From contig JAKSRW010000012.1 in NCBI GenBank assembly GCA_024403355.1, positions 16,797 through 80,796 of the forward strand: 64,000 bases of DNA, in the 5' to 3' direction. The notes beneath the pieces are model-generated. The model did no database searches and had not been told where the DNA came from. It worked only from the letters and a program-made list of their open reading frames with translations. Shown here in pieces: positions 1 to 64,000 of this stretch; position 1 is the stretch's first letter, and every line of letters begins with the position of its first letter. A program made the position numbers and the translations under genes. This DNA comes from Lachnospiraceae bacterium. GTDB lineage: Bacteria > Bacillota > Clostridia > Lachnospirales > Lachnospiraceae.

Positions 1-21
1 TATCTTGAATCACTAAAGCTT

Positions 22-792
22 ATGCTGGTGGGCGGAGAAACCGCAGAGGGTGTTCACTATCCTTCCAAGACCCGCAATTTTGAATGCATATATAAGCTTT
101 CAGGGTTGAAAACACTGCAGCTTTACAGTGTTTCGGTCCCTAAGATAGATATTTCCCGCTTTGACAAGCTTACCACTCTGTACCTGTATGACAATCCCGA
201 ACTGACAGACCTTACGCTCAATAAAGCTCTTAAGAGCCTGAAGCTTGATGGTCTCGCCAAGCTTCAGCATTTTGATATTCCAGCCTTAAAGTATCTTAAA
301 AAATGCGAAATAAGCGGAGTATCTGCTGAGTATATTAAGTTTGGCAAATGTCCGAGGCTAAAGACTCTTACCTTGTGTGCAGTTACGGCAGACAAGCTGG
401 ATATATCAAAGCTTTCAAATCTTGAAAAAATCTATTTTGATGAGGGTTCAATCAGTAATCCTGATTTCAGCGCAAACAAAAAGCTTCAGCTGTTTTCAGC
501 TAACAGAACCGAAATCAATAAGCTTGATTTGTCGGAAAATTCCGCCCTTAAAGAGGTACTGCTGGACGGAAAAAAGATTAAAAACCTTGTTCTTCCCAAG
601 GATAACATTATTGCCGCCTTCAGGTGGGCAAATGCGGGCTTAAAGCAGATTTCCCTGGCAGATTTGGGACTGAATCCCGAATATCTTGAGGATATTATCC
701 TTTGGAACAATAAGCTGACCTCCCTGGATATAAGGGGCTATTACAAATTAAACGATCCCTGGATTGAGGATAGGGTTGAGATAATAAGATAA
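22..792 (+). CDS. leucine-rich-repeat (LRR) protein; the start is likely truncated or uncertain at the window edge
   Basis: Regular ~22-24-aa L-x-x-L-x-L periodicity (LKTLQLYSV, LTTLYLYDN, LKSLKLDG, LKTLTLCAV…). No clear start context is visible. Confidence 0.55.
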   Translation: MLVGGETAEGVHYPSKTRNFECIYKLSGLKTLQLYSVSVPKIDISRFDKLTTLYLYDNPELTDLTLNKALKSLKLDGLAKLQHFDIPALKYLKKCEISGVSAEYIKFGKCPRLKTLTLCAVTADKLDISKLSNLEKIYFDEGSISNPDFSANKKLQLFSANRTEINKLDLSENSALKEVLLDGKKIKNLVLPKDNIIAAFRWANAGLKQISLADLGLNPEYLEDIILWNNKLTSLDIRGYYKLNDPWIEDRVEIIR

Positions 793-1080
793 CGGAGATT
801 ATATGAATAATTCAAACCTGAACCTTCGGATGCTAAGAAGACCTTTGAAGTGCTTCCCTTTGATGAGATTCCTTATCTGGATGAAGAGACTGCAATTTAC
901 GGCTCCATTACCAGCCTTGAATATGAGAGAAATGACACAGTATATGCCATGATGCTGGAGGACTATGATTACTTCTTTGATGGCGGCTCGCTGACCTAAC
1001 AAACGTTTACAGCGTAATCTCGGTGTGGTAACACCGATGGAAAAATACAAATCTTATTTAGCAGCATAAAAACCGGGAGT

Positions 1081-1180
1081 GTGAAAGTTTGAAAATAAAT
1101 TTTCAAACTGAAAGATTGGTGCAAAAAATCGCACCAATCTACTCCATGAGCAACTCATTACATTCGTTGCATTAGGAGGA
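1081..1180. repeat. Compound-palindrome intergenic repeat (REP/MITE-like), one copy, inverted relative to the 18.5-kb copies
   Basis: Contains the hairpin GTTTGAAAAT-N2-ATTTTCAAAC and the hairpin AGATTGGTGC-N7-GCACCAATCT. It ends with CATTCGTTGCATTAGGAGGA. The same modules recur at 18531-18780, 29141-29170 and partially at ~32637. Confidence 0.6.
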
Positions 1181-1237
1181 AAAGTGATTTCTCATTTTTT
1201 CACACTCCCTATATTTTTGTCAAATTTAAAGCTGAAA

Positions 1238-2404
1238 TTACATAACTGCTACAGTTCTGACACCCTCGATAGCCTTAATAGCTGCAACAGCTGCGTCTGT
1301 AGCCTCCTTAGCATCAACCAAGCAGTAGCCTACATTTCCACGCTTGCCATCCTTTACAGCATTGATTACAAGACCAACACCGTTTACGGCAGTAACCATA
1401 TCAGCTACCTTGTCAGCCTCGTAACGAACTGCGATACGAGTGCCTGTCTTTGCGCCAAGATCAACTCTGGGATAGTTTACTGAATTAACGATATTGCCGT
1501 TCTCTACATAATCCATAAGCTGCTTAACAGCCATAACCGCACAGTTATCCTCAGCCTCTTCTGTAGAAGCACCAAGGTGAGGAGTAGCAATAGCGCCGGG
1601 CATATTTGCTGTCTTAGGATTAGGGAAATCTGTCATGTACTTACGTACCTTACCATCAGCAAGTGCCTTAGCGATAGCATCGTCATCAACCAGCTCGCCA
1701 CGTGCAAGGTTCATGATAACTACGCCATCCTTCATCATAGCAATCTTCTCTGCGTTGATCATCTTCTTTGTATTCTTCTCGGGATCGGGATCCTCGATAA
1801 GAGGTGTGTGAACAGTGATGAAATCTGACTTAACGTAAATCTCATCTCTGGTATTTACAATCTCAACAGCGGGATCAAGTGCAGCCTTTGCAGCCTCTGA
1901 AAGGAAAGGATCAAAGCCTACAACCTTCATGCCAAGACCGATTACAGCATTTGCTAAAGGTCCGCCGATAGCACCCATTCCGATGATACCGAGTGTCTTG
2001 CCCTTAATTTCTGTACCTGCGAACTGGCTCTTGCCTTTTTCAACAAGCTTTGCAATATTCTCGTCTTCCTTTACTGTCTGAACCCAGTTGATACCACCAA
2101 CGATATCACGTGATGCGAGAAGCATAGCTGCGATAGCAAGCTCCTTAACTGCGTTAGCATTTGCACCGGGAGTATTGAAAACTACGATATTCTCATCTGC
2201 ACAACGGTCAAGAGGGATGTTGTTTACGCCTGCGCCGGCACGTGCAATAGCCTTAAGTGATGCGGGGAACTGCATCTCATGCATAGCCGCACTTCTTACA
2301 AGTACCACATCAGCCTCATCAAAATTCTCAACTACTGTATAATTATCTGTAAGATTCGCCATACCAACAGCTGAAATCTTATTTAAGCAATTTACCTTAA
2401 ACAT
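1238..2404 (-). CDS. serA: D-3-phosphoglycerate dehydrogenase
   Basis: 388 aa. Rossmann 2-hydroxyacid dehydrogenase motifs (GxIGxGxIG, catalytic R/H region) and a C-terminal ACT-like domain. Adjacent to serC. Confidence 0.88.
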   Translation of the reverse strand: MFKVNCLNKISAVGMANLTDNYTVVENFDEADVVLVRSAAMHEMQFPASLKAIARAGAGVNNIPLDRCADENIVVFNTPGANANAVKELAIAAMLLASRDIVGGINWVQTVKEDENIAKLVEKGKSQFAGTEIKGKTLGIIGMGAIGGPLANAVIGLGMKVVGFDPFLSEAAKAALDPAVEIVNTRDEIYVKSDFITVHTPLIEDPDPEKNTKKMINAEKIAMMKDGVVIMNLARGELVDDDAIAKALADGKVRKYMTDFPNPKTANMPGAIATPHLGASTEEAEDNCAVMAVKQLMDYVENGNIVNSVNYPRVDLGAKTGTRIAVRYEADKVADMVTAVNGVGLVINAVKDGKRGNVGYCLVDAKEATDAAVAAIKAIEGVRTVAVM

Positions 2405-2435
2405 GTCAGTACTTCCTTTCGTATTATTATATAAA

Positions 2436-3518
2436 TTAAGCGTTCTTTGCTTCGTAATCCTTTAAGAAATCAACAAGTGCCTGAACACCCTCGATAGGCA
2501 TTGAATTGTAGATTGATGCACGAAGACCACCAACGCTTCTGTGACCCTTAAGGTTATCGAAGCCTGCTGCCTTTGTAGCTGCAACAACTGCTGCATCCTT
2601 ATCTGCATCGCCTGTAACGAAGGGAACATTCATAAGTGAACGGTACTCCTTCTCTACTGTTCCCTTGAAAAGCTTGCTGCTGTCAAGGTAATCATAGAGG
2701 ATAGCTGCCTTCTTCTTGTTAAGCTCGTTCATCGCCTCAAGTCCGCCAAGGCTCTTTAAATACTTGAATACCTTACCGCATACATAAATGCCCCAGCAGT
2801 TAGGTGTATTGTACATTGAGCCGTTGCCTGCATGAATATCAAATCTGCAGTAGGTGGGAACTGATGTGGGAAGATCCTCGCGGATAAGGTCCTCACGGAT
2901 GATAACAATTGCGAGACCTGCAGGTCCGATGTTCTTCTGAACACCGCCGTAGATTAAGCCGTAATCAGATACGTTGCAGGGCTTGCTTAAGAACATTGAT
3001 GACTGGTCTGATACAAGAATCTTGCCCTTTGTATTGGGAAGTGTCTGGTATGTTGTACCATGAATTGTCTCGTTCTCACAAATATATACATAATCTGCAT
3101 CATCATCGATGGGAAGATCTGAAAGATCGGGAATATAGCTGTAATTCTTGTCCTCGCTGCTTGCGATTACATTAACCTTACCGAACTTCTTAGCCTCTGA
3201 AGCAGCCTTCTTTGACCATGCACCTGTTACAATATAATCAGCTACACCGTTCTTCATAAGGTTCATGGGAATCATAGCAAACTCAAGTGTTGCACCGCCC
3301 TGAACGAAGAGAACCTTGTAATTGTCGGGAATACCCATTAAATCACGTAAATCAGCCTCAGCCTCATCAATAATCTGCTGGAAAACCTTTGAACGATGTG
3401 ACATCTCCATAACGCTCATTCCGCAGCCACGGTAGTCAACAACTTCCTTTGCGATTTCCTCAAGTACGGGCAGGGGCATCATAGCGGGACCTGCTGAAAA
3501 GTTATAAATTCTAGCCAT
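2436..3518 (-). CDS. serC: phosphoserine aminotransferase
   Basis: 360 aa. The N-terminal MARIYNFSAGPAMMP… stretch is typical of SerC class-V aminotransferases. Lies upstream of serA on the same strand. Confidence 0.88.
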   Translation of the reverse strand: MARIYNFSAGPAMMPLPVLEEIAKEVVDYRGCGMSVMEMSHRSKVFQQIIDEAEADLRDLMGIPDNYKVLFVQGGATLEFAMIPMNLMKNGVADYIVTGAWSKKAASEAKKFGKVNVIASSEDKNYSYIPDLSDLPIDDDADYVYICENETIHGTTYQTLPNTKGKILVSDQSSMFLSKPCNVSDYGLIYGGVQKNIGPAGLAIVIIREDLIREDLPTSVPTYCRFDIHAGNGSMYNTPNCWGIYVCGKVFKYLKSLGGLEAMNELNKKKAAILYDYLDSSKLFKGTVEKEYRSLMNVPFVTGDADKDAAVVAATKAAGFDNLKGHRSVGGLRASIYNSMPIEGVQALVDFLKDYEAKNA

Positions 3519-3640
3519 TTTTAAATCCTCCTTCTTATTTGGGGCAGCTTATTCTTACTCCTTAAGAGAACCTTACTCCTCTTCCGGAGTATCCCTCGGT
3601 GTGAATGCTGCAAAATATATAAAGTCATTATCAGGTCTGC

Positions 3641-3882
3641 ATTTACGAAATAAAAAAGCCCATGCAAACCAAACGGTTCACATGGGACGATAATTCAAAT
3701 CGTGGTGCCACCCAAATTCGTCATGCACTGCATGACCTCATAGCTCGATATAAAGGTCGAACCCTTCGACTCCTCGCCGACAGCTCCGAAAGTGGACGGT
3801 ATCAATTCCCCTACTGCCTCACACCTGCCGGCAGCTCTCTGAAAAGGTACTAATGAAACTTATTTTTCATCATTGCTGAACA
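3641..3882 (-). promoter_or_regulatory. T-box riboswitch leader of the serC-serA operon (probably Ser-specific)
   Basis: The minus strand contains AAUUUGGGUGGCACCACG, matching 15 of 18 positions of the T-box consensus AAUUAGGGUGGUACCGCG. It is followed by the terminator CCCAUG-N16-CAUGGG plus a U6 run. An AGAGAG / AGUA-containing stem I region lies upstream. Confidence 0.62.
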
Positions 3883-3888
3883 GTACAC

Positions 3889-3918
3889 ATTATACGCACG
3901 TTATGTTGAAAAAGTCAA
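3889..3918 (-). promoter_or_regulatory. sigma-A-type promoter driving the T-box leader and serC
   Basis: On the minus strand: TTGACT, an 18-nt spacer, then TATAAT. Confidence 0.5.
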
Positions 3919-4142
3919 TAGGGAAAATAAAAAAATGTTTTTCCCTCACAAACATTTGTCTTTTGGGATTGCGGTCGCTCTTTATCTGCCATTAATCAAC
4001 TCCTCCCTTTTATAAAGCTCACGTCTTACGCCCCCATCATCCTGAAGACCCAGAAGAAAGATAAGCTCAGTATAAAAGTGATTTATTGGCCTCAAATTAA
4101 TTCTCTATTGCATTTACACATATATGGTAGTATAATAATAAA

Positions 4143-4238
4143 CATAAAAGGTGTTGCCGATAGACGGCTAGCCCTTAAACAGATTCAAAACGACTTCCGT
4201 TCTTAAATCTTGTGAGGATCTAACGGCGGTCGTTTTTT
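4143..4238 (+). ncRNA. antisense sRNA (putative type I antitoxin), copy 1
   Basis: Promoter TTGCAT-17 nt-TATAAT at 4108-4136. The transcript ends in an intrinsic terminator (ACGACUUCCGUU…AACGGCGGUCGU followed by U6) that overlaps the 3' end of the convergent small ORF. Its 5' segment CCUUAAACAGA is perfectly complementary to UCUGUUUAAGG, which lies next to an SD-like AAGGAGGG in the toxin mRNA leader. Confidence 0.5.
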
Positions 4239-4384
4239 GTATGTTTATGTGATTTATGTTTTTTATGTGTATCGTCGTCATTTCTGCGAATAAATCCTTC
4301 GATTTTTTCCACAAATCTTCCGACAGATACACCGACTATAAGTACTGATATTATAAGACCTAATATCGATAAATAATCATTCAT
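4220..4384 (-). CDS. 54-aa membrane peptide, type I toxin-like (hydrophobic N-terminal helix plus a highly charged tail), copy 1
   Basis: Reads MNDYLSILGLIISVLIVGVSVGRFVEKIEGFIRRNDDDTHKKHKSHKHTKNDRR. GGGGG lies 8 nt upstream of the ATG. Own promoter TTGAAA-17-TATGAT at 4492-4520 on the minus strand, with a ~100-nt structured leader. Not in the ORF track because it is under 60 aa. Confidence 0.5.
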   Translation of the reverse strand: MNDYLSILGLIISVLIVGVSVGRFVEKIEGFIRRNDDDTHKKHKSHKHTKNDRR

Positions 4385-4846
4385 ATTCACACCCCCCTTC
4401 TAACTCGGAGGGCTCAACAACAATCCCTCCTTAAACAGAGGGCCAGCCGCCTACCGTTATGGCAACACCATATCTCTTTTGAGACAGTATTATCATAACA
4501 TATTTCAGCAAATTTTTCAAGAACATTTGTTCGGCTCATTATTGTTCTATTAGTTCCTCTTCTACGTAATGTGAATTTTTATGAAACCGCTGTCAATAGT
4601 TCGCTACGCGTCTCCAATTATCCCAGCGTTATATCCAGCATCATCATGCCGACGAAGCCCACCATAAAGGCAATTGTTGCGAAATTTGAATGCTGCCCCT
4701 CTGACATTTCGGGGATAAGCTCCTCCACTAAAAATTTTATGTCATAGTGCATCCTTATTGGCAATATCATCTGTAAGTTCTCTGTAGGCCTGTTTGAGTT
4801 GCCGCCTGATATTATTTATGATTCTCCCCATAAAAAGTTCGAAGAT

Positions 4847-6178
4847 TTATATAAACACTACCATATAGTGCGGCAAAGTCTCTTTAACACCAGCTTTCCC
4901 ATTTCTGTTGGCAATAAGTTTATATGCCGACGAAGGGCTAAAATCACTGATAAAGGAATTTAAAGATACCGAAGCAGTATTACCTGCTTTTACCTCTAAC
5001 GGCACAACAGAACCGTCCTTTTCCAGCAAAAATTCCAGTTCATGATTATCGTCCGGCTTATAATAATAGAGCTTATACCCACGTTTAACCAAGGATTCCG
5101 CAATAACATTCTCATATAAGCCACCCCTGGCATTTCCTTTGATAGTGTTATTAAGTATAGCCCTTTTGGTTTCGAATCCATAAAGGCAAGTTAACAAGCC
5201 CGTATCATTGATATACAATTTAAACTGATCCTCTTTCGCATTAGCCATAAGTGGAATAAACGGTTCAGATATATTATAACAGGGATTTACCATACCTGAA
5301 TCTATAAGCCATTGAACACTTCCGCCATACTTTCGACGTGTCTGTCCCTTTTCGACAGTAGAATACTGAAACTTCTTTAATTCCTTTGCCAATTGCTTCG
5401 GAACCGCGTCATAACACATCCGAACATATTGTTTTTCCCTGCCCTTTGCATGTTTGGAAATATCGTCCTGATATTCATTAATGATACTGTTCTGAATATC
5501 AAATACCCTATTAAAATCCTTATATTGCACAAAATCTTTTACTACTTCTGGCATTCCGCCAACCACCATGAATTCCCTGAAAAGCGACTCGTATTTATTA
5601 TGTACAGACTCATGAATCTGCTCATCCGCCCCCAGGTACCTTTTCAGTTCTAAAACAGAATCCTTTGAATAACCATTAGCCCATAAAAACTCTTCAAAAT
5701 CCAACGAGCACATTGTTAGCGTACTCTCATATCCGACCGGAATAGATTCAACTTCATCAACTTCCTTATCTGCGTCCATACCATATGCTAAGCCCAATAA
5801 GGAACCTGATGAAATAACATCAAAACGAAAATCTTCCGCAAGAAACTTTATAGCTGTACGGGCATTCCCGCAACGCTGTATTTCATCAAGAAAAATAAGA
5901 GTGTTCCCCGGAACCAGTCTAATCCCCGGTATATTGGCAGTGATTCTCTTATAAACAGCATCAGAAGTGATTTCGCCATCGAAAATAGCTTTTAATTCCG
6001 GATGTTCATAAAAATTAATCTCTATAAAAGAATCATATTCGTTTTCACCAAATCTTTTTATTATATATGATTTTCCTACCTGCCTTGCACCCTTAACTAT
6101 CAAACATTTACTCAGTTTCTCTTCTTTCCGTTTACGCTTCCACTCTATAAGCTCTGAATATATCTTTCTTTCAAGCAT
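4847..6178 (-). CDS. AAA+ ATPase of the DUF4143 / AAA_14 family
   Basis: Walker A motif GARQVGKS; Walker B motif LIFLDEIQ. The start is moved to MLERK (RBS AGGGGTG) because the first 17 codons of the tracked ORF lie inside a direct-repeat array. Confidence 0.7.
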   Translation of the reverse strand: MLERKIYSELIEWKRKRKEEKLSKCLIVKGARQVGKSYIIKRFGENEYDSFIEINFYEHPELKAIFDGEITSDAVYKRITANIPGIRLVPGNTLIFLDEIQRCGNARTAIKFLAEDFRFDVISSGSLLGLAYGMDADKEVDEVESIPVGYESTLTMCSLDFEEFLWANGYSKDSVLELKRYLGADEQIHESVHNKYESLFREFMVVGGMPEVVKDFVQYKDFNRVFDIQNSIINEYQDDISKHAKGREKQYVRMCYDAVPKQLAKELKKFQYSTVEKGQTRRKYGGSVQWLIDSGMVNPCYNISEPFIPLMANAKEDQFKLYINDTGLLTCLYGFETKRAILNNTIKGNARGGLYENVIAESLVKRGYKLYYYKPDDNHELEFLLEKDGSVVPLEVKAGNTASVSLNSFISDFSPSSAYKLIANRNGKAGVKETLPHYMVVFI

Positions 6179-6191
6179 TCCGACACCCCTA

Positions 6192-6310
6192 TGCATAAAA
6201 TCGTAATATGATTTTACACTAAAATGCACAAAATCGCAACATCAGTTTTTTTGATTTTTACATAAAATCGTAACATCATTTCTCCATTTTTTGCATAAAA
6301 TCGTAACATT
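6192..6310. repeat. Four direct 18-nt repeats (GCATAAAATCGTAACATN) spaced 33-34 bp apart, iteron- or operator-like
   Basis: Copies at 6192, 6226, 6260 and 6293, in the promoter region of the ATPase gene. Confidence 0.6.
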
Positions 6311-7399
6311 CATCTGTCCAAAGGCCTTGAAATTTTCCTGGTTCGAACAGGTAACTAAAATATACTTGCCGTCACTACTGTAATACGCCGGATACTCGCA
6401 GATTTCACCATCAGGACCGCTTCGGTCCACCCAGGCATAAGTCCCATCATGAACCTTTTCCGGCTGCCATATACAGGACCTGTAAAGCATAACATAATCA
6501 CCCCTTGAGCCAGTTGCGCCAAAGATAGTTCCGTCCTCAAGCTTCGAAAAGTTGTATACGTTCTCGTCCGTTGTCCCAAACACGGCGGTAAAATACTCCT
6601 CTACGAATTCCACGAACTCCGCTTCCTCCGACTCCACCATCTGTATCTCCCTGGCCAGATATTTATCAAGGAATTTCCCATCCAGCGCAGTAAACTTCGC
6701 CAGATATTGTGTAATCGGCAGCATCGGATTCCAGTTCTTTCCGCCAATAATATCCGCCATTCCCAGCTTCTGGCTTCGTATCATGTCCTCCAGACTTCCA
6801 TTTACAAAAACAGAATCATCGATTGCAAAGGTTTCACTATACCATTCCGAAGAAAATACCAGCAGCTCCGGATTGGCATCAAAAGCATCGACCTCAATAA
6901 TATCATTCACAATCGCAACAAATTCAGGCCAGCATTCCGGCAGGGCCTCGTATCCCCTGATTATCTTGCTCACATTTTTTCCCGACGAATCATTGCAGCC
7001 AAATCTTATCTTATATGTATAGTTCTCCTTGTCAAAAGATGTCCGGTTCCCCTCCGCGGAAGGATCCTGTTCAATCTTATCTACCAGTTCAACAAGCTTA
7101 TTTAACACATCCTTATCCACTTGCTTGTCACGAATGCTCCGCGCCAGCTCTTTACGACTGATTCCGCCATGGTCACCGGCGTCCCCATTTGCCTGCACCA
7201 GGCTATACGTGTAATAAGGATAATACACATGAACGATTCCACTGCTGTTATTCGCCGCCACCTCAACCTCCAGGGCGTACATCTCATCATATCCATCTTT
7301 ATTCGCAGTCTGCGTCCTGCAGCCGGCAAACACAGTCATTGCAAGAACCATAACAGCTATTATAATTATAAAAGGTTTCTTCTTAATCTTCAGACTCAT
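6242..7399 (-). CDS. lipoprotein of unknown function
   Basis: Signal peptide with lipobox (…VFAGC). The C-terminal codons run into the repeat array, so the true 3' end is uncertain. Confidence 0.55.
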   Translation of the reverse strand: MSLKIKKKPFIIIIAVMVLAMTVFAGCRTQTANKDGYDEMYALEVEVAANNSSGIVHVYYPYYTYSLVQANGDAGDHGGISRKELARSIRDKQVDKDVLNKLVELVDKIEQDPSAEGNRTSFDKENYTYKIRFGCNDSSGKNVSKIIRGYEALPECWPEFVAIVNDIIEVDAFDANPELLVFSSEWYSETFAIDDSVFVNGSLEDMIRSQKLGMADIIGGKNWNPMLPITQYLAKFTALDGKFLDKYLAREIQMVESEEAEFVEFVEEYFTAVFGTTDENVYNFSKLEDGTIFGATGSRGDYVMLYRSCIWQPEKVHDGTYAWVDRSGPDGEICEYPAYYSSDGKYILVTCSNQENFKAFGQMNVTILCKKWRNDVTILCKNQKN

Positions 7400-7584
7400 A
7401 GAAATCCTTTCTTATACTCAATATGCAAGCGCATAATCAACCAATCAAACACTTCTTACAAAAATGTAAGAACTTTGTAAGCAGAATCGATGGAGAATCC
7501 TCCCCGCCCCTGTTATTATTAATACATCAAATGAAAACCACTGATAAAAACAGCGAACAATAAATTCACAAAGAGGTATCCACC

Positions 7585-7791
7585 ATGAAAAATTTCATCA
7601 ACAAAATCTCAGGCAAGAAGGCACTCGTAATCGTAACAGTCCTCGCATGCATCTGCGAAGTACTCGAAATCATCACAGCCATCCGTCTCGGAAACAAAAT
7701 CAATTTCACCGCCATGTGCGTAATCTTCTCAGCCATCACAATATGGGCATGCGCAGTAGAGAAGAAGGAAAAGGAAGCTGGGGAGAGGTGA
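7585..7791 (+). CDS. small membrane protein (68 aa)
   Basis: Two predicted TM helices. RBS AGAGG upstream. Confidence 0.35.
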   Translation: MKNFINKISGKKALVIVTVLACICEVLEIITAIRLGNKINFTAMCVIFSAITIWACAVEKKEKEAGER

Positions 7792-7910
7792 GAGGGCACT
7801 CAGTATAGTAATTCAATGTAGTGCCCATAGGCCCTCCATTTCTCCAAAGTCTATTCGTAGATATTATAATTCATATTGCATTTACACAAATATGGTGTTA
7901 TTATTAATAT

Positions 7911-8006
7911 ATAAAAGGTGCTGCCGATAGACGGCTAGCCCTCGTGTTGATTCAAAACGACTTCCGTTCTTAATCTTGCTAGGGATCTAACGGCGGTCGT
8001 TTTTTG
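7911..8006 (+). ncRNA. antisense sRNA (putative type I antitoxin), copy 2
   Basis: Promoter TTGCAT-17-TATTAT at 7876-7904. Same terminator as copy 1; about 95% identical to it. Confidence 0.5.
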
Positions 8007-8151
8007 TATGTTTATGTGATTTATGTTTTTTATGTGTATCGTCGTCATTTCTGCGAATAAATCCTTCGATTTTTTCCACAAATCTTCCGACAGATACACC
8101 GACTATAAGTACTGATATTATAAGACCTAATATCGATAAATAATCATTCAT
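7987..8151 (-). CDS. 54-aa type I toxin-like membrane peptide, copy 2
   Basis: Identical peptide to copy 1. Promoter TTGATT-17-TATAAT at 8259-8287 on the minus strand. Confidence 0.5.
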   Translation of the reverse strand: MNDYLSILGLIISVLIVGVSVGRFVEKIEGFIRRNDDDTHKKHKSHKHTKNDRR

Positions 8152-8535
8152 ATTCACACCCCCCTTCTAACTCGGAGGGCTCAACAACAATCCCTCCTTA
8201 AACAGAGGGCCAGCCGCCTACCGTTATGGCAACACCTTATCTCTTACGAGACACTATTATTATATCACAAACCGAGCAAATAATCAAGAACACTTGTTCG
8301 GCATTTTATGACCAAATTGTTTACATTGTAAAAAGCATTTCATTCTTTAACTCTGATATCTTGCTCTCACCATTTCTATAATCGATATCAATCCCCGGTT
8401 GTACATTATATACATATACGCCAAAACGAATCCCTGCTCCATTATCTTCGACAGAATATGCCTCAATAAAAACACCACTTGCTACTAAATTACTACTTTC
8501 AAATATCGGAGTTTGGTTCCATAAAGTTCTCCAGT

Positions 8536-9993
8536 CTAATACTCTATAAATTTTAAATTACCCATTCCAAGAATTATTTTTTTTCCATCTAAAACAATAA
8601 TTTTAATCCCTTTTATTACTGCAGGTGATGATGCAATATTCCCCGATACCTTTAAAGCATTAATCATATTGCCAAACTCATTGTTCAAATGCCCTAAAAT
8701 GTTTCCATCCCTCTCTAGAATCATATAACCATTCTTTTCTTCTACAATAGAAACATAATATTCTCCATCTTTTATCACATCAAAATCAGCAATATCATTT
8801 TCATCTACGACCACGTGTGTAACACCATAAAGATTTCGGCAGCACCATCTTGACTTATTATCATACTTATACTCGTAATATTCTCTGTCAGGAATACTTA
8901 ATTCATACACTTCATCCATATTTGACAATAGTTTCCAAATTTGTAGATTATCTTTTTTACTTCCCCCTTTTAACACATTACTTGTAAGTACAATCTTTGC
9001 ATTTGTACTTGCAAATTTGTAATCATCCAAAACAACAATATTTACCCTATCATCATTCGAAAAGCCATGCTTTATTTCGCTCAAAAGCAACATACTTGAT
9101 ACATATGCTTTTTCAGCTAAATTATCTACCAATATTACATTTTTATCCGCAGAGAAATATTTTTCCTCCAGTTCTGTAAATTTATAGCAATTCCGTATGC
9201 GATTCCGTACACGTTCCTCATATAAATTCTTGTTTATGTCGTCAGTCTCCGTATTATTACCGGGAGTTTCTATGTTTTTTACAGCATGTCGAGATTCTTT
9301 TTTTTCTATCTTTTTTGTTTTTTTTCTTGCAATAGTTTTTCTATCAGCTACTTCATCAACATATCCCCAAATAGGCACCAATTCTTCATTTTGATAATCA
9401 TTGTTATCTGTAATTCTCCATTTATGACCGATAACAACCATTCTCCGTCCGTTTAACGGATTAATCATATAAGTATTGGTATCCTCTTTTGCATTATAAT
9501 CAGGTATTACCGGATTAGTATTGATTGGAAATTCTAATCCATCGTTCAATGGATTACATTCATACCTCATCATCTCCTCTTCCGATATCATATCGACTTT
9601 ATAATACAACGATAGCTTGCTTGGATTACCATATAGCAATCGCTCTTCGTCAGTCATACTCCACTCTTTAGCCATTTCATCTGAATAATCGGGATTACAC
9701 TCTAAAATATGACTACATTCTCTGTTAATACATGCACATACGACCTTATTCTTTTCTTTAGAATAACCAAAGCAAGGATCATTCTGGGCATAAATGCACC
9801 TACATTCTGTCTTTCTTATTCCATGTTGAACCTTTGATAAATTAGCAACTCTAAAGTCAACTTCTCTTCTTTTATATATAGCCCGAATGCACTTATACTC
9901 TACAACTTGGTCCACAAATGTTTGATCAAACATTGGATCTTCTTCTCTACTAAAGAACACATTGCTTCCAACAACAATATTGCTTTCAAACAT
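8536..9993 (-). CDS. hypothetical 485-aa protein; Cys-rich N-terminal region, no recognised domain
   Basis: RBS GAGGTGG. Third gene of a translationally coupled operon with an Hsp70-like ATPase. Contains a CRCIYAQNDPCFG…CACINRECSH cluster. Confidence 0.6.
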   Translation of the reverse strand: MFESNIVVGSNVFFSREEDPMFDQTFVDQVVEYKCIRAIYKRREVDFRVANLSKVQHGIRKTECRCIYAQNDPCFGYSKEKNKVVCACINRECSHILECNPDYSDEMAKEWSMTDEERLLYGNPSKLSLYYKVDMISEEEMMRYECNPLNDGLEFPINTNPVIPDYNAKEDTNTYMINPLNGRRMVVIGHKWRITDNNDYQNEELVPIWGYVDEVADRKTIARKKTKKIEKKESRHAVKNIETPGNNTETDDINKNLYEERVRNRIRNCYKFTELEEKYFSADKNVILVDNLAEKAYVSSMLLLSEIKHGFSNDDRVNIVVLDDYKFASTNAKIVLTSNVLKGGSKKDNLQIWKLLSNMDEVYELSIPDREYYEYKYDNKSRWCCRNLYGVTHVVVDENDIADFDVIKDGEYYVSIVEEKNGYMILERDGNILGHLNNEFGNMINALKVSGNIASSPAVIKGIKIIVLDGKKIILGMGNLKFIEY

Positions 9994-10004
9994 GAAACCA
10001 CCTC

Positions 10005-11477
10005 TTAATCAATCTCAGCATTCTTTTTAGGCGCTGGTGCGTCTAACTCATATGAAACTTTTAAATTTGAATATGTCCAAACTCTAAATACATCATCAGG
10101 CATACGATTAGAATGAATCTTTATCCTAAATACCATATCTGCATCTATATAACAGGATATCTGTAAATACTCATCACTGAACCCTCTTAATTTAACAGGA
10201 AAATATTCAACAAAAGACTTGTCCCCATCATCCTCACCATCAGAAAATACAAAACGTGCTTCCTTTGTTGCTTCAACAACACCAAATTTGATACACTTTT
10301 CTTCTGTCGGAACTCTTTGTCCTACTTTTAATAACGGATAAAATTTATTATTTGATTGAATAATTCCAATAGGTTTATTCAATGTATAACATCCTGGTCT
10401 ATAGGATATTTCAGCAGCTCCAGATCCTATATCCCACATCGCCGTACGCGGAAATAATAGTTTTTCTCTGTCAAAATATTCTAATAATTTAGACTGCAAT
10501 GGTCTAAGGCGGCTTGAACCGCCTTCGCAAATAATGCAATCTATGGACTCTCTATTCATTCCAGCTTCAGATAATGCTTTTAACAAGCAATCTATTGCCT
10601 GATCCACTTCATTCTCTATAATTTCATAGAAATAATCATAATCAATCTTTTCTAATGCTCTTCCAAATTTATCAAGCTTAGCTATTGAAATAGTTGCTAT
10701 ATCTTCGTCAGAAAGATTACACTTTGCTTGTTCACAAAGATTCAATAATCTAAGCTTAAATTCCGGGGCAAGATCATCATATGTAAAATTTTGATTTGTT
10801 TTTCTAGCCACTCTAGTACAGACTTTTTCTGCAATAATTCTATCAATATCGTTTCCTGCTAATGGCATACCCACTGTGGCAAGCTCATTAATGATATTGT
10901 TCTCGATTCGTAATACTACAACATCAAGAGTACCGCCACCCCAATCAAACACGGCTACGTTCTTATACTTTTTCATTTCGTTCAAACGACTACAGTATGC
11001 AGAAGTCGGCTCACTGATGAACATCTTAATCTTTATGCCAGCTTCTTTTGCAGCTCTACGAACACTATTCTTTTTCTTAGGAGAAAATCCTACTGGCACA
11101 GCAACTACAGCCTGGTCTAATTCCATCCCCCCCGCAGTCTTATCTTTAACATTTACCTTCAACGCTTTGAATAATTCAGTTGCTATATCTATCGGTGTCC
11201 ATTTTCTTCCAGCAATCTCCCATTCCTTATCTTCATCTATAACACTCTTAATAGATGAGAATACTCGGTAATCAGCAGAATCGGCAATTGTGTTTTTTGC
11301 ATCTAATCCAGTTTTAACCTCACCTGTTTTTTTGTTAATTGCCACAAAAGAAGGTAGTGGATTTCTTTCATCCTCACCTATTTTCCTTGCTTCACCTACA
11401 CGTTCGCCATTAATATCAGCAATGGCTACCACTGCGCTATTAGTTGTTCCAAAGTCAATTCCAAAATAATTTGCCAT
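10005..11477 (-). CDS. Hsp70/DnaK-superfamily ATPase (actin-like NBD) with a truncated or divergent C-terminal region
   Basis: N-terminal GIDFGTTNSAVV phosphate-1 motif. DWGGGTLDV phosphate-2 motif. A CEGGSSRLRP adenosine motif. Only 490 aa with no canonical substrate-binding domain or lid. Confidence 0.75.
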   Translation of the reverse strand: MANYFGIDFGTTNSAVVAIADINGERVGEARKIGEDERNPLPSFVAINKKTGEVKTGLDAKNTIADSADYRVFSSIKSVIDEDKEWEIAGRKWTPIDIATELFKALKVNVKDKTAGGMELDQAVVAVPVGFSPKKKNSVRRAAKEAGIKIKMFISEPTSAYCSRLNEMKKYKNVAVFDWGGGTLDVVVLRIENNIINELATVGMPLAGNDIDRIIAEKVCTRVARKTNQNFTYDDLAPEFKLRLLNLCEQAKCNLSDEDIATISIAKLDKFGRALEKIDYDYFYEIIENEVDQAIDCLLKALSEAGMNRESIDCIICEGGSSRLRPLQSKLLEYFDREKLLFPRTAMWDIGSGAAEISYRPGCYTLNKPIGIIQSNNKFYPLLKVGQRVPTEEKCIKFGVVEATKEARFVFSDGEDDGDKSFVEYFPVKLRGFSDEYLQISCYIDADMVFRIKIHSNRMPDDVFRVWTYSNLKVSYELDAPAPKKNAEID

Positions 11478-12574
11478 TATTCTACCTTAATTCCTTTTTT
11501 ATCTAATATCTTAAATATATTTTCTATTTTTACCCTGTATATCTCTCCTAATTGGATATCCATGTCATCTGCTTCCGATGCCTTAAAATCTCTATATTCA
11601 GCTTTTAATTCGTTAGCGATATCCTTTAAAAGAGCTCCCTCATCATTTTTCTTTAATGCATCAAAAGCGTCATTTATGGCCTTGCGCTCTTCAATTTCCT
11701 TTCCTGCTTCAACAAGACTCTTCTGTTGCTCTTGCATATTTCCATTCAATTCGCAAATTTGTCTTTCTAAATCATTCTTTTGTCTATTCAATTCTTCAAT
11801 TTGTAAATTGAGTTCAACTATATCTTTTTGGAGTTTATCCTCTCTGTAGACACCGTCTCTAAATTGCTTTTCGACTTTTGTATAATGTTCAAGAATAGAT
11901 TTTATATCATCTATCTTGCTCTTAGGTATTTGTTCTTCAATTCTCTCTCTTTCTATTGCATCTGCTGCTATTTTTTTCCCCTTATTCAACCACTTATTTA
12001 AATCATAATAATCTTTCAATGTGTCATTTTTATTAATAATATCTATGGCTATTTCAATAAAACTATTCACTATTTGGGGTGCAATTTTTAAATCTTCCCA
12101 TTCAGGAAACTTGTTATACTGTTTTTGCAATTCACTAAAACAATAATCTACTAATATAGGCCCATATACACTAGCAATTATAGGCTTTTTATCATCATTA
12201 ATTAAATTAATAAACGACCTAAAAACTCCTGGACAAATGACAATAACATTCTCATTTTTAATAAGCGTCATATATATCATTCCAACCAGTAATTTGACAG
12301 ACGCATTTTTTTTATTATCCTTAAACACAGTGTTTTTCTTTATTTTTTTCCAGCAATCCTGTATATCAGATTTTTGAGCTGACTCAAAATAATCAAAAAG
12401 CGCAGATGCCCTATCAATATCAATTCCATTAATTATAACTGATATAATTTCATCTGTTGTCTTTTCGTCATTTAAATACTTCTCTAATAATTCTGAATAC
12501 CTACGTGCAAGACTATAATCATCAAGATGATCTAAACATTCTTTCTGTAATTCTCTTATTTCATTTATTGACAT
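11477..12574 (-). CDS. hypothetical protein with a long C-terminal coiled coil (GrpE-like architecture?)
   Basis: 365 aa. Its stop overlaps the start of the Hsp70-like gene. Heptad-rich region between aa 200 and 330. Confidence 0.55.
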   Translation of the reverse strand: MSINEIRELQKECLDHLDDYSLARRYSELLEKYLNDEKTTDEIISVIINGIDIDRASALFDYFESAQKSDIQDCWKKIKKNTVFKDNKKNASVKLLVGMIYMTLIKNENVIVICPGVFRSFINLINDDKKPIIASVYGPILVDYCFSELQKQYNKFPEWEDLKIAPQIVNSFIEIAIDIINKNDTLKDYYDLNKWLNKGKKIAADAIERERIEEQIPKSKIDDIKSILEHYTKVEKQFRDGVYREDKLQKDIVELNLQIEELNRQKNDLERQICELNGNMQEQQKSLVEAGKEIEERKAINDAFDALKKNDEGALLKDIANELKAEYRDFKASEADDMDIQLGEIYRVKIENIFKILDKKGIKVE

Positions 12575-12810
12575 CTTACCAGTTCTCCTTTACAGTCATA
12601 AAAACATATCATTTTCAAAGTAACACATATTGCAAAAAACTATTATAATAATACCATAATTATATGATTTTTACAACTAAACAGACAAAAAACAGCCCAA
12701 ACAAAAACAAATCACATATATGCTCCTAACCAATTCAATATAAGAATTTTGTTCATTTCGTTGAATTGTTCTAACAATGCAACCATTTCCACTCAACGTC
12801 AAAAGCCTGC

Positions 12811-12845
12811 CGGCCACATTTGTCCCGCAGGCTTAAATACATATT
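12811..12845 (-). terminator. intrinsic terminator downstream of the acid-tail gene cluster
   Basis: Stem AAGCCTGC…GCAGGCTT followed by a T-rich tract on the minus strand. Confidence 0.45.
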
Positions 12846-12968
12846 TTCTCTTACCCCATATCCTCCACACATTTTTCAAAATGTGCACATCCAATACACA
12901 GCTTCCTGCACTGCCGCTCATTCCGTCGCAGGTTCCATAGCCAAAACAGCAGCCTGTTCATCATTTAC

Positions 12969-13412
12969 TCAGTAATTCTCCTCCCAGTAGTCATACGCAT
13001 CGTCCCAGTTGTCAAAATCATCCTCCCAGTCGTCGGCGAAATCATCGGCGTTGCTGTATTTATGTACATCGTAAATGTCACTGTAGTACACATGATAGTT
13101 TTTATCATTTGTGGAAGATGTATTTGTGTTCTTTTTCTTACCGTTTTTTTCCCATTCTTTTAGCTTTTGCATTCGCTCATAGCTTTCTTGACGTTTTTCT
13201 TCATCTTTCTTTATATGGTAATCACAGAATATTTCCTTCTCATCGCGGTAATTATCGCAGCCATCCTTAAGGCACTTTTTCGGAAGGTCCGAGAAAAACA
13301 TATGCCAAATATAAAACAGAATGGCTGCCAGAATCAGCCAGTCCGAAAGATCAAGCTTAGTTCCATTTTCCATGATTATGCTCTCCTCTTGCTGTAATAA
13401 ACCTCGTACCAA
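12969..13412 (-). CDS. single-TM protein with a C-x2-C…C-x2-H motif and a conserved aromatic-acidic C-terminal tail
   Basis: TM helix LILAAILFYIWHMFF. Tail IYDVHKYSNADDFADDWEDDFDNWDDAYDYWEENY. Paralogous to the 13585-14523 and 15889-16818 genes. Confidence 0.6.
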   Translation of the reverse strand: MVRGLLQQEESIIMENGTKLDLSDWLILAAILFYIWHMFFSDLPKKCLKDGCDNYRDEKEIFCDYHIKKDEEKRQESYERMQKLKEWEKNGKKKNTNTSSTNDKNYHVYYSDIYDVHKYSNADDFADDWEDDFDNWDDAYDYWEENY

Positions 13413-13588
13413 CGCGCCGTGCGTACGTAGGGCTTAGTCGGTGCATGCTCTGCGCAGCGCACCTCCTTCTGGAAGAAGGCGCAGGTCATATAACCCTCAC
13501 AATGCTCCCTGTCTGCCAGAAGCTTAGTGCATCGATTGATATCCGCATCCAAAGTGCAGATGTACTCTTCAGAATCTCCCATACTCAA
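13376..13588 (-). CDS. small Cys/His-rich protein (70 aa)
   Basis: Overlaps both neighbours (ATGA coupling at 13585-13588). Motifs CTKLLADREHCEGY and CAEH resemble the C-x2-H-x-C units of the upstream gene. Confidence 0.45.
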   Translation of the reverse strand: MSMGDSEEYICTLDADINRCTKLLADREHCEGYMTCAFFQKEVRCAEHAPTKPYVRTARWYEVYYSKRRA

Positions 13589-14523
13589 TAGTTATCCTCC
13601 CAGTAATCAAAGGCCTCATCCCAGTCATCAAAATCATCGCCCCACTCATCTGCGAAATCATCAGCATCGTAATAATTGTGTACATCATATGGATCCGAAG
13701 CCCCTGTCACTTGGCCCGAGCTGCTGCCGCTACTGCCTGTCGAAGACGAATATGTCGTATTCTTATAAGAATATGGCTTACTTTTATAAACGGTCGGTCT
13801 CTTCCAAGGATTATCACGGTAGTCGCTTATATGGAAAACCACACCCTCTACAACATTCACTGCAAATATTATGTCCCTGTCCTTGTAATAGTAATATATG
13901 TCAGAACTCTTATACCCTTTGCCTGTACCTATATGATTCCCTCCGTAGAAATACGCCGTGCCCAGGCCGGTACTTGAAAGATATCTCTCCGACATACCCA
14001 CATACGGCAATTCAACAGATTCTCCCTCGCATTTGTGGGTATAGCAATAATTGCTTGAACCGATTTTAACATTTTTACAGTTCGTGAAAACGCAGGTATG
14101 GTCCACACAATACTCGCCCCCTTGAATTTCCAATTTATCACAATCATATTCCGAACATTGTTTCTCTGCCTCAGCACGCCTAGCACTTATTTGTTTTTGA
14201 ACTCCATGATGATATTCACACAATTGAAAATACTCATCGTAAACTTCGTCACGGCAAGCAAACGCACCACAAGTATGAGCAAAACAATACTTTCTATTTG
14301 TCAGCTGCATTTTCATGCATAACTTTCCCCCGGAATATTTACATCTTAAGCCAAAAAAATATACAAGAAATCCCACTACAATAGCAACACCTATTACCAC
14401 AAGTATAACGATAGTCTTTTTGGCATTCTTTTTATTAAATTTTATATTGTCTACAGCTATCCAGATACCAAAGGACAAAGCCATAACACTCAGTATAATT
14501 ATATATATTTTTGTTTCCAACAT
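13585..14523 (-). CDS. two-TM protein with repeated C-x2-H-x-C-x4-5-C-x10-11-C-x2-H units and the conserved aromatic-acidic C-terminal tail
   Basis: Motifs YCFAHTC…CEYHH and YCVDHTC…YCYTHKC. Tail DPYDVHNYYDADDFADEWGDDFDDWDEAFDYWEDNY. Confidence 0.65.
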   Translation of the reverse strand: MLETKIYIIILSVMALSFGIWIAVDNIKFNKKNAKKTIVILVVIGVAIVVGFLVYFFGLRCKYSGGKLCMKMQLTNRKYCFAHTCGAFACRDEVYDEYFQLCEYHHGVQKQISARRAEAEKQCSEYDCDKLEIQGGEYCVDHTCVFTNCKNVKIGSSNYCYTHKCEGESVELPYVGMSERYLSSTGLGTAYFYGGNHIGTGKGYKSSDIYYYYKDRDIIFAVNVVEGVVFHISDYRDNPWKRPTVYKSKPYSYKNTTYSSSTGSSGSSSGQVTGASDPYDVHNYYDADDFADEWGDDFDDWDEAFDYWEDNY

Positions 14524-14690
14524 ATTAGTTGCACAATCCTTTCCAAATACGATATTTCATCATCCAACAGAACTCCGCAGCAACTTAAAAATCATAATCG
14601 TCAGAATCCTGACTCGCGTCCTCTACAGCAGAATATCCTCTTCCTACATCAGAGCTGTCCGGTCATCAGAATTTCCTCCTCATATTATTT

Positions 14691-14939
14691 TTATTTAGAC
14701 TCATAATTCTGATACTTATAACAATCCCAGCAATATATCACGTCACTTCTCCAACAGTTATCCCCACAGCAAATACATTTTTTCTCATCCTTACCATTCT
14801 GCTTCTTTTTCAGATCAACAAATACATTTTTACTTCTGTTAACAGTCATATTAATCATATTTTTCCTCCACAAATACATTTTCCAGTTTCTTAAACTATA
14901 CTCACCTAAGAATTCTCTTGTAATCCTCCCGATATTCAA
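14691..14939 (-). CDS. small Cys-rich protein; the true start may be an internal Met
   Basis: Motif CICCGDNCW…YCWDCY. Confidence 0.3.
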   Translation of the reverse strand: MNIGRITREFLGEYSLRNWKMYLWRKNMINMTVNRSKNVFVDLKKKQNGKDEKKCICCGDNCWRSDVIYCWDCYKYQNYESK

Positions 14940-15249
14940 ATGATAACATGATACAAGGGAGTTTTATCGGACTCTGAGAAACATTTAAAGAACATTTTAT
15001 AACTTCTATGTCGCCACTAAGCCGTCCTCCGCTGCGATGCCATTGTCATTATTACCACCAGCAGGTCATCTATCGGGCCCGGGCAGGCATCAATAGGTGA
15101 TATAACATATAAAATAGCTAATACAAGTAACATACCTTTCATTCCATTCTTCATAACGATTTCCTCCTGGTAAATAATTTTCTTTTTCGTTTTAGATTAT
15201 AGCGAATACTTCATAACCCTTTTTGCAAATAAACTGTAATAATTTTGAA

Positions 15250-15405
15250 TCAGTAGCCATAGCCACGTACTTGCTTACGCGTGTCAGCCTTTAACTCATT
15301 TCTGGACGGACGAGTGGCAAGCTTGTGATCCATAGTTCCCATTTTAATGTTAATCATAACTCTGTAGCGTTTAGCACACTGCTTCTTCATATTCTTCTCA
15401 AGCAT
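15250..15405 (-). CDS. 51-aa basic protein of unknown function
   Basis: Strong RBS GGAGGAAATTACA-ATG. Sequence MLEKNMKKQCAKRYRVMINIKMG… Not in the ORF track because it is under 60 aa. Confidence 0.3.
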   Translation of the reverse strand: MLEKNMKKQCAKRYRVMINIKMGTMDHKLATRPSRNELKADTRKQVRGYGY

Positions 15406-15888
15406 TGTAATTTCCTCCGTTTAGTTTGAACTTTTAACTTTGTCAACAAATAATGGTTTCATCGTTTCTTTTGTTGTTATGTAGCTATTATAAAGCAGAA
15501 TAAAAAAGCCTTTTCGTAAAAAAGTGTAAAAAAGAAAGCCTTTCCTAAAAACAGAAAAGGCTATTTTTCATAAAATATCAAATTGTGATTCGTTCAATGT
15601 CCTGGCGGGCTTCATCGGTTTTCTAGCCAAGCCCATCGCCTCCCAAACGGGCCTTTAGTAAACTTTTAAGCTCAGTAACGGCCTCTTCGCCGGAGTGATA
15701 CCTTCCGGTATCAACTAATCTATTCTCAAATTCATCAAACAAATCTGCCTGACTATCATAGTATAATTTCCTCAAAGCTGAACTACTTCTATAAAAGCCT
15801 GTAACAATCTACGTTTTTTTAACAGTTCCTGCCATTCTTTCATACGTAATGTCCTCCCTTTACTTGATCGATTTGCCACAATCCCCCC

Positions 15889-16818
15889 TCAATAATTATC
15901 CTCCCAGTAGTCAAAGGCATCATCCCAGCTGTCGAAATCGTCCTCCCATTCATCCGCGAAATCATCAGCACTGTAATAATTATGGACATCGTAAGGGTCC
16001 GCATAGAATGAATAACCCGAATAGCTATTTTTTTGTCCACCGGAGCTTCCGGATGAATTATTCTTATGCTTGTTATTATCTTCATCCAGCTTATATCTGT
16101 AGTCATTCGTAGAATAAACATAACCATACTTTGCATCCGCATGAAAAATCTGTTTTCCATCAACCACCCAGTCATAGGCCATATGCCTCCCGCCCCCTAT
16201 AATATCCATTTCTATCTTGGATTTGCTCGGTACTCCCAGTGAGCAAACATCAAAATATATCGTTTTCATACCAGCTCTGGGTAACTCGCCCGCATAGTGT
16301 TTTTCCTCACTGTAGAACCTGATATTCTCCGGATTCTTTTGTTTTAAAGCAATGACATGCGATTTAACTTCATAAAAAAAGTCCTGATACTTTCCTGAGT
16401 ATTCCCAGTTAAAATAGTGATCCACTATCTCAAATATGTCCCTGTAATTAACATTCTCTACAACTGTCTCGGAATATATAGAATCTAAAACTTTACTGTT
16501 ATCCTCCAAAAAGATATCCAACCAATAAAGGGCTTCGGCATCTTTATTCCCATATTTAGCCATTGTATCTAATTCTATTCTTTTATCGCACTCAAGATAT
16601 TCCCCTTTCTTAAGTGTATTATATGCTTCCTCGAGCTTATAATCGTCAGTGTTTATCCGGTAATAACGAACAGTTAATGCAATAATAACTATCAATACAA
16701 CCGCAGCAACCGCGATATAACACCTTATAATCTTACGCTTAGAAGCTGTTGTGCGTCCCTCTAAATTAAGCATTCCAAGCGAAATTACACCTATTATTCC
16801 CATTATTATTCCCGCCAT
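15889..16818 (-). CDS. two-TM membrane protein with the conserved aromatic-acidic C-terminal tail; third paralog
   Basis: Tail DPYDVHNYYSADDFADEWEDDFDSWDDAFDYWEDNY. The middle domain differs from the other two paralogs. Confidence 0.65.
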   Translation of the reverse strand: MAGIIMGIIGVISLGMLNLEGRTTASKRKIIRCYIAVAAVVLIVIIALTVRYYRINTDDYKLEEAYNTLKKGEYLECDKRIELDTMAKYGNKDAEALYWLDIFLEDNSKVLDSIYSETVVENVNYRDIFEIVDHYFNWEYSGKYQDFFYEVKSHVIALKQKNPENIRFYSEEKHYAGELPRAGMKTIYFDVCSLGVPSKSKIEMDIIGGGRHMAYDWVVDGKQIFHADAKYGYVYSTNDYRYKLDEDNNKHKNNSSGSSGGQKNSYSGYSFYADPYDVHNYYSADDFADEWEDDFDSWDDAFDYWEDNY

Positions 16819-16832
16819 TCAAGATAACCCCC

Positions 16833-17393
16833 TCAGATCCTCGACAGCACTGCAGGCATCGCCTCACCATTGATATAAAGCCTCGGTATCCCGTCATGTG
16901 TAACCCTGATGCGGTACTGGGCCAGGCTGTATTCAGTACCCTCCAGGGAAATAGTCTTCGTAGCCCTGCCCATATCGAAGCTGCTCGCGCCGAAGCAAAT
17001 CAGATATTTCGGGGCATTTCCCTGCATGATGATACAGTGACCTATGGGACGGCGGCTGATTCTCGGACCGGCGGCCGGAACCTCCGGCTCAGGCTGATAA
17101 CGATTAATAAAATCCTGCAGCTTTTCGCAGATTTCTGCTACTGTTCCTGCCCCGCAGCCGCGAATCGAATTAATCTCGCCAAGCCGCTTCGCCAGATCTC
17201 CTATTGTAAATATCCCGCCTCTTTTCAGGCAGTGTTCAGCCCTCGGCTGAAACTCCAGCGTATCTACCCCCTCCTTGCAATCATAAACCTTTCGAAGTTC
17301 GGACTCGTCCAGTCCCACAGCTTCATTTCCCTTTGCATCCGATGCTTTCTTATCAACCTTATTATTCAATCTGCTCTTCATGTGATTTCCCAT
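16833..17393 (-). CDS. standalone RNA polymerase alpha-subunit C-terminal-domain (alpha-CTD)-like protein
   Basis: The segment LEFQPRAEHCLKRGGIFTIGDLAKRLGEINSIRGCGAGTVAEICEKL matches the RpoA CTD helix-hairpin-helix signature (…SVRSANCLK…I…GDL…L…GKKSL.EI). Lies 15 nt upstream of the 15889-16818 gene. Confidence 0.6.
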   Translation of the reverse strand: MGNHMKSRLNNKVDKKASDAKGNEAVGLDESELRKVYDCKEGVDTLEFQPRAEHCLKRGGIFTIGDLAKRLGEINSIRGCGAGTVAEICEKLQDFINRYQPEPEVPAAGPRISRRPIGHCIIMQGNAPKYLICFGASSFDMGRATKTISLEGTEYSLAQYRIRVTHDGIPRLYINGEAMPAVLSRI

Positions 17394-17974
17394 ACCTTTC
17401 CACGATTTTCGCCTGCATAGCCTTCAAACAGTATCCATAGATAATCATCCTCATAGTCTGTCCGCAGAACCGTCCGCATAACTGCCGCGTGCGTGGCCCA
17501 TTCGTCATTTCCGGTCCCTCCGAAAGCCCCTTTCCCTAAAAAAGGGCGCAGTTAATAAAGCCGGGCAAAACCCGCGCTAATAAGCATAAAATCCTTGGGG
17601 TTACTTTCGAAATGAAAATGATTCTGTAAATTAGATCCTTTTGAAACGTTTTAACGATGTCGACTTCGTTGTGATAGTAATAATAACACCCTTTTAGAGT
17701 GAAATCAAGACCCATTCAGACAATACGTAAGCATATTCATTTCATATTGTCATTGAAATCCACCCCGTTTAATACAAATTGTAAGTATAACTTTCATATG
17801 CTCCTGCATACACTCCTACACCTTCCCTTCAAAACTCGTAACCACTTATGCCGGTCTCGGACTGCTTTTTATACATTCCCGGCTACCTGCAATCCACCTT
17901 ACCGGCTGCCCATGCAAAAAGCACCCTTCAGTCAGCCGGTGAGCCTACCCTCGGGGTGCTAATAAATCAACCTG

Positions 17975-18529
17975 TTATTTATTTGTATCTGCCGATTCTT
18001 TCTCTGCTTCAGGTGCTTTTCTTTCTTCAGGCTCTTTTCCTTCTTCTGCCTTCATATGCTCGTATCTGATACCTGCCGCCTCATCCTTCACTGTCGACAT
18101 GATAATATAGGTGGAAATACTTTTTATTACCTTTCCGTTTTGTCTGTAAAGCCTGTTTATCAGCTGATTGAAACTTGCATTATATAAATAGACGCCCTCT
18201 GCCATAATGAGGTCATTACCGCTTATAACGTGAACTTCCTTTATCATCCTTTCGCGGGATAAAATCTCAAGAACGCTCTCATAATTGTCCGGATATACAC
18301 CCAGCATCATCACAAACCTTGTCCCCATTTCAGGTACAGCCTTTTGGTTAATCACGGTCTTATATCCGCATATCACGCCCTTAGTTTCCAGGGCATCCAT
18401 CCGGGCCTTTACTGCCACTCGGGAAAGTCCTACCCGCTCTCCTATTTCAGAATAGGTCAGACGCGCATCGTTTTCTATTACATTCAGTATTTTATTATCC
18501 TTTTCATCAAGTTCAGAAATATCTATCAT
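17975..18529 (-). CDS. Lrp/AsnC-family transcriptional regulator
   Basis: N-terminal HTH (DNKILNVIENDARLTYSEIGERVGLSRVAVKARMDAL) plus a RAM domain. Confidence 0.85.
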   Translation of the reverse strand: MIDISELDEKDNKILNVIENDARLTYSEIGERVGLSRVAVKARMDALETKGVICGYKTVINQKAVPEMGTRFVMMLGVYPDNYESVLEILSRERMIKEVHVISGNDLIMAEGVYLYNASFNQLINRLYRQNGKVIKSISTYIIMSTVKDEAAGIRYEHMKAEEGKEPEERKAPEAEKESADTNK

Positions 18530-18530
18530 A

Positions 18531-18780
18531 ATTCCTCCTAATGCAACGAATGCAATGAGTTGCTCATGGAGTAGATTGGTGCGCTTTTTGCACCAATCTT
18601 GCAGTTTGAAAATTTATTTTCAAACTTAACCTCATGCTAAGAGCGTAGCGATTAGCTAATGGTTTAGATTGGTGCGCTTTTTGCACCAATCTCGCAGTTT
18701 GAAAATTCATTTTCAAACTTTAACCTCCGACTAAGAGCATAACAATTAGCTAATGCTTGATATTGGTGCTTTTTCATGCA
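18531..18780. repeat. Two tandem copies of the compound-palindrome repeat; it contains TGAAAAT-N-ATTTTCA, an Lrp/AsnC-operator-like palindrome
   Basis: GTTTGAAAATTTATTTTCAAAC at 18604-18625 and GTTTGAAAATTCATTTTCAAAC at 18705-18726. AGATTGGTGCGCTTTTTGCACCAATCT hairpins. A leading TCCTCCTAATGCAACGAATGCAATGA motif. Confidence 0.6.
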
Positions 18781-18818
18781 GATTTACCGGCCTACGCCCT
18801 CTTCTGTAAATCCGCTGA

Positions 18819-20114
18819 TTAATAAAGCCTTGCCAGCGCAGCATCGAATTCCTTCTTTGCGGCTTCAACATCGATAGTTGTATAAATTCCGTTATCATAG
18901 AGAATATTTCCGTCTACCATTGTCATGATGACATCCGAACCCTGCGCCGAATATACCAGCAGATTCAGAATATCAAATGCAGGATACATATGGGGCGCAT
19001 CCATTGAGACTGCGATAATATCTGCCTTTTTGCCAACCTTCAGCTCTCCCGTATCCTTTCTTCCGAGCGCCTTTGCACCATTGACGGTAGCCATTTTCAG
19101 GATGGTTTCTGCAGGGGTAACGGTAGGATCAAGTACCGTAGGCTTTGAAATCATTGCGGCCATATGAAGCTCTTCAAACATATTCAGGTTATTATTGCTT
19201 GCCACACCGTCTGTACCGATAGCCAGATTCACACCCTTTGAAAGCATCAGGGGTACGCGTGCAAAGCCGGATGCCAGCTTACAGTTGCTGGCGGGATTAT
19301 GTACTGCAGTGGTTTTTTTTGCAGCCATTATTTCCATATCTTCATCAGTTACCCATACACAGTGCGCCGCATAAACCTGCTCATCCAAAAGTCCGCATTT
19401 ATCCAGATACTGAATCGGTGTGAGCCCGCCATGGCGCTCCATGCACTCCTCATGCTCCTTTTTAGTCTCGGAAACATGAATGTTTACAGTCTTGTGAAGA
19501 GAGGAATTTGCCTCTGCGATTCTTCTGACAAAGGCCTCATTTGTGAGATATTCCGAATGCAGACAGAACTCTGCCTGTACTCGTCCGCTCTCATCCTTCC
19601 AGTTGTTTACGAATTCCACGCACTCATCAAATCTGTGAGGCGGAATCTCAGCCTTATCGGAAAATGCCAGACCCACACGGCAGATATTTGCCTTCATGCC
19701 CGCTGCCTTCAGCACCCCGCCGCTCGCATAAGGGAAATCATACATCTCCGAAACAAGTGTTGTACCGCTTCGAAGCATTTCTATAACAGCCCATTTCTCG
19801 CCCGCTGCGATGTCCTCAGGCTTCATTTTGTCTTCCACAGGGAAAATGGCCTTATTCAGCCAGTCCTGAAGCGCAAGTCCGCTGCCTGCACCTCTCAGAA
19901 GTGTCATCGGTCCGTGGCCGTGCGCATTTACCAGTCCGGGCATCAGAATTGCGCCCTTCATATCACGCACCTCGTCATAAGTGCTTTCATCAGCCTCGCA
20001 GCCGATATAGTCTATAATATCATCATTTATGCCAACCGCGCCGTTCTTAATTACCTCAAAAGCTCCGTTATCATCAGTCGACACTACCATTGCATTCTTT
20101 AACAGTCTCTTCAT
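18819..20114 (-). CDS. amidohydrolase, 5-methylthioadenosine/S-adenosylhomocysteine deaminase-like (MtaD / chlorohydrolase family)
   Basis: Metal-binding HGH motif near the N-terminus (GLVNAHGHGPM), plus downstream H and D ligands typical of the family. Confidence 0.75.
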   Translation of the reverse strand: MKRLLKNAMVVSTDDNGAFEVIKNGAVGINDDIIDYIGCEADESTYDEVRDMKGAILMPGLVNAHGHGPMTLLRGAGSGLALQDWLNKAIFPVEDKMKPEDIAAGEKWAVIEMLRSGTTLVSEMYDFPYASGGVLKAAGMKANICRVGLAFSDKAEIPPHRFDECVEFVNNWKDESGRVQAEFCLHSEYLTNEAFVRRIAEANSSLHKTVNIHVSETKKEHEECMERHGGLTPIQYLDKCGLLDEQVYAAHCVWVTDEDMEIMAAKKTTAVHNPASNCKLASGFARVPLMLSKGVNLAIGTDGVASNNNLNMFEELHMAAMISKPTVLDPTVTPAETILKMATVNGAKALGRKDTGELKVGKKADIIAVSMDAPHMYPAFDILNLLVYSAQGSDVIMTMVDGNILYDNGIYTTIDVEAAKKEFDAALARLY

Positions 20115-20420
20115 ACTAATAAACCATGCCTTTCTTCCTGCACCGCAAACTTTGAAGCATCAGCCGCAAATTTGCGTGTATAAAATCAGGGGCAAATACT
20201 TTTGTCCCTTACATCATATGATATATTAAAAGCCCCTGCCAGTCAATAGCGTGCAGGCACCAGCGGCCTCCCCATTCCCTTCAGACCCTTCCGCTCAAAG
20301 CGTTCCGTAAAACCTTCACAAACATTTCATCATTTGTTCTATTGAAATAAAACCGTAGTCGGTGTAAGATAAATACTGCATATACTATTAATATTTTCAG
20401 AAAGGTCTGTTGGTAAATAT

Positions 20421-20840
20421 ATGTCTGAATTATTCTCAAGGAAAATGACTTTTACATTAAACGAGAAGGATCAGCGAAATGTACGAATCCTCTTCATATG
20501 CAGAATCATACTCTGGTGCATAGCCTTTGCAGGCTTTGTTTACTGGGCATACTGGTCCTTTGAATTATACCATGAGGGTATCTGGGATGAGCATGATTAC
20601 GCCACTATCCTGCGCCCCATTCTGGCAAAGGGTATGCTGATTTCGATAGTATCAATCGTTATCAGCTTTATTCTTCGCAAAATCAGTGATATGATCAAAT
20701 ACCGCGCCGAGCAGGAAATTCTGGCCGGCGAGACTGTTCTCGTGAATCCCGAGCTTCTGGCAAAGGAAGAGAACCGCACGGCAACAGGCGCTAAGCCTAA
20801 CAAATATTCAAAAACAAAAAAATTGCAGATGAAGGACTAA
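20421..20840 (+). CDS. small membrane protein
   Basis: Two TM helices. Confidence 0.45.
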   Translation: MSELFSRKMTFTLNEKDQRNVRILFICRIILWCIAFAGFVYWAYWSFELYHEGIWDEHDYATILRPILAKGMLISIVSIVISFILRKISDMIKYRAEQEILAGETVLVNPELLAKEENRTATGAKPNKYSKTKKLQMKD

Positions 20841-20842
20841 TC

Positions 20843-21550
20843 ATGGACGATAACGAAAAAAAGAAGCAGCGTATCATTACCCTCATTTGTATAGGAATCG
20901 CAGTAATTCTGATAGGTCTGGCATGCTGGTTTATAGGTATTCCTTTGCTGAAAATGGCCAGGGAGCCCGAAGAGTTTCGTGCCTGGATAGAAGGTCTGGG
21001 CTTCTGGGGTCCCATTGCTTATATCGGACTGGTGGTATCGCAGATACTTATCGCATTCATGCCGGGTGAACCCTTTGAACTGGTGGCCGGCTACGCTTTC
21101 GGTGCCTTGCAGGGTACGGTACTGTGCTTTATAGGAGAAGCCCTCGGAAGCATCATCGTACTGCTTCTGGTAAGAAAATACGGTATTAAGCTGCTCGAAA
21201 TATTCTTCCAAAAGGAAAAGATTGAGAGCCTGAAAATTCTTCAGACCTCAGAAAAGCGCACCATGCTGTTTACCATTCTTTTCCTGGTCCCCGGCACTCC
21301 CAAGGACCTGCTTTGTTACTTCGCAGGACTTACGGACATCCCCATGCCCCTGTTAATGTTCATCTGCATAGTATGCCGTTTTCCTTCCATCATTACCTCC
21401 ACCGCAGGCGGAAGTGCTATAAATGAAGGTAAATATCTGCAGGCGCTGATAATTTTCCTGGTAACTTTGGCTGTCAGCATCGGCGGCGTGCTGCTCTATA
21501 ATAAATTTACCCAAAAACGAAATTCTGAAAAGACACAAAATAATGACTGA
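20843..21550 (+). CDS. TVP38/TMEM64 (DedA-related) family membrane protein
   Basis: Multi-TM protein with a conserved …LVPGTPKDLLCYFAGLT… segment. Confidence 0.7.
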   Translation: MDDNEKKKQRIITLICIGIAVILIGLACWFIGIPLLKMAREPEEFRAWIEGLGFWGPIAYIGLVVSQILIAFMPGEPFELVAGYAFGALQGTVLCFIGEALGSIIVLLLVRKYGIKLLEIFFQKEKIESLKILQTSEKRTMLFTILFLVPGTPKDLLCYFAGLTDIPMPLLMFICIVCRFPSIITSTAGGSAINEGKYLQALIIFLVTLAVSIGGVLLYNKFTQKRNSEKTQNND

Positions 21551-21652
21551 TAAGCTAAGCGGTTACGAGTTTTGAAGCTAAAAAAAGGCCGGGTTAATAC
21601 CCGGCCTCAATTAACTCATATTCAATTATCAGTGACCTCTGTCAGCGGCATA

Positions 21653-22954
21653 TTAGCCTGCGAATGACATCTTACGGGCCACTCTGTCCTCGTCCTCATC
21701 ATCGCTTACCTTTTCAATCTGAGCACCGAGACTCTTAAGCTTAACCTCGAATTCCTCATAACCACGCTCGATATACTCTACCTGCTCAACTGTACTGAAG
21801 CCCTCAGCCACAAGTCCCGCGATAACAAGCGCAGCACCGGCTCTGAGGTCGGGTGAACAGATTGTAGCTCCCGTAAGCTTGCTTACACCGGTGATAATGG
21901 CGATATTGCCTTCAACCTTGATGCTTGCGCCCATTCTGGTGAGCTCATCCACGTACTTGAAACGATTATCGAAAATATTCTCCGTAACGGTACTTGTACC
22001 ATTGCTTAATGCCAGAAGTGTAGTCATCTGAGGCTGCATATCTGTAGGGAAACCGGGATATGCAAAGGTCTTAATCTGAGCACTTGTAAGTCTCTCTGTA
22101 GCAACTACTCTTACCGAATCATCGTTCTCTATAACCTCGGCACCAATCTCTGTAAGCTTGGCTGTAATAGCCTCAAGGTGCTTGGGAATTACATTTTTGA
22201 TAAGTAAATCGCCCTTTGTGGCAGCTGCTGCCATCATAAAGGTGCCCGCCTCAATCTGGTCGGGAATAACTGCGTAGGTGCTTCCGTGAAGCTTCTCTAC
22301 ACCGCGAATTTTGATAACGTCTGTACCTGCACCCTTGATATTTGCGCCCATGCTGTTAAGGAAGTTCGCAACATCAACGATATGGGGCTCCTTAGCGACA
22401 TTCTCAAGAATAGTCATACCGGGTGTGAGTGAAGCTGCCAGCATAACATTAATTGTAGCACCGACAGATACAATATCGAAGAAGATATGGCTTCCCTTAA
22501 GCTCTGTAGCCTCTGCGGTAAAAATTCCGCCGTAGGTAATCTCTACCTTTGCACCAAGCTGTCTGAAGCCCTTAATATGCTGCTCTACAGGACGGCTTCC
22601 GATATTACATCCACCGGGAAGCGGAACCTGTGCCTGCTTATATTTTCCAAGAAGTGCTCCGAGAAGATAGTATGAACCTCTCATTCTTCTCATGTTCTCA
22701 TCCTCAACGATGGAACGGCACATCGAACCAACAATTCTTACTGTATGTTTGTCAATTCTGTCAACAATGGCACCCATATTCCTGATAGCATCCAGCATTA
22801 CATTGATATCCCACACATCAGGCAGGTTTTCAATGGTTACAGGCTCATCTGTCATAATGGCTGCAGCTACGATACCGAGTGCTGCATTCTTCGCACCATT
22901 TATTATAACATCTCCGGCGAGAGGCTTCCCGCCTTTAATAACATACTTGCTCAT
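21653..22954 (-). CDS. murA: UDP-N-acetylglucosamine 1-carboxyvinyltransferase
   Basis: 433 aa. N-terminal MSKYVIKGGKPLAGDVIINGAKNAAL… is canonical for MurA. Confidence 0.88.
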   Translation of the reverse strand: MSKYVIKGGKPLAGDVIINGAKNAALGIVAAAIMTDEPVTIENLPDVWDINVMLDAIRNMGAIVDRIDKHTVRIVGSMCRSIVEDENMRRMRGSYYLLGALLGKYKQAQVPLPGGCNIGSRPVEQHIKGFRQLGAKVEITYGGIFTAEATELKGSHIFFDIVSVGATINVMLAASLTPGMTILENVAKEPHIVDVANFLNSMGANIKGAGTDVIKIRGVEKLHGSTYAVIPDQIEAGTFMMAAAATKGDLLIKNVIPKHLEAITAKLTEIGAEVIENDDSVRVVATERLTSAQIKTFAYPGFPTDMQPQMTTLLALSNGTSTVTENIFDNRFKYVDELTRMGASIKVEGNIAIITGVSKLTGATICSPDLRAGAALVIAGLVAEGFSTVEQVEYIERGYEEFEVKLKSLGAQIEKVSDDEDEDRVARKMSFAG

Positions 22955-23110
22955 TTATAATCTCCATCCTCTGTACAACAAACAGTTCGCAGAGTACTGT
23001 TCTTTTTTAGGGTATAGTTCGCCTAAAGGCGCACTTCAATAAATTGCATTATAGCATTTTGTGAACTTTTTGTAAACCCCTATTTTGAACAGGCTTTTAT
23101 GGCCATTCTT

Positions 23111-23449
23111 TTATACCGAAAATGAAATATCTATCTCATTCTTCAGACGCTGTCCGCCCTTTGATTCTACCGCTCTTGTAACATGAAGCGTATAGGTTTC
23201 ACCCTGAACATAAGCCTCCGTGGGCTCGATTTCTATGGTATGCGCTTCCGCATCGTAGGATATTCTGGTGTTCAGCTTCTTTCCGTTTGCCCCGATCACC
23301 GAAAGATTCTGGTTATTAACGGTCGCGGGATTCAGGGCTATATTGAACATTACCTTCCATACAAACACGCCTGTCCTAAACTTCAAATCCTGCTTTACCT
23401 TATTCGAGTATCCCTCCGATACTGATTTTATATCAAGATATTCGCTCAA
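23111..23449 (-). CDS. hypothetical Ig-like (Big-type) domain protein
   Basis: 112 aa, beta-rich. Lies 15 nt downstream of the 841-aa gene. Confidence 0.4.
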   Translation of the reverse strand: MSEYLDIKSVSEGYSNKVKQDLKFRTGVFVWKVMFNIALNPATVNNQNLSVIGANGKKLNTRISYDAEAHTIEIEPTEAYVQGETYTLHVTRAVESKGGQRLKNEIDISFSV

Positions 23450-23464
23450 CTTTTTACTTCTCCT

Positions 23465-25990
23465 TTAGATGTCCTCCGAAATATCCTCCGCCAGAACAAC
23501 ATTATCCTGCTTATGCTCGCCGCCCTCCATGGTCATCTTTATAAAGGCCTTGGCATTACGCTGTTCAACACTGTCAATTACCTTTGCAATATACTTCTCG
23601 GTTCTTGCAAGTCCGCCTTCTTCCGTTGCCCTGCAAATGCATCTGATTCTCTTGGTAAGGAGCTCATAGGCTGCATTTTCCATCTGAAGTCCGGCCTTCT
23701 CAAGCTTGTATTCAGCAAGTCTTAACAAATCATCCTGTCCGAAATTCGGGATGGTAATTCTAAGCGTGAAGGCTTCATTAAGGCTTGTATTGCCCTTGAA
23801 AATTTCAGAAAGATTTCTTCTGTAATCCATCAGTACAATGGATGCCGAATCGCCGTACTTCTTACAGATATCAGTTATTTCAGCGGTGGCCTTGGCCGAA
23901 AGATTTCCTGCTCTGTCTACCGCAAAGCAGCGGCTTACAAGCTTGGGCGCTCGGTCTGTAATGCTGATTTCGTTTACCTTTGCGGCATCTGTCCAGATAA
24001 TGGGTGTATTTCCCAGAATACCGGCGGTCTTCATAATGCCCGAAAGTCCGTTAACAATTACCTTCTTGCCGGCGCCTCTTTCTCCGAATACGCAGTAGCT
24101 GATGCTGCCGCCCTTTGGATTAAGGATTGCCTCAAGCACGCCAAGCAGCTGTCCCGCAATTTCAGGCTGATATGCAAAGAAACCGAAATAGCGCTCCATG
24201 GTGGTTCTGGTTTCGTTAAAGAAGGCTGCTACGCAGCTGTTCGGTCTGGGTTCAATCGGCGCAAGCTTTTCCGACCTGTGAATTTCATGCTCTGAATTCG
24301 CTGTGCGCGGTCTGTTATCCTCGTCAAAAATCGCACCGACCAGGGATGCGAGATATTCCTCTTCGCTGCTTTTGGGCTGTTCAGGCGCTGCCTTTTGGCG
24401 CTCTTCCGCCTCCGTCTCTGCTTCAGCACGCTTTTCAGCCTCTGTCTGCGCACGCTCTTCTTCCTTACGGCGCTCTTCAGCCTCAATCTCAGCTCGCTTT
24501 TCTGCCTCTGTCTGTGCACGCTCTTCTTCGGCTCTTCGGCGCTCCTCTGCCTCAATCTCAGCTCGCTTCTCTGCCTCTGTCTGTGCACGCTCTTCTTCGG
24601 CTCTTCGGCGCTCTTCTGCCTCTCTTTCGGTGCGGTGCTGCTCTACCTCAAGCTGGCGCTGGCGCTGCTTCTCGCGCTTACGCTCACGGCGGCTCTTTTT
24701 ATCATTCTTATTATGCGCTGCGGGCTCATTCAATGAACCAAGCTCACGTTCAACCACCTCAAGCAAGGCTGAATTGTGGCTCTCCTCCGCAGGCTCTTCG
24801 GCCACAGCATCTAAAACTCCGGTCCATATCTTAATGTCATCATCAGCAGCCTTTTTATTATCGTCTGCGGCTCCGGCTAAAGCGCTTTTTTCATTATCCT
24901 TTACGCCGGCCTCAGCCTGATTCTGCTGCCTGCTTCTATCCCTGTCATTGACCGTAACGGGTCTGTTAGCCAGCTCATTTTCTTCTCTGAGCGCAGCCTC
25001 TACAGCCTTTGCTATATCATCGTCTGTCAGCTCACCGCTAACGCTTCCAAGCATCTCCTCAACAGTAGCCGCAGATTTGGGCTCTGCCGCTTTCTCAGTG
25101 GGCTCAGGCTGCTTTGTGTCTGCTGCAGCCACAGCCGCATTTTGCTCTGCCCCGGCATTCTTCATTTCCTCTGCCTGCTCCTTAGCTTCTATCTCAGCCA
25201 GCGCCTCCTTGGTGATCCAGCCGCCCGCAGCAAGCTTTGTCTCGCCCATATTCTGCTCAGGTCCGGCCTCTGCCTGCATTGCCTCCCTGCGCTCACGGCG
25301 TCTTGCGCGGCGTTCCTCCTCGGCAGCCTTCTTTGCCGCCTCCTCATCATTATTTTCCTGAGGAACAGGCTTTACAAGCTTGTCCGCAACAGTCTTTTCA
25401 GACATTTCCTTAAAGGTCAGCTCACCCTTATAATATGCCTTAAGAGCCTTCGCACGCTCCACAAATTCACCGTCGCCAAACCAGAGAATAACCTCATCAC
25501 AGATGCTTACACACTTATCAACCTCACCCATCTTGTGATATACCTTCGCAAGCTCATAGCCCCAGTTATCAAAAAACTCGGCATCCTTCAAAGCCTCAAG
25601 GCTGGCCGCAAGCTCCTCAAGAGGCTTATTCTTCAGACGGTCAATCTTGTATCTGAAAATATAATTGTAATAGTCCCCGGCAGCAAGCTCCTTATACTCC
25701 TTATAGTATTCTTCAGCCTCATCTGCCTGCTTAAGTCTGATGGAAAGATTTACAAGCTCCATAACAACACGGCGGCTCTTCTGACGCTCATACATAATTT
25801 CAAAGCATTCCTTGGCCTTGCTCAGCATACCGTTATGAAGATAGACCTGTGCCAGAACGCTGCAGTCAAAATTTCCCTTGATTTTTCTGGGATCCATTCC
25901 GTCAGTCAGTTCAAGAGCCTCCTCATTTCTGCCCTGACGCAGCATCTCCCTGATTTCCTCGATTTTTACGTAGTTCTTATACTTGTCCAT
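23465..25990 (-). CDS. TPR-repeat protein with a central charged tandem-repeat region and a C-terminal domain bearing a degenerate P-loop (SpoVK/CbbX-like?)
   Basis: N-terminal TPRs. 23-aa repeats RAEIEAEERRRAEEERAQTEAEK. GERGAGKKV in place of a Walker A motif. Confidence 0.6.
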   Translation of the reverse strand: MDKYKNYVKIEEIREMLRQGRNEEALELTDGMDPRKIKGNFDCSVLAQVYLHNGMLSKAKECFEIMYERQKSRRVVMELVNLSIRLKQADEAEEYYKEYKELAAGDYYNYIFRYKIDRLKNKPLEELAASLEALKDAEFFDNWGYELAKVYHKMGEVDKCVSICDEVILWFGDGEFVERAKALKAYYKGELTFKEMSEKTVADKLVKPVPQENNDEEAAKKAAEEERRARRRERREAMQAEAGPEQNMGETKLAAGGWITKEALAEIEAKEQAEEMKNAGAEQNAAVAAADTKQPEPTEKAAEPKSAATVEEMLGSVSGELTDDDIAKAVEAALREENELANRPVTVNDRDRSRQQNQAEAGVKDNEKSALAGAADDNKKAADDDIKIWTGVLDAVAEEPAEESHNSALLEVVERELGSLNEPAAHNKNDKKSRRERKREKQRQRQLEVEQHRTEREAEERRRAEEERAQTEAEKRAEIEAEERRRAEEERAQTEAEKRAEIEAEERRKEEERAQTEAEKRAEAETEAEERQKAAPEQPKSSEEEYLASLVGAIFDEDNRPRTANSEHEIHRSEKLAPIEPRPNSCVAAFFNETRTTMERYFGFFAYQPEIAGQLLGVLEAILNPKGGSISYCVFGERGAGKKVIVNGLSGIMKTAGILGNTPIIWTDAAKVNEISITDRAPKLVSRCFAVDRAGNLSAKATAEITDICKKYGDSASIVLMDYRRNLSEIFKGNTSLNEAFTLRITIPNFGQDDLLRLAEYKLEKAGLQMENAAYELLTKRIRCICRATEEGGLARTEKYIAKVIDSVEQRNAKAFIKMTMEGGEHKQDNVVLAEDISEDI
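24400..24640. repeat. ~3.5 tandem copies of a 69-nt coding repeat inside the 23465-25990 gene
   Basis: Direct DNA repeat encoding the 23-aa EAE/RRA-rich unit. Confidence 0.7.
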
Positions 25991-26023
25991 TAAATCATGC
26001 CTTTCCTTTTATCAACCTCTTAA

Positions 26024-26734
26024 TCATTTCTGCAAATACAGCTCACTGAGTGTTTTGCAGCCTCTTTCCGCAAGCAGCGCATTCTTCTCTCCGTAGGCTG
26101 TGCAGCGTCCCTGCTCCATAATGCAGATATGGGTGCTGATTCGCTCAACCTCTTCCATATAGTGGCCTACGTAGATAATGGCTGTACCGGCCGCACGCAG
26201 TCCCTCGATTGCCGAAAGAATCTGATTTCCGGACTGGATATCAATACCTGTCGTGGGCTCATCCAGCACCACAAGTCCGGGACGGTGCAGAAGGGCAACG
26301 CCTATATTGAGTCTTCGCTTCATACCGCCCGAATACTCGCTGACGCGCTTTTTAAGCATTTTCTCATCGAAGGAAATAATCCCGCATACTCTCTTAATTT
26401 CATCCTTGAGACTGTCTGCGGGAACTCCGTAGCTTTTGCCCCAGAACTTCAGATTATCAAGTCCGTTCAAGGTTTCGTAGAGGGCAATATCCTGCGGAAC
26501 CAGACCCAGTCTTTTTCTAATTGCGGAAGGATTTTCAACGATATCGCTGCCCTCAAAAAGAATTTTTCCCGAATCAGGCTTAATAAGTGTGGATATCATA
26601 CTGATGGTTGTCGATTTTCCGGCACCGTTTGCACCGATTATACCCAGAGTCTGCCCTGCCTCCAGCTTAAATGACAGGTTCGATACAACCTCTGTATTCT
26701 TATATTTTTTTGTAACATTTATTAATTCAAGCAT
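26024..26734 (-). CDS. ABC transporter ATP-binding protein
   Basis: Walker A motif GANGAGKST, ABC signature YSGGMKRRL, Walker B motif VVLDEPT. Confidence 0.85.
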   Translation of the reverse strand: MLELINVTKKYKNTEVVSNLSFKLEAGQTLGIIGANGAGKSTTISMISTLIKPDSGKILFEGSDIVENPSAIRKRLGLVPQDIALYETLNGLDNLKFWGKSYGVPADSLKDEIKRVCGIISFDEKMLKKRVSEYSGGMKRRLNIGVALLHRPGLVVLDEPTTGIDIQSGNQILSAIEGLRAAGTAIIYVGHYMEEVERISTHICIMEQGRCTAYGEKNALLAERGCKTLSELYLQK

Positions 26735-26805
26735 ATTTACTTACCATGCCTCCCGTTTGTATTGCTTAGCAGCCCCTCCTGAGGCCGCATTTTTGCCCGG
26801 CTTTA

Positions 26806-29178
26806 TTACAATTCCCGGTAAAAGCTCATTGTAGTCCTAAGCTCTGCCGGCAGCTCTGCACCGTTTTTCTCGATTGCCCGGTAACGAAGCTCCAGCTCAT
26901 GGATTTTCTTTACACGCTCGCGGCCGTTTTTCGAGAAAGCCTCCTCGTAAAGAGGCTGTCTTTGCAGCTGCTTTCTTACCTCACTCTTAAAAGGGCAATA
27001 GGTCGCCAGAATCTCACGGGCAACCTTATTCAGACGTATCGAGCCGGCCGACTCCGCCTTCATCCAAAGCTCGTAATCCATCGTAAATATTCTGCCGAGC
27101 GAATTTCTTCCGCGCTGAATCTGAAGCTTCAGCTTCTCCTTTTTCTCCTCGGAAAGAGCCTTATTTTTACGGAAAAACTGTATATAATCAGAATACTCCG
27201 CCGTAAGCGACTGGTACTGGATATTGTTCCAGTTTGCACCCTGTACGGTTTTGCAAAGCGCCCAGCGGAACTCTCCCATAGCCTTTATCAGCATGTCACG
27301 AAGCGAGGAATAGGTTAACATCGAGCTCATAAAACGGGCCTGACTGTCTCTTTTTCTTCCTGTAATCTCCTGCCACATGATTACATTCGAGCCTACCGTC
27401 GGACAGAGAATGATATCGGGGAATACCTCCTTCTGGATAATTTCCCTCTCGATTCCAAGCTCCGGCTTCACATAAAGTGCCTCACGGTAGAATATCGAAT
27501 AATCAAGCTCAGACAGCTCCAAAATCATGTTATTTATGCGCTTCGGAGAATTGTACGCATCCAGAATATCACCTATCAGCTGCTCCGAATGAAGTATCGG
27601 AACAAACACTGAAAGCTGTCCGTTTACGATACGGTTCACCTTGCTGAACACATTTTTTATCTCATAATCGAGCTTCATCGCCCCGTTGGTCTGAAGCTCC
27701 TTTTCCTTTGCATCATCTATTCTGCCCTGCTTTTTCAGTTCACGCAAAACCTCTGCATAATCCTGGCCGAGCTCATTTCTCGAGGGCTCCTTTTCACCCT
27801 TGCAGATGGCCATCAGCCACTGGCGCATAGTGTAAATATGGCAGGGACTGTTGAAGGTAACGGGCGTAATCCTCAGAAACTGCTCCAGCTCCTCTTTTTC
27901 CAAAAGCCTCTCGCTGAGATAGCCGTAGTCAAGAAAAAGCTCCACCGCCTTAGGAAGTCTTTTCTGACCGAAGGAAGCACCGAAGGCCATCGCATAAAGC
28001 TGGTAAAAATGCTCGCTAAGCCCCTTCCTGAGGGACTTTAAGCGGTCATCCTGTACCGACCTGTCTGGCAGTGCGATAAACTGCTCCAGCATAGGTCTGA
28101 GCTCTGCCACAGCCGCCTCCGGATATCTTGCGAACTTAACAATCTGGTCAAAGGACCCTCGAAGTGACGCCAGCTCCGAAGCAATGTCTGCGGGCTCATC
28201 GCTTTTTTCCCTTTTATTTGTTCTTATGTCTATTCCCTTTGCGGCCTTTTCACGCAGCTGAGCTATTCTGACCTCATCCGTCTCCACCATAAGCTCACGT
28301 CCCGTGCGCGCCGCAAAAAAGCTTTTAACCTCTTCGCCCAGCTCATAACAGCCTTCCGCAAGAGCCATGGCATTCGGTGCCGCAAGCCCGTTTCTTTTCG
28401 CATCCGAGCAAAGCACCAGAAGATTTTTATAAAAACAATCGGATGATTTTCCATACAGAAGATTGAACAGATACTGTATGTTGTCCGCCCTCTCATTGCA
28501 GGCATCGGTCAGAATTTCCTGTACACGGTAAAGCTCCTTAAGCAGTCTGGCTGTGATAAGTACACTTGAAGAATAGAAGTTTTTTATTGTCTCATAGGGC
28601 AGCCTGTCATATTCATGAAGAAGCTCCGGGGTGAAATCAGAATACTCACAAGACCGGTCCGAATTCTCCGCATTCTCATCCAGACGGCTGATGTCAGGCA
28701 TCGGTTCAGGCACGCAGCCTGTGCTTTTTGCCTCAGCCAGATACTCCGCATAGCTTTCCTTAAGAAAGCCCTCCAGCCTGTTCTCAAGCGCTGTCAGAGC
28801 CTTAAGCTGCCTTTCAAGCTCATTTACGAATTTTATCTCAACATATGCCGCAGGACCGCTATATTCCCTGCGCTGGCTCAGAAATTCCTCTAAAAAATCC
28901 GGATTATCAAAAGCGAAGGCATAAATCACGGAGGCTTCCTCGGTTATGGCACAGTAGGAATAGGCCCCGCTTGCAAAATCGCTCACGAAAAGAAGCGCCC
29001 CTGCGCCTACAACAGTTGAAAAGCTGTTATTGTAGACACGGACCTTACCCTTCAGAACAAGATATACCGCTTCTGCCTTTTCCCCTTCTATTGCCAGCAG
29101 TTCTCCTGCCGCCGGCTGATTGTTAGCGTTTAAAATCATCCTTCCTCCTAATGCAACGAATGCAATGATTTCTGCCAA
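26806..29178 (-). CDS. large cyclic-nucleotide-binding (cNMP/Crp-like) domain protein with a ~600-aa uncharacterised C-terminal region
   Basis: N-terminal beta-barrel cNMP-binding signature. The likely true start is the Met at 29139, 14 codons in (MILNANNQ…), which sits just downstream of the repeat-borne SD motif GCATTAGGAGGAAGG. Confidence 0.6.
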   Translation of the reverse strand: MAEIIAFVALGGRMILNANNQPAAGELLAIEGEKAEAVYLVLKGKVRVYNNSFSTVVGAGALLFVSDFASGAYSYCAITEEASVIYAFAFDNPDFLEEFLSQRREYSGPAAYVEIKFVNELERQLKALTALENRLEGFLKESYAEYLAEAKSTGCVPEPMPDISRLDENAENSDRSCEYSDFTPELLHEYDRLPYETIKNFYSSSVLITARLLKELYRVQEILTDACNERADNIQYLFNLLYGKSSDCFYKNLLVLCSDAKRNGLAAPNAMALAEGCYELGEEVKSFFAARTGRELMVETDEVRIAQLREKAAKGIDIRTNKREKSDEPADIASELASLRGSFDQIVKFARYPEAAVAELRPMLEQFIALPDRSVQDDRLKSLRKGLSEHFYQLYAMAFGASFGQKRLPKAVELFLDYGYLSERLLEKEELEQFLRITPVTFNSPCHIYTMRQWLMAICKGEKEPSRNELGQDYAEVLRELKKQGRIDDAKEKELQTNGAMKLDYEIKNVFSKVNRIVNGQLSVFVPILHSEQLIGDILDAYNSPKRINNMILELSELDYSIFYREALYVKPELGIEREIIQKEVFPDIILCPTVGSNVIMWQEITGRKRDSQARFMSSMLTYSSLRDMLIKAMGEFRWALCKTVQGANWNNIQYQSLTAEYSDYIQFFRKNKALSEEKKEKLKLQIQRGRNSLGRIFTMDYELWMKAESAGSIRLNKVAREILATYCPFKSEVRKQLQRQPLYEEAFSKNGRERVKKIHELELRYRAIEKNGAELPAELRTTMSFYREL

Positions 29179-29320
29179 ATGCCCGTCAAATGTGAATAGT
29201 ACACTTACTCAAATTACAGTATACTATAATAGTATACATAATTGCAACAAAAGAAAATGCACCACTGCCGTTTTCACGGCACATGGTGCACTGTAAGGAG
29301 AGTGTTTGTTAAAACCTAAT

Positions 29321-30127
29321 TCATTTCTTTGCGTCAGATACCTGCATTGACTTCTGGTAGCTTGCTGCTGCCGCCTCAGTTCTGGTATATGATGCCGATA
29401 CCTTGATGCTTGTGGTAGTCTGCTTTGCAGCCACAGCAGTAACCGAATTACTGCCTGATGAGCTGTCCTGTGCGGGCGCGCTGCTGCCGCCGAGTGACTC
29501 AATCCACTTATTCATCTTTTCCTCCGTAGCCTTCATGGTATCCTGTGAAAGCTGGGGAAGCTTCTCGCCCCAGGCCTTTTCAGCCTCTTCAAAGCCCTGC
29601 TTGATAGCCTCAAGCATCTTCTTTGCGGCTTCGGGATCGTCCCCTGCGAGAGCCTTTGCAAAATCAACCATTCTGTCAGAGGTCTGTTCTACGCCCCAGT
29701 ATCCATCCTCAGCAATATCCTTCTGAGCCTGGAGTCTGGTTTCTTCATCAACCTCAAGTCCGCGATAAAAGTCTGCGAGCTTTTCTGTGGGAAGCTTTCC
29801 GTCAGCTAAAAGGCTTGTTCCGCCCTGCTTTAAAAGAAGCTTCTCAACGATGCCCCGAAGCGATTCATTTCTCTTCTCCGCATCAGCCTTCAGCCTGTTA
29901 ATCGTATCCATATCTACTTTTCTTTCGGCAGTCTTTGCAGGCTGTTCCTCATTTGCGCTCTTCTCGTAAACTGCTGCCGCACCGTTTGAATCAGCCTTTT
30001 TTGCACTGACCATAGCGACGCTGGTCTCAGTTTTTGTAATTTCTGCAGAAAAACTTACCGACTCATATGAGCCTGCTGCCACCGTAAGATTCGAATTTAC
30101 ACTGTTTACTGCCATATTTACGACCAT
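29321..30127 (-). CDS. hypothetical soluble protein
   Basis: 268 aa. Ala/Ser-rich ends. No recognised motif. Confidence 0.45.
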   Translation of the reverse strand: MVVNMAVNSVNSNLTVAAGSYESVSFSAEITKTETSVAMVSAKKADSNGAAAVYEKSANEEQPAKTAERKVDMDTINRLKADAEKRNESLRGIVEKLLLKQGGTSLLADGKLPTEKLADFYRGLEVDEETRLQAQKDIAEDGYWGVEQTSDRMVDFAKALAGDDPEAAKKMLEAIKQGFEEAEKAWGEKLPQLSQDTMKATEEKMNKWIESLGGSSAPAQDSSSGSNSVTAVAAKQTTTSIKVSASYTRTEAAAASYQKSMQVSDAKK

Positions 30128-30335
30128 CCTTCCTTGAAAGTCAATCCATGAAAAATCCGTTTTTCATCAATCCGATAGGGAATATTTCGAACAGAAAGAA
30201 CCACAATCTGTCTACTCATAAATTATATCGGACAGATCCCCGAAAAACTTTATAGGCATTTTTGAAAAAAAGCAAAAAGAAAAACAGCCATGTAATCATA
30301 GCTGCCCTTCCGCTGTTTATTTCACTTAGACATAA

Positions 30336-30575
30336 TCAGAATACAAGCTCTACATCACGAATAAGTACGTCTGTATAGCTATAGGAAACTGTTTTAATCT
30401 GCTCATCTGCGTCTGAATCAAGTCTTACACAGAAAACGTAGGGATGCATTTCTTCGATAACGCCCTCTGCCTCATCAAAGCGATTACGACCCTGGTTTGT
30501 TCTAACAAGAACTCTCTTGCCCATGTTGTGCTGAATCATGTTGTATACGGTACACATATTAGCCGGTTGTCTCAT
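30336..30575 (-). CDS. veg: Veg-family protein
   Basis: The 79-aa product aligns with B. subtilis Veg (…GKRVLVRTNQGRNRF…VSYSYTDVLIRDVELVF). RBS GAGGAG. The tracked ORF is over-extended at the 5' end. Confidence 0.75.
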   Translation of the reverse strand: MRQPANMCTVYNMIQHNMGKRVLVRTNQGRNRFDEAEGVIEEMHPYVFCVRLDSDADEQIKTVSYSYTDVLIRDVELVF

Positions 30576-31142
30576 TTCGTCTCCTCTTTCCCACTGCCAT
30601 GTTAATATTTGGGGGACTCCCGTATAAGGTCTGCTACCCGACAGCGGGAGCATACAGCCTATCACAACGGATTGTGTCCGGGAAATCCTCATACCACAAG
30701 TACTTGCACATTTTACCATAACGCATAAATAAAGTCAAAACTATGGGGAGCTTTGTTGACGCAAATTTCCGTGTTTTTCAAAAAATATGCACAATTTTAT
30801 CGCCGTCAATTATGCACTTTTACTATCTTAAAATGTATTCCTGCTACAATATATCGTATTTTCTCTGTTAATATTGCACAATTACTTGTGCCTCTTTTTG
30901 TTCATAATTCACAGACTTTTAAAAAATCTCCATATTTTTCACCCAATATCTAGTTAATGGCGCTTTTTTATAATACTACATCTTGTTTTTAAATTTTCGG
31001 ACATTTTAACTAAAGATTTCTTTGATTATATACCTATTATAGTGTATACTGTATCTTGGAAATTAATATTTTAGAATATTTACGATTTTCTGCAACCTTT
31101 TACGGAATGCAGAGTGTTATATATGAAAGGTTAGGTATAAAA

Positions 31143-32642
31143 ATGCAGCTTGCTGATCTTCTTGGCTTTGACCACATTACAATTCAGTGCCACGACAATC
31201 CCGATGCGGATGCACTCGCATCAGGCTATGCCCTCTACACATATTTTAAATCGCTGGAAAAGGACGTGCATTTTATCTACAGCGGCAAGTTCCCGATTCA
31301 GAAGTCGAATCTGAAGCTTATGCTGGAGCATATCAACATTCCCATAGAGTATATTTCTCCGGTGGTAAGTCCCCGCAAGGGTCTGTTAATCACCGTTGAC
31401 TGCTGCTACGGTGAAGGAAATGTGACTCACTTTGATGCTGATGAAATCGCGGTCATCGACCATCATCAGACCTACTGGCCCGGCCCCTATTCAGAGATTA
31501 ATCCCCTGCTTGGCAGCTGTTCCACACTCGTATGGAAGCTGCTTACGGATGCCGGCTTTGATGTAAATACCGACAAAAAGCTCTGTACTGCGCTCTACTA
31601 CGGACTCATGACCGATACCGGCAATTTTGCCGATATTCATTATCCTGTGGACCGTGATATGCAGGACGCTCTTTATTATGACAAGGCATTAATCAGTCTT
31701 TTTGTGAACAGCAATATTTCCATCGACGATATGGTTATCGCAGGAAAGGCAATGATTAATTACACCTTTTATTCGAACTATAAGTGCAGCGTTATTCATG
31801 CGGATGCCTGTGACCCCAATATTCTCGGTCTTATAAGCGATCTGACCCTGCAGGTAGACAAGTTTGATATCTGTCTTGTTTACAACGAGCTTAATGACGG
31901 CTTCAAAATTTCCGTAAGAAGCTGTGTAAAGCACATCCGTGCCAACGAATTTGCAGGCTATATCTGCCGCGGTGTAGGTTCAGGCGGCGGACATTCCGAC
32001 AAGGCCGGCGGCTTTATTTCAAAGACTAAGCTGCAGGAGCTGACAGGCGATCTCATTATCGACAATTTCCTGTCGGAGAGAATTAAAACCTATTACGAGC
32101 AAAGTGAAATCATAGATGTGCGCAACTACACACCCAATACCGACGGCATGCGCCTCTATGCAAAAAAGCGCTTCCAGCTCGGCTATGTGGACCCCACAGA
32201 GTTCCTTCCCATCGGTGCAAGAGTTACGGTTCGTACCATCGAAGGCGATGTGGACCTGCTTGTTGACGGCAGCTATTATATCATGATCAATATCAAGGGC
32301 GAGATTTATCCTCAGAGAATTGACCGCTTCCAGAAATCCTACGAATTCTCCGATGAGCCCTACAACCTTGATACTGAGTACATACCTACCCTTCATTGTC
32401 ATTCAAACGGCTCCGTATACAAGCTCAACCAGTATGCGCACAGCTGCTATGCACATGCAGGAGCAAAAATTCTTGCACGCCCCTGCAATAAGATTGTTAA
32501 AATTTTCACTCTTTGGGATGATGAAAACTATTACCTCGGCAATCCCGATGACTATTTTGCCTGCAGAGTGGATGCCCCCGAGGACATTTACATCATTGCA
32601 AACGATATCTTCAATCTTACATATGATGAGGTAAAAGTTTGA
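31143..32642 (+). CDS. DHH/DHHA1-family phosphoesterase (NrnA-like) with a ~200-aa uncharacterised C-terminal extension
   Basis: DHH motifs (DHITIQCHDNPDADALAS, ITVDCC, IDHHQ) and DHHA1 GGGH (GSGGGHSDKAGG). The tracked ORF starts at a TTG; an ATG at 31143 is preferred. Confidence 0.7.
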   Translation: MQLADLLGFDHITIQCHDNPDADALASGYALYTYFKSLEKDVHFIYSGKFPIQKSNLKLMLEHINIPIEYISPVVSPRKGLLITVDCCYGEGNVTHFDADEIAVIDHHQTYWPGPYSEINPLLGSCSTLVWKLLTDAGFDVNTDKKLCTALYYGLMTDTGNFADIHYPVDRDMQDALYYDKALISLFVNSNISIDDMVIAGKAMINYTFYSNYKCSVIHADACDPNILGLISDLTLQVDKFDICLVYNELNDGFKISVRSCVKHIRANEFAGYICRGVGSGGGHSDKAGGFISKTKLQELTGDLIIDNFLSERIKTYYEQSEIIDVRNYTPNTDGMRLYAKKRFQLGYVDPTEFLPIGARVTVRTIEGDVDLLVDGSYYIMINIKGEIYPQRIDRFQKSYEFSDEPYNLDTEYIPTLHCHSNGSVYKLNQYAHSCYAHAGAKILARPCNKIVKIFTLWDDENYYLGNPDDYFACRVDAPEDIYIIANDIFNLTYDEVKV

Positions 32643-32702
32643 AAATAAATTTCCGGACTGAGTGATTATTTCACCCTGTATTTTTAGAGAAAGGCATAAC
32701 AA

Positions 32703-35700
32703 ATGAGTTTAGAAAATGTACATTATGATGCTTTTATAAGCTACAGACATTCAGAGCATGATATGTTTGTCGCAACAAATCTGCAGAAGAAGCTGGAGGC
32801 CTTCAAGCTTCCCAAGCCCCTGGCGGCAAATGCAAACGGCAAGACACGTATCGAGCGTGTATTCCGTGACCAGGACGAGCTTCCTCTGGCAAGCAATCTG
32901 AGCGACCCTATCGAGGAGGCACTTAAGAATTCCGACTTTCTTATCGTAATCTGCAGTCCCCGTCTTCCCGAGTCTATGTGGTGTAAAAAGGAAATTGAGA
33001 CCTTCGCAGCCCTCCACGGCCGTGACCGCATTCTTGCGGTACTCTGCGAGGGCGAGCCTGCCGAGTCATTTCCTCCCTTCCTGCAGAGTGAAACCGTGGA
33101 AACGGTGAACGAACAGGGCGAGAAAATCCTCGTTACACGTGCCATAGAGCCTCTTGCGGCAGAAGCAAGAGCAAAAACCCAGAAGGAAACCAAAAAGCTT
33201 CTGGATGATGCGGTGCTTCGTATCGCGGCTCCCATTTTCAATCTCAATTATGATGACCTCAAGCAGCGCCATAAGGAGCAGCGTTTTAAAAAGCTCGCGG
33301 CCATCTGGGGCTCCATCAGTGCGGCTGTGCTTATTTTCGCGCTTGTATGTATCATTATGCTTTTCAGAATAAGCGCACAGAACAAAACCATCGAGCAGCG
33401 TAACGCCGAAATTGAGACTCAGAATGCAGAGATTACAAAACAAAATGAAGAAATAACACTGAAGAGTCAGGAAATCCTTAAGCAGAACGAGGAAATATCC
33501 AATAAAAACAATGAGATTTCCAAGCAGAATGATGAGATTACCAGACAGCGTGACGAAATAGCCGCACAGTATATCGCAGCGGCAAAAAACTATGCGGTTT
33601 CAATGGTTTCTGTTTCGGACAGACTTATTTCCGGCGGCCGCAGAATTGATGCAATTGCCGCACTCAGAAATGCAATGCCGGCAAGCATCGACGGGGACGA
33701 GCTTCCCTACAGTGCCGAGGCCCACAGCGCATTGGCAAATCTTACAGAGGCCTACAATGACGGCAGCACATTCATTCCCTCACGCGTAATAGAGACACCT
33801 TTTACAATTTCAAGCTATTCCGTAAGCCCTTCGGGAAAAACCGTTGCCATCTATGATATCGAATTCGGCGTTCAGGTTTTCGACACCACCACAGGCAGGC
33901 TTATTTATGAGAACACCAATGCCAGCGGCGACTACAGCTATTCGGCAACTCTTGTAAATGACAAGAGTCTGATTTTAGACAATAACGGACTTTGCAAAAC
34001 AGACCTCGAAACAGGCGAAGAAAGCAGTTATACAGACAACTATGACTGCTTCAGTTCAATCTTTTCGGTATGGGATTGTATAAGCATGCCTAATTGCGGA
34101 CGCTACATCATTACAGACAATAAAAACATCCTTGTTTTTGATGCTGCAGACGATTCTCTTAAGGCTCAGTTAAATCTTAACGCCGACTTTGAAAACAGTA
34201 CAAGATCTCTTAATTCTGTGGGAATCACAGATGACGGAAAATACCTTTATGCACTGGTTCTGACCAATTATTCGGACAGTCAGGAGCTTTCAATCTATGA
34301 CCTGACAGACGGAAGTCTCTGCAACAGCACACCTCTCGACATTCCGCTTTCAGCTTCAATTGCCAGTGACGGCAAGAGAGTTTTTGTATCCTACCCTTAT
34401 ACCGATCCCAATGTAAAGTATCTTTTCTCGGATGCAAAAATCGAAGCCTACAGTATAAAAACCGGTAAGCTTCTTTGGGAAAACACCTATAAGCAGTATG
34501 GAATTGATTATATAGGTGAAATAACCTACTGCTCTGACGGTGATTATCTGCTCGGCTGCAGTTCTTCAAATTTCGAGTCGATTGACGTCAAAACAGGTGA
34601 AATAATAGAGCATATCAGCCTTGATTCAATGAAAATGAACTACAGTATCCGCAATAACGGACGACTGGTTCTCATTTTCTGCAACGATGAATCAGTATTG
34701 TTATGGTCTCCTCTGACCAACAGATATTATGAGTATACGGACACACTTTATAAGTTTGCGCCCAAAGAAACTATGCTCAGCTGCGGAATGTATGGTTCCA
34801 CAATTATTGTCTGCCCGTCAAACGAGAACTATCTTGCTATCTACGAGCAGTCAAAGGTTGAGCAATTTCCTCTTCTGGGCAATGCACGCAGCTCCGACAG
34901 GCTTTCTGCAAACGGCAAATACGCCGTGCATCAGGCCGGTGACGGTTACTCGGTTTATTCTACGGAAAACGGTCAGGATTTATTTGCAATAGGTGAAACC
35001 GGATACCTGGCACATTTTACGGATGACGGTAAATATCTTGTGAATACAGAAGATGATGTTGTAAATATTTTTGATATCGCAGAGGCTAAGCTTTCACACA
35101 GCATATATCTTCCCGACCTCACAAGCATTAATGCCGAAACCTGCATGTCACCTACCGGCAAATATGTTGAAATAACAGAGCGCGGAAGCGACTATTCAAT
35201 TATCGGAAAAGATATTTTCTTAACAGAAAGCGGTGATTTTGTTACATCAGCCCCCGCAAACAGGGATACAATTCTTACCTTTGCGGATGGCCGCGATATT
35301 TACGCAAGCACCTATTCAGCAGCCGCCAACAGCAATACTTCTTCTGTTAAGCTTTATAATTTCGGTGCTGACGAGCCCTACGCAGAGAAGGAGCTTGATA
35401 TCAGATTCCTTTCCGATATGTTTTTCACCGATGATGCGAAATACCTCTTTGCAGAGTATAATAACAGTACAATTGAGATATATGACACAGATTCGCTTCA
35501 GCTTGTAAATACCCATTATGGTATTTCAAAGAAGCCTATGTCCGCACACTATATCAAAGAACATGATATATACGGCTTATTCTTCGGCGATGAAATGTAT
35601 CTTCTCAACAGCAGCATGGAAGTAATTTCCAAAATCACCGGTGCACACAAATATGATGCGGAGCATGATGCCTTCGTTATCTTCGTTGATGACGAAATCA

Positions 35701-35807
35701 GCTATGCACCTTATATGAGCTATGAGGATATTATTGCCAAAGCGGATGCAATTCTTGACGGATATGAAATCCCTGCCCGCATCAAGGCTGAAAACGGTAT
35801 AAAATAA
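32703..35807 (+). CDS. TIR-domain protein with a TM helix, a heptad coiled coil and a large C-terminal beta-propeller (WD40/PQQ-like)
   Basis: N-terminal TIR (YDAFISYRHSEHD…FRDQDELPLASN…WCKKEIE). TM AAIWGSISAAVLIFALVCIIMLF. Repeats QNAEITKQNEEIT…QNDEIT. About eight xS/TxDGKY beta-strand repeat signatures. Confidence 0.75.
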   Translation: MSLENVHYDAFISYRHSEHDMFVATNLQKKLEAFKLPKPLAANANGKTRIERVFRDQDELPLASNLSDPIEEALKNSDFLIVICSPRLPESMWCKKEIETFAALHGRDRILAVLCEGEPAESFPPFLQSETVETVNEQGEKILVTRAIEPLAAEARAKTQKETKKLLDDAVLRIAAPIFNLNYDDLKQRHKEQRFKKLAAIWGSISAAVLIFALVCIIMLFRISAQNKTIEQRNAEIETQNAEITKQNEEITLKSQEILKQNEEISNKNNEISKQNDEITRQRDEIAAQYIAAAKNYAVSMVSVSDRLISGGRRIDAIAALRNAMPASIDGDELPYSAEAHSALANLTEAYNDGSTFIPSRVIETPFTISSYSVSPSGKTVAIYDIEFGVQVFDTTTGRLIYENTNASGDYSYSATLVNDKSLILDNNGLCKTDLETGEESSYTDNYDCFSSIFSVWDCISMPNCGRYIITDNKNILVFDAADDSLKAQLNLNADFENSTRSLNSVGITDDGKYLYALVLTNYSDSQELSIYDLTDGSLCNSTPLDIPLSASIASDGKRVFVSYPYTDPNVKYLFSDAKIEAYSIKTGKLLWENTYKQYGIDYIGEITYCSDGDYLLGCSSSNFESIDVKTGEIIEHISLDSMKMNYSIRNNGRLVLIFCNDESVLLWSPLTNRYYEYTDTLYKFAPKETMLSCGMYGSTIIVCPSNENYLAIYEQSKVEQFPLLGNARSSDRLSANGKYAVHQAGDGYSVYSTENGQDLFAIGETGYLAHFTDDGKYLVNTEDDVVNIFDIAEAKLSHSIYLPDLTSINAETCMSPTGKYVEITERGSDYSIIGKDIFLTESGDFVTSAPANRDTILTFADGRDIYASTYSAAANSNTSSVKLYNFGADEPYAEKELDIRFLSDMFFTDDAKYLFAEYNNSTIEIYDTDSLQLVNTHYGISKKPMSAHYIKEHDIYGLFFGDEMYLLNSSMEVISKITGAHKYDAEHDAFVIFVDDEISYAPYMSYEDIIAKADAILDGYEIPARIKAENGIK

Positions 35808-36496
35808 TGAATCTCAGATATGAAACAAAAAGACTCATCCTGGCGGCCGGCAATGATAGTATGGCCGGCGCCGTGGCTGATTATCTTACGAGAAACCGTG
35901 AGGATTTTTCGAGATACGATGTCGAAATGTCAGATGAGTATTACACCGCCGACTATCAGGCCAGAGCCCTGAAGGCTGAGCTGCATCTTTTACTGCGCTC
36001 GGCGGGCTGCCGCTTCTACCTCTTTTTGAAGAAGCCCTCGGACGATATCAGGCTTTCAGAGCTTCGTGCAAGCGCCGGTATCGACTCATTTTCCGGAACC
36101 GATACCTTCGGGGCCTCCCGACAAAAGGAGGAGCTTTATAATAAATACGCCTCCGAGCTGAGCAGGATTTCGTTAGATAAACGCAGAATTATCGGTAATA
36201 TCAGCTTTGCTTACCTTAACGGTGAGGACGGTCACCAATGCACTCTCGGCTACAAAATAGACAGTGACTACCGCCGCAGGGGCTACGCCTACGAGGCTGC
36301 CTCATTTTTACTTGATATCGTAACAAGCGAATTTTCAGGCATAAATCTGATAGAGGCGGATATCCTTCCCGAAAACAGGGCCTCCCTGGCACTTATTAAA
36401 AAGCTGAAATTTGAATACACCGGTCTTAAAAGAAGCGGCCACAATATAGCCGGCATGGACCGTGACAATTTAAAATTCGCATGGATACGCAGCTGA
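35807..36496 (+). CDS. GNAT-family N-acetyltransferase
   Basis: Start overlaps the stop of the TIR gene (ATGA). Acetyl-CoA-binding-type motif (…RRRGYAYEAA…). Confidence 0.65.
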   Translation: MNLRYETKRLILAAGNDSMAGAVADYLTRNREDFSRYDVEMSDEYYTADYQARALKAELHLLLRSAGCRFYLFLKKPSDDIRLSELRASAGIDSFSGTDTFGASRQKEELYNKYASELSRISLDKRRIIGNISFAYLNGEDGHQCTLGYKIDSDYRRRGYAYEAASFLLDIVTSEFSGINLIEADILPENRASLALIKKLKFEYTGLKRSGHNIAGMDRDNLKFAWIRS

Positions 36497-36548
36497 TTTT
36501 TCAGTCTCTGTATCCAAAAGACAACTATATTTAGTAAATGGAATTATT

Positions 36549-37130
36549 ATGACTGCAAAAAATAATAGCGCATCAAAGAAAACTATTGAAGATAGGGCAA
36601 AAGAAGATATAAAATATATGAAAAAGGCACTGGCACAGGCCAAATGTGCCATAAAGCTCGGTGAGGTTCCCATCGGCTGCGTAATAGTCTGCGACGGCAA
36701 AATCGTAGGCCGCGGCTTTAATAAGCGCAATACCAGAAAAACCACCCTTGCCCATGCGGAAATTACCGCGATAGATAAGGCCAGCAGAAAGCTTGGTGAC
36801 TGGCGACTCGAGGGATGCACGATGTATGTCACGCTTGAGCCCTGCCAGATGTGCTCAGGTGCCATCGTCCAGTCCAGAATCGACCGCGTGGTAATCGGTG
36901 CCATGAATCCGAAAGCGGGCTGCGCAGGCTCTATTCTGAACCTTCTGAACCGCCCCGAATTCAATCATCAGGTGGAAATCACCTACGATGTATGTGCCGA
37001 ATTAAGCTGTGAAATTCTGCAGCTTTTCTTCACTGACCTGCGTAAACGCAACAAGGCAGAAAAGGAAGCCCGAAAAAAGGCCGAGCAGGCAGCCGCCGAA
37101 GCTGCCGGGGAGTCAGAAGTTCAGTCCTGA
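36549..37130 (+). CDS. tadA: tRNA-specific adenosine deaminase
   Basis: HAE…PCxMC zinc-deaminase signature (LAHAEITAI…TLEPCQMCSGAI). Confidence 0.85.
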   Translation: MTAKNNSASKKTIEDRAKEDIKYMKKALAQAKCAIKLGEVPIGCVIVCDGKIVGRGFNKRNTRKTTLAHAEITAIDKASRKLGDWRLEGCTMYVTLEPCQMCSGAIVQSRIDRVVIGAMNPKAGCAGSILNLLNRPEFNHQVEITYDVCAELSCEILQLFFTDLRKRNKAEKEARKKAEQAAAEAAGESEVQS

Positions 37131-37157
37131 AGCAAATGAGAAAGGATTCCGTTTGAT

Positions 37158-39134
37158 ATGATAATTCAGATTGATATTAATTTTTCACCTAATTTCATAT
37201 TGAAGCATCAGTTCGACCGGGTGCTTCCCGTAGACCTGGCAGTAGCCTCATTAAAGGCTCTGAAGCTCGAGCAGTTTGAAGCCCTCTCAAGCGACCTCAC
37301 AAAGGCCAGCTGCAGGGCTAATTACAAAAGCTGCAGTGAGCTTCTGTCTCTTGTGATTCCGGCTCTTTCAAATACCTCCAGACTCAGTTCTGAGGACTTT
37401 ATAATCGAGGACAACGGGAATTTTATAAAGGCCTTCGCCCCCGAATGTCTGACAATCACACTTAATGAACCTGCATCAAATAATCCCGCATCAAAGCAGT
37501 CAATGCATGATATCAATAACAAGGTGGGCTGGGATGATTTCAAGGAGCTCTGTGCCGAAATTATGACCGTGGCTCCCCAGATTAAGCGAAACGGTACCTT
37601 TAAAAGCTTCATGTTCCAGAATTACCTTATCTCGGTAAATGAGGGCTACGGTCTTTCTACCGCTCTGGACGAATTCGCGGATCTGATTGAAAAGCTCGAG
37701 CTCTTTCAGTTTCTTGGTGACCAGCATGTACTCGAGGTTCACCTTACGACAAAATCCGGCGGAAGCGATACAATGACCCTCGACGAGGCCAGCGATGCCC
37801 TCTACAATACAGACGGCCGCGGCAAGCTTATCTGCTTCGATATTAGTGAATTTATCGAAAAATCAAAGCATACCGAGTTCAAACAGTTTATCCAGAAAAT
37901 GGTGGACCTTCAGGAATATTATCTCTTTGTATTCCGCGTGCCCTTCCTCGAACCGGATGCATTAAAAACCATTCAGAGACTGCTGGCAGACGTGCTTTAT
38001 ACCCGTGTCATCACGGTTCAGCCCTTCAACAATGAGCAGCTGAAGGAATGCGCAATCCGCGCACTTTCGGAGTTTGGCTACGCAGCCGATGAACAGGTCT
38101 GGGATGTATTCTTCTCGCGTCTGAGTGAGGAAAAGAGTGACGGCCGCTTCTACGGAATCCAGTCCGTCCGCAAGGTAATTTACGAAATGCTCTGGCTTAA
38201 GGCCAAGGCAGCCGCAGCCAATCCGGATGTTGACGAAAAGCTCATACACCGTGAGGAAATACTTGAGCTTTCAGCCAGCTACCTTAAGAAGGCAAAGGAC
38301 GGCTTTGATTCACTTGCAGAGATGGTCGGCATGGAAAAAATTGCCGAACGCATACGTGAAATTGTGGCTCAGGTTCGCCTCGCCATTGAAAATAAAACCA
38401 TGGAGCGTCCCTGTCTGCACATGCGCTTCGTAGGTGCTCCCGGTACAGGAAAAACCACCGTTGCCCGAATACTCGGTCAGATTTTCCGCGAGAACGGAAT
38501 CCTTCGAAACGGATATTTCTTCGAATTTTCAGCCCGGGACCTGTGCGGCGAATATGTAGGTCAGACAGCACCAAAGACCTCCGCAATCTGCCGTGACGCA
38601 TACGGCTCGGTACTCTTTATAGATGAGGCCTACGCCCTTTATCAGGGTGACGACCGAGGCAATGACTACGGCCGCGAGGCCCTTACTACCCTTGTTTCAG
38701 AAATGGAGAATCACCGAGATGATATGGTGGTGGTAATGGCCGGCTATAAGGATGATATGAACAAGCTGATGGAGGGAAATGCGGGACTTCGAAGCAGAAT
38801 GCCCTTCCTTCTGGAATTTGAGAGCTATTCAAAGGCACAGCTTTTAGAGATTTTTATGTCCTTTGTAAGCAGGCATTTCAAATACGAGGAGGACTTCACA
38901 GAGGCCGCCCGTCAGTATTTTGATTCACTCTCGGACGATTACATGAAATCCGCAGAATTTGCAAATGCCCGTTTTGCCCGAAATCTTTATGAGCGCTGCT
39001 GGTCAAAGGCCGCAATGCGTACCTCTCTTTCGGGAGTAAAGGATATCATACTGAACCGTGAGGACTTTACAGCCGCCTCAAGCGAAAAGGAATTTTCGGA
39101 AAAGCTCGCTATTCACAGTAAAATCGGATTCTGA
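37158..39134 (+). CDS. SpoVK/CbbX-type AAA+ ATPase with a ~400-aa N-terminal domain of unknown function
   Basis: Walker A GAPGTGKTT, Walker B LFIDEAY, and an AGYKDDMNKLMEGNAGLRSR region characteristic of the SpoVK/CbbX/EccA clade. Confidence 0.75.
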   Translation: MIIQIDINFSPNFILKHQFDRVLPVDLAVASLKALKLEQFEALSSDLTKASCRANYKSCSELLSLVIPALSNTSRLSSEDFIIEDNGNFIKAFAPECLTITLNEPASNNPASKQSMHDINNKVGWDDFKELCAEIMTVAPQIKRNGTFKSFMFQNYLISVNEGYGLSTALDEFADLIEKLELFQFLGDQHVLEVHLTTKSGGSDTMTLDEASDALYNTDGRGKLICFDISEFIEKSKHTEFKQFIQKMVDLQEYYLFVFRVPFLEPDALKTIQRLLADVLYTRVITVQPFNNEQLKECAIRALSEFGYAADEQVWDVFFSRLSEEKSDGRFYGIQSVRKVIYEMLWLKAKAAAANPDVDEKLIHREEILELSASYLKKAKDGFDSLAEMVGMEKIAERIREIVAQVRLAIENKTMERPCLHMRFVGAPGTGKTTVARILGQIFRENGILRNGYFFEFSARDLCGEYVGQTAPKTSAICRDAYGSVLFIDEAYALYQGDDRGNDYGREALTTLVSEMENHRDDMVVVMAGYKDDMNKLMEGNAGLRSRMPFLLEFESYSKAQLLEIFMSFVSRHFKYEEDFTEAARQYFDSLSDDYMKSAEFANARFARNLYERCWSKAAMRTSLSGVKDIILNREDFTAASSEKEFSEKLAIHSKIGF

Positions 39135-39171
39135 CGCCTTACTCATTTTACAGAAAGGAACGAAGTGTATA

Positions 39172-39618
39172 ATGACTGAACAGGAAGCAAAAAATGCAGC
39201 CGACAGGCTCTTTGAAATATCCAAGGACATTATGTACCGGATCTGTCCTAAGGACAGCATCAGTATCACAGAAGAGAAATATCTTATAGAAGGTGATGTA
39301 ACCGCAGACCCCTTTACCGTACATCTCAAGGTCACCGTATACAGTGAAAACGGCCTTCTGACCATCTTCTCGGTCCTGCCCTACGATGTACCCGTAAATA
39401 AGGCTCTGGAGTTTTCAAAAATGATATGTCTTACAAATTATAACGACTTTTATGCAGGCAACTTTGATTATCATCCAGACCGCGGAAAGATAGTTTTTCG
39501 AATGACCATTCCCTACAGGAACAGCCTTATCTCCGAGGAGCTCGTGGATGAATGCTTAAATTACACAATTAATACAGTATCAAAATACAATCAGAAATTT
39601 TTTGAGGCGACACGTTAG
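39172..39618 (+). CDS. YbjN-like (T3SS-chaperone-fold) protein
   Basis: 148 aa starting at MTEQEAK. Overlaps the 3' end of the AAA gene. Duplicated alpha/beta halves typical of the YbjN family. Confidence 0.5.
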   Translation: MTEQEAKNAADRLFEISKDIMYRICPKDSISITEEKYLIEGDVTADPFTVHLKVTVYSENGLLTIFSVLPYDVPVNKALEFSKMICLTNYNDFYAGNFDYHPDRGKIVFRMTIPYRNSLISEELVDECLNYTINTVSKYNQKFFEATR

Positions 39619-39681
39619 GTGCCGCCTCTCTTTTATTTTTTATTTAATTTTATAAACGATTTACTGCTCTTATTTAATTAA

Positions 39682-41583
39682 TTATTCGGCACGATCAAAG
39701 AGAATATCATAGCCATAGGATTCACCCTCATGCTCAACAACGATAAGAAGCTCAGAAAAATCATTGTTACTCTCATCTACATACACATAAATGAAAGCAC
39801 CGTCTTCCTCGCTTACCTCATCACAGATTTCGCCCCTCCAGGAAAGGTCTCCGTCTGAGTTTGAATTCACAGCATTGAAGATAAGAATCGGAGCCTTCAC
39901 AATATCGAAGGAATCCTCCCCATAGCTGAAGCTGAAGTTTGCATTTCCGCCAACCACCGAAAAATCTACCGTACATGCAGAATTATCAAGAAGTATACCG
40001 TCAGAATCTGCAGTATCATCATTAAAATCCAGGAGATATGCGCTGTTCAGGCTCCAGGTGCCCTCTAAAATCTCCATGCATGCATTATAGCTCTCGTCGT
40101 CCTCATAATAGGATTCGGGCCAATCAATGGAAGCTGCCATATTATAGGCTGCTGTACCCACAGATCCAAATTCTGTCGCCGAATAGTAGGAATACATTTC
40201 GCTGTAGTCCTCATTAGACCCTGCATAATAATCCTCCAGCATAGCCTGAGCCTCATCCTCGAGGTAGGACTTACCATTAATCAGGAAGCTGCCATTTTCT
40301 TCGTCATAGATGAATACTGCCTCGACTTCAGTAGAAACACCGTTATACTTAAGTATCTCGAGAACCTCATTCTCGTTCTCATCATAATAGCCGTAAGCAA
40401 TATAATCATTCATGCCGATTGCACAGAACATGCAGTTATCAACAAAGGCGTAGCGGCCTACTTCAGCAACCTCACCCTCATCGGTCAGTCTCAGTAAAAT
40501 AACCTCGGAATCCTCGTCGGTCTGAACCACAAGCTCAGGAATATCATCTCCATCTACAAACATTGCCTCGTAGCTGAGAGTTTCCGCACAATTCTTCTCT
40601 GCTGCAAGCAGGGAAAGATAGCTTGAATAACTATCACAGATTGTCTTTGCAGCAGAATTAGGGAAGGGGTTATAGATAAGTCCGTCATTATCAGAGCCGG
40701 TAACGTCCGGAGTCTTCTGGCCTCCGTCACCCGGTTCTGTACCTGCACTCTCGCTGCTTCCGTCTCCAAATAAGCCGGACCAGAAATCTACATATTCAAA
40801 GTTCGCAGGCGTATCATCAATTCTGATAGAGGCAAGGATTGTAAGCAGGTCCTCATCTTCAAAGGAAAGCTCCTCACCGGTCTCACTGTTTGTCATAGTT
40901 ACCGAAACACTGATGTCTCCGCGTCCGTCGGGATTAAGAGTTGCGGTCTTGTAGTTTCCGTCCTCATCGGTTCCGATAAAGCCCGTCCACTGATAGCTTC
41001 CGGCAGTGAAATCAAGCTCCTCAATATTGTAATAATAGGATCTTGTATCCCAGATGCCATAATCATTTTCACTATAATCAATCTTGATACCTGCGCAGGT
41101 CCAGCTGTCGCTGGTATCCTTCGCACCCTTTAAAAAGCTGAGTGAGCAGGGATCAACCTGACCGCTTGCTTCAAGGTCATCCTCGGTCCAGATAAAGGAC
41201 TGAATGGGATTGTTCAGCCATCCTGTAGGCAGGAAGGCTGCAATTTTGCCGGCATACATATACTCACCATCAATGGCAGGCTTGTAATCGCCTCCGTTTA
41301 GAGTCACTGAGTCAAGCTTTTTCTGCTCCAGGATTTCATCCTCGGTTAATGCAGGTGTTACCAGCTCGTTCTTGCCCTGCTCCTCAGGAGCAGCTGTCAC
41401 TGCAGGCTCATTTGTGGGCTTCATTGTCAGAATCTGAGCCTGTGTCGGTACAGGAGTTGTATCTATTTTCTGCTCTGTCGGTGTGGGCACAGGCGCATCG
41501 TTATTTTCCTTGCTCGAGCATGCCGCAAGAGAAAACATTAAAACAACCGCCATTAATACTGCCACAATCTTCTTTTTCTTCAT
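39682..41583 (-). CDS. large secreted lipoprotein of unknown function
   Basis: Signal peptide with lipobox (…SLAAC). 633 aa. Confidence 0.6.
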   Translation of the reverse strand: MKKKKIVAVLMAVVLMFSLAACSSKENNDAPVPTPTEQKIDTTPVPTQAQILTMKPTNEPAVTAAPEEQGKNELVTPALTEDEILEQKKLDSVTLNGGDYKPAIDGEYMYAGKIAAFLPTGWLNNPIQSFIWTEDDLEASGQVDPCSLSFLKGAKDTSDSWTCAGIKIDYSENDYGIWDTRSYYYNIEELDFTAGSYQWTGFIGTDEDGNYKTATLNPDGRGDISVSVTMTNSETGEELSFEDEDLLTILASIRIDDTPANFEYVDFWSGLFGDGSSESAGTEPGDGGQKTPDVTGSDNDGLIYNPFPNSAAKTICDSYSSYLSLLAAEKNCAETLSYEAMFVDGDDIPELVVQTDEDSEVILLRLTDEGEVAEVGRYAFVDNCMFCAIGMNDYIAYGYYDENENEVLEILKYNGVSTEVEAVFIYDEENGSFLINGKSYLEDEAQAMLEDYYAGSNEDYSEMYSYYSATEFGSVGTAAYNMAASIDWPESYYEDDESYNACMEILEGTWSLNSAYLLDFNDDTADSDGILLDNSACTVDFSVVGGNANFSFSYGEDSFDIVKAPILIFNAVNSNSDGDLSWRGEICDEVSEEDGAFIYVYVDESNNDFSELLIVVEHEGESYGYDILFDRAE

Positions 41584-41652
41584 TTCTACATACCTTTCTT
41601 CGTAGGGCCCACGCGAATAATCCAGCCAATCCTATCGGCTTATCCGCGCGTA

Positions 41653-42315
41653 TTATGCCCAGGGGTCAGCCTCTACGGCTGTTCTGATGCCTGACACCAG
41701 AGAAGCGAAGTCCCAAAGGAACCACTGTCCTGATGAGGGCTTATTTCTGAGGGTAACAGGACGGGGGGAATCCGCTCCGCCCGACTTAAGATAAAGTGTA
41801 AGATAGCCCTGTGCAAACTGGTCACGGCTGTAGGGATTCTCACTTACACTGATAGTGTAGGGTGTTGAAGGAGTATAGTTATTCTGAGGTGTTGCACCCT
41901 CAAAATATGACATGGGAAGATGAGAGGTTCCGTCGAATCTGTCGTGAAGGAAGCTCTTATCTCTCTCTGAAAGAGGAGCAGGTCCCTTGAGTGCGTTAAG
42001 CATCTCAACACCTGTTGCCTCATTTTTTGAAAACTGGATAAGCGCAAGCACTGCAAGTGCCGCAACCGCATTTGCGTCTGTAAGTGCTGCCTCGGGTAAA
42101 GCCATAAGCTCTGCCGCATTCTGAGGAAGCTCATTGAATTTATAAGTCTTTGTCTTTGAATTTGCCACTGCATTTGAAACAGCCTTTGTCGCTGCGTTGG
42201 TTGCCGCATTTACTGCCTCATGCTCTGCTTTTCTTACAGTCTGATTAACTGCATTCTGTGCTGAACTCTTTACGCTTCTTCCGAGTGAATTAGCTAATGA
42301 ATCAAAAAATCCCAT
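41653..42315 (-). CDS. hypothetical protein
   Basis: 220 aa. Ala-rich N-terminal helix. Confidence 0.45.
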   Translation of the reverse strand: MGFFDSLANSLGRSVKSSAQNAVNQTVRKAEHEAVNAATNAATKAVSNAVANSKTKTYKFNELPQNAAELMALPEAALTDANAVAALAVLALIQFSKNEATGVEMLNALKGPAPLSERDKSFLHDRFDGTSHLPMSYFEGATPQNNYTPSTPYTISVSENPYSRDQFAQGYLTLYLKSGGADSPRPVTLRNKPSSGQWFLWDFASLVSGIRTAVEADPWA

Positions 42316-42512
42316 ATTTTACCTGCCTTTCTATAATCAGTATGAGCTGTCTTCATACATTTTCCGCTCTGTCTAAAACCCATCTTCAGCCCATACTGTC
42401 TATCCCTTTGCGGCATACCCGCATATTTTGTGGATTTCTGTCCACGTCAGTTAGTATTATAAAGGCATTTAAAAATAACTCATTATACTAAAGTATTAGA
42501 TTTACAAAAGAT

Positions 42513-43169
42513 TTACTCAGGTATTACAATTCCGCGCACTCTCGCCTCAATGGCAAGCTCAGTTCTGTTACGGCAGCCTGTTTTCTGAATCATATGCATG
42601 ATGTGCTGCTTTACGGTATTAACGGAAATATTCATATGCTCGGCAATTTCCACATTCGTTGCACCGGTAGTCATTTCACGAAGTACCAGAAGCTCCGTAT
42701 CGGTAAATTCCACGCTTTTGGCCTCGCCGATTTCCTGCACGGGAGTACTGTCCGGGAAAATATGCTCGCCCGCCATGGTTCTGTCCATTACCTCAAGCAA
42801 AGGCTTGCCCTCTACCTCCTTATACCAGAAGCTGTCCACACCTATCTGTCTGGCACGCTCGATATAAGACACCTCCGGCATCGAAGTTACAATAATGATT
42901 TTAATATTCGGGGTCTGCTTCTTAATTCTTTTTGCCGCATCAAGTCCGTTTGAACCGTCGTTCATTACAACATCCATAATAATAAGGTCCACGGGATATT
43001 TCAGGCAGTAAACATCCACCGCCTTTGCGGTTTTAAGTGAATACAGCAGATTATAATTCTTCGAGGAATTTACGAAGGTCTCAAAAAGCTGCCGGGGCAT
43101 ATTCTGATCATCAACAATAATTACGTTATAGGGTACCATATCAGTCCTTTCCGCAGATATTCTGCACAA
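42513..43169 (-). CDS. two-component response regulator, NarL/LuxR family
   Basis: REC domain (VIIVDD…) plus a C-terminal LuxR HTH (…EIAEHMNISVNTVKQHI…). Confidence 0.8.
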   Translation of the reverse strand: MCRISAERTDMVPYNVIIVDDQNMPRQLFETFVNSSKNYNLLYSLKTAKAVDVYCLKYPVDLIIMDVVMNDGSNGLDAAKRIKKQTPNIKIIIVTSMPEVSYIERARQIGVDSFWYKEVEGKPLLEVMDRTMAGEHIFPDSTPVQEIGEAKSVEFTDTELLVLREMTTGATNVEIAEHMNISVNTVKQHIMHMIQKTGCRNRTELAIEARVRGIVIPE

Positions 43170-43189
43170 TTTTCAAAGCCTGTAACCGC

Positions 43190-44473
43190 CTAACGGCTCG
43201 GGCATTCCAGCCTCAGCAGAAATTCAGGTTTGCCTTCCACCGTCATTTTTGCTCCGCATTCATCCGCAAGCTTACGCAAGGAGCCAAGTCCGCCGCTCTC
43301 CGAAATCTCCTTTTCGGGCGCTCTTCCGTTATTTCTTATATTAACAATACAGCCTTCTCCTGCCTCCTGCACGCTGATAAAAAGCCTGTCCCCGTTCGCG
43401 TGCCGGATGGTGTTCGTCATACATTCATGCATTGCGGTCGATACAAGCTTTTTCACCGCAGGCTCCTGCGGCAGCTCACCCTCCAGTTCAAGGGTCATGC
43501 CCACATCCTCCGCAGTTTCATAAAGAAGCTCGTAATCATCCGCCTCAGTCTCCGCACGCTCATGTCTCAGCAAATCGACATTCTGCGTCCATGCGGCAAT
43601 GATTTCCTGCCTGTCCCCGGGAGCGGGATTAGCCAGGTAACGTCTCGATGCCAGAAGCATCGCACCCAGATTATCATGGATTCTGATTTTTGCCTCCAGA
43701 ACCTCCTTGTCGATAACCATGCGGTTGATACCCTCACCCATCGCACGCAGACGCTTATTCATCTCCGTAAGTCGGGCATTACTTTCGCGGTATGACTTGG
43801 TAATATCGTAAAGAGAAGTAATTTCGGTCGCAAAAATCTGGTACATGCCCTCGTCAATTTCGAGCTTCGTCTTCACAAAGCTGTAAACCATTCCGTCAGA
43901 AAGCATAACCATCGGCGTATCACCGCCCCTGATGCTCAGATTACCGTCCTCAAGACGCCCGTAGTAGAGCCTGTCCCAGAACTCGCACGCATCATTCATA
44001 TAAGACCCCGTCAGAGCCATACTCAGCTGCTCCATCCTTCTGTTCACCTGATAGGCCAGTCCGTTCTCACTGTAATAGCAGATTCCGTCCTGCATCAAAT
44101 CCGTTGCCTCCTTCAGCGAACGGGGCGTAATATGCTTTCTCTCCCAGTCATTTACATGCTTTACAGTATATCCGATGACAGTAAACATCGCAATAAGCTC
44201 TGCCACAATCATCCACACGGGAAGTCCGCCGAACCACTCCGCAAAGCGCACGCCGCGGATATTCCTATTCACCAGATAATCCTCAACGACTGCGAAAAAC
44301 TGGACCATTGCCAGGCTGACACAAAGCACCAGAACACATTCAACTACCTTCATGCCCCCGCGCTTTTGGCCCGTTACACGCACTAAAAGGTATAAGGATA
44401 ATATAACCTGCACCATTGCAAACAGTGCAAAAACCGTTCGCCAGGCCGGCGCAAGCTCAAATATATTCGTCAC
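43190..44473 (-). CDS. membrane sensor histidine kinase (HisKA_3 / NarX-DesK type)
   Basis: N-terminal TM helices, an H-box (IHDNLGAML) and HATPase N/G boxes. Confidence 0.78.
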   Translation of the reverse strand: MTNIFELAPAWRTVFALFAMVQVILSLYLLVRVTGQKRGGMKVVECVLVLCVSLAMVQFFAVVEDYLVNRNIRGVRFAEWFGGLPVWMIVAELIAMFTVIGYTVKHVNDWERKHITPRSLKEATDLMQDGICYYSENGLAYQVNRRMEQLSMALTGSYMNDACEFWDRLYYGRLEDGNLSIRGGDTPMVMLSDGMVYSFVKTKLEIDEGMYQIFATEITSLYDITKSYRESNARLTEMNKRLRAMGEGINRMVIDKEVLEAKIRIHDNLGAMLLASRRYLANPAPGDRQEIIAAWTQNVDLLRHERAETEADDYELLYETAEDVGMTLELEGELPQEPAVKKLVSTAMHECMTNTIRHANGDRLFISVQEAGEGCIVNIRNNGRAPEKEISESGGLGSLRKLADECGAKMTVEGKPEFLLRLECPSR

Positions 44474-44513
44474 CGGTATACTCCTTTCCCGCAGATAATT
44501 CTACCTCTGATAA

Positions 44514-46250
44514 TCATCGTTTTACAAATCTCAGACGGATAAGCAGCCCCTCTTCATCGCCCTGCTTTGTAATAACACCGCCCATGTCACTTATCTGCTC
44601 CACGAAAAAGTCCGTGATTACAGGCAGTGTCAGGAAGTAATCGGGCTGCACGTCATTTGCTTCAATATCAAGCATCATTCGCAGCTCAAAGCCCTCACCG
44701 CTCTCCAAAAGACTCACCATAAGCGAGCAGCCGCTGTCTGTCAGCTCCTCAATATAAGCCTCAAAAAATTCATAAGCCGCTATGACCTTATCTGCGGAGC
44801 AAATGCCCTCCACCTGCTTTACCGAAGTACAGTTCACGCCGCAGTTTTTCAGATTATCAAGCGATTCGCTAATAGAAAGGTAAAGCTCACCCAGCTCCAG
44901 CTCCCCTGTCGAATCCGAAAGCAGACACATATTTGAAAAACGCTTCACATAGGCTCCGATTACACATACTTTGGCCAGATTCCTGTCAAAATCCTCGTCT
45001 CCGGACTCCTTCAGAAGCTCATTGATATAATCAAGGCGCGGCCTTAGACAGAGCGCAATATGGTCATAAAGGCGGTTCTGCGTCTCAAAGCTTATACGCT
45101 GCGCACGAAGCTCATTCTCCTGATGGATAAGCTCACGTTCCTCGGAAAGCTGCTCATTAACATCCTGAAGCAGGTTATTAAGTCTGGTAATCTCCGAAAT
45201 ATCATCCACCCAGTAGATGCTTCCGCCGGAGATAAAATAATGATGCAGACGTCTGTTATCATCCAGAAAAACCAGGCCCTTTTTTGCCTCCTCACGATGC
45301 TTTGCCGTGATATCCCGTGCATTATTCGATTCATATCTGACCGTACCGTTTGCATCCGTCAGCTGGGCCGGAATAGGTGAATTTATAAAAAAGAGGTCGT
45401 AATTAACATTACTTCTTATAAGACCGATCTGCAGCAGAACCTCCCACTCGCCGATAATGGTAAATGAATAAAGCTCCTGAAAATCCAGCAAAAACACACC
45501 GTAATAATTCATTCTGAAAACAAATATCACGAAAACGGCGCCAATCAGAATACCATAGGTAATAGGCACCCAGATAAAACGCTTTATAGCGGAAAGACGG
45601 CATTTATCGAAGGCAACGTATATCGCTCCCAGCAGAATCGACACTACCCAGAATACAAAAAACCAGTAAATCGGGCCTCCCGAGAACCTGTCCTTAGTCT
45701 CATCCTCCACTATCAGCATCAGCTGATGCATATCGTTTGTCATCGTGATGATACTCATCACGGTTCCGCCCAGATAGAGGATAGTCATAAATTTTCTCTT
45801 CCTGATACCCTCCGGCCGGTTGATTGAAAGAGCAGCATGAAGCGAGCAGACCGGCACAATAATCATGGGAACATAGGCCCCGTAGGTCATAAGTCTGTCC
45901 GTCACGGAATGCTTCACCACAAAACCGTTCTGAAGCATTTTCAGAACCATAAGCACAATAAGAAACGACGCGACACACATCAGTAGGCGGCGGGTATTAT
46001 CCTGAATCGCCCTGCGCCGTACCGAAAGTCCCCAGCCGATTATTATTCCTATAAATATGAAATTTGAAGCCTGGTAAATAATAAAGCGCTCCGGTATCAG
46101 GCCCACGCCTATTCCCAGAACGAACATACCCAGAAAAAGAAGTATGTTTCTTACCGATCCTTTCGCTAATTTCATATAAAACCATACCCTTCTGCCTGCA
46201 GGATTATAATGGGCTCTAACCTCCCCTGACGCAGGCATAAATAAACTCAT
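44514..46250 (-). CDS. polytopic membrane sensor-like protein with a degenerate histidine-kinase-like C-terminus
   Basis: About seven TM helices, then a GHKL-like region that lacks clear G1/G2 boxes. Confidence 0.5.
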   Translation of the reverse strand: MSLFMPASGEVRAHYNPAGRRVWFYMKLAKGSVRNILLFLGMFVLGIGVGLIPERFIIYQASNFIFIGIIIGWGLSVRRRAIQDNTRRLLMCVASFLIVLMVLKMLQNGFVVKHSVTDRLMTYGAYVPMIIVPVCSLHAALSINRPEGIRKRKFMTILYLGGTVMSIITMTNDMHQLMLIVEDETKDRFSGGPIYWFFVFWVVSILLGAIYVAFDKCRLSAIKRFIWVPITYGILIGAVFVIFVFRMNYYGVFLLDFQELYSFTIIGEWEVLLQIGLIRSNVNYDLFFINSPIPAQLTDANGTVRYESNNARDITAKHREEAKKGLVFLDDNRRLHHYFISGGSIYWVDDISEITRLNNLLQDVNEQLSEERELIHQENELRAQRISFETQNRLYDHIALCLRPRLDYINELLKESGDEDFDRNLAKVCVIGAYVKRFSNMCLLSDSTGELELGELYLSISESLDNLKNCGVNCTSVKQVEGICSADKVIAAYEFFEAYIEELTDSGCSLMVSLLESGEGFELRMMLDIEANDVQPDYFLTLPVITDFFVEQISDMGGVITKQGDEEGLLIRLRFVKR

Positions 46251-46529
46251 TAGTTATTATTCTAACACTTGTTAAAGATATTGGCAATCCGCTTCGCCGC
46301 CTGCTCATATAAAAGCTGCACCTCGCTCTTTACAAGCTGTCAATCATAATTACCTCAAAAGCCGTATCAGTATTAGAAATCTAATTTGCCGTTTTCGAGG
46401 AATAAATACGCTTATTTTTGCTGCAAACCGCTATACAATCGTCATTTTATAGGCTATAATCTAATCACAGGCAGCAAAGAAAAGCCTGTCACACACAGTG
46501 CGTTAAGCACGGAAGGAGAGGTTATTTTT

Positions 46530-48023
46530 ATGAGTACGGGACAGATTATTTTAATCGCCGCAATCGTGGTAGCGGTACTAATCATCTTATTAACAGGTTA
46601 TGTTAAGGCACCGCCGGATGTTGCTTATATCATTTCAGGTATGAAGAAGAACCCCAAGATTCTCATTGGTCGTTCAGGCATCAAGGTTCCATTCTTTGAG
46701 CGAAAGGATAACCTGATTGTTAAGCAGATAAGTGTAGACATTAAAACAAACGGTTATGTACCTACTCTCGACTTCATCGGTGTAGATATCGATGCAGTTG
46801 CAAAAATCAGAGTGAAGACAGATCCCGACGGAATCAAGCTTGCTATGAAGAACTTCCTTAATATGAAGGAGGAGCAGATTATCACAGCTCTCACAGATTC
46901 CCTTCAGGGTAACATGCGTGAAATTATCGGTACTGTTAAGCTCAAGGAATTATGTACAGACCGTAAGAAGTTCGGTGATGAGGTTCAGGAGAAGGCCCAG
47001 AAGGATATGAACGCCCTGGGTATTGAAATCATCTCATGTAACATTCAGAGAATCGATGACGAGAAGGGTCTTATCGTTGCCCTCGGTCAGGACAATATGT
47101 CACAGATTCAGAAGGATGCTTCTATCGCAAAGGCTCAGGCTGAGCGAGATGTTGCAATCGCAGAGGCAGAGGCTAGCAAGGCCGCAAATGAGGCCAGAGT
47201 TTTAGCCAACACCGATATCGCTATTAAGCAGAACGAATTAAAGATCAAGCAGGCTGAATTAAAGAAGGAATCAGACTTAAAGCAGGCTGAGGCCGATGCA
47301 GCCTACAAGATTCAGGAAGAGTCACAGCGTAAGATTATCGAGGCTACAGCCGTTGAGGCTGATATCGCCCGTCAGCAGAAGTCAGTTGAGCTCCGTAAGC
47401 AGGAAGCAGAGGTTAAGGAGCAGGAGCTTGCCGCTTCAATCAAGAAGCAGGCAGATGCCGACAGATACCGTCAGCAGCAGATGGCCGATGTAGAGCTTTA
47501 CCGTCGTCAGAAGGACGCTGAGGCCCGCAAGTTCGAGATGGAACGTGAGGCAGAGGCTATGCGTATCAAGGCCGATGCCGTTAAGTATCAGGCTGAGCAG
47601 GATGCAGAAGCTATCCGTGCAAGAGGTGTCGCTGAGGCAGAGGCTATCCGTGCAAAGGGTATCGCTGAAGCAGAAGCTACCGAAAAGAAGGCAGAGGCTA
47701 TGTCAAAGATGAAGGAAGCCGCAGTCCTTGAAATGTTCTTCAAGGTACTTCCCGAAATCGCTGCAAACGTTGCAAAGCCTCTCGAGAACATCGACAAGAT
47801 TACAATGTACGGCGAAGGCAATACAGCAAAGCTTATTGAGGATATCACAAAGTCCACAACCCAGATTTCTACCGGTCTTACCGAGGGTCTCGGCTTCGAC
47901 TTAAAGAGCATGCTCGCAGGTGCACTCGGCGGAAAGGTAGTCGGTGATGCAGTTAAGAATGCAGTAAAGTCTGAGGATAAGGATACTTTCACAGAGACTG
48001 CTGCCACAGAAGCTGCAGAATAA
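46530..48023 (+). CDS. flotillin-like SPFH protein (FloT/YuaG family)
   Basis: N-terminal TM, SPFH domain and an EA-rich coiled coil (AEAEAIRAKGIAEAEA). Start moved to MSTGQ, where RBS GGAAGGAGAGG is present. Confidence 0.78.
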   Translation: MSTGQIILIAAIVVAVLIILLTGYVKAPPDVAYIISGMKKNPKILIGRSGIKVPFFERKDNLIVKQISVDIKTNGYVPTLDFIGVDIDAVAKIRVKTDPDGIKLAMKNFLNMKEEQIITALTDSLQGNMREIIGTVKLKELCTDRKKFGDEVQEKAQKDMNALGIEIISCNIQRIDDEKGLIVALGQDNMSQIQKDASIAKAQAERDVAIAEAEASKAANEARVLANTDIAIKQNELKIKQAELKKESDLKQAEADAAYKIQEESQRKIIEATAVEADIARQQKSVELRKQEAEVKEQELAASIKKQADADRYRQQQMADVELYRRQKDAEARKFEMEREAEAMRIKADAVKYQAEQDAEAIRARGVAEAEAIRAKGIAEAEATEKKAEAMSKMKEAAVLEMFFKVLPEIAANVAKPLENIDKITMYGEGNTAKLIEDITKSTTQISTGLTEGLGFDLKSMLAGALGGKVVGDAVKNAVKSEDKDTFTETAATEAAE

Positions 48024-48166
48024 AATAAGCTAATCAAAAGCCCCGGGATTTATCAGACTAATGGAATGATTAATTCCGGGGCTTTTATACCCTATCCTCC
48101 AAGATAATAAAAAGCGATCTGACTCACGCCAAATCGCTTTTAGAATTCCTCTGTCAAATTTTCTTT

Positions 48167-49081
48167 TTAGTTGATTTTAGTCGATTCGACCTGATGTGCC
48201 AGCAGCTTATCAGCCAATGCTTCAAACTTCTCCTGATCTGCTGCCGCAGACGCATTAATAATCAATTGCGACAAAATGTTTTCATCATTAACTGACTTAA
48301 TACGTTCTGTCAGACTGTCTGATATGGTAAAACGGGTGTTAATCACCTGTAATGCAAGATTGTTTTGTCCAATCTGCACACCCTTCTGTATACCTTCCTG
48401 CATGCCATTATTAAATTCTTTTTTCATCATTTCCTCGAACAGCATGTACCTCTCCTCCATATCACGACTGGTTTTCACCTTTTTCACAGAATTCTGCAGC
48501 TGCCTTACAAAACTGTCACCATAGTCTTCCTCGCTGGCTTCAGGTCCTGCAGCTACATACCTTAAGAATTTAACAAGTGCCTCTGGCACCTCGTTTTCAT
48601 TGGTTCCTACCGTACTCAGAAACACCGTATGCCTTCCGTCAGAGTAGGAAATTTTCTCGTCTTCCGCGACATACTGGCTGATGGTGTATCTGTACTTTTT
48701 CAGTTTTAACGGATCATAATCACAAATAAAGAGAACATAACTGTCCGGAAGCTTCTCATAGTCTTGTCCGGAAAGAAGCATTTCCATGTCCATATGGCTG
48801 TGATAATACCTGGCTCGCTTACTAACAGGCTGTGCATCCGCCTGCATCTCCACATTGAAGTGTGTTCCCGCCGTATCCTTAAGAAATACATCAAGCCTTA
48901 CACCCTTGTACTCCGGGTTATAGACAATGCTTTTCTCATACGAGATATCAACGTGATCCACCTTTACTCCAAGTGCAAGCTCAAGCAGGCCCTTGGCATT
49001 CTCCGGTTCAAGCATCACCGCTGCGAACATGAAATTGTTCTTTATCGTGAGATCCTTAAGTCTTTTTCTATGGTATTCCAA
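48167..49081 (-). CDS. Rpn/YhgA-like PD-(D/E)XK recombination-promoting nuclease / putative transposase
   Basis: N-terminal …DLTIKNNFMFAAVM… and …DVFLKD…NVEMQ… motifs typical of the family. Confidence 0.65.
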   Translation of the reverse strand: MEYHRKRLKDLTIKNNFMFAAVMLEPENAKGLLELALGVKVDHVDISYEKSIVYNPEYKGVRLDVFLKDTAGTHFNVEMQADAQPVSKRARYYHSHMDMEMLLSGQDYEKLPDSYVLFICDYDPLKLKKYRYTISQYVAEDEKISYSDGRHTVFLSTVGTNENEVPEALVKFLRYVAAGPEASEEDYGDSFVRQLQNSVKKVKTSRDMEERYMLFEEMMKKEFNNGMQEGIQKGVQIGQNNLALQVINTRFTISDSLTERIKSVNDENILSQLIINASAAADQEKFEALADKLLAHQVESTKIN

Positions 49082-49360
49082 TAAATCCCTCCTTTTTGCA
49101 GAGGAATTCTAAAATTATTATACACTTAGGAATACTATTCAGTCAAGCGTAAATGAAAACATTTTCGTTTTTACGTAATCTTTATAAATTCAAGAAAAAA
49201 TCACAACCACCCTTCCAAAGGGTGGTTTGTACTTGGGCTATAAGCCCTTGCTACTAGGCCAGCGTCTCAAGGCGCTGGCTTTTGATTCGTCGCTACTCCT
49301 GAAGGGGTATTATTACTACTTCACATTAACCCTTAAAAGGGTCTTCATATTCTTTAACAC

Positions 49361-49564
49361 TCAATATTCCATAACAAGTTCAAAATCAGAATCTTCAAGA
49401 ACACAATCAAAAGAGGATCGGTGGCATGTGGGTATTTTTTTTGCAGAAACCGGATCATCAACATATTCGATACCATATTTGCAAAGGACTAGGCCCCAAT
49501 ATGCTTCTGCTTCTTCCGGAAAATCTGTAACAATGTTCTCATAAACACCAAATGCTTTGTCAAA
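49361..49564 (-). pseudogene. decayed fragment of a Zn-ribbon-TPR-TIR-LRR family gene (paralog of 54387-56810)
   Basis: Translation …EAEAYWGLVLCKYGIEYVDDPVSAKKIPTCHRSSFDCVLEDSDFE aligns with aa ~63-125 of the 807-aa protein. No start codon; upstream stop codons are present. Confidence 0.55.
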
Positions 49565-49783
49565 TTCACATGGTCAATTACTGTTCTTGGAGAACTTTAT
49601 ATTTATTGAAGATTAAGAAAAATATTAAACAAAGCAGCTAAGTTTTTACATCAATAAAAACCCTTACGAAAATACGCAGTGGCTTCATTAACAGTATTCC
49701 GTTGCCTAACATAATGTATAATCTGGTAAACGTCAAATTTCCTTTAAACTTCAGATAACAACTACAAACGCCAGTTTTTGTTC

Positions 49784-50320
49784 TCACTTTACCAGTAGCT
49801 TTCTCAGGTTATTTAAATCTGTTTGAGATAAAAGAACCCTTGCAGTTAAGTTTTTATTACTATTATAATCATCAAAAATCACATACTTTCGAGTTTTATC
49901 CAACAAGTACACATTGCTATGGGCTATTGAATTTCTTATATGGCGCAACAGACATACCAGTTCATCTTTTTCATCATTTTTGTAACAACAAACAAATCCC
50001 TTACTTTTTCGATTAACTGTATGATTAGCTTTTAATCTATATATATCTAACTGCTTTTCATTGATATTACCTGACTTATATATATAATAATTACCTTGTT
50101 TTATGGCAATCTTTGCTATAAATTCTTTCCATATTGTACTCACACCCCTTGCAGGAATAGACTTTGCACTCTTACTGTCCACTGTAGGAGCTAAATGTAA
50201 ATAAAAACTAAACAAAGATTTCATTTTTTCATCTACTATTTCGAAAGGAGCTATTCGATTTTTTAAAATATCACTAATTTCCATTTTTCTCATTTCTTGT
50301 TTGTAAATAATAGACCACAA
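49784..50320 (-). CDS. HEPN-like protein (putative RNase or Abi component)
   Basis: R-x4-H motif (LRHIRNSIAHSNVY) near the C-terminus. The true start may be MRKMEISD or MEISD. Confidence 0.45.
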   Translation of the reverse strand: MWSIIYKQEMRKMEISDILKNRIAPFEIVDEKMKSLFSFYLHLAPTVDSKSAKSIPARGVSTIWKEFIAKIAIKQGNYYIYKSGNINEKQLDIYRLKANHTVNRKSKGFVCCYKNDEKDELVCLLRHIRNSIAHSNVYLLDKTRKYVIFDDYNSNKNLTARVLLSQTDLNNLRKLLVK

Positions 50321-50347
50321 GTTTCAACTGCTTAATTAAAATACGCC

Positions 50348-50500
50348 TTATTGTTTCAGCATTTTCTCTACACCCTTCTTCCTTTGATGATGTAACTTAT
50401 GAAATGTCATTGTACAGCCGCAATATTCACAGATTCCAAGAGTTTTATCTTCAAATAACTCTATACCTCCACCAAACATTTTGCATTTTAAGATTGCCAT
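50348..50500 (-). CDS. 50-aa zinc-ribbon peptide; N-terminal gene fragment of the Zn-ribbon-TPR-TIR family
   Basis: MAILKCKMFGGGIELFEDKTLGICEYCGCTMTF…; compare MAILKCKMCGGTLEINSDETISTCEYCG in the 807-aa protein. Weak RBS. Confidence 0.35.
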   Translation of the reverse strand: MAILKCKMFGGGIELFEDKTLGICEYCGCTMTFHKLHHQRKKGVEKMLKQ

Positions 50501-50612
50501 TGTATCATACTTCACAATTACAGTATCATTCCAATACAGATTGTTTTATTTTTTTAATCGCAAGCATTCGTAATATTATTAAAAATCATAATTTATCCTT
50601 TTCCCAATCAGT

Positions 50613-50747
50613 CTCACACCTTCAAATATCCCTTCGGATTACGGCTTGTAAATGTCATTGTACAGCCACAATATTCACAGGTCCCAAGAGTTTTATCTTC
50701 AGATAACTCTATATCTCCACCACACATTTTGCATTTTAAGATTGCCA
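50613..50747 (-). CDS. 44-aa zinc-ribbon peptide; second N-terminal fragment of the same family
   Basis: MAILKCKMCGGDIELSEDKTLGTCEYCGCTMTF… RBS GGGAGA. Confidence 0.35.
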
Positions 50748-50792
50748 TTTTTTTATTCTCCCTGTATAATCTGTATTCCCCTTACTCCAAAG

Positions 50793-51563
50793 CTAAATAT
50801 CCCAAATAACGTTTTTATTCAACTCACTTAATCTTCCGGTTTCGACACCCTCTGTATACAACGGAGAGCGAATCAATCTATCTTTTCGCATTCTATTTAA
50901 ATATTTGTCAGGTAATGTTATTCTAATACTTGTTAGTTTTTCATTTTGGGCTATTTTATTTATTTCGTCTGATAATCTAAGCACTAATCTGGATTCGACC
51001 TCGTATGACCATGCATAATTTTTACAAAAAATATCATCATGGACCAGTATTGGGGGATTCACAGTAGCATGATCATTTCTAACAGTTATTTTTGCTTTAT
51101 TTTTACATAAATCAACATATAGTACATCTGTCATAAACAAATCAAACGAACCATCTGTTTTTTTTAACTTATATTTTTTATCAAACTGACCATTCCCATC
51201 AAATAGCCCCAGTTCAACTGTATCTATATCCAGAATACTTTTTATCACAGAAGGTAAAAAATCAATTACAGCGCCCTTTTTACCATGTTCTCCGCTATAA
51301 AGCATCCACATAGCAATATTCTCTTTAGTTGAACATGAAAAGCTATGACCATAGACCTTTTTTTCATTCATACTAATTCGGTCCTCTTTATCATTCCATT
51401 TTTGCCCATCACTTAAATAGATTTTTCCTGTAAGCAAGAATGCAAGAGCCCTTTCCATAGAGGTATACACTTTATAGTTTTGATGAAGTCCTCCATTAAA
51501 ACGTAATGCTTTAGCTAAACTATTACTATCAGAAATATTATTTTTCAGTAATTTTATTCCCAT
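50793..51563 (-). CDS. DUF2971-like protein
   Basis: Motif …GHSFSCSTKENIAMWMLYSGEHGKKGAVIDF matches the SFS…N..MW..Y…HKG hallmark recalled for DUF2971. Confidence 0.5.
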   Translation of the reverse strand: MGIKLLKNNISDSNSLAKALRFNGGLHQNYKVYTSMERALAFLLTGKIYLSDGQKWNDKEDRISMNEKKVYGHSFSCSTKENIAMWMLYSGEHGKKGAVIDFLPSVIKSILDIDTVELGLFDGNGQFDKKYKLKKTDGSFDLFMTDVLYVDLCKNKAKITVRNDHATVNPPILVHDDIFCKNYAWSYEVESRLVLRLSDEINKIAQNEKLTSIRITLPDKYLNRMRKDRLIRSPLYTEGVETGRLSELNKNVIWDI

Positions 51564-51626
51564 ATAACCAAACTATTTCCTAACACTAATTTAATCATTT
51601 TAAACACTTAATTCCCTAATCAAACT

Positions 51627-52322
51627 CTACTTACTCACCTTACAAACTCGATTTCTCTCAGCAAGCATTCCCTTAAGGTCCCTGCACAGAGCAGTTATTT
51701 TTTCCGGATGTCCAGCCGCAACTGCTGCCTGCATTTCATTTGCAACCGCCATCATATCTCGTTCAATTTCTTCTGTTGCTTCATTTGATACAGGATCGCT
51801 GTATCTGAATTCCTCTGCAAGAGCATCCAAATTCTTTTTAACCGCTGAATCCTCGCACGTGCTTGCAACTGATGAAATAACAGACCGCAGATCTCTCATT
51901 ACTGATACATCTTTCTTAAGTTTTATGTCCTGTTTTTCTACCTCATCGCGCATAGTTTCCGCCGTAATACATCCAATAGCCGCCGCACCGAGAATAATAA
52001 TATTTAATACTATAATTATCCAATTAGGAAATGCTGATACAAAAGTTGAAAGAAGCATTCCTGCAAGACTGACCGCAAGCTGTACTACCAGATAAATAAA
52101 TCCTATTTTCGCAATCGGAAATCCATAGAATCTGCTTTTGGCATCCTCGTCTCTGAAAGCAACCCTGAATACATAAAGCTGCATCAAAACAGCTATCACT
52201 CCGAATATATATGAGCACCAAAATCCCGAATTTTTGCTAAATGGTACCACAAATGCTATTACAGAAAAAATCACAATAATTATTGCCAGAATCGCAAATC
52301 CCCTATTTCTGTTTTTGTTCAT
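51627..52322 (-). CDS. four-TM membrane protein with a cytoplasmic helical C-terminal domain; partner of the SPFH protein
   Basis: Start lies 4 nt from the stop of the upstream SPFH gene. Confidence 0.6.
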   Translation of the reverse strand: MNKNRNRGFAILAIIIVIFSVIAFVVPFSKNSGFWCSYIFGVIAVLMQLYVFRVAFRDEDAKSRFYGFPIAKIGFIYLVVQLAVSLAGMLLSTFVSAFPNWIIIVLNIIILGAAAIGCITAETMRDEVEKQDIKLKKDVSVMRDLRSVISSVASTCEDSAVKKNLDALAEEFRYSDPVSNEATEEIERDMMAVANEMQAAVAAGHPEKITALCRDLKGMLAERNRVCKVSK

Positions 52323-52326
52323 AGGC

Positions 52327-54201
52327 TTATTCTCCTCTCTTTGCTCCGCAATTACTGCAGAAATTGCCTGTTATACCACTTTGTCCGCATGCACAATTCC
52401 AGGTATCAGATACAACCGGCATCGGTCTTTTCGCCCCACAGTTATTACAGAAATTTCCGATTACACCGGTCTGTCCACAACTACAATCCCAGGTATCCGT
52501 CTGTACAAGCATTGGTTTCTTTGCCCCGCAATTATTACAGAAATTACCAATTATTCCTTTATGACCGCAGGCACAATCCCAAGCTTCTGCCATATTTTGT
52601 GGCTGAACCGGATTTGTAATATACGCAGGTACACTCATCTGCTGATTATTTCCCTGCCCCATATTTCCAAAATTATTCATCATCTGACCAATCTGAGGTG
52701 AAATAGCAGATGCTGCTGCCAGTCCGACTCCAAGGCCCATCATATCTCCAACAATACTGCTTCCACCGCCAGCAGAAATAGCAGGCCCCATATTTCCTAT
52801 ACCCTCTGCATAAGCCTTCTGAACCTCTGCAGTGAGTACATCCTTCTGGCTATATCCTTTCGCAGCCATGATTTCAGCTTCGGTAAGTCCCTGCATACGT
52901 GCTGCCTGCGCTTCTGCCTGTGCCTCAATTACACGGCGTTCCGCTTCTCTTTTTGCAATCTCGGTTTCTGTAGTCTGCTGTTCAAGAACGGCTGCACGAT
53001 GTGCTGCTTCAATCGCTGCTTTGCTCTGTTCTTCTGCAGTTCTGTAGATAGTCTCCGACTGAGCCTTTGCAGTTCTGACTGTAGCCTCAGCCTGCAGCAT
53101 TCTTGTTTGAAGTGTAATTGTATGTAATTCCTTAATCCTCTTAAAGTTAGGGTCATCTTCAGGAAGAACTATATTTGTAACATAGAATTGCGGTATAGTA
53201 AGTCCGTATTCCTCAAAACCGGGAATCAACTTCTCACGAAGATTTGTGGATATTATGTCCAGTTTTGAATCTATCTCTAATAAATCGATAGCTTCATTTG
53301 TTATCACTGATGAAAGATTAGTTTTTAATGTACTTGATATTAATGGTCTAAAAGAGTTCTGAATTGATTTTGTTAACCCCGGGCCTTCTTCCCAGGCTAT
53401 TCCCTTTGTTGTACCAACAAGCTTTATTAATAATTTTCTCGAATTACTTACTTGAAGATTCAATTCTCCTGAAGCGCCTATTTGAAGAGGCGTTCCCGTC
53501 AGAGGATCTATGAATCTGACCTTGTCCGGTGTTCCCCACTTAATCGCCATCTGAACAGTTTTATTGATGAAATATACTTCAGAATGGAAGGTCCCTTCTG
53601 TGTCCGTAGGAAGCTGATACGTCTTTTCTAATAAAGGCAACTGCTGTGTTTCGAGAGTATAACGACCCGGGCCGAATAAATCGAGAGCCTGTCCGTCCTT
53701 AAAGAAAATCGCTTCCTGACTCTCATGAACAATAAGCTGAGACCCATAGTTGAAATCTTCAATAGGATGCTTCCAAATAAATGTATTATTATCACCCTCA
53801 TATTTTATGACACTCGCCAGTCCATCCCTTTTAATCTTTTCAGATGTAAGTCTTTCCTGTACATCATTCATATAATCACACACCGGGCAAACATAGGTAG
53901 ACGCACTTCTTGTAGTCATTAATCTAACGCCGCACTGTGCACATGAAAATTCTTCAACTTTCTGTTGTTCAGCCATTGTATTTATCTTTCCATTACAAAT
54001 GGGACATACGGCATCAGCACCTTTTGTCTGATCAAACACAACCTGATTTCCACAATGTGGACATTCTCTTGATGCCAATTTATCTGTACGGATATTAATT
54101 ACATTTCCGCAGGAACAATCAATTTTTTTCTTTGCAAAAAAACCTGTTTTTGCCTCTGCATATTTTCCACAAACAGGGCATTCAATAGCAAACTTAGCCA
54201 T
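52327..54201 (-). CDS. SPFH/band-7-like protein flanked by multiple zinc ribbons
   Basis: Three to four N-terminal CxxC…CxxC ribbons, a central SPFH-like domain, and three tandem C-terminal W-x-C-x-CG…GNFC-x-NCGAK ribbons. Confidence 0.65.
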   Translation of the reverse strand: MAKFAIECPVCGKYAEAKTGFFAKKKIDCSCGNVINIRTDKLASRECPHCGNQVVFDQTKGADAVCPICNGKINTMAEQQKVEEFSCAQCGVRLMTTRSASTYVCPVCDYMNDVQERLTSEKIKRDGLASVIKYEGDNNTFIWKHPIEDFNYGSQLIVHESQEAIFFKDGQALDLFGPGRYTLETQQLPLLEKTYQLPTDTEGTFHSEVYFINKTVQMAIKWGTPDKVRFIDPLTGTPLQIGASGELNLQVSNSRKLLIKLVGTTKGIAWEEGPGLTKSIQNSFRPLISSTLKTNLSSVITNEAIDLLEIDSKLDIISTNLREKLIPGFEEYGLTIPQFYVTNIVLPEDDPNFKRIKELHTITLQTRMLQAEATVRTAKAQSETIYRTAEEQSKAAIEAAHRAAVLEQQTTETEIAKREAERRVIEAQAEAQAARMQGLTEAEIMAAKGYSQKDVLTAEVQKAYAEGIGNMGPAISAGGGSSIVGDMMGLGVGLAAASAISPQIGQMMNNFGNMGQGNNQQMSVPAYITNPVQPQNMAEAWDCACGHKGIIGNFCNNCGAKKPMLVQTDTWDCSCGQTGVIGNFCNNCGAKRPMPVVSDTWNCACGQSGITGNFCSNCGAKRGE

Positions 54202-54386
54202 ACCGTAGGCCTCCCTTATATTTTAGTAATTTCCATATGCTCAAATACAAATTCTATACTCATCACTAGAATTTCATTTCGTGTTCTTTCTGTTTTTTTA
54301 TTCACAACATCAATGTCTGCCAGCATATTCTTTTGCATTCTCATTTTCTTTATATGGTAACAGCATACTTAAAATTTTAACCATAA

Positions 54387-56810
54387 TTAATAGTCTTTTT
54401 TTACTCTACAAAACGAACATTTTTTAATTATTAACCCCTTAAATGCAGCCCCACAATACTGGCAACGACCATTATTTCGATACTCTTTCATACGATCCAA
54501 TTTATTTTGTTGCTCTTGAAATCTTTTTTCTTCTTCTTTCTGTTGCTCTTGACGTATTTTTTCTTCTTCTTTCTGTTGCTCTTGACGTATTTTTTCTTCT
54601 TTTTTTCTTTGTTCTATAATCGACTTTTCCGACCAGGTAATTATCTCAGCTTTTTCAACACCCATATCTTTCTTTGCTATATTTTTTAACTTGTCAGGAA
54701 TAATAATTTGCGTCAAACTGCTACAGCCGCTAAATGCCCATCTGCCAATACTTGTTACACTATTCGGTATTTCGATTTGCGTCAAATTACTACACCTGCT
54801 AAATGCACTTTCTCCAATACTAGTTACACTATTCGGTATTTCAATTTGTGTCAGACTGCTGCAATCTGAAAATGCACTATCACCAATACTTATGACACTG
54901 TTGGGTATTTCAATTTGTGTCAAATTACTGCAGTTATAAAATGCACTATCACCAATACTTGTGACACTGTTGGGTATTTTTATTTGTGTCAAATTACTGC
55001 AGTTATAAAATGCACTATCACCAATACTTGTGACACTGTTGGGTATTGCAAATTCACTTATATCTCCATTAAAAGGAAAAAATGTATGTAGAATAGTTAA
55101 ATCATCGTTATATAATACTCCCCTATCTAACTTATAATATTTGTTTCCATCAGGAATTATAATCTGTGTCAAATTACTGCAGTTACTAAATGCACCTTCG
55201 CCAATAAATGTAACACTATTCGGTATTTCTATTTGTGTCAGACCGCTGCATTCTAAAAATGCCCAATCACCAATACTTGTAATACTGTTTGGTATTTCTA
55301 TTTGTCTCAAGCTACTGCATTCCGAAAATGCCCAACCACCAATACTTGTGACACTGTTTGGTATTTCTATTTGTGTCAGACTACTGCATTCTGTAAATGC
55401 ACAATCACCAATACTTGTGACACTGTTGGGTATTTTTATTTGTATCAAATTACTGCATTTATAAAATGCATATTCTCCAATACTTGTAACACTATTCGGA
55501 ATCTTGAATACAGATAACTCTGAGGCATCTGAATGAATATCAATTCTTTGCAATTTACCATTTACAATCCTAAAAATATCAGCAAAATCCCGTCGAAAAT
55601 TATTATTTATTTTAGTTTGAACATCTTTGTGCGCATATTTCATTACCTTACTGTAATTTTTAGTTTTAGTAATATCTTCCTTAAGTCCAAACTCAACATC
55701 AAAACTTTTAATTTTACATTCGACCATCAATTTAGCTACATACGCATCCCCACATTCCGGATTAATATCAAGAACACGCTCTGCATATTCCTCTGCAGAA
55801 TCCCATTCTTCATCCTCAATGAACATGAACGCACGTTTTAAAAGTGGTGCAACATTTGAGACAGACATATTATTCTGCTGTACATCATTTCCATTATCTG
55901 CTGTTTTACCCTCATCCTTTTTTATAACCTTTTTAATTCCCCGTAAAATATCATTAATAAATCCTATTTTCGACATATCCTGCGCCTGCAAATGCGCAAA
56001 TTCTTCCGGGAGTTCATATGCGTCCATATCCTTATAGCAAGGGATTAGCAGTTTACTGCGATCATTCTTCATAAGTTTCATAAAGCGTGACCATTCGTTC
56101 TTTACCCATACAGCACTAAAGTATTCCGGCTTTGAACCGATAGAAATCATTACCTTTGAACTATTGATTGCAGCGAATATATAGGGCTCATACTCCTGAC
56201 CAAGCTTGTCCTCCAAAGTAATCGCAGCATAGAAAACCTTAAAGCCTTCCTGTGTGAGCTGATGATATATGTCATTAGCTAAAACACTGTCAAATGTACG
56301 ATTACCATTTTCATCAGTTTCCTTGTAACTGATGAAAACATCATAAGGTTCTTCATTCTGGGAAATAGCAAGGATTCCCTTTTGTATCTCATCTATGGCC
56401 TTTGCTTCTGTCTCATAAATAGTTTTCTGTCCGATATCCGCATATTTTATCGCAAACCTATAATCCTCATCAGCAGTTATCGCATCAAAAGAAGACCTAT
56501 GGCAGGTTGGAACACGCTTGAGTGTTTTAGGGTCTTCAACATATTCAATACCATATTTACAGAGAATTATTCCCCAATATGCTTCTGCCTGTGTATTGTC
56601 AATTTCAATTATTTTGCTATAAATTTCTTCAGCTTTGTCAAACTCCGACTTCATACGAAGTGTATTTGCACGATTGAAAAGATTCCCGAGGATATCGTCT
56701 GTAATTTTCGGAATCGTCTGTTCTGTACCACAGTACTCACATGTCGAAATAGTTTCGTCTGAATTAATTTCTAATGTACCGCCACACATTTTACATTTTA
56801 ATATTGCCAT
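54387..56810 (-). CDS. Zn-ribbon-TPR-TIR-LRR(BspA-type) protein with a C-terminal coiled coil and zinc ribbon
   Basis: TIR signature YDVFISYKETDENG…KVMISIGSKPEYFSAVWVKNEWSRF. About twelve 23-aa IPNSVTSIGxxAFxxCSxLTQIE repeats. Tandem repeats EEKIRQEQQKE. Terminal CQYCG…CSFC. Confidence 0.8.
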   Translation of the reverse strand: MAILKCKMCGGTLEINSDETISTCEYCGTEQTIPKITDDILGNLFNRANTLRMKSEFDKAEEIYSKIIEIDNTQAEAYWGIILCKYGIEYVEDPKTLKRVPTCHRSSFDAITADEDYRFAIKYADIGQKTIYETEAKAIDEIQKGILAISQNEEPYDVFISYKETDENGNRTFDSVLANDIYHQLTQEGFKVFYAAITLEDKLGQEYEPYIFAAINSSKVMISIGSKPEYFSAVWVKNEWSRFMKLMKNDRSKLLIPCYKDMDAYELPEEFAHLQAQDMSKIGFINDILRGIKKVIKKDEGKTADNGNDVQQNNMSVSNVAPLLKRAFMFIEDEEWDSAEEYAERVLDINPECGDAYVAKLMVECKIKSFDVEFGLKEDITKTKNYSKVMKYAHKDVQTKINNNFRRDFADIFRIVNGKLQRIDIHSDASELSVFKIPNSVTSIGEYAFYKCSNLIQIKIPNSVTSIGDCAFTECSSLTQIEIPNSVTSIGGWAFSECSSLRQIEIPNSITSIGDWAFLECSGLTQIEIPNSVTFIGEGAFSNCSNLTQIIIPDGNKYYKLDRGVLYNDDLTILHTFFPFNGDISEFAIPNSVTSIGDSAFYNCSNLTQIKIPNSVTSIGDSAFYNCSNLTQIEIPNSVISIGDSAFSDCSSLTQIEIPNSVTSIGESAFSRCSNLTQIEIPNSVTSIGRWAFSGCSSLTQIIIPDKLKNIAKKDMGVEKAEIITWSEKSIIEQRKKEEKIRQEQQKEEEKIRQEQQKEEEKRFQEQQNKLDRMKEYRNNGRCQYCGAAFKGLIIKKCSFCRVKKDY

Positions 56811-57019
56811 TGAATCACATCCTCCATTTATTTTGTAACAACAGACTGCTAATTTCTCATTTCAATTGCTCTAAATCCCCATTTTTACCTATGTACGGGT
56901 AATATATTATAATAATACTTTATTTTTTCTTCCAAATCAACCATGTGTGGGTAATTTTTGCTTTTTCATCTGTTATCATTAGTGTATGATTTACTACTAT
57001 TTCATCCAGAGGTGACAGA

Positions 57020-57271
57020 GTGAAATATTCTGAATTATATGCCTTCAGAATTAAGCAATTATGCACGAAGAAGGGCATTACGATAAACCGATTAGCAACA
57101 TATTCGAATGTTAAACAATCTACCATAGACAATATAGTTCACGGGGCGAGCAAAAATCCAAAAGTTCGTACCTTACATAAAATAGCAACCGTTTTTGATA
57201 TGACATTAAGTGAATTCCTTGATTTTCAGGAGTTGAATGACTATTCCATTGATGACGAGGAAGAAGATTAA
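57020..57271 (+). CDS. XRE-family HTH transcriptional regulator
   Basis: …GITINRLATYSNVKQSTIDNIV… HTH. Terminator hairpin at 57277-57325. Confidence 0.75.
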   Translation: MKYSELYAFRIKQLCTKKGITINRLATYSNVKQSTIDNIVHGASKNPKVRTLHKIATVFDMTLSEFLDFQELNDYSIDDEEED

Positions 57272-57471
57272 CAGGGTATATGAAAATGAACCGAACATTT
57301 TCATATACCCTGTTTTTTTTATTCTCTTTTTCAAAAAATTAACAATCTATTTACAAATTTGGAACGCATTTGGAACGCTTTGGGGCCCGTGAGGGAACAG
57401 AGAACGAGTATATTTATTGCAGCAGGCAGACAAATAGCGCCTGAAAAAATATCATTTTGGAGGCATTTATT

Positions 57472-57798
57472 ATGTACTTTGATTCAATCGCAAAAATCGT
57501 TTCTGAACGTACAGGCTGTGACGTTTCTTCTATAAAGCCCGAGAGCAAGTTCTCAGAGCTTGGCATCGATTCACTCGACACCGTAGAGCTTCTTATGAAC
57601 CTCGAGGACGAAATCGGCATCGAAATCGAGCTGGAGGAAGAGCCTGTAAACACTCTTACTCTCTCCCGCTACCGCAAGGTCGCTCTTCGATTAAAGAGTA
57701 CCCTCGAGGAATACTCCCAGCTCTTCCAGGGCAGTTACCTGACAAATTACAGCTGGGGCGAGACCACTCTGGGCGGACTGCTCAGCAACCAGAAATAA
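57472..57798 (+). CDS. acyl-carrier-protein-like protein with an atypical C-terminal extension
   Basis: Phosphopantetheine-site context LGIDSLDTVELLMNLEDEIGIEIE. RBS GGAGG. Confidence 0.4.
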   Translation: MYFDSIAKIVSERTGCDVSSIKPESKFSELGIDSLDTVELLMNLEDEIGIEIELEEEPVNTLTLSRYRKVALRLKSTLEEYSQLFQGSYLTNYSWGETTLGGLLSNQK

Positions 57799-57896
57799 AT
57801 GGTCTCTTGGGGACGGGGTTGTTGGTGGTCCCCAAGAGACCACCAACAGCCCCCGCCCCCCAAGAGACCACCAACAACCCAATAAAGGAAAAGAAA

Positions 57897-57950
57897 AAAC
57901 AAGCCGATTGAAGCTTGCCGTTAATGGCAGACCTCAATCGGCCTTTATTT
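57897..57950. terminator. bidirectional intrinsic terminator between the ACP-like gene (+) and rsmA (-)
   Basis: Stem GCCGATTGA…TCAATCGGC flanked by A-runs and T-runs on both sides. Confidence 0.55.
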
Positions 57951-57955
57951 ATGAG

Positions 57956-58891
57956 CTACTGACCCCGTCCCCAAGAGTCCAAAAGGTAGTCGGCGAGCTT
58001 CGCGAATTCCTCGAGTCCGAGGGCCTCGCCGCGCACGGTTGCGCTGAGTCCAACATCTACGATGGCCTGCCCCACCAGCTCCTTAGGAAAGCTCAGCTCA
58101 GCTGAGTTCGAAATGCCGTTCTGAAGCGTTTTTCTGCGCTGGTTAAAGGCGGCACGGATAAGCTTAAACATCAGCTCCGGTGACTTGACCTGCACAGGCG
58201 GCTCAGGGCGCCTTGTAAGGCGGATAACGCATGAACCCACATTAGGACGCGGCATAAAGCAGTTAGGGGGCACATTGGCCGCAATATAGGCCTCAGAGTA
58301 GTACTGCACCGCCATAGACAGGGCACCGTAATCCTTCGTGCCGGGGCCCGCCTGCATACGCTCGGCCACCTCCTTCTGCACCATCACCGTGATACTGTCC
58401 ACCGGCAGCTGCTTCTCCAACAGTGCCATAACAATCGGAGTAGTTATATAGTAAGGCAGATTCGCCACGACCTTTATGGGCCGGCCGCCGTTCTTCTCCT
58501 CCACAATTTTTTTAATATCAACCTTCAGAATGTCCTCATTGATAATCTCGACATTATCGTAATCCTTCAGCGTGTCCTCGCGAAGAATCGGGATAAGTGC
58601 CTTGTCGATTTCCACCGCCACAACCTGACGTGCGTTTTCGCAAAGATACTGGGTAAGCGTACCTATTCCGGGGCCTATTTCCAGTACTAAATCATCCTTC
58701 GTAATACCCGCAGAATGAATTATTTTCTCCAGAACGTGCGTATCAATCAGGAAATTCTGGCCGAACTTCTTCTGAAATGTAAAATCATATTTATTTAAAA
58801 TTGCAATCGTATTTTTAGGATCTCCAAGTGTCGCCATTCGTATTTCCTTATCTTCTGTATAAATCTTTTTTTGCCGCTTCCAAGTCTTCAT
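57956..58891 (-). CDS. rsmA: 16S rRNA (adenine1518/1519-N6)-dimethyltransferase
   Basis: KsgA motifs QNFLID…EIGPGIGTLT. The start may be the internal Met 17 codons in (MATLGD…). Confidence 0.85.
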   Translation of the reverse strand: MKTWKRQKKIYTEDKEIRMATLGDPKNTIAILNKYDFTFQKKFGQNFLIDTHVLEKIIHSAGITKDDLVLEIGPGIGTLTQYLCENARQVVAVEIDKALIPILREDTLKDYDNVEIINEDILKVDIKKIVEEKNGGRPIKVVANLPYYITTPIVMALLEKQLPVDSITVMVQKEVAERMQAGPGTKDYGALSMAVQYYSEAYIAANVPPNCFMPRPNVGSCVIRLTRRPEPPVQVKSPELMFKLIRAAFNQRRKTLQNGISNSAELSFPKELVGQAIVDVGLSATVRGEALGLEEFAKLADYLLDSWGRGQ

Positions 58892-58999
58892 GCGGGCTTA
58901 TCTGTCTTCAAAAAGCCCAGCATAATTCCCCGCATCTGCCATCACTCTGCGAAGGCTTGTCTGCCTTCTAAGCCCATCATAACTCCCCCGCATCTGCCA

Positions 59000-60031
59000 T
59001 CACTCTGCAAGCCCGAAAAATCTGCAGGCATTCGCATAGCTTGCCTCGTAGACCTCAGCCACGGAAATGCCCTTTATTTCGGCTATCTTCTCTGCCACAT
59101 ATGTCAGATAACCCGAATTGTTTCTTGAACCCCTGAAGGGCTCAGGTGCGAGATAAGGACAGTCTGTCTCGAGTAAAATCTTATCGAGAGGCAGCTCAGC
59201 CACAGTCTCCTTAAGCTTCTTCGAATTCTTAAAAGTAATCACGCCCCCTATGCCGAAATACATACCCATTTTCAGGTACTCCCTCGCCTGCTCGGGGCTG
59301 TAGGAATAGCAGTGCATAACCGCACGGAATTCCCTATTCTCACGCTGCGCCTGCTGATATATTTCACGAACCATTTCCAGCGTATCCTCAGCCGCATCAC
59401 GACTGTGGATAATAACAGGCTTATTCAGCTCAAAAGCCAGCTCCCACTGCTTTTTGAAGGCCTCCTGCTGGACCTCCTTCGGCCAGACATTCCAGTGATA
59501 ATCAAGTCCGATTTCACCTATCGCCAGGCATTTATCATCCTGTGCGAGAGCAGCCAAAAGACTGAAATTATTAGCACAGACCGCAGGAGTCAGACGCGCA
59601 AATTTGGGATTTACGGCAGAATCCTCAGGCCGGCCTGCATCGGACCCTGCGTTTTGCTCACAGTAGCAGACCTCTCCCGCCTCATCGGGATGCACGCCTA
59701 CTGCCGCATATACAAAATCATAACGATGCGCCAATGCCACGCTCTCAAGCGAGCCATGCACGCTTGCACCGACATTGACTATGCGGGCCACCCTCGCCTT
59801 AGGACTGCTTTCGGGCATAATTCCATCGCTGTCCTCTGCGTCTGCTGCCGCTTTGGGCCGTCCTTCAGCCGCTGCCTGACAGTCAGCCGGTGTAACAAAA
59901 TTCTTCGTGCCGACCGAAGCAAATCCCGCAAACAGCTCATCCCTGTCCGCATCAAACTGCTCATCATCATAATGAGCATGTGAATCAAATATTTTAAAAT
60001 CTTCCATGTCTGCGACGCCTTCCCCTGACAA
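59000..60031 (-). CDS. tatD: TatD-family metal-dependent hydrolase
   Basis: N-terminal FDSHAHYD metal-binding motif. The start is probably MEDFKIFDSHAH. Confidence 0.78.
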   Translation of the reverse strand: MSGEGVADMEDFKIFDSHAHYDDEQFDADRDELFAGFASVGTKNFVTPADCQAAAEGRPKAAADAEDSDGIMPESSPKARVARIVNVGASVHGSLESVALAHRYDFVYAAVGVHPDEAGEVCYCEQNAGSDAGRPEDSAVNPKFARLTPAVCANNFSLLAALAQDDKCLAIGEIGLDYHWNVWPKEVQQEAFKKQWELAFELNKPVIIHSRDAAEDTLEMVREIYQQAQRENREFRAVMHCYSYSPEQAREYLKMGMYFGIGGVITFKNSKKLKETVAELPLDKILLETDCPYLAPEPFRGSRNNSGYLTYVAEKIAEIKGISVAEVYEASYANACRFFGLAE

Positions 60032-61517
60032 TTAACAAACCGCCGATTACAAAAATCAGCACACCGATTCCTATACCTATGGCGATGGCATTACGCTCCT
60101 CCGCCTCACTCTTTTCCTTCGCAAGCTCCTTATTTCCGGGCTTGCCGAGCATATCCGGGGTCACATCCTTAAATGCCACCTCGACCGGAATCATATAGCC
60201 GGGCCACTCCTTCTTAAAGACCTTCTCCGTAATCGGATAATCATTATTATAATAAATAATATCCGTCGAGCCTATCACGCGGTCACCGTAGGTATAAGCC
60301 ACATTTCCGATGATATTCTCGCCGTGCTCAATCTCCCTGCTCTGGATATTAACCTCGCGCTTTGCATTGCTTACATCAAAGCCCTCGGGAATCATCAGCG
60401 TCCCCGCACCCGAAATCTCCAGAATCTGCGGCGTCTGACGCTCAAACTTTTCGATATCTCCAAACGGGGACTGGAATTCAAAATGCACGTCCTTTTTGCC
60501 CAAATCAGACATCTTATAGACCTGATAATTATTAAAGCAGTACTCAAGGAGCTTACGCGAATCAGAATAAACCGCCTCCCAGGTAGGCGCATGCATAACA
60601 ACGCTTATCAAAGTCTTGCCATCCTTACGCGCATAAGTCACCAGCGCATAGCCTGCCTGCGTGGTCGCACCGGTCTTGCCGCCGATACAGTAATCATAAG
60701 GCTGCGTACCGTTCAAAAACCAGTGGTGATTCGTCAGAATCTTCTCCGGATTCTTATTCGTGGCAGGCATATCAAAGAATGCCGTGCCTGTAATTTTCAT
60801 AAAATAATCGTTTTTATAGGCCGCCCTCGCAATCAGCGAAAGGTCATAAGGACAGGTATAATGGTCATCATCATGAAGACCGTGCGAATTCGCAAAATGT
60901 GAACGCTCGCAGCCTAACTGCTGGGCCTTCCTGTTCATCAGCTTAATAAAGCCCGCAATAGAGCCGCCCGCATGCTCACCTACCGCATAGGTCGCCTCAT
61001 TTGCCGACTCCAGCATAATTCCGTAGAGAGCCTGCTCCATGGTCAGCTGCTCACCCTCCACCAGACCCATTCGGCTACTGGTCTTCGAAACATAATTATC
61101 AGCCGCATAGGACACGGTCACTATCTCGTCCGGTGTACTGTTCTCGATTGCCACCAGAGTGGTCAGAACCTTAGTCGTGCTCGCCGGATAAAACTGCTGA
61201 TAAATATTCTTCTCATAGAGAATATTGCCGGTCTCTGCATCCACCACTATCGCGCCATCGCCCTCTATCGCCGGCCCCGCAGGCCAGCCGTCGTCCGTAG
61301 CTGCAGAATTCCCCGCATTCTCTGCGGCCAAAGCCTGAACAGTGTTCGAAAAAAACTTATTTACAGAATCCGCATTTCGGACATTTTGCGAAATATCAGT
61401 AGGAATCAGCACAAAAATCATAGCAAAAAGAACTACAAAAACAAGAGGCACACGGAAGCTCTTCCTTCCACGTCCCATTATCCTGCCCTCTGTATTTTTA
61501 AAGCTTCGTTTCTGCAT
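59994..61517 (-). CDS. D-alanyl-D-alanine carboxypeptidase (peptidase S11, PBP5-like) with a C-terminal membrane anchor
   Basis: Active-site SxxK (ASTTK), SxN and KTG motifs. C-terminal TM helix. Confidence 0.78.
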   Translation of the reverse strand: MQKRSFKNTEGRIMGRGRKSFRVPLVFVVLFAMIFVLIPTDISQNVRNADSVNKFFSNTVQALAAENAGNSAATDDGWPAGPAIEGDGAIVVDAETGNILYEKNIYQQFYPASTTKVLTTLVAIENSTPDEIVTVSYAADNYVSKTSSRMGLVEGEQLTMEQALYGIMLESANEATYAVGEHAGGSIAGFIKLMNRKAQQLGCERSHFANSHGLHDDDHYTCPYDLSLIARAAYKNDYFMKITGTAFFDMPATNKNPEKILTNHHWFLNGTQPYDYCIGGKTGATTQAGYALVTYARKDGKTLISVVMHAPTWEAVYSDSRKLLEYCFNNYQVYKMSDLGKKDVHFEFQSPFGDIEKFERQTPQILEISGAGTLMIPEGFDVSNAKREVNIQSREIEHGENIIGNVAYTYGDRVIGSTDIIYYNNDYPITEKVFKKEWPGYMIPVEVAFKDVTPDMLGKPGNKELAKEKSEAEERNAIAIGIGIGVLIFVIGGLLIVRGRRRRHGRF

Positions 61518-61596
61518 CTGATTTCACCACCCGTAACCGCTAATCCGGTCAAACTCATTTCTATCATATTATCACAAAAATATGAAAAAAGCGAGA

Positions 61597-61700
61597 AAAT
61601 TCAAAATTTATCCTATTGCATTTTGAATATTTTAATGTATAATAACTATCAACAGGAGCCCCCACACCTCTCACTGAAGTGTCAAATGGGGGCACATTTT
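61597..61700 (+). promoter_or_regulatory. consensus promoter followed immediately by a GC hairpin and a U-tract (a ~50-nt transcript or attenuator?)
   Basis: TTGCAT-16-TATAAT, then GGAGCCCCCAC…GTGGGGGC, then ACATTTTTT. Confidence 0.35.
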
Positions 61701-61757
61701 TTACAGAAAGGAGCAATATAATTATCAAGAAACCCCAAACATTTGACCAGTTAGTCA

Positions 61758-61884
61758 GTCAAACTCGTGACCGCTTCGCTTGTCACTCGTTATAAAATCG
61801 CTGCTACCGCAGCTTACGAGGTACGGGGCTTGAACCCCGCACCTCGCGAAAGCTTCACCCACCGCCTAAAGGCAGTGGGTTATC
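61758..61884 (-). ncRNA. structured RNA-like repeat element, copy 1 (T-loop-capped 12-bp helix plus two further hairpins)
   Basis: On the minus strand: CCCACUGCC-UUUA-GGCGGUGGG, then CGAGGUGCGGGG-UUCAAGC-CCCGUACCUCG, then CGUGAC/GUCACG. Near-identical to 63919-64000. Confidence 0.4.
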
Positions 61885-62098
61885 TTTCTATTTTATATAC
61901 TAAAAGAAAAAAATATACTCATTCCCAACGAAACCACTAATTAATCTTGTAAATACTTATAAGCCCTATATTTCTATGAATCATCTTGATTTTCCGTATC
62001 GTTGGAAATCGATGATAAAACAATAGTTAAAAAAACAGCATAGTCAACAATGACTATGCCGTTTTGCTTTTAATCAATAATTCACAGCAATTATTCAA

Positions 62099-62476
62099 TT
62101 AAGAATTAAGCTTGATAAGTCTGAGCTGACCAACGATAGGAAGGTCCTTAACTCTGCCCTGTGCACTGAATACAATACCCATAATAGCGATTGCTAAAAG
62201 GCCTAAATCCAGAAGATAGAAAATGATACCGAATACTAAACCTACTACAGGGATGAAGCCAAAGATTACTGAAAGAACTGAAATGATAGCCTCAAAGATA
62301 AAAAGCATAATACCCTGCTCAGCGTTTGACTGTGCAAATTTTGACTGCTTGCATGCAAACATGGGAATGAACACAAGGGGTCCGATGTATGCGAGAATAC
62401 CCATAGCCTTGTTAGCCTGAATATCAGCAGGATCAAACTCGTTTGTGCGATCTACGATTGAAAATAAATTGCCCAT
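62099..62476 (-). CDS. small polytopic membrane protein
   Basis: 125 aa, three to four TM helices. Confidence 0.55.
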   Translation of the reverse strand: MGNLFSIVDRTNEFDPADIQANKAMGILAYIGPLVFIPMFACKQSKFAQSNAEQGIMLFIFEAIISVLSVIFGFIPVVGLVFGIIFYLLDLGLLAIAIMGIVFSAQGRVKDLPIVGQLRLIKLNS

Positions 62477-62599
62477 AATGTCCTCCTATAATAAAATTTA
62501 TGAATGCGGTTCCCTGGCAGGTCCGCTCATTTGACTAAATTATATCGCAAAATAAACCTAATGTAAAGTGCAGAAATAGGGAAATAAACCGTGTTTTTC

Positions 62600-63259
62600 T
62601 CAAAACTCCTCCAAAAGCATTTCAACTTCACAATTTAAGACCTTCGCCATTCTGACCAGATAATCCACATTGGCCTTATTAATATCCTTCGCTCTCTGCT
62701 CGTACTGCTGGATGGTTCTCAGAGGAACCCCGCTCCTTTCCGCCAGCTGACGCTGAGAAATCCCTGCGTAGCAGCGAAAGCGCTTCAGTCTGCTCTCAGT
62801 CTGTGCCCGCCTGCGGATTTCATCGACACCGTCAACAAACTGCGTAATATCCATCTCATGATACTTATCATACATATTCCAGTAAGTATTGATATCCACC
62901 CCATCAGTAATCTTAGAAAAAGGAATTCCCTTAACCCACTGATAATATGCCAGCACCCATCCCAGCCAATAGGATTGGCTTCTGTCAAGCGTGTAATACT
63001 CCGGCTTACACAGGTCCTGATAGCCATTCGCTTCCAATATATCAAAAGCCAGTTCACGTCCCGAGCGTCCCTCAATTACAGAAGAGCTTCCCACCTCAAT
63101 TTTTTTTGAAACTGACGAATTTAAAAACATATGATAAAAATGCTTGAGCTCAACACCGTAAAAATTCATGCCGGTATCAAACATCCAGCCCATCACTCTT
63201 TGTGCACGCGGCAGCAAATCATAATCGTAAGCGTTCATCCTCCGGTCCGACCTCCTCAT
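62600..63259 (-). CDS. protein with an N-terminal uncharacterised domain and a C-terminal XRE-type HTH
   Basis: …YAGISQRQLAERSGVPLRTIQQYEQRAKDI… HTH. Overlaps the upstream gene. Confidence 0.55.
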   Translation of the reverse strand: MRRSDRRMNAYDYDLLPRAQRVMGWMFDTGMNFYGVELKHFYHMFLNSSVSKKIEVGSSSVIEGRSGRELAFDILEANGYQDLCKPEYYTLDRSQSYWLGWVLAYYQWVKGIPFSKITDGVDINTYWNMYDKYHEMDITQFVDGVDEIRRRAQTESRLKRFRCYAGISQRQLAERSGVPLRTIQQYEQRAKDINKANVDYLVRMAKVLNCEVEMLLEEF

Positions 63260-63893
63260 TCATTAAAGACATCATGTACAGATTTCCTTTTGTCCATGAT
63301 TCTTTTCTCATTTCTCTATAGCGGCTTCTCGCTGATGTATCCCGCTCCTTCTTTGCATTGTACCAGACAGCCGACTCTGCTTCCTCTGCTCCGATAAACT
63401 CGATTTTTGAAAAAGCTCGTTCGCTCTTCAGCACAACCTGTTCACCCAGACATCCCAATTTCATTGCCTTTGATAACGTCTGCAACGAAATACTATTATT
63501 GATAAAATCCGAAGCATATGAAAAGTAACTGTCATCCGCTCTGTATCCTATTATAATATCAGCCTCCATATAAGGCAGTTGAAAATTAGTTTTCAGATAT
63601 TCAACCGCTTCCCGCGCGAAATCGCTTTGGACATCAAAAGTCCGATTTTCCAGCAATACCGTAATCCAATGAAGAATCGAATACCTTGAATCATTTAGCC
63701 GAAGTATGTTCATATTATCTAAATCAATGCTATATTCGTTACAATAACCATTCCTGTTTTGATCGACGGCCCATTCAAAGGCAAGCGGCTTATGTTCAGT
63801 ACAATAGAATCCTCTTCCATAATCATTATGCAATTTGCCTTTGCCCAAAATCGGCCTCTCAATAATAAATTCCGAGCCATGATATAAAGTCAT
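63219..63893 (-). CDS. hypothetical protein (DUF3990-like, N-terminal LYHGS motif)
   Basis: Sequence MTLYHGSEF…GFYCT… The family assignment is from memory only. Confidence 0.45.
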   Translation of the reverse strand: MTLYHGSEFIIERPILGKGKLHNDYGRGFYCTEHKPLAFEWAVDQNRNGYCNEYSIDLDNMNILRLNDSRYSILHWITVLLENRTFDVQSDFAREAVEYLKTNFQLPYMEADIIIGYRADDSYFSYASDFINNSISLQTLSKAMKLGCLGEQVVLKSERAFSKIEFIGAEEAESAVWYNAKKERDTSARSRYREMRKESWTKGNLYMMSLMNEEVGPEDERLRL

Positions 63894-63918
63894 AGAAATT
63901 CCTCATAATAGTTTTGTT

Positions 63919-64000
63919 GTCAAACTCGCAAACGCTTCGCTTTTTGCTCGTTATAAAATCGCTGCTACCGCAGCTTACGAGGTACGGGGCTTGAACCCCG
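63919..64000 (-). ncRNA. structured RNA-like repeat element, copy 2; truncated by the window end, directly 5' of the 63219-63893 gene
   Basis: Identical T-loop helix and 3' segment. The distal hairpin carries compensatory changes (GCAAA/UUUGC instead of GUGAC/GUCAC). Confidence 0.4.

Follow-up and report, generated by a model that had tools for sequence, protein, structure and literature searches.

A repeated, strongly structured RNA-like element of Lachnospiraceae, probably a gene-less IS200/IS605 derivative

Introduction

The closest described systems are the palindrome-associated transposable elements (PATEs), gene-less derivatives of IS200/IS605 transposons (Dyall-Smith 2011; Altae-Tran 2021; Meers 2023, PMC10055086). 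Some PATEs encode omega-RNAs (PMC10055086). The published TAM values are TTTAT, which is the TAM of ISGst2 (PMC10055086), and TTCAT; the published TEM is TTCAC (Meers et al., PMC10055086). In the omega-RNA of ISDra2, a 116-nt scaffold with four stems, nucleotides -5 to -3 pair with -103 to -105 (PMC10097598).

The window, the whole stretch of DNA that was analysed, comprises 64,000 nt from a Lachnospiraceae bacterium. An earlier note on this DNA had described a repeated RNA-like element flanking a mini-island and had offered three identities, a shared cis-regulatory leader, a duplicated tRNA-like att site or a mobile module. The mobile module came nearest, while the att site and the leader were not supported. 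With moderate confidence, the element is a non-autonomous, PATE-like derivative of IS200/IS605 with an omega-RNA-like scaffold, served in trans by TnpA and TnpB.

Results

Copies of the element in the window

A repeat search found 82 nt at 93% identity between 61758-61839 and 63919-64000, the second stretch being cut by the window end, as had been reported. A 23-nt core has two exact occurrences in the window compared with 0 expected. The fold energy of the minus strand is -75.1 kcal/mol (z = -8.2) vs. -59.5 for the plus strand, indicating that the minus strand, the functional strand of the structured element, is the correct reading of the helices. The two copies are where the earlier note placed them, but the proper length is 137 nt on the minus strand and the helices are more numerous; CCCACUGCC/GGCGGUGGG, the 12-bp helix and the distal hairpin were present as described, while P4 and P1 had been missed. 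The features are as follows.

61758-61894, minus strand: copy 1, the complete element, 137 nt, subtype B, AAAAUAGAAAG...GAGUUUGAC; CM score 141.6 bits, E = 1.8e-27
61895-61899, minus strand: TATAT immediately 5' of copy 1, a TAM-like target pentanucleotide, the last 3 nt of which double as outer P1 pairs
61858-61879, minus strand: P2 apical hairpin, CCCACUGCC-UUUA-GGCGGUGGG, with a U.G wobble; matches IS605-type tnpA/tnpB end hairpins, left and right
61817-61846, minus strand: P3, 12-bp helix with a 6-nt loop, UUCAAG, at 61829-61834; covariation
61796-61813, minus strand: P4 hairpin, GCUGC-GGUA-GCAGC; compensatory changes in 4/5 pairs
61791-61798, minus strand: 3' strand of P1, the closing helix, AUUUUAUA, after P4; compensatory changes in 7/8 P1 pairs
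61767-61786, minus strand: P5 distal hairpin, GUGAC-AA-GCGAAGC-G-GUCAC; compensatory differences between copies and covariation in the family
61758-61762, minus strand: UUGAC 3' terminus, a TEM-like boundary motif invariant in the family; unrelated flank directly beyond
63919-64000, minus strand: copy 2, 3' 82 nt (3' half of P3, P4, P5 and tail), 5' end cut; CM 65.7 bits
46269-46338, minus strand: decayed third copy, P3/P4 remnants and a subtype A 3' module (...UAUGAGCAGGCGGCGAAGCGGAUUGCCAAUAUCUUUAAC); CM 35.4 bits, E about 8e-5
61548-61556, minus strand: isolated GAGUUUGAC 9-mer in the 5' UTR of the carboxypeptidase gene; sequence match

Other loci are designated by L numbers. Identical proteins were sought for three proteins of the window with no match, and homologues then led to the locus. 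The remainder of copy 2 lies beyond the window, and the full copy was found at the same locus in another sample (L136:2184-2327). The ATG of the DUF3990 gene (63893) is 25 nt downstream of copy 2, and the TTGATA-17-TATAAT promoter in L136 stops 3 nt short of the TATAT that precedes the full copy. A distance of 240 nt separates copy 1 from the carboxypeptidase gene, and this gene has a promoter of its own. The isolated 9-mer may be a relic of an old copy; about 0.24 such matches are expected per strand by chance, so that it is weak alone. A decayed copy of the element is found in L138 at the orthologous spot.

Helices and covariation

The element is a strongly structured RNA-like module under selection for structure. 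In an alignment of 22 family members, 96.1% of the cells are paired compared with 35-44% in slid controls, and compensatory changes occur in 28/43 pairs distributed over five helices. None of 500 shuffles matched the observed pairing and covariation values. The alignment contains 85 G.U cells vs. 10 A.C cells, a further indication that the structured RNA strand is the minus strand. The compensatory differences in P5 noted earlier (GUGAC/GUCAC in copy 1, GCAAA/UUUGC in copy 2) were verified, and covariation extends to every helix across the 22 members. Another form of P5 in the family is GCGGAU-UGCGAAU-AUCCGC. Subtypes A, B and C have a common architecture and differ in the sequences of the helices.

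The 12-bp helix had been likened to a tRNA minihelix capped by a T-loop. Like an acceptor/T-arm minihelix or the 3' end of tmRNA, P3 is a continuous 12-bp helix with a loop that starts with UUCAA. However, the loop has 6 nt, so there is no 7-nt T-loop in register, and the element lacks a 3' NCCA and the D and anticodon arms. In subtype C the stem is different and the loop is UACAAU or UGCAAG, such that CAA(G) alone is conserved. ARAGORN called 0 tRNA or tmRNA genes in 58000-64000, in agreement with the earlier statement that no complete tRNA is present. A scan of Rfam, curated transposon RNAs included, gave no match over the element at the gathering threshold or at E <= 10. The likeness to tRNA was thus not borne out. 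Weak Rfam matches elsewhere in the window (abiF, Vimentin3 and mir-6) are noise.

In every subtype, the P3 loop sequence UCAAG can pair with CUUGA or UUUGA at -6 to -2. This complementarity of the loop CAAG to the element's own 3' terminus predicts a pseudoknot; since the terminus is invariant, the prediction draws on conservation alone.

Presence and absence of the element at related loci

Copies 1 and 2 are direct repeats 2161 bp apart that bracket three genes, an arrangement that could reflect tRNA- or tmRNA-like attL and attR sites duplicated by the integration of an island of ~2 kb. The locus comparisons refute this interpretation, the probability of which is negligible. The gene for a membrane protein that lies between the copies has a promoter of its own and is native, since it occupies the same position in L138 (an 83% relative without the DUF3990/HTH pair) and in L144 (a 73% relative with no element at all). 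The near-identical strains L136 and L137 carry copy 2 but lack copy 1, which is absent by way of a ~490-nt replacement. Moreover, the copies differ by compensatory changes when att duplicates should be identical, most family copies are solitary, and there is neither a called tRNA or tmRNA nor an integrase. The presence of copy 1 varies between strains, and the interpretation of the 61885-63918 segment as a mini-island fails.

Termini were evident when L005 was compared with its 94% orthologue L147. The breakpoints in homology lie precisely at the end of TTTAT and at the end of TTGAC, and L147 has 54 unrelated nt where L005 has the element. The element is polymorphic between strains and between species. 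The all-against-all comparison of the flanks of element loci gave no clean empty site.

An integron attC site was considered because the copies are about 2 kb apart and an RBS directly follows. On inspection there was no R''/R' core (RYYYAAC...GTTRRRY), the structure is not a single bulged hairpin and the copies are mostly solitary. On inspection there was also no evident likeness to CRISPR repeats, dif/Xer sites or group II intron domains.

Distribution of the family

The element belongs to a dispersed family in which the structural covariation is held and which reaches six copies per genome; carriers include Clostridium sp. CAG:411 and the MAG CM_BacCAG1281.22. The family occupies 15 genome loci in several Lachnospiraceae, one MAG having six copies on six contigs, and further copies occur in gut and rumen metagenomes and in viral/phage contigs. 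Distinct full copies number at least 20; their contexts differ and they have no coding capacity. On inspection of the flanks, neither inverted termini nor duplications were seen. Similarity stops sharply at the 5' boundary, beyond which the sequences are unrelated, and neither a promoter nor a terminator is conserved along with the element. The copies of one genome are almost identical, indicating recent spread, while the orthologous copies of L001 and L011, in two species, indicate that some copies are old and stable. Truncated and decayed copies are numerous, and truncated halves persist beside genes. The 3' module is highly conserved and is also found alone or in tandem; a literature search for its sequence gave no match. 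Contig or scaffold ends fall inside the element in L002, L006, L014, L015 and L146.

The possibility was considered that the element is an independent, multi-copy class of phage-borne structured ncRNA that acts in trans, for example as a protein-binding RNA or a ribozyme, and has no link to transposition. The very strong covariation, the architecture that stays constant across three sequence-divergent subtypes, the conservation of the 3' module, the occurrence in phage contigs and the lack of an Rfam match are all consistent with such a class. However, the sharp 5' boundary and the lack of a conserved promoter or terminator are not; the abundant truncated and decayed copies resemble the debris of mobile elements, and the near-identity of copies within a genome indicates recent spread. 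This explanation is decidedly unlikely.

Position relative to neighboring genes

Many copies, in sense orientation, either take up the space from a stop codon to the following RBS or lie 15-45 nt ahead of a start codon. In L005 and L013 the element directly follows stop codons. Most copies are co-oriented with the neighboring genes, as would be expected in Firmicutes of insertion into the lagging-strand template, the mode of insertion of IS608 and ISDra2; the copies in L002 and L003 are antisense. The position relative to promoters also varies, being within the 5' UTR for copy 2 and upstream of the promoter in L146. An outward-facing promoter with the terminal TTGAC as its -35 box was rejected on inspection, as the flanks have no -10 box at 17 nt and the start codons are too near.

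A riboswitch-like or protein-responsive leader common to the DUF3990/HTH operon and the carboxypeptidase gene would account for the fact that the DUF3990 gene has copy 2 as its 5' UTR and that the 3' module is also found upstream of a second DUF3990 gene (L146). The genes downstream of the family are, however, functionally unrelated (urea-carboxylase-like, LURP, HAD, LysR, transglutaminase, LytTR, phosphoesterase, OTCase, RumA and MYG1). Copy 1 is distant from the self-promoted carboxypeptidase gene and is absent in strains in which this gene is identical, and the antisense copies and the module upstream of the L146 promoter are likewise at odds with a leader. The shared leader proposed earlier is accordingly very improbable.

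A possible, though rather unlikely, explanation is that the host has retained the element as an intergenic RNA module of the REP/BOX/ERIC type, which acts in cis on its mRNAs and was spread by recombination or other mobilization. Such a module could protect 5' or 3' ends, direct processing, couple translation or terminate antisense transcription in one direction, and its likeness to the ends of IS200/IS605 would then be partial or inherited from an ancestor and would no longer serve a function. The placement of sense copies in the gaps before an RBS or shortly before start codons, the position of copy 2 between a consensus promoter and the DUF3990 RBS, the resemblance of antisense P2 with its T-run to an intrinsic terminator, the truncated halves kept beside genes, the conservation of the L001 and L011 copies across species and the lack of a transposase in the element-bearing loci all point in this direction. 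The element also resembles the pneumococcal BOX/RUP, the enterobacterial ERIC and REP/BIME and the Correia elements of Neisseria in being short, multi-copy, intergenic and co-transcribed with a stable fold. Those repeats, however, end in terminal inverted repeats or RAYT-recognized REP palindromes and have no IS605 hairpin, TAM/TEM grammar or comparably covarying five-helix junction. The explanation leaves unaccounted for the exact match to the IS605 hairpin, wobble included, as well as the TAM/TEM grammar and the covariation of guide and TAM; five covarying helices and a conserved 3' module exceed the usual needs of an mRNA stabilizer, and the placement relative to promoters is inconsistent.

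Resemblance to the ends of IS605-type transposons

The apex of P2, CCCACYRCC-TTTA-GGYRGTGGG, matches, T.G wobble included, the left- and right-end hairpins of IS605-type elements that carry tnpA and tnpB. Of the metagenome loci matched by a pattern derived from this hairpin, at least 120 in number, the majority are IS ends. In about 20 loci, 119 nt separate the stop codon of TnpB from the right-end hairpin downstream. At the left end the same hairpin follows a TTCAT boundary. The TnpB and Y1 TnpA of hairpin-bearing elements were confirmed by Pfam. The same IS family has mini-elements with a single hairpin and no tnp gene in at least eight contexts. In subtype C the apex of P2 is different and the 5' flank resembles TTTAA.

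All subtype A and B copies have T(T/A)TAT, that is TTTAT or TATAT, on the 5' side and end in TTGAC, giving a terminus pattern in which TTNAT precedes the element and TTNAC closes it. IS605-type right ends terminate in TAGTTGAC or TAGTTCAC. The triplet 5' of the hairpin foot pairs with the TAM, as AAA/TTT in subtype A and as ATA/TAT in copies 1 and 2 of the window and in L006; in L010 and L012 the pairing is only partial. At the IS ends, pairing of CAAG with TTGAC was found in 17/17. CAAG is a possible TEM guide, although its location is ambiguous. P5, the subterminal hairpin at the 3' end, bears no relation to the CCCAC hairpin, and there is no matching TnpA-type hairpin at the right end. Canonical synapsis by TnpA needs a second copy of the hairpin at the 3' end. 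HEARO, the IscB omega-RNA, matched an IS right end with E = 0.3, a sub-threshold echo of the shared terminus that was not used for membership.

A tblastn search with the TnpA and TnpB of L024 found neither tnpA nor tnpB in the window or in ~250 kb of element-bearing loci, and within those loci no tnpB adjoins any copy of the element. No autonomous parent with the ends of the element was found in the element-bearing loci, the plasmid collection or the phage records. The plasmid collection had no match to the element, and the phage records had only unannotated truncated halves of it.

Discussion

The element shares with PATEs its non-coding nature, its size of about 140 nt, its multiple copies and the lack of terminal inverted repeats or visible target duplication. 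As in PATEs, the subterminal hairpin matches that of co-occurring IS605-type elements, the 5' flank has TTNAT, the 3' end has TTNAC, and the structured RNA-like body stops at the right boundary. A triplet resembling a guide lies at the hairpin foot and is complementary to the TAM in subtype A, in window copies 1 and 2 and in L006. Unlike PATEs, it has one TnpA-type hairpin, with an unrelated hairpin in the 3' subterminal position, and no cognate TnpA or TnpB in the ~250 kb of element-bearing loci. Furthermore, its body is a compact five-helix fold of which the left-end hairpin is one arm, and its 3' module also occurs alone or in tandem. The single-hairpin mini-elements (TTCAT, 33 nt, hairpin, TAGTTGAC) are likewise gene-less, have the same hairpin in many contexts and follow the same order of TAM, spacer, hairpin and TEM, but are only about 71 nt long with no extra helices. 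The element differs from them in having ~100 nt of covarying structure between the hairpin and the TEM, another spacer and another TAM.

The likeness to the TnpB omega-RNA or reRNA (ISDra2; Karvelis 2021; Nakagawa 2023, PMC10097598) lies in a strand-specific, four- or five-stemmed scaffold, about 116-140 nt long, with its end exactly at the right boundary, here the predicted one. In addition, the nucleotides leading up to this boundary would, by prediction, form pairs with an internal loop some 75-100 nt further upstream, and a hairpin immediately precedes that 3' strand. The element differs in having no similarity in sequence or in Rfam and no overlap with tnpB, and its pseudoknot is only a prediction.

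As a PATE-like derivative, the element would be organized on its top strand, the minus strand of the window, as a TAM-like flank (TTTAT or TATAT), about 15 nt, the TnpA-type subterminal hairpin at the P2 apex, a module of ~100 nt formed by P3, P4 and P5 and closed by P1, and the TEM-like terminus TTGAC. A Y1 transposase (TnpA) encoded elsewhere would excise the single-stranded top strand and insert it 3' of a TAM. The element would be transcribed by read-through or from a promoter, as for copy 2, and its body would fold into the omega-RNA-like scaffold. The last nucleotides of the scaffold may form the pseudoknot with the P3 loop, as in the TnpB omega-RNA, with the adjacent flank as the guide. 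TnpB acting in trans could re-cut the vacated donor joints, whereupon recombination would restore the element. The expected parent IS would have a left end in which AAAAG directly follows TTTAT, with the CCCAC hairpin, and/or a right end that stops at ...GCGGAUUGCGAAUAUCC(GC)UUGAC. For the element itself, transcription, present mobility, the pseudoknot and a need for TnpA and TnpB are features that we infer. Against this interpretation stand the lack of a transposase partner in the loci covered, of a clean empty site and of a second end hairpin, the partial fit of guide and TAM in L010 and L012, the divergent P2 apex and flank of subtype C, the lack of an Rfam match and the apparent age of the L001 and L011 copies.

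The conserved structure stops at TTGAC, and the flank beyond is variable. The 16-20 nt that directly follow TTGAC, where a guide would lie, coincide in many copies with the RBS and the start region of the following gene. It is improbable that the family is a guide-RNA-like scaffold that stands alone after escaping from its nuclease gene, or a new phage-carried class of RNA with a borrowed hairpin. An escaped scaffold could allow TnpB or a nuclease-dead, TnpB-like repressor to sense or regulate the next genes in trans. A new class could be, for example, a ribozyme or protein sponge of Lachnospiraceae phages, the IS200/IS605 hairpin being merely borrowed.

The sites of the element should not be annotated as tRNA-like att sites or riboswitches, and the element accounts for contig breaks in Lachnospiraceae assemblies. 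A well-supported structured family, with 28 covarying pairs and no Rfam entry, is added to a clade that has none curated. If the PATE-like interpretation is correct, an element of ~140 nt would fuse a transposase-recognition hairpin and an omega-RNA-like scaffold in one fold and would be abundant in a major bacterial family of the human gut and rumen and in its phages. It would then provide a test case for the action of TnpA and TnpB in trans on gene-less passengers, for the minimal size of an omega-RNA-bearing transposon and for the reshaping of 5' UTRs and operon spacers by such elements.

Copies of the element in the window and elsewhere

The repetition claimed in the earlier note was borne out: 61758-61839 and 63919-64000 have 82 nt in common at 93% identity, the second copy being cut by the window end, and a 23-nt core is present at exactly two sites in the window vs. 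0 expected. The copies are:

61894-61758, minus strand: copy 1, 137 nt, with TATAT directly 5'
L136:2184-2327: copy 2 in its complete form, from the same locus in another sample
46269-46338, minus strand: third copy, decayed

Elsewhere in the window, a perfect 23-nt direct repeat (CCCCGCATCTGCCATCACTCTGC) lies at 58928-59008(+), 58 nt apart.

The further copies that the earlier note had proposed to look for were found. A pattern made from the 12-bp hairpin matched 15 loci in Lachnospiraceae genomes; six copies lie on six contigs of one MAG and three in Clostridium sp. CAG:411, and metagenomes, viral contigs and phage contigs yielded additional copies. Several contigs and scaffolds are broken within the element, as expected of a repeat. 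All copies share sharp ends (^ marks a boundary), 5' T(T/A)TAT^AAAAG/U... and 3' ...UUGAC^. The tail of subtype A reads ...GCGGAUUGCGAAUAUCC(GC)UUGAC and that of subtype B, the type in the window, ...GAGUUUGAC, while subtype C has the same architecture with entirely different P1, P2 and P3 sequences. The 3' module was also found alone, in tandem, or joined to other 5' parts.

Rearranged copies include a deletion fusing two internal GAGCAAG direct repeats (L007:2039-2104(-)), a tandem pair containing an internal duplication (L009:5878-6171(-)) and two tandem 3' modules straight before an RBS and ATG (L008:784-984(-)). In L098, an 8.8 kb CAG:411-like metagenome contig, five copies or fragments share a strand and follow one another at intervals of about 2 kb, a spacing similar to that seen for the two window copies; the genes separating them are unrelated and of housekeeping type (RumA-like methyltransferase, HD-domain protein, CDF transporter, WYL regulator). 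The 9-mer that ends subtype B, GAGUUUGAC, has two further same-strand sites in the window (about 0.24 expected per strand), one within an 807-aa repeat-protein ORF (56637-56645(-)) and one in the carboxypeptidase 5' UTR (61548-61556(-)), where a relative, L138, has a decayed copy.

Consensus fold and covariation

In the consensus fold, P1 is the closing helix, P2 a long hairpin with the apex CCCACUGCC-UUUA-GGCGGUGGG, P3 a 12-14-bp hairpin with the loop UUCAAG and P4 a short hairpin; outside the junction come hairpin P5, capped by GCGAAGC, and the tail. All of the helices described earlier exist, but they read properly on the minus strand only. The fold energy is -75.1 kcal/mol (z = -8.2) on that strand and -59.5 on the plus strand, and two imperfect pairs of the described helices are G.U on the minus strand and A.C on the plus strand.

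Covariation extends to the further copies. In an alignment of 22 members, which was fitted to the fold model and is thus biased in favour of structure, pairing holds in 96.1% of cells, and compensatory changes occur at 28 of 43 pairs. None of 500 shuffles reached any observed pairing measure, and slid partners pair at 35-44%. When 13 sequences were analysed independently with MAFFT/RNAalifold, 10 compensatory pairs emerged. Furthermore, G.U cells far outnumber A.C cells (85 vs. 10) and standard pairs make up 96.1% on the element strand vs. 87.4% on the opposite strand, indicating that the structure is under selection in one strand, as RNA or single-stranded DNA.

In L136, P5 of copy 2 is mispaired (2290-2320): its 5' arm, GUGAC, resembles that of copy 1, and its 3' arm, UUUGC, that of copy 2. 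Gene conversion involving both copies, or a chimeric assembly, may account for this.

The Rfam scan that had been proposed matched no family over the element at the gathering threshold, and relaxing the cut-off to E ≤ 10 gave none either. ARAGORN called no tRNA or tmRNA in window 58000-64000, in agreement with the earlier statement that no complete tRNA is present. The fold is unusually elaborate, strongly covarying and absent from Rfam; that it represents an independent class of trans-acting RNA is considered improbable. A T-box leader unrelated to the element was detected above the gathering threshold at 3680-3882(-) (100.6 bits, E = 5e-21).

Boundaries and genomic context

The predicted termini were compared with the orthologous loci L005 and L147, whose MYG1 proteins are 94% identical. 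Homology runs to ...GTCTGTC(T/G)TTTAT^ and resumes from ^TTA(G)AAAAAGGAG. Both predicted termini therefore coincide with the breakpoints, and TTTAT is part of the flank. Between them are the 144-nt element in L005 and 54 unrelated nucleotides in L147, so this is not a clean empty site. Copy 1 is missing from L136 and L137, strains whose carboxypeptidase is 100% identical to that of the window and in which the spacer of about 490 nt at window ~62083-61597, holding a terminator, copy 1 and an abiF-like hairpin, is replaced by a 40-nt terminator segment (L136:4148-4200 and L137). More distant relatives have decayed fragments only (L138, 83%) or an 83-nt spacer and no element (L144, 73%). Some copies are old, because L001 and L011 are orthologous copies retained in two species.

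The abiF-like hairpin, which lies in the segment missing from L136 and L137, is a GC-rich hairpin at 61658-61694(+), in the stretch that separates copy 1 from the carboxypeptidase promoter; its match to abiF RNA is below threshold (20.5 bits vs. 37, E = 2.3).

The possibility raised earlier, that the copies are tRNA-like att sites flanking an island, was refuted. The membrane-protein gene between them, with its own promoter (TTTACA-17-TATAAT), is native to the locus: L138 and L144, both without the DUF3990/HTH pair, have it in the corresponding position. This gene, together with the L136 and L137 strains that have copy 2 and not copy 1, shows that the copies are not att sites of an island. The earlier interpretation was partly supported, its observation being confirmed and its att reading not.

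Copy 2 is flanked by the DUF3990 RBS and, on its other side, by a near-consensus promoter (TTGATA-17-TATAAT, 11/12 matches) whose end is 3 nt short of TATAT, so that its transcription as a 5' UTR is very probable. A shared cis-regulatory leader of the riboswitch type is unlikely, since unrelated genes lie downstream, placement is variable and two copies run antisense to neighbouring genes. Many copies immediately precede an RBS, which could reflect selection for a function in cis and counts against a transposon reading; a REP/BOX-like intergenic RNA module is possible, at a rather low probability.

A second DUF3990/HTH pair (67% identical; L146:1-112) also has the element's 3' module upstream, followed by the promoter TTGACT-17-TATAAT; the contig breaks in the module. 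The association may recur, or it may have arisen by chance, the element being so abundant.

Probable relation to IS200/IS605 elements

A second search employed the P2-apex pattern, so that matches were not selected on P3. It retrieved at least 120 metagenome loci, most of them not the window element but the ends of a repeat that is far more common, ...CAAG-CCCACYRCC-TTTA-GGYRGTGGG-TAGTTGAC^ or ...TAGTTCAC^. In about 20 loci an ORF of about 379 aa stops exactly 119 nt upstream of the hairpin; Pfam identified it as TnpB (OrfB_IS605 and a Cas12f1-like TNB domain) and a divergent ORF upstream as a Y1 IS200-like transposase. The left end of these IS605-type elements is TTCAT^-33 nt-same hairpin, and the T.G wobble of the hairpin is at the identical position in P2. 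At these ends, the three bases before the terminal A(C/T)^ pair with bases -4 to -2 relative to the hairpin foot: TTGAC accompanies CAAG (17/17), TTCAC mostly GAAG, and TTCAT GAAA. This is the guide/cleavage-site pairing described for IS608 and ISGst elements. One IS605-type right end (L024:5220-5371(-)) has a weak match on the opposite strand to HEARO, the IscB omega-RNA (19.5 bits, E = 0.3), passing through the shared terminus GUCAACUA-CCCC...GGGG-CUUG.

The target motif (TAM) is TTTAT for ISGst2 TnpB2 and TTCAT for ISGst5 IscB, and the right-boundary motif (TEM) is TTCAC; the two differ at positions 3 and 5 only, with flexible spacing (Meers et al., PMC10055086). The element, with a 5' flank of TTTAT or TATAT and a 3' end of TTGAC, would fit this grammar. 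Moreover, bases by the P2 foot complement the 5' flank, AAA/TTT in subtype A and ATA/TAT in window copies 1 and 2 and L006; L010 and L012 show only partial complementarity, and subtype C deviates in the P2 apex and 5' flank.

Against a transposon reading stand the deviations of subtype C, the 3' modules that occur apart from the full element, and the results of the partner search. No tnpA or tnpB was found in any element-bearing locus examined, nor was an autonomous parent found in searches that included a plasmid collection and phage records. Nor does P5, the subterminal hairpin on the 3' side, repeat the CCCAC hairpin, an objection that is mitigated by single-hairpin mini-elements of the same IS family without tnp genes, TTCAT^-33 nt-hairpin-TAGTTGAC^, which exist in at least 8 contexts. 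The element has the defining IS200/IS605 ends and grammar in part, without a second end hairpin or known partner.

The P3 loop had been likened to a tRNA T-loop. However, it has 6 nt, and in subtype C the stem is unrelated and the loop is UACAAU, UGCAAG or ACAAG, leaving CAA(G) as the sole part kept across subtypes. The loop is at -77 to -72 from the element end, and its CAAG is complementary to the terminal CUUGA or UUUGA of the element itself, at -6 to -2. The IS605-type elements retrieved here have an analogous long-range complement, internal GUCAAC with terminal GUUGAC. The ISDra2 TnpB complex contains an omega-RNA scaffold of 116 nt with four stems and a pseudoknot that pairs nucleotides -5 to -3 with -103 to -105 (PMC10097598). 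The window element would have the same layout, with a predicted loop-terminus contact that is backed by conservation rather than covariation because the terminus is invariant. Palindrome-associated gene-less derivatives (PATEs) "often encode omega-RNAs" (Meers et al., PMC10055086), and the element is, on balance, probably a PATE-like, non-autonomous IS200/IS605 derivative carrying an omega-RNA-like scaffold.
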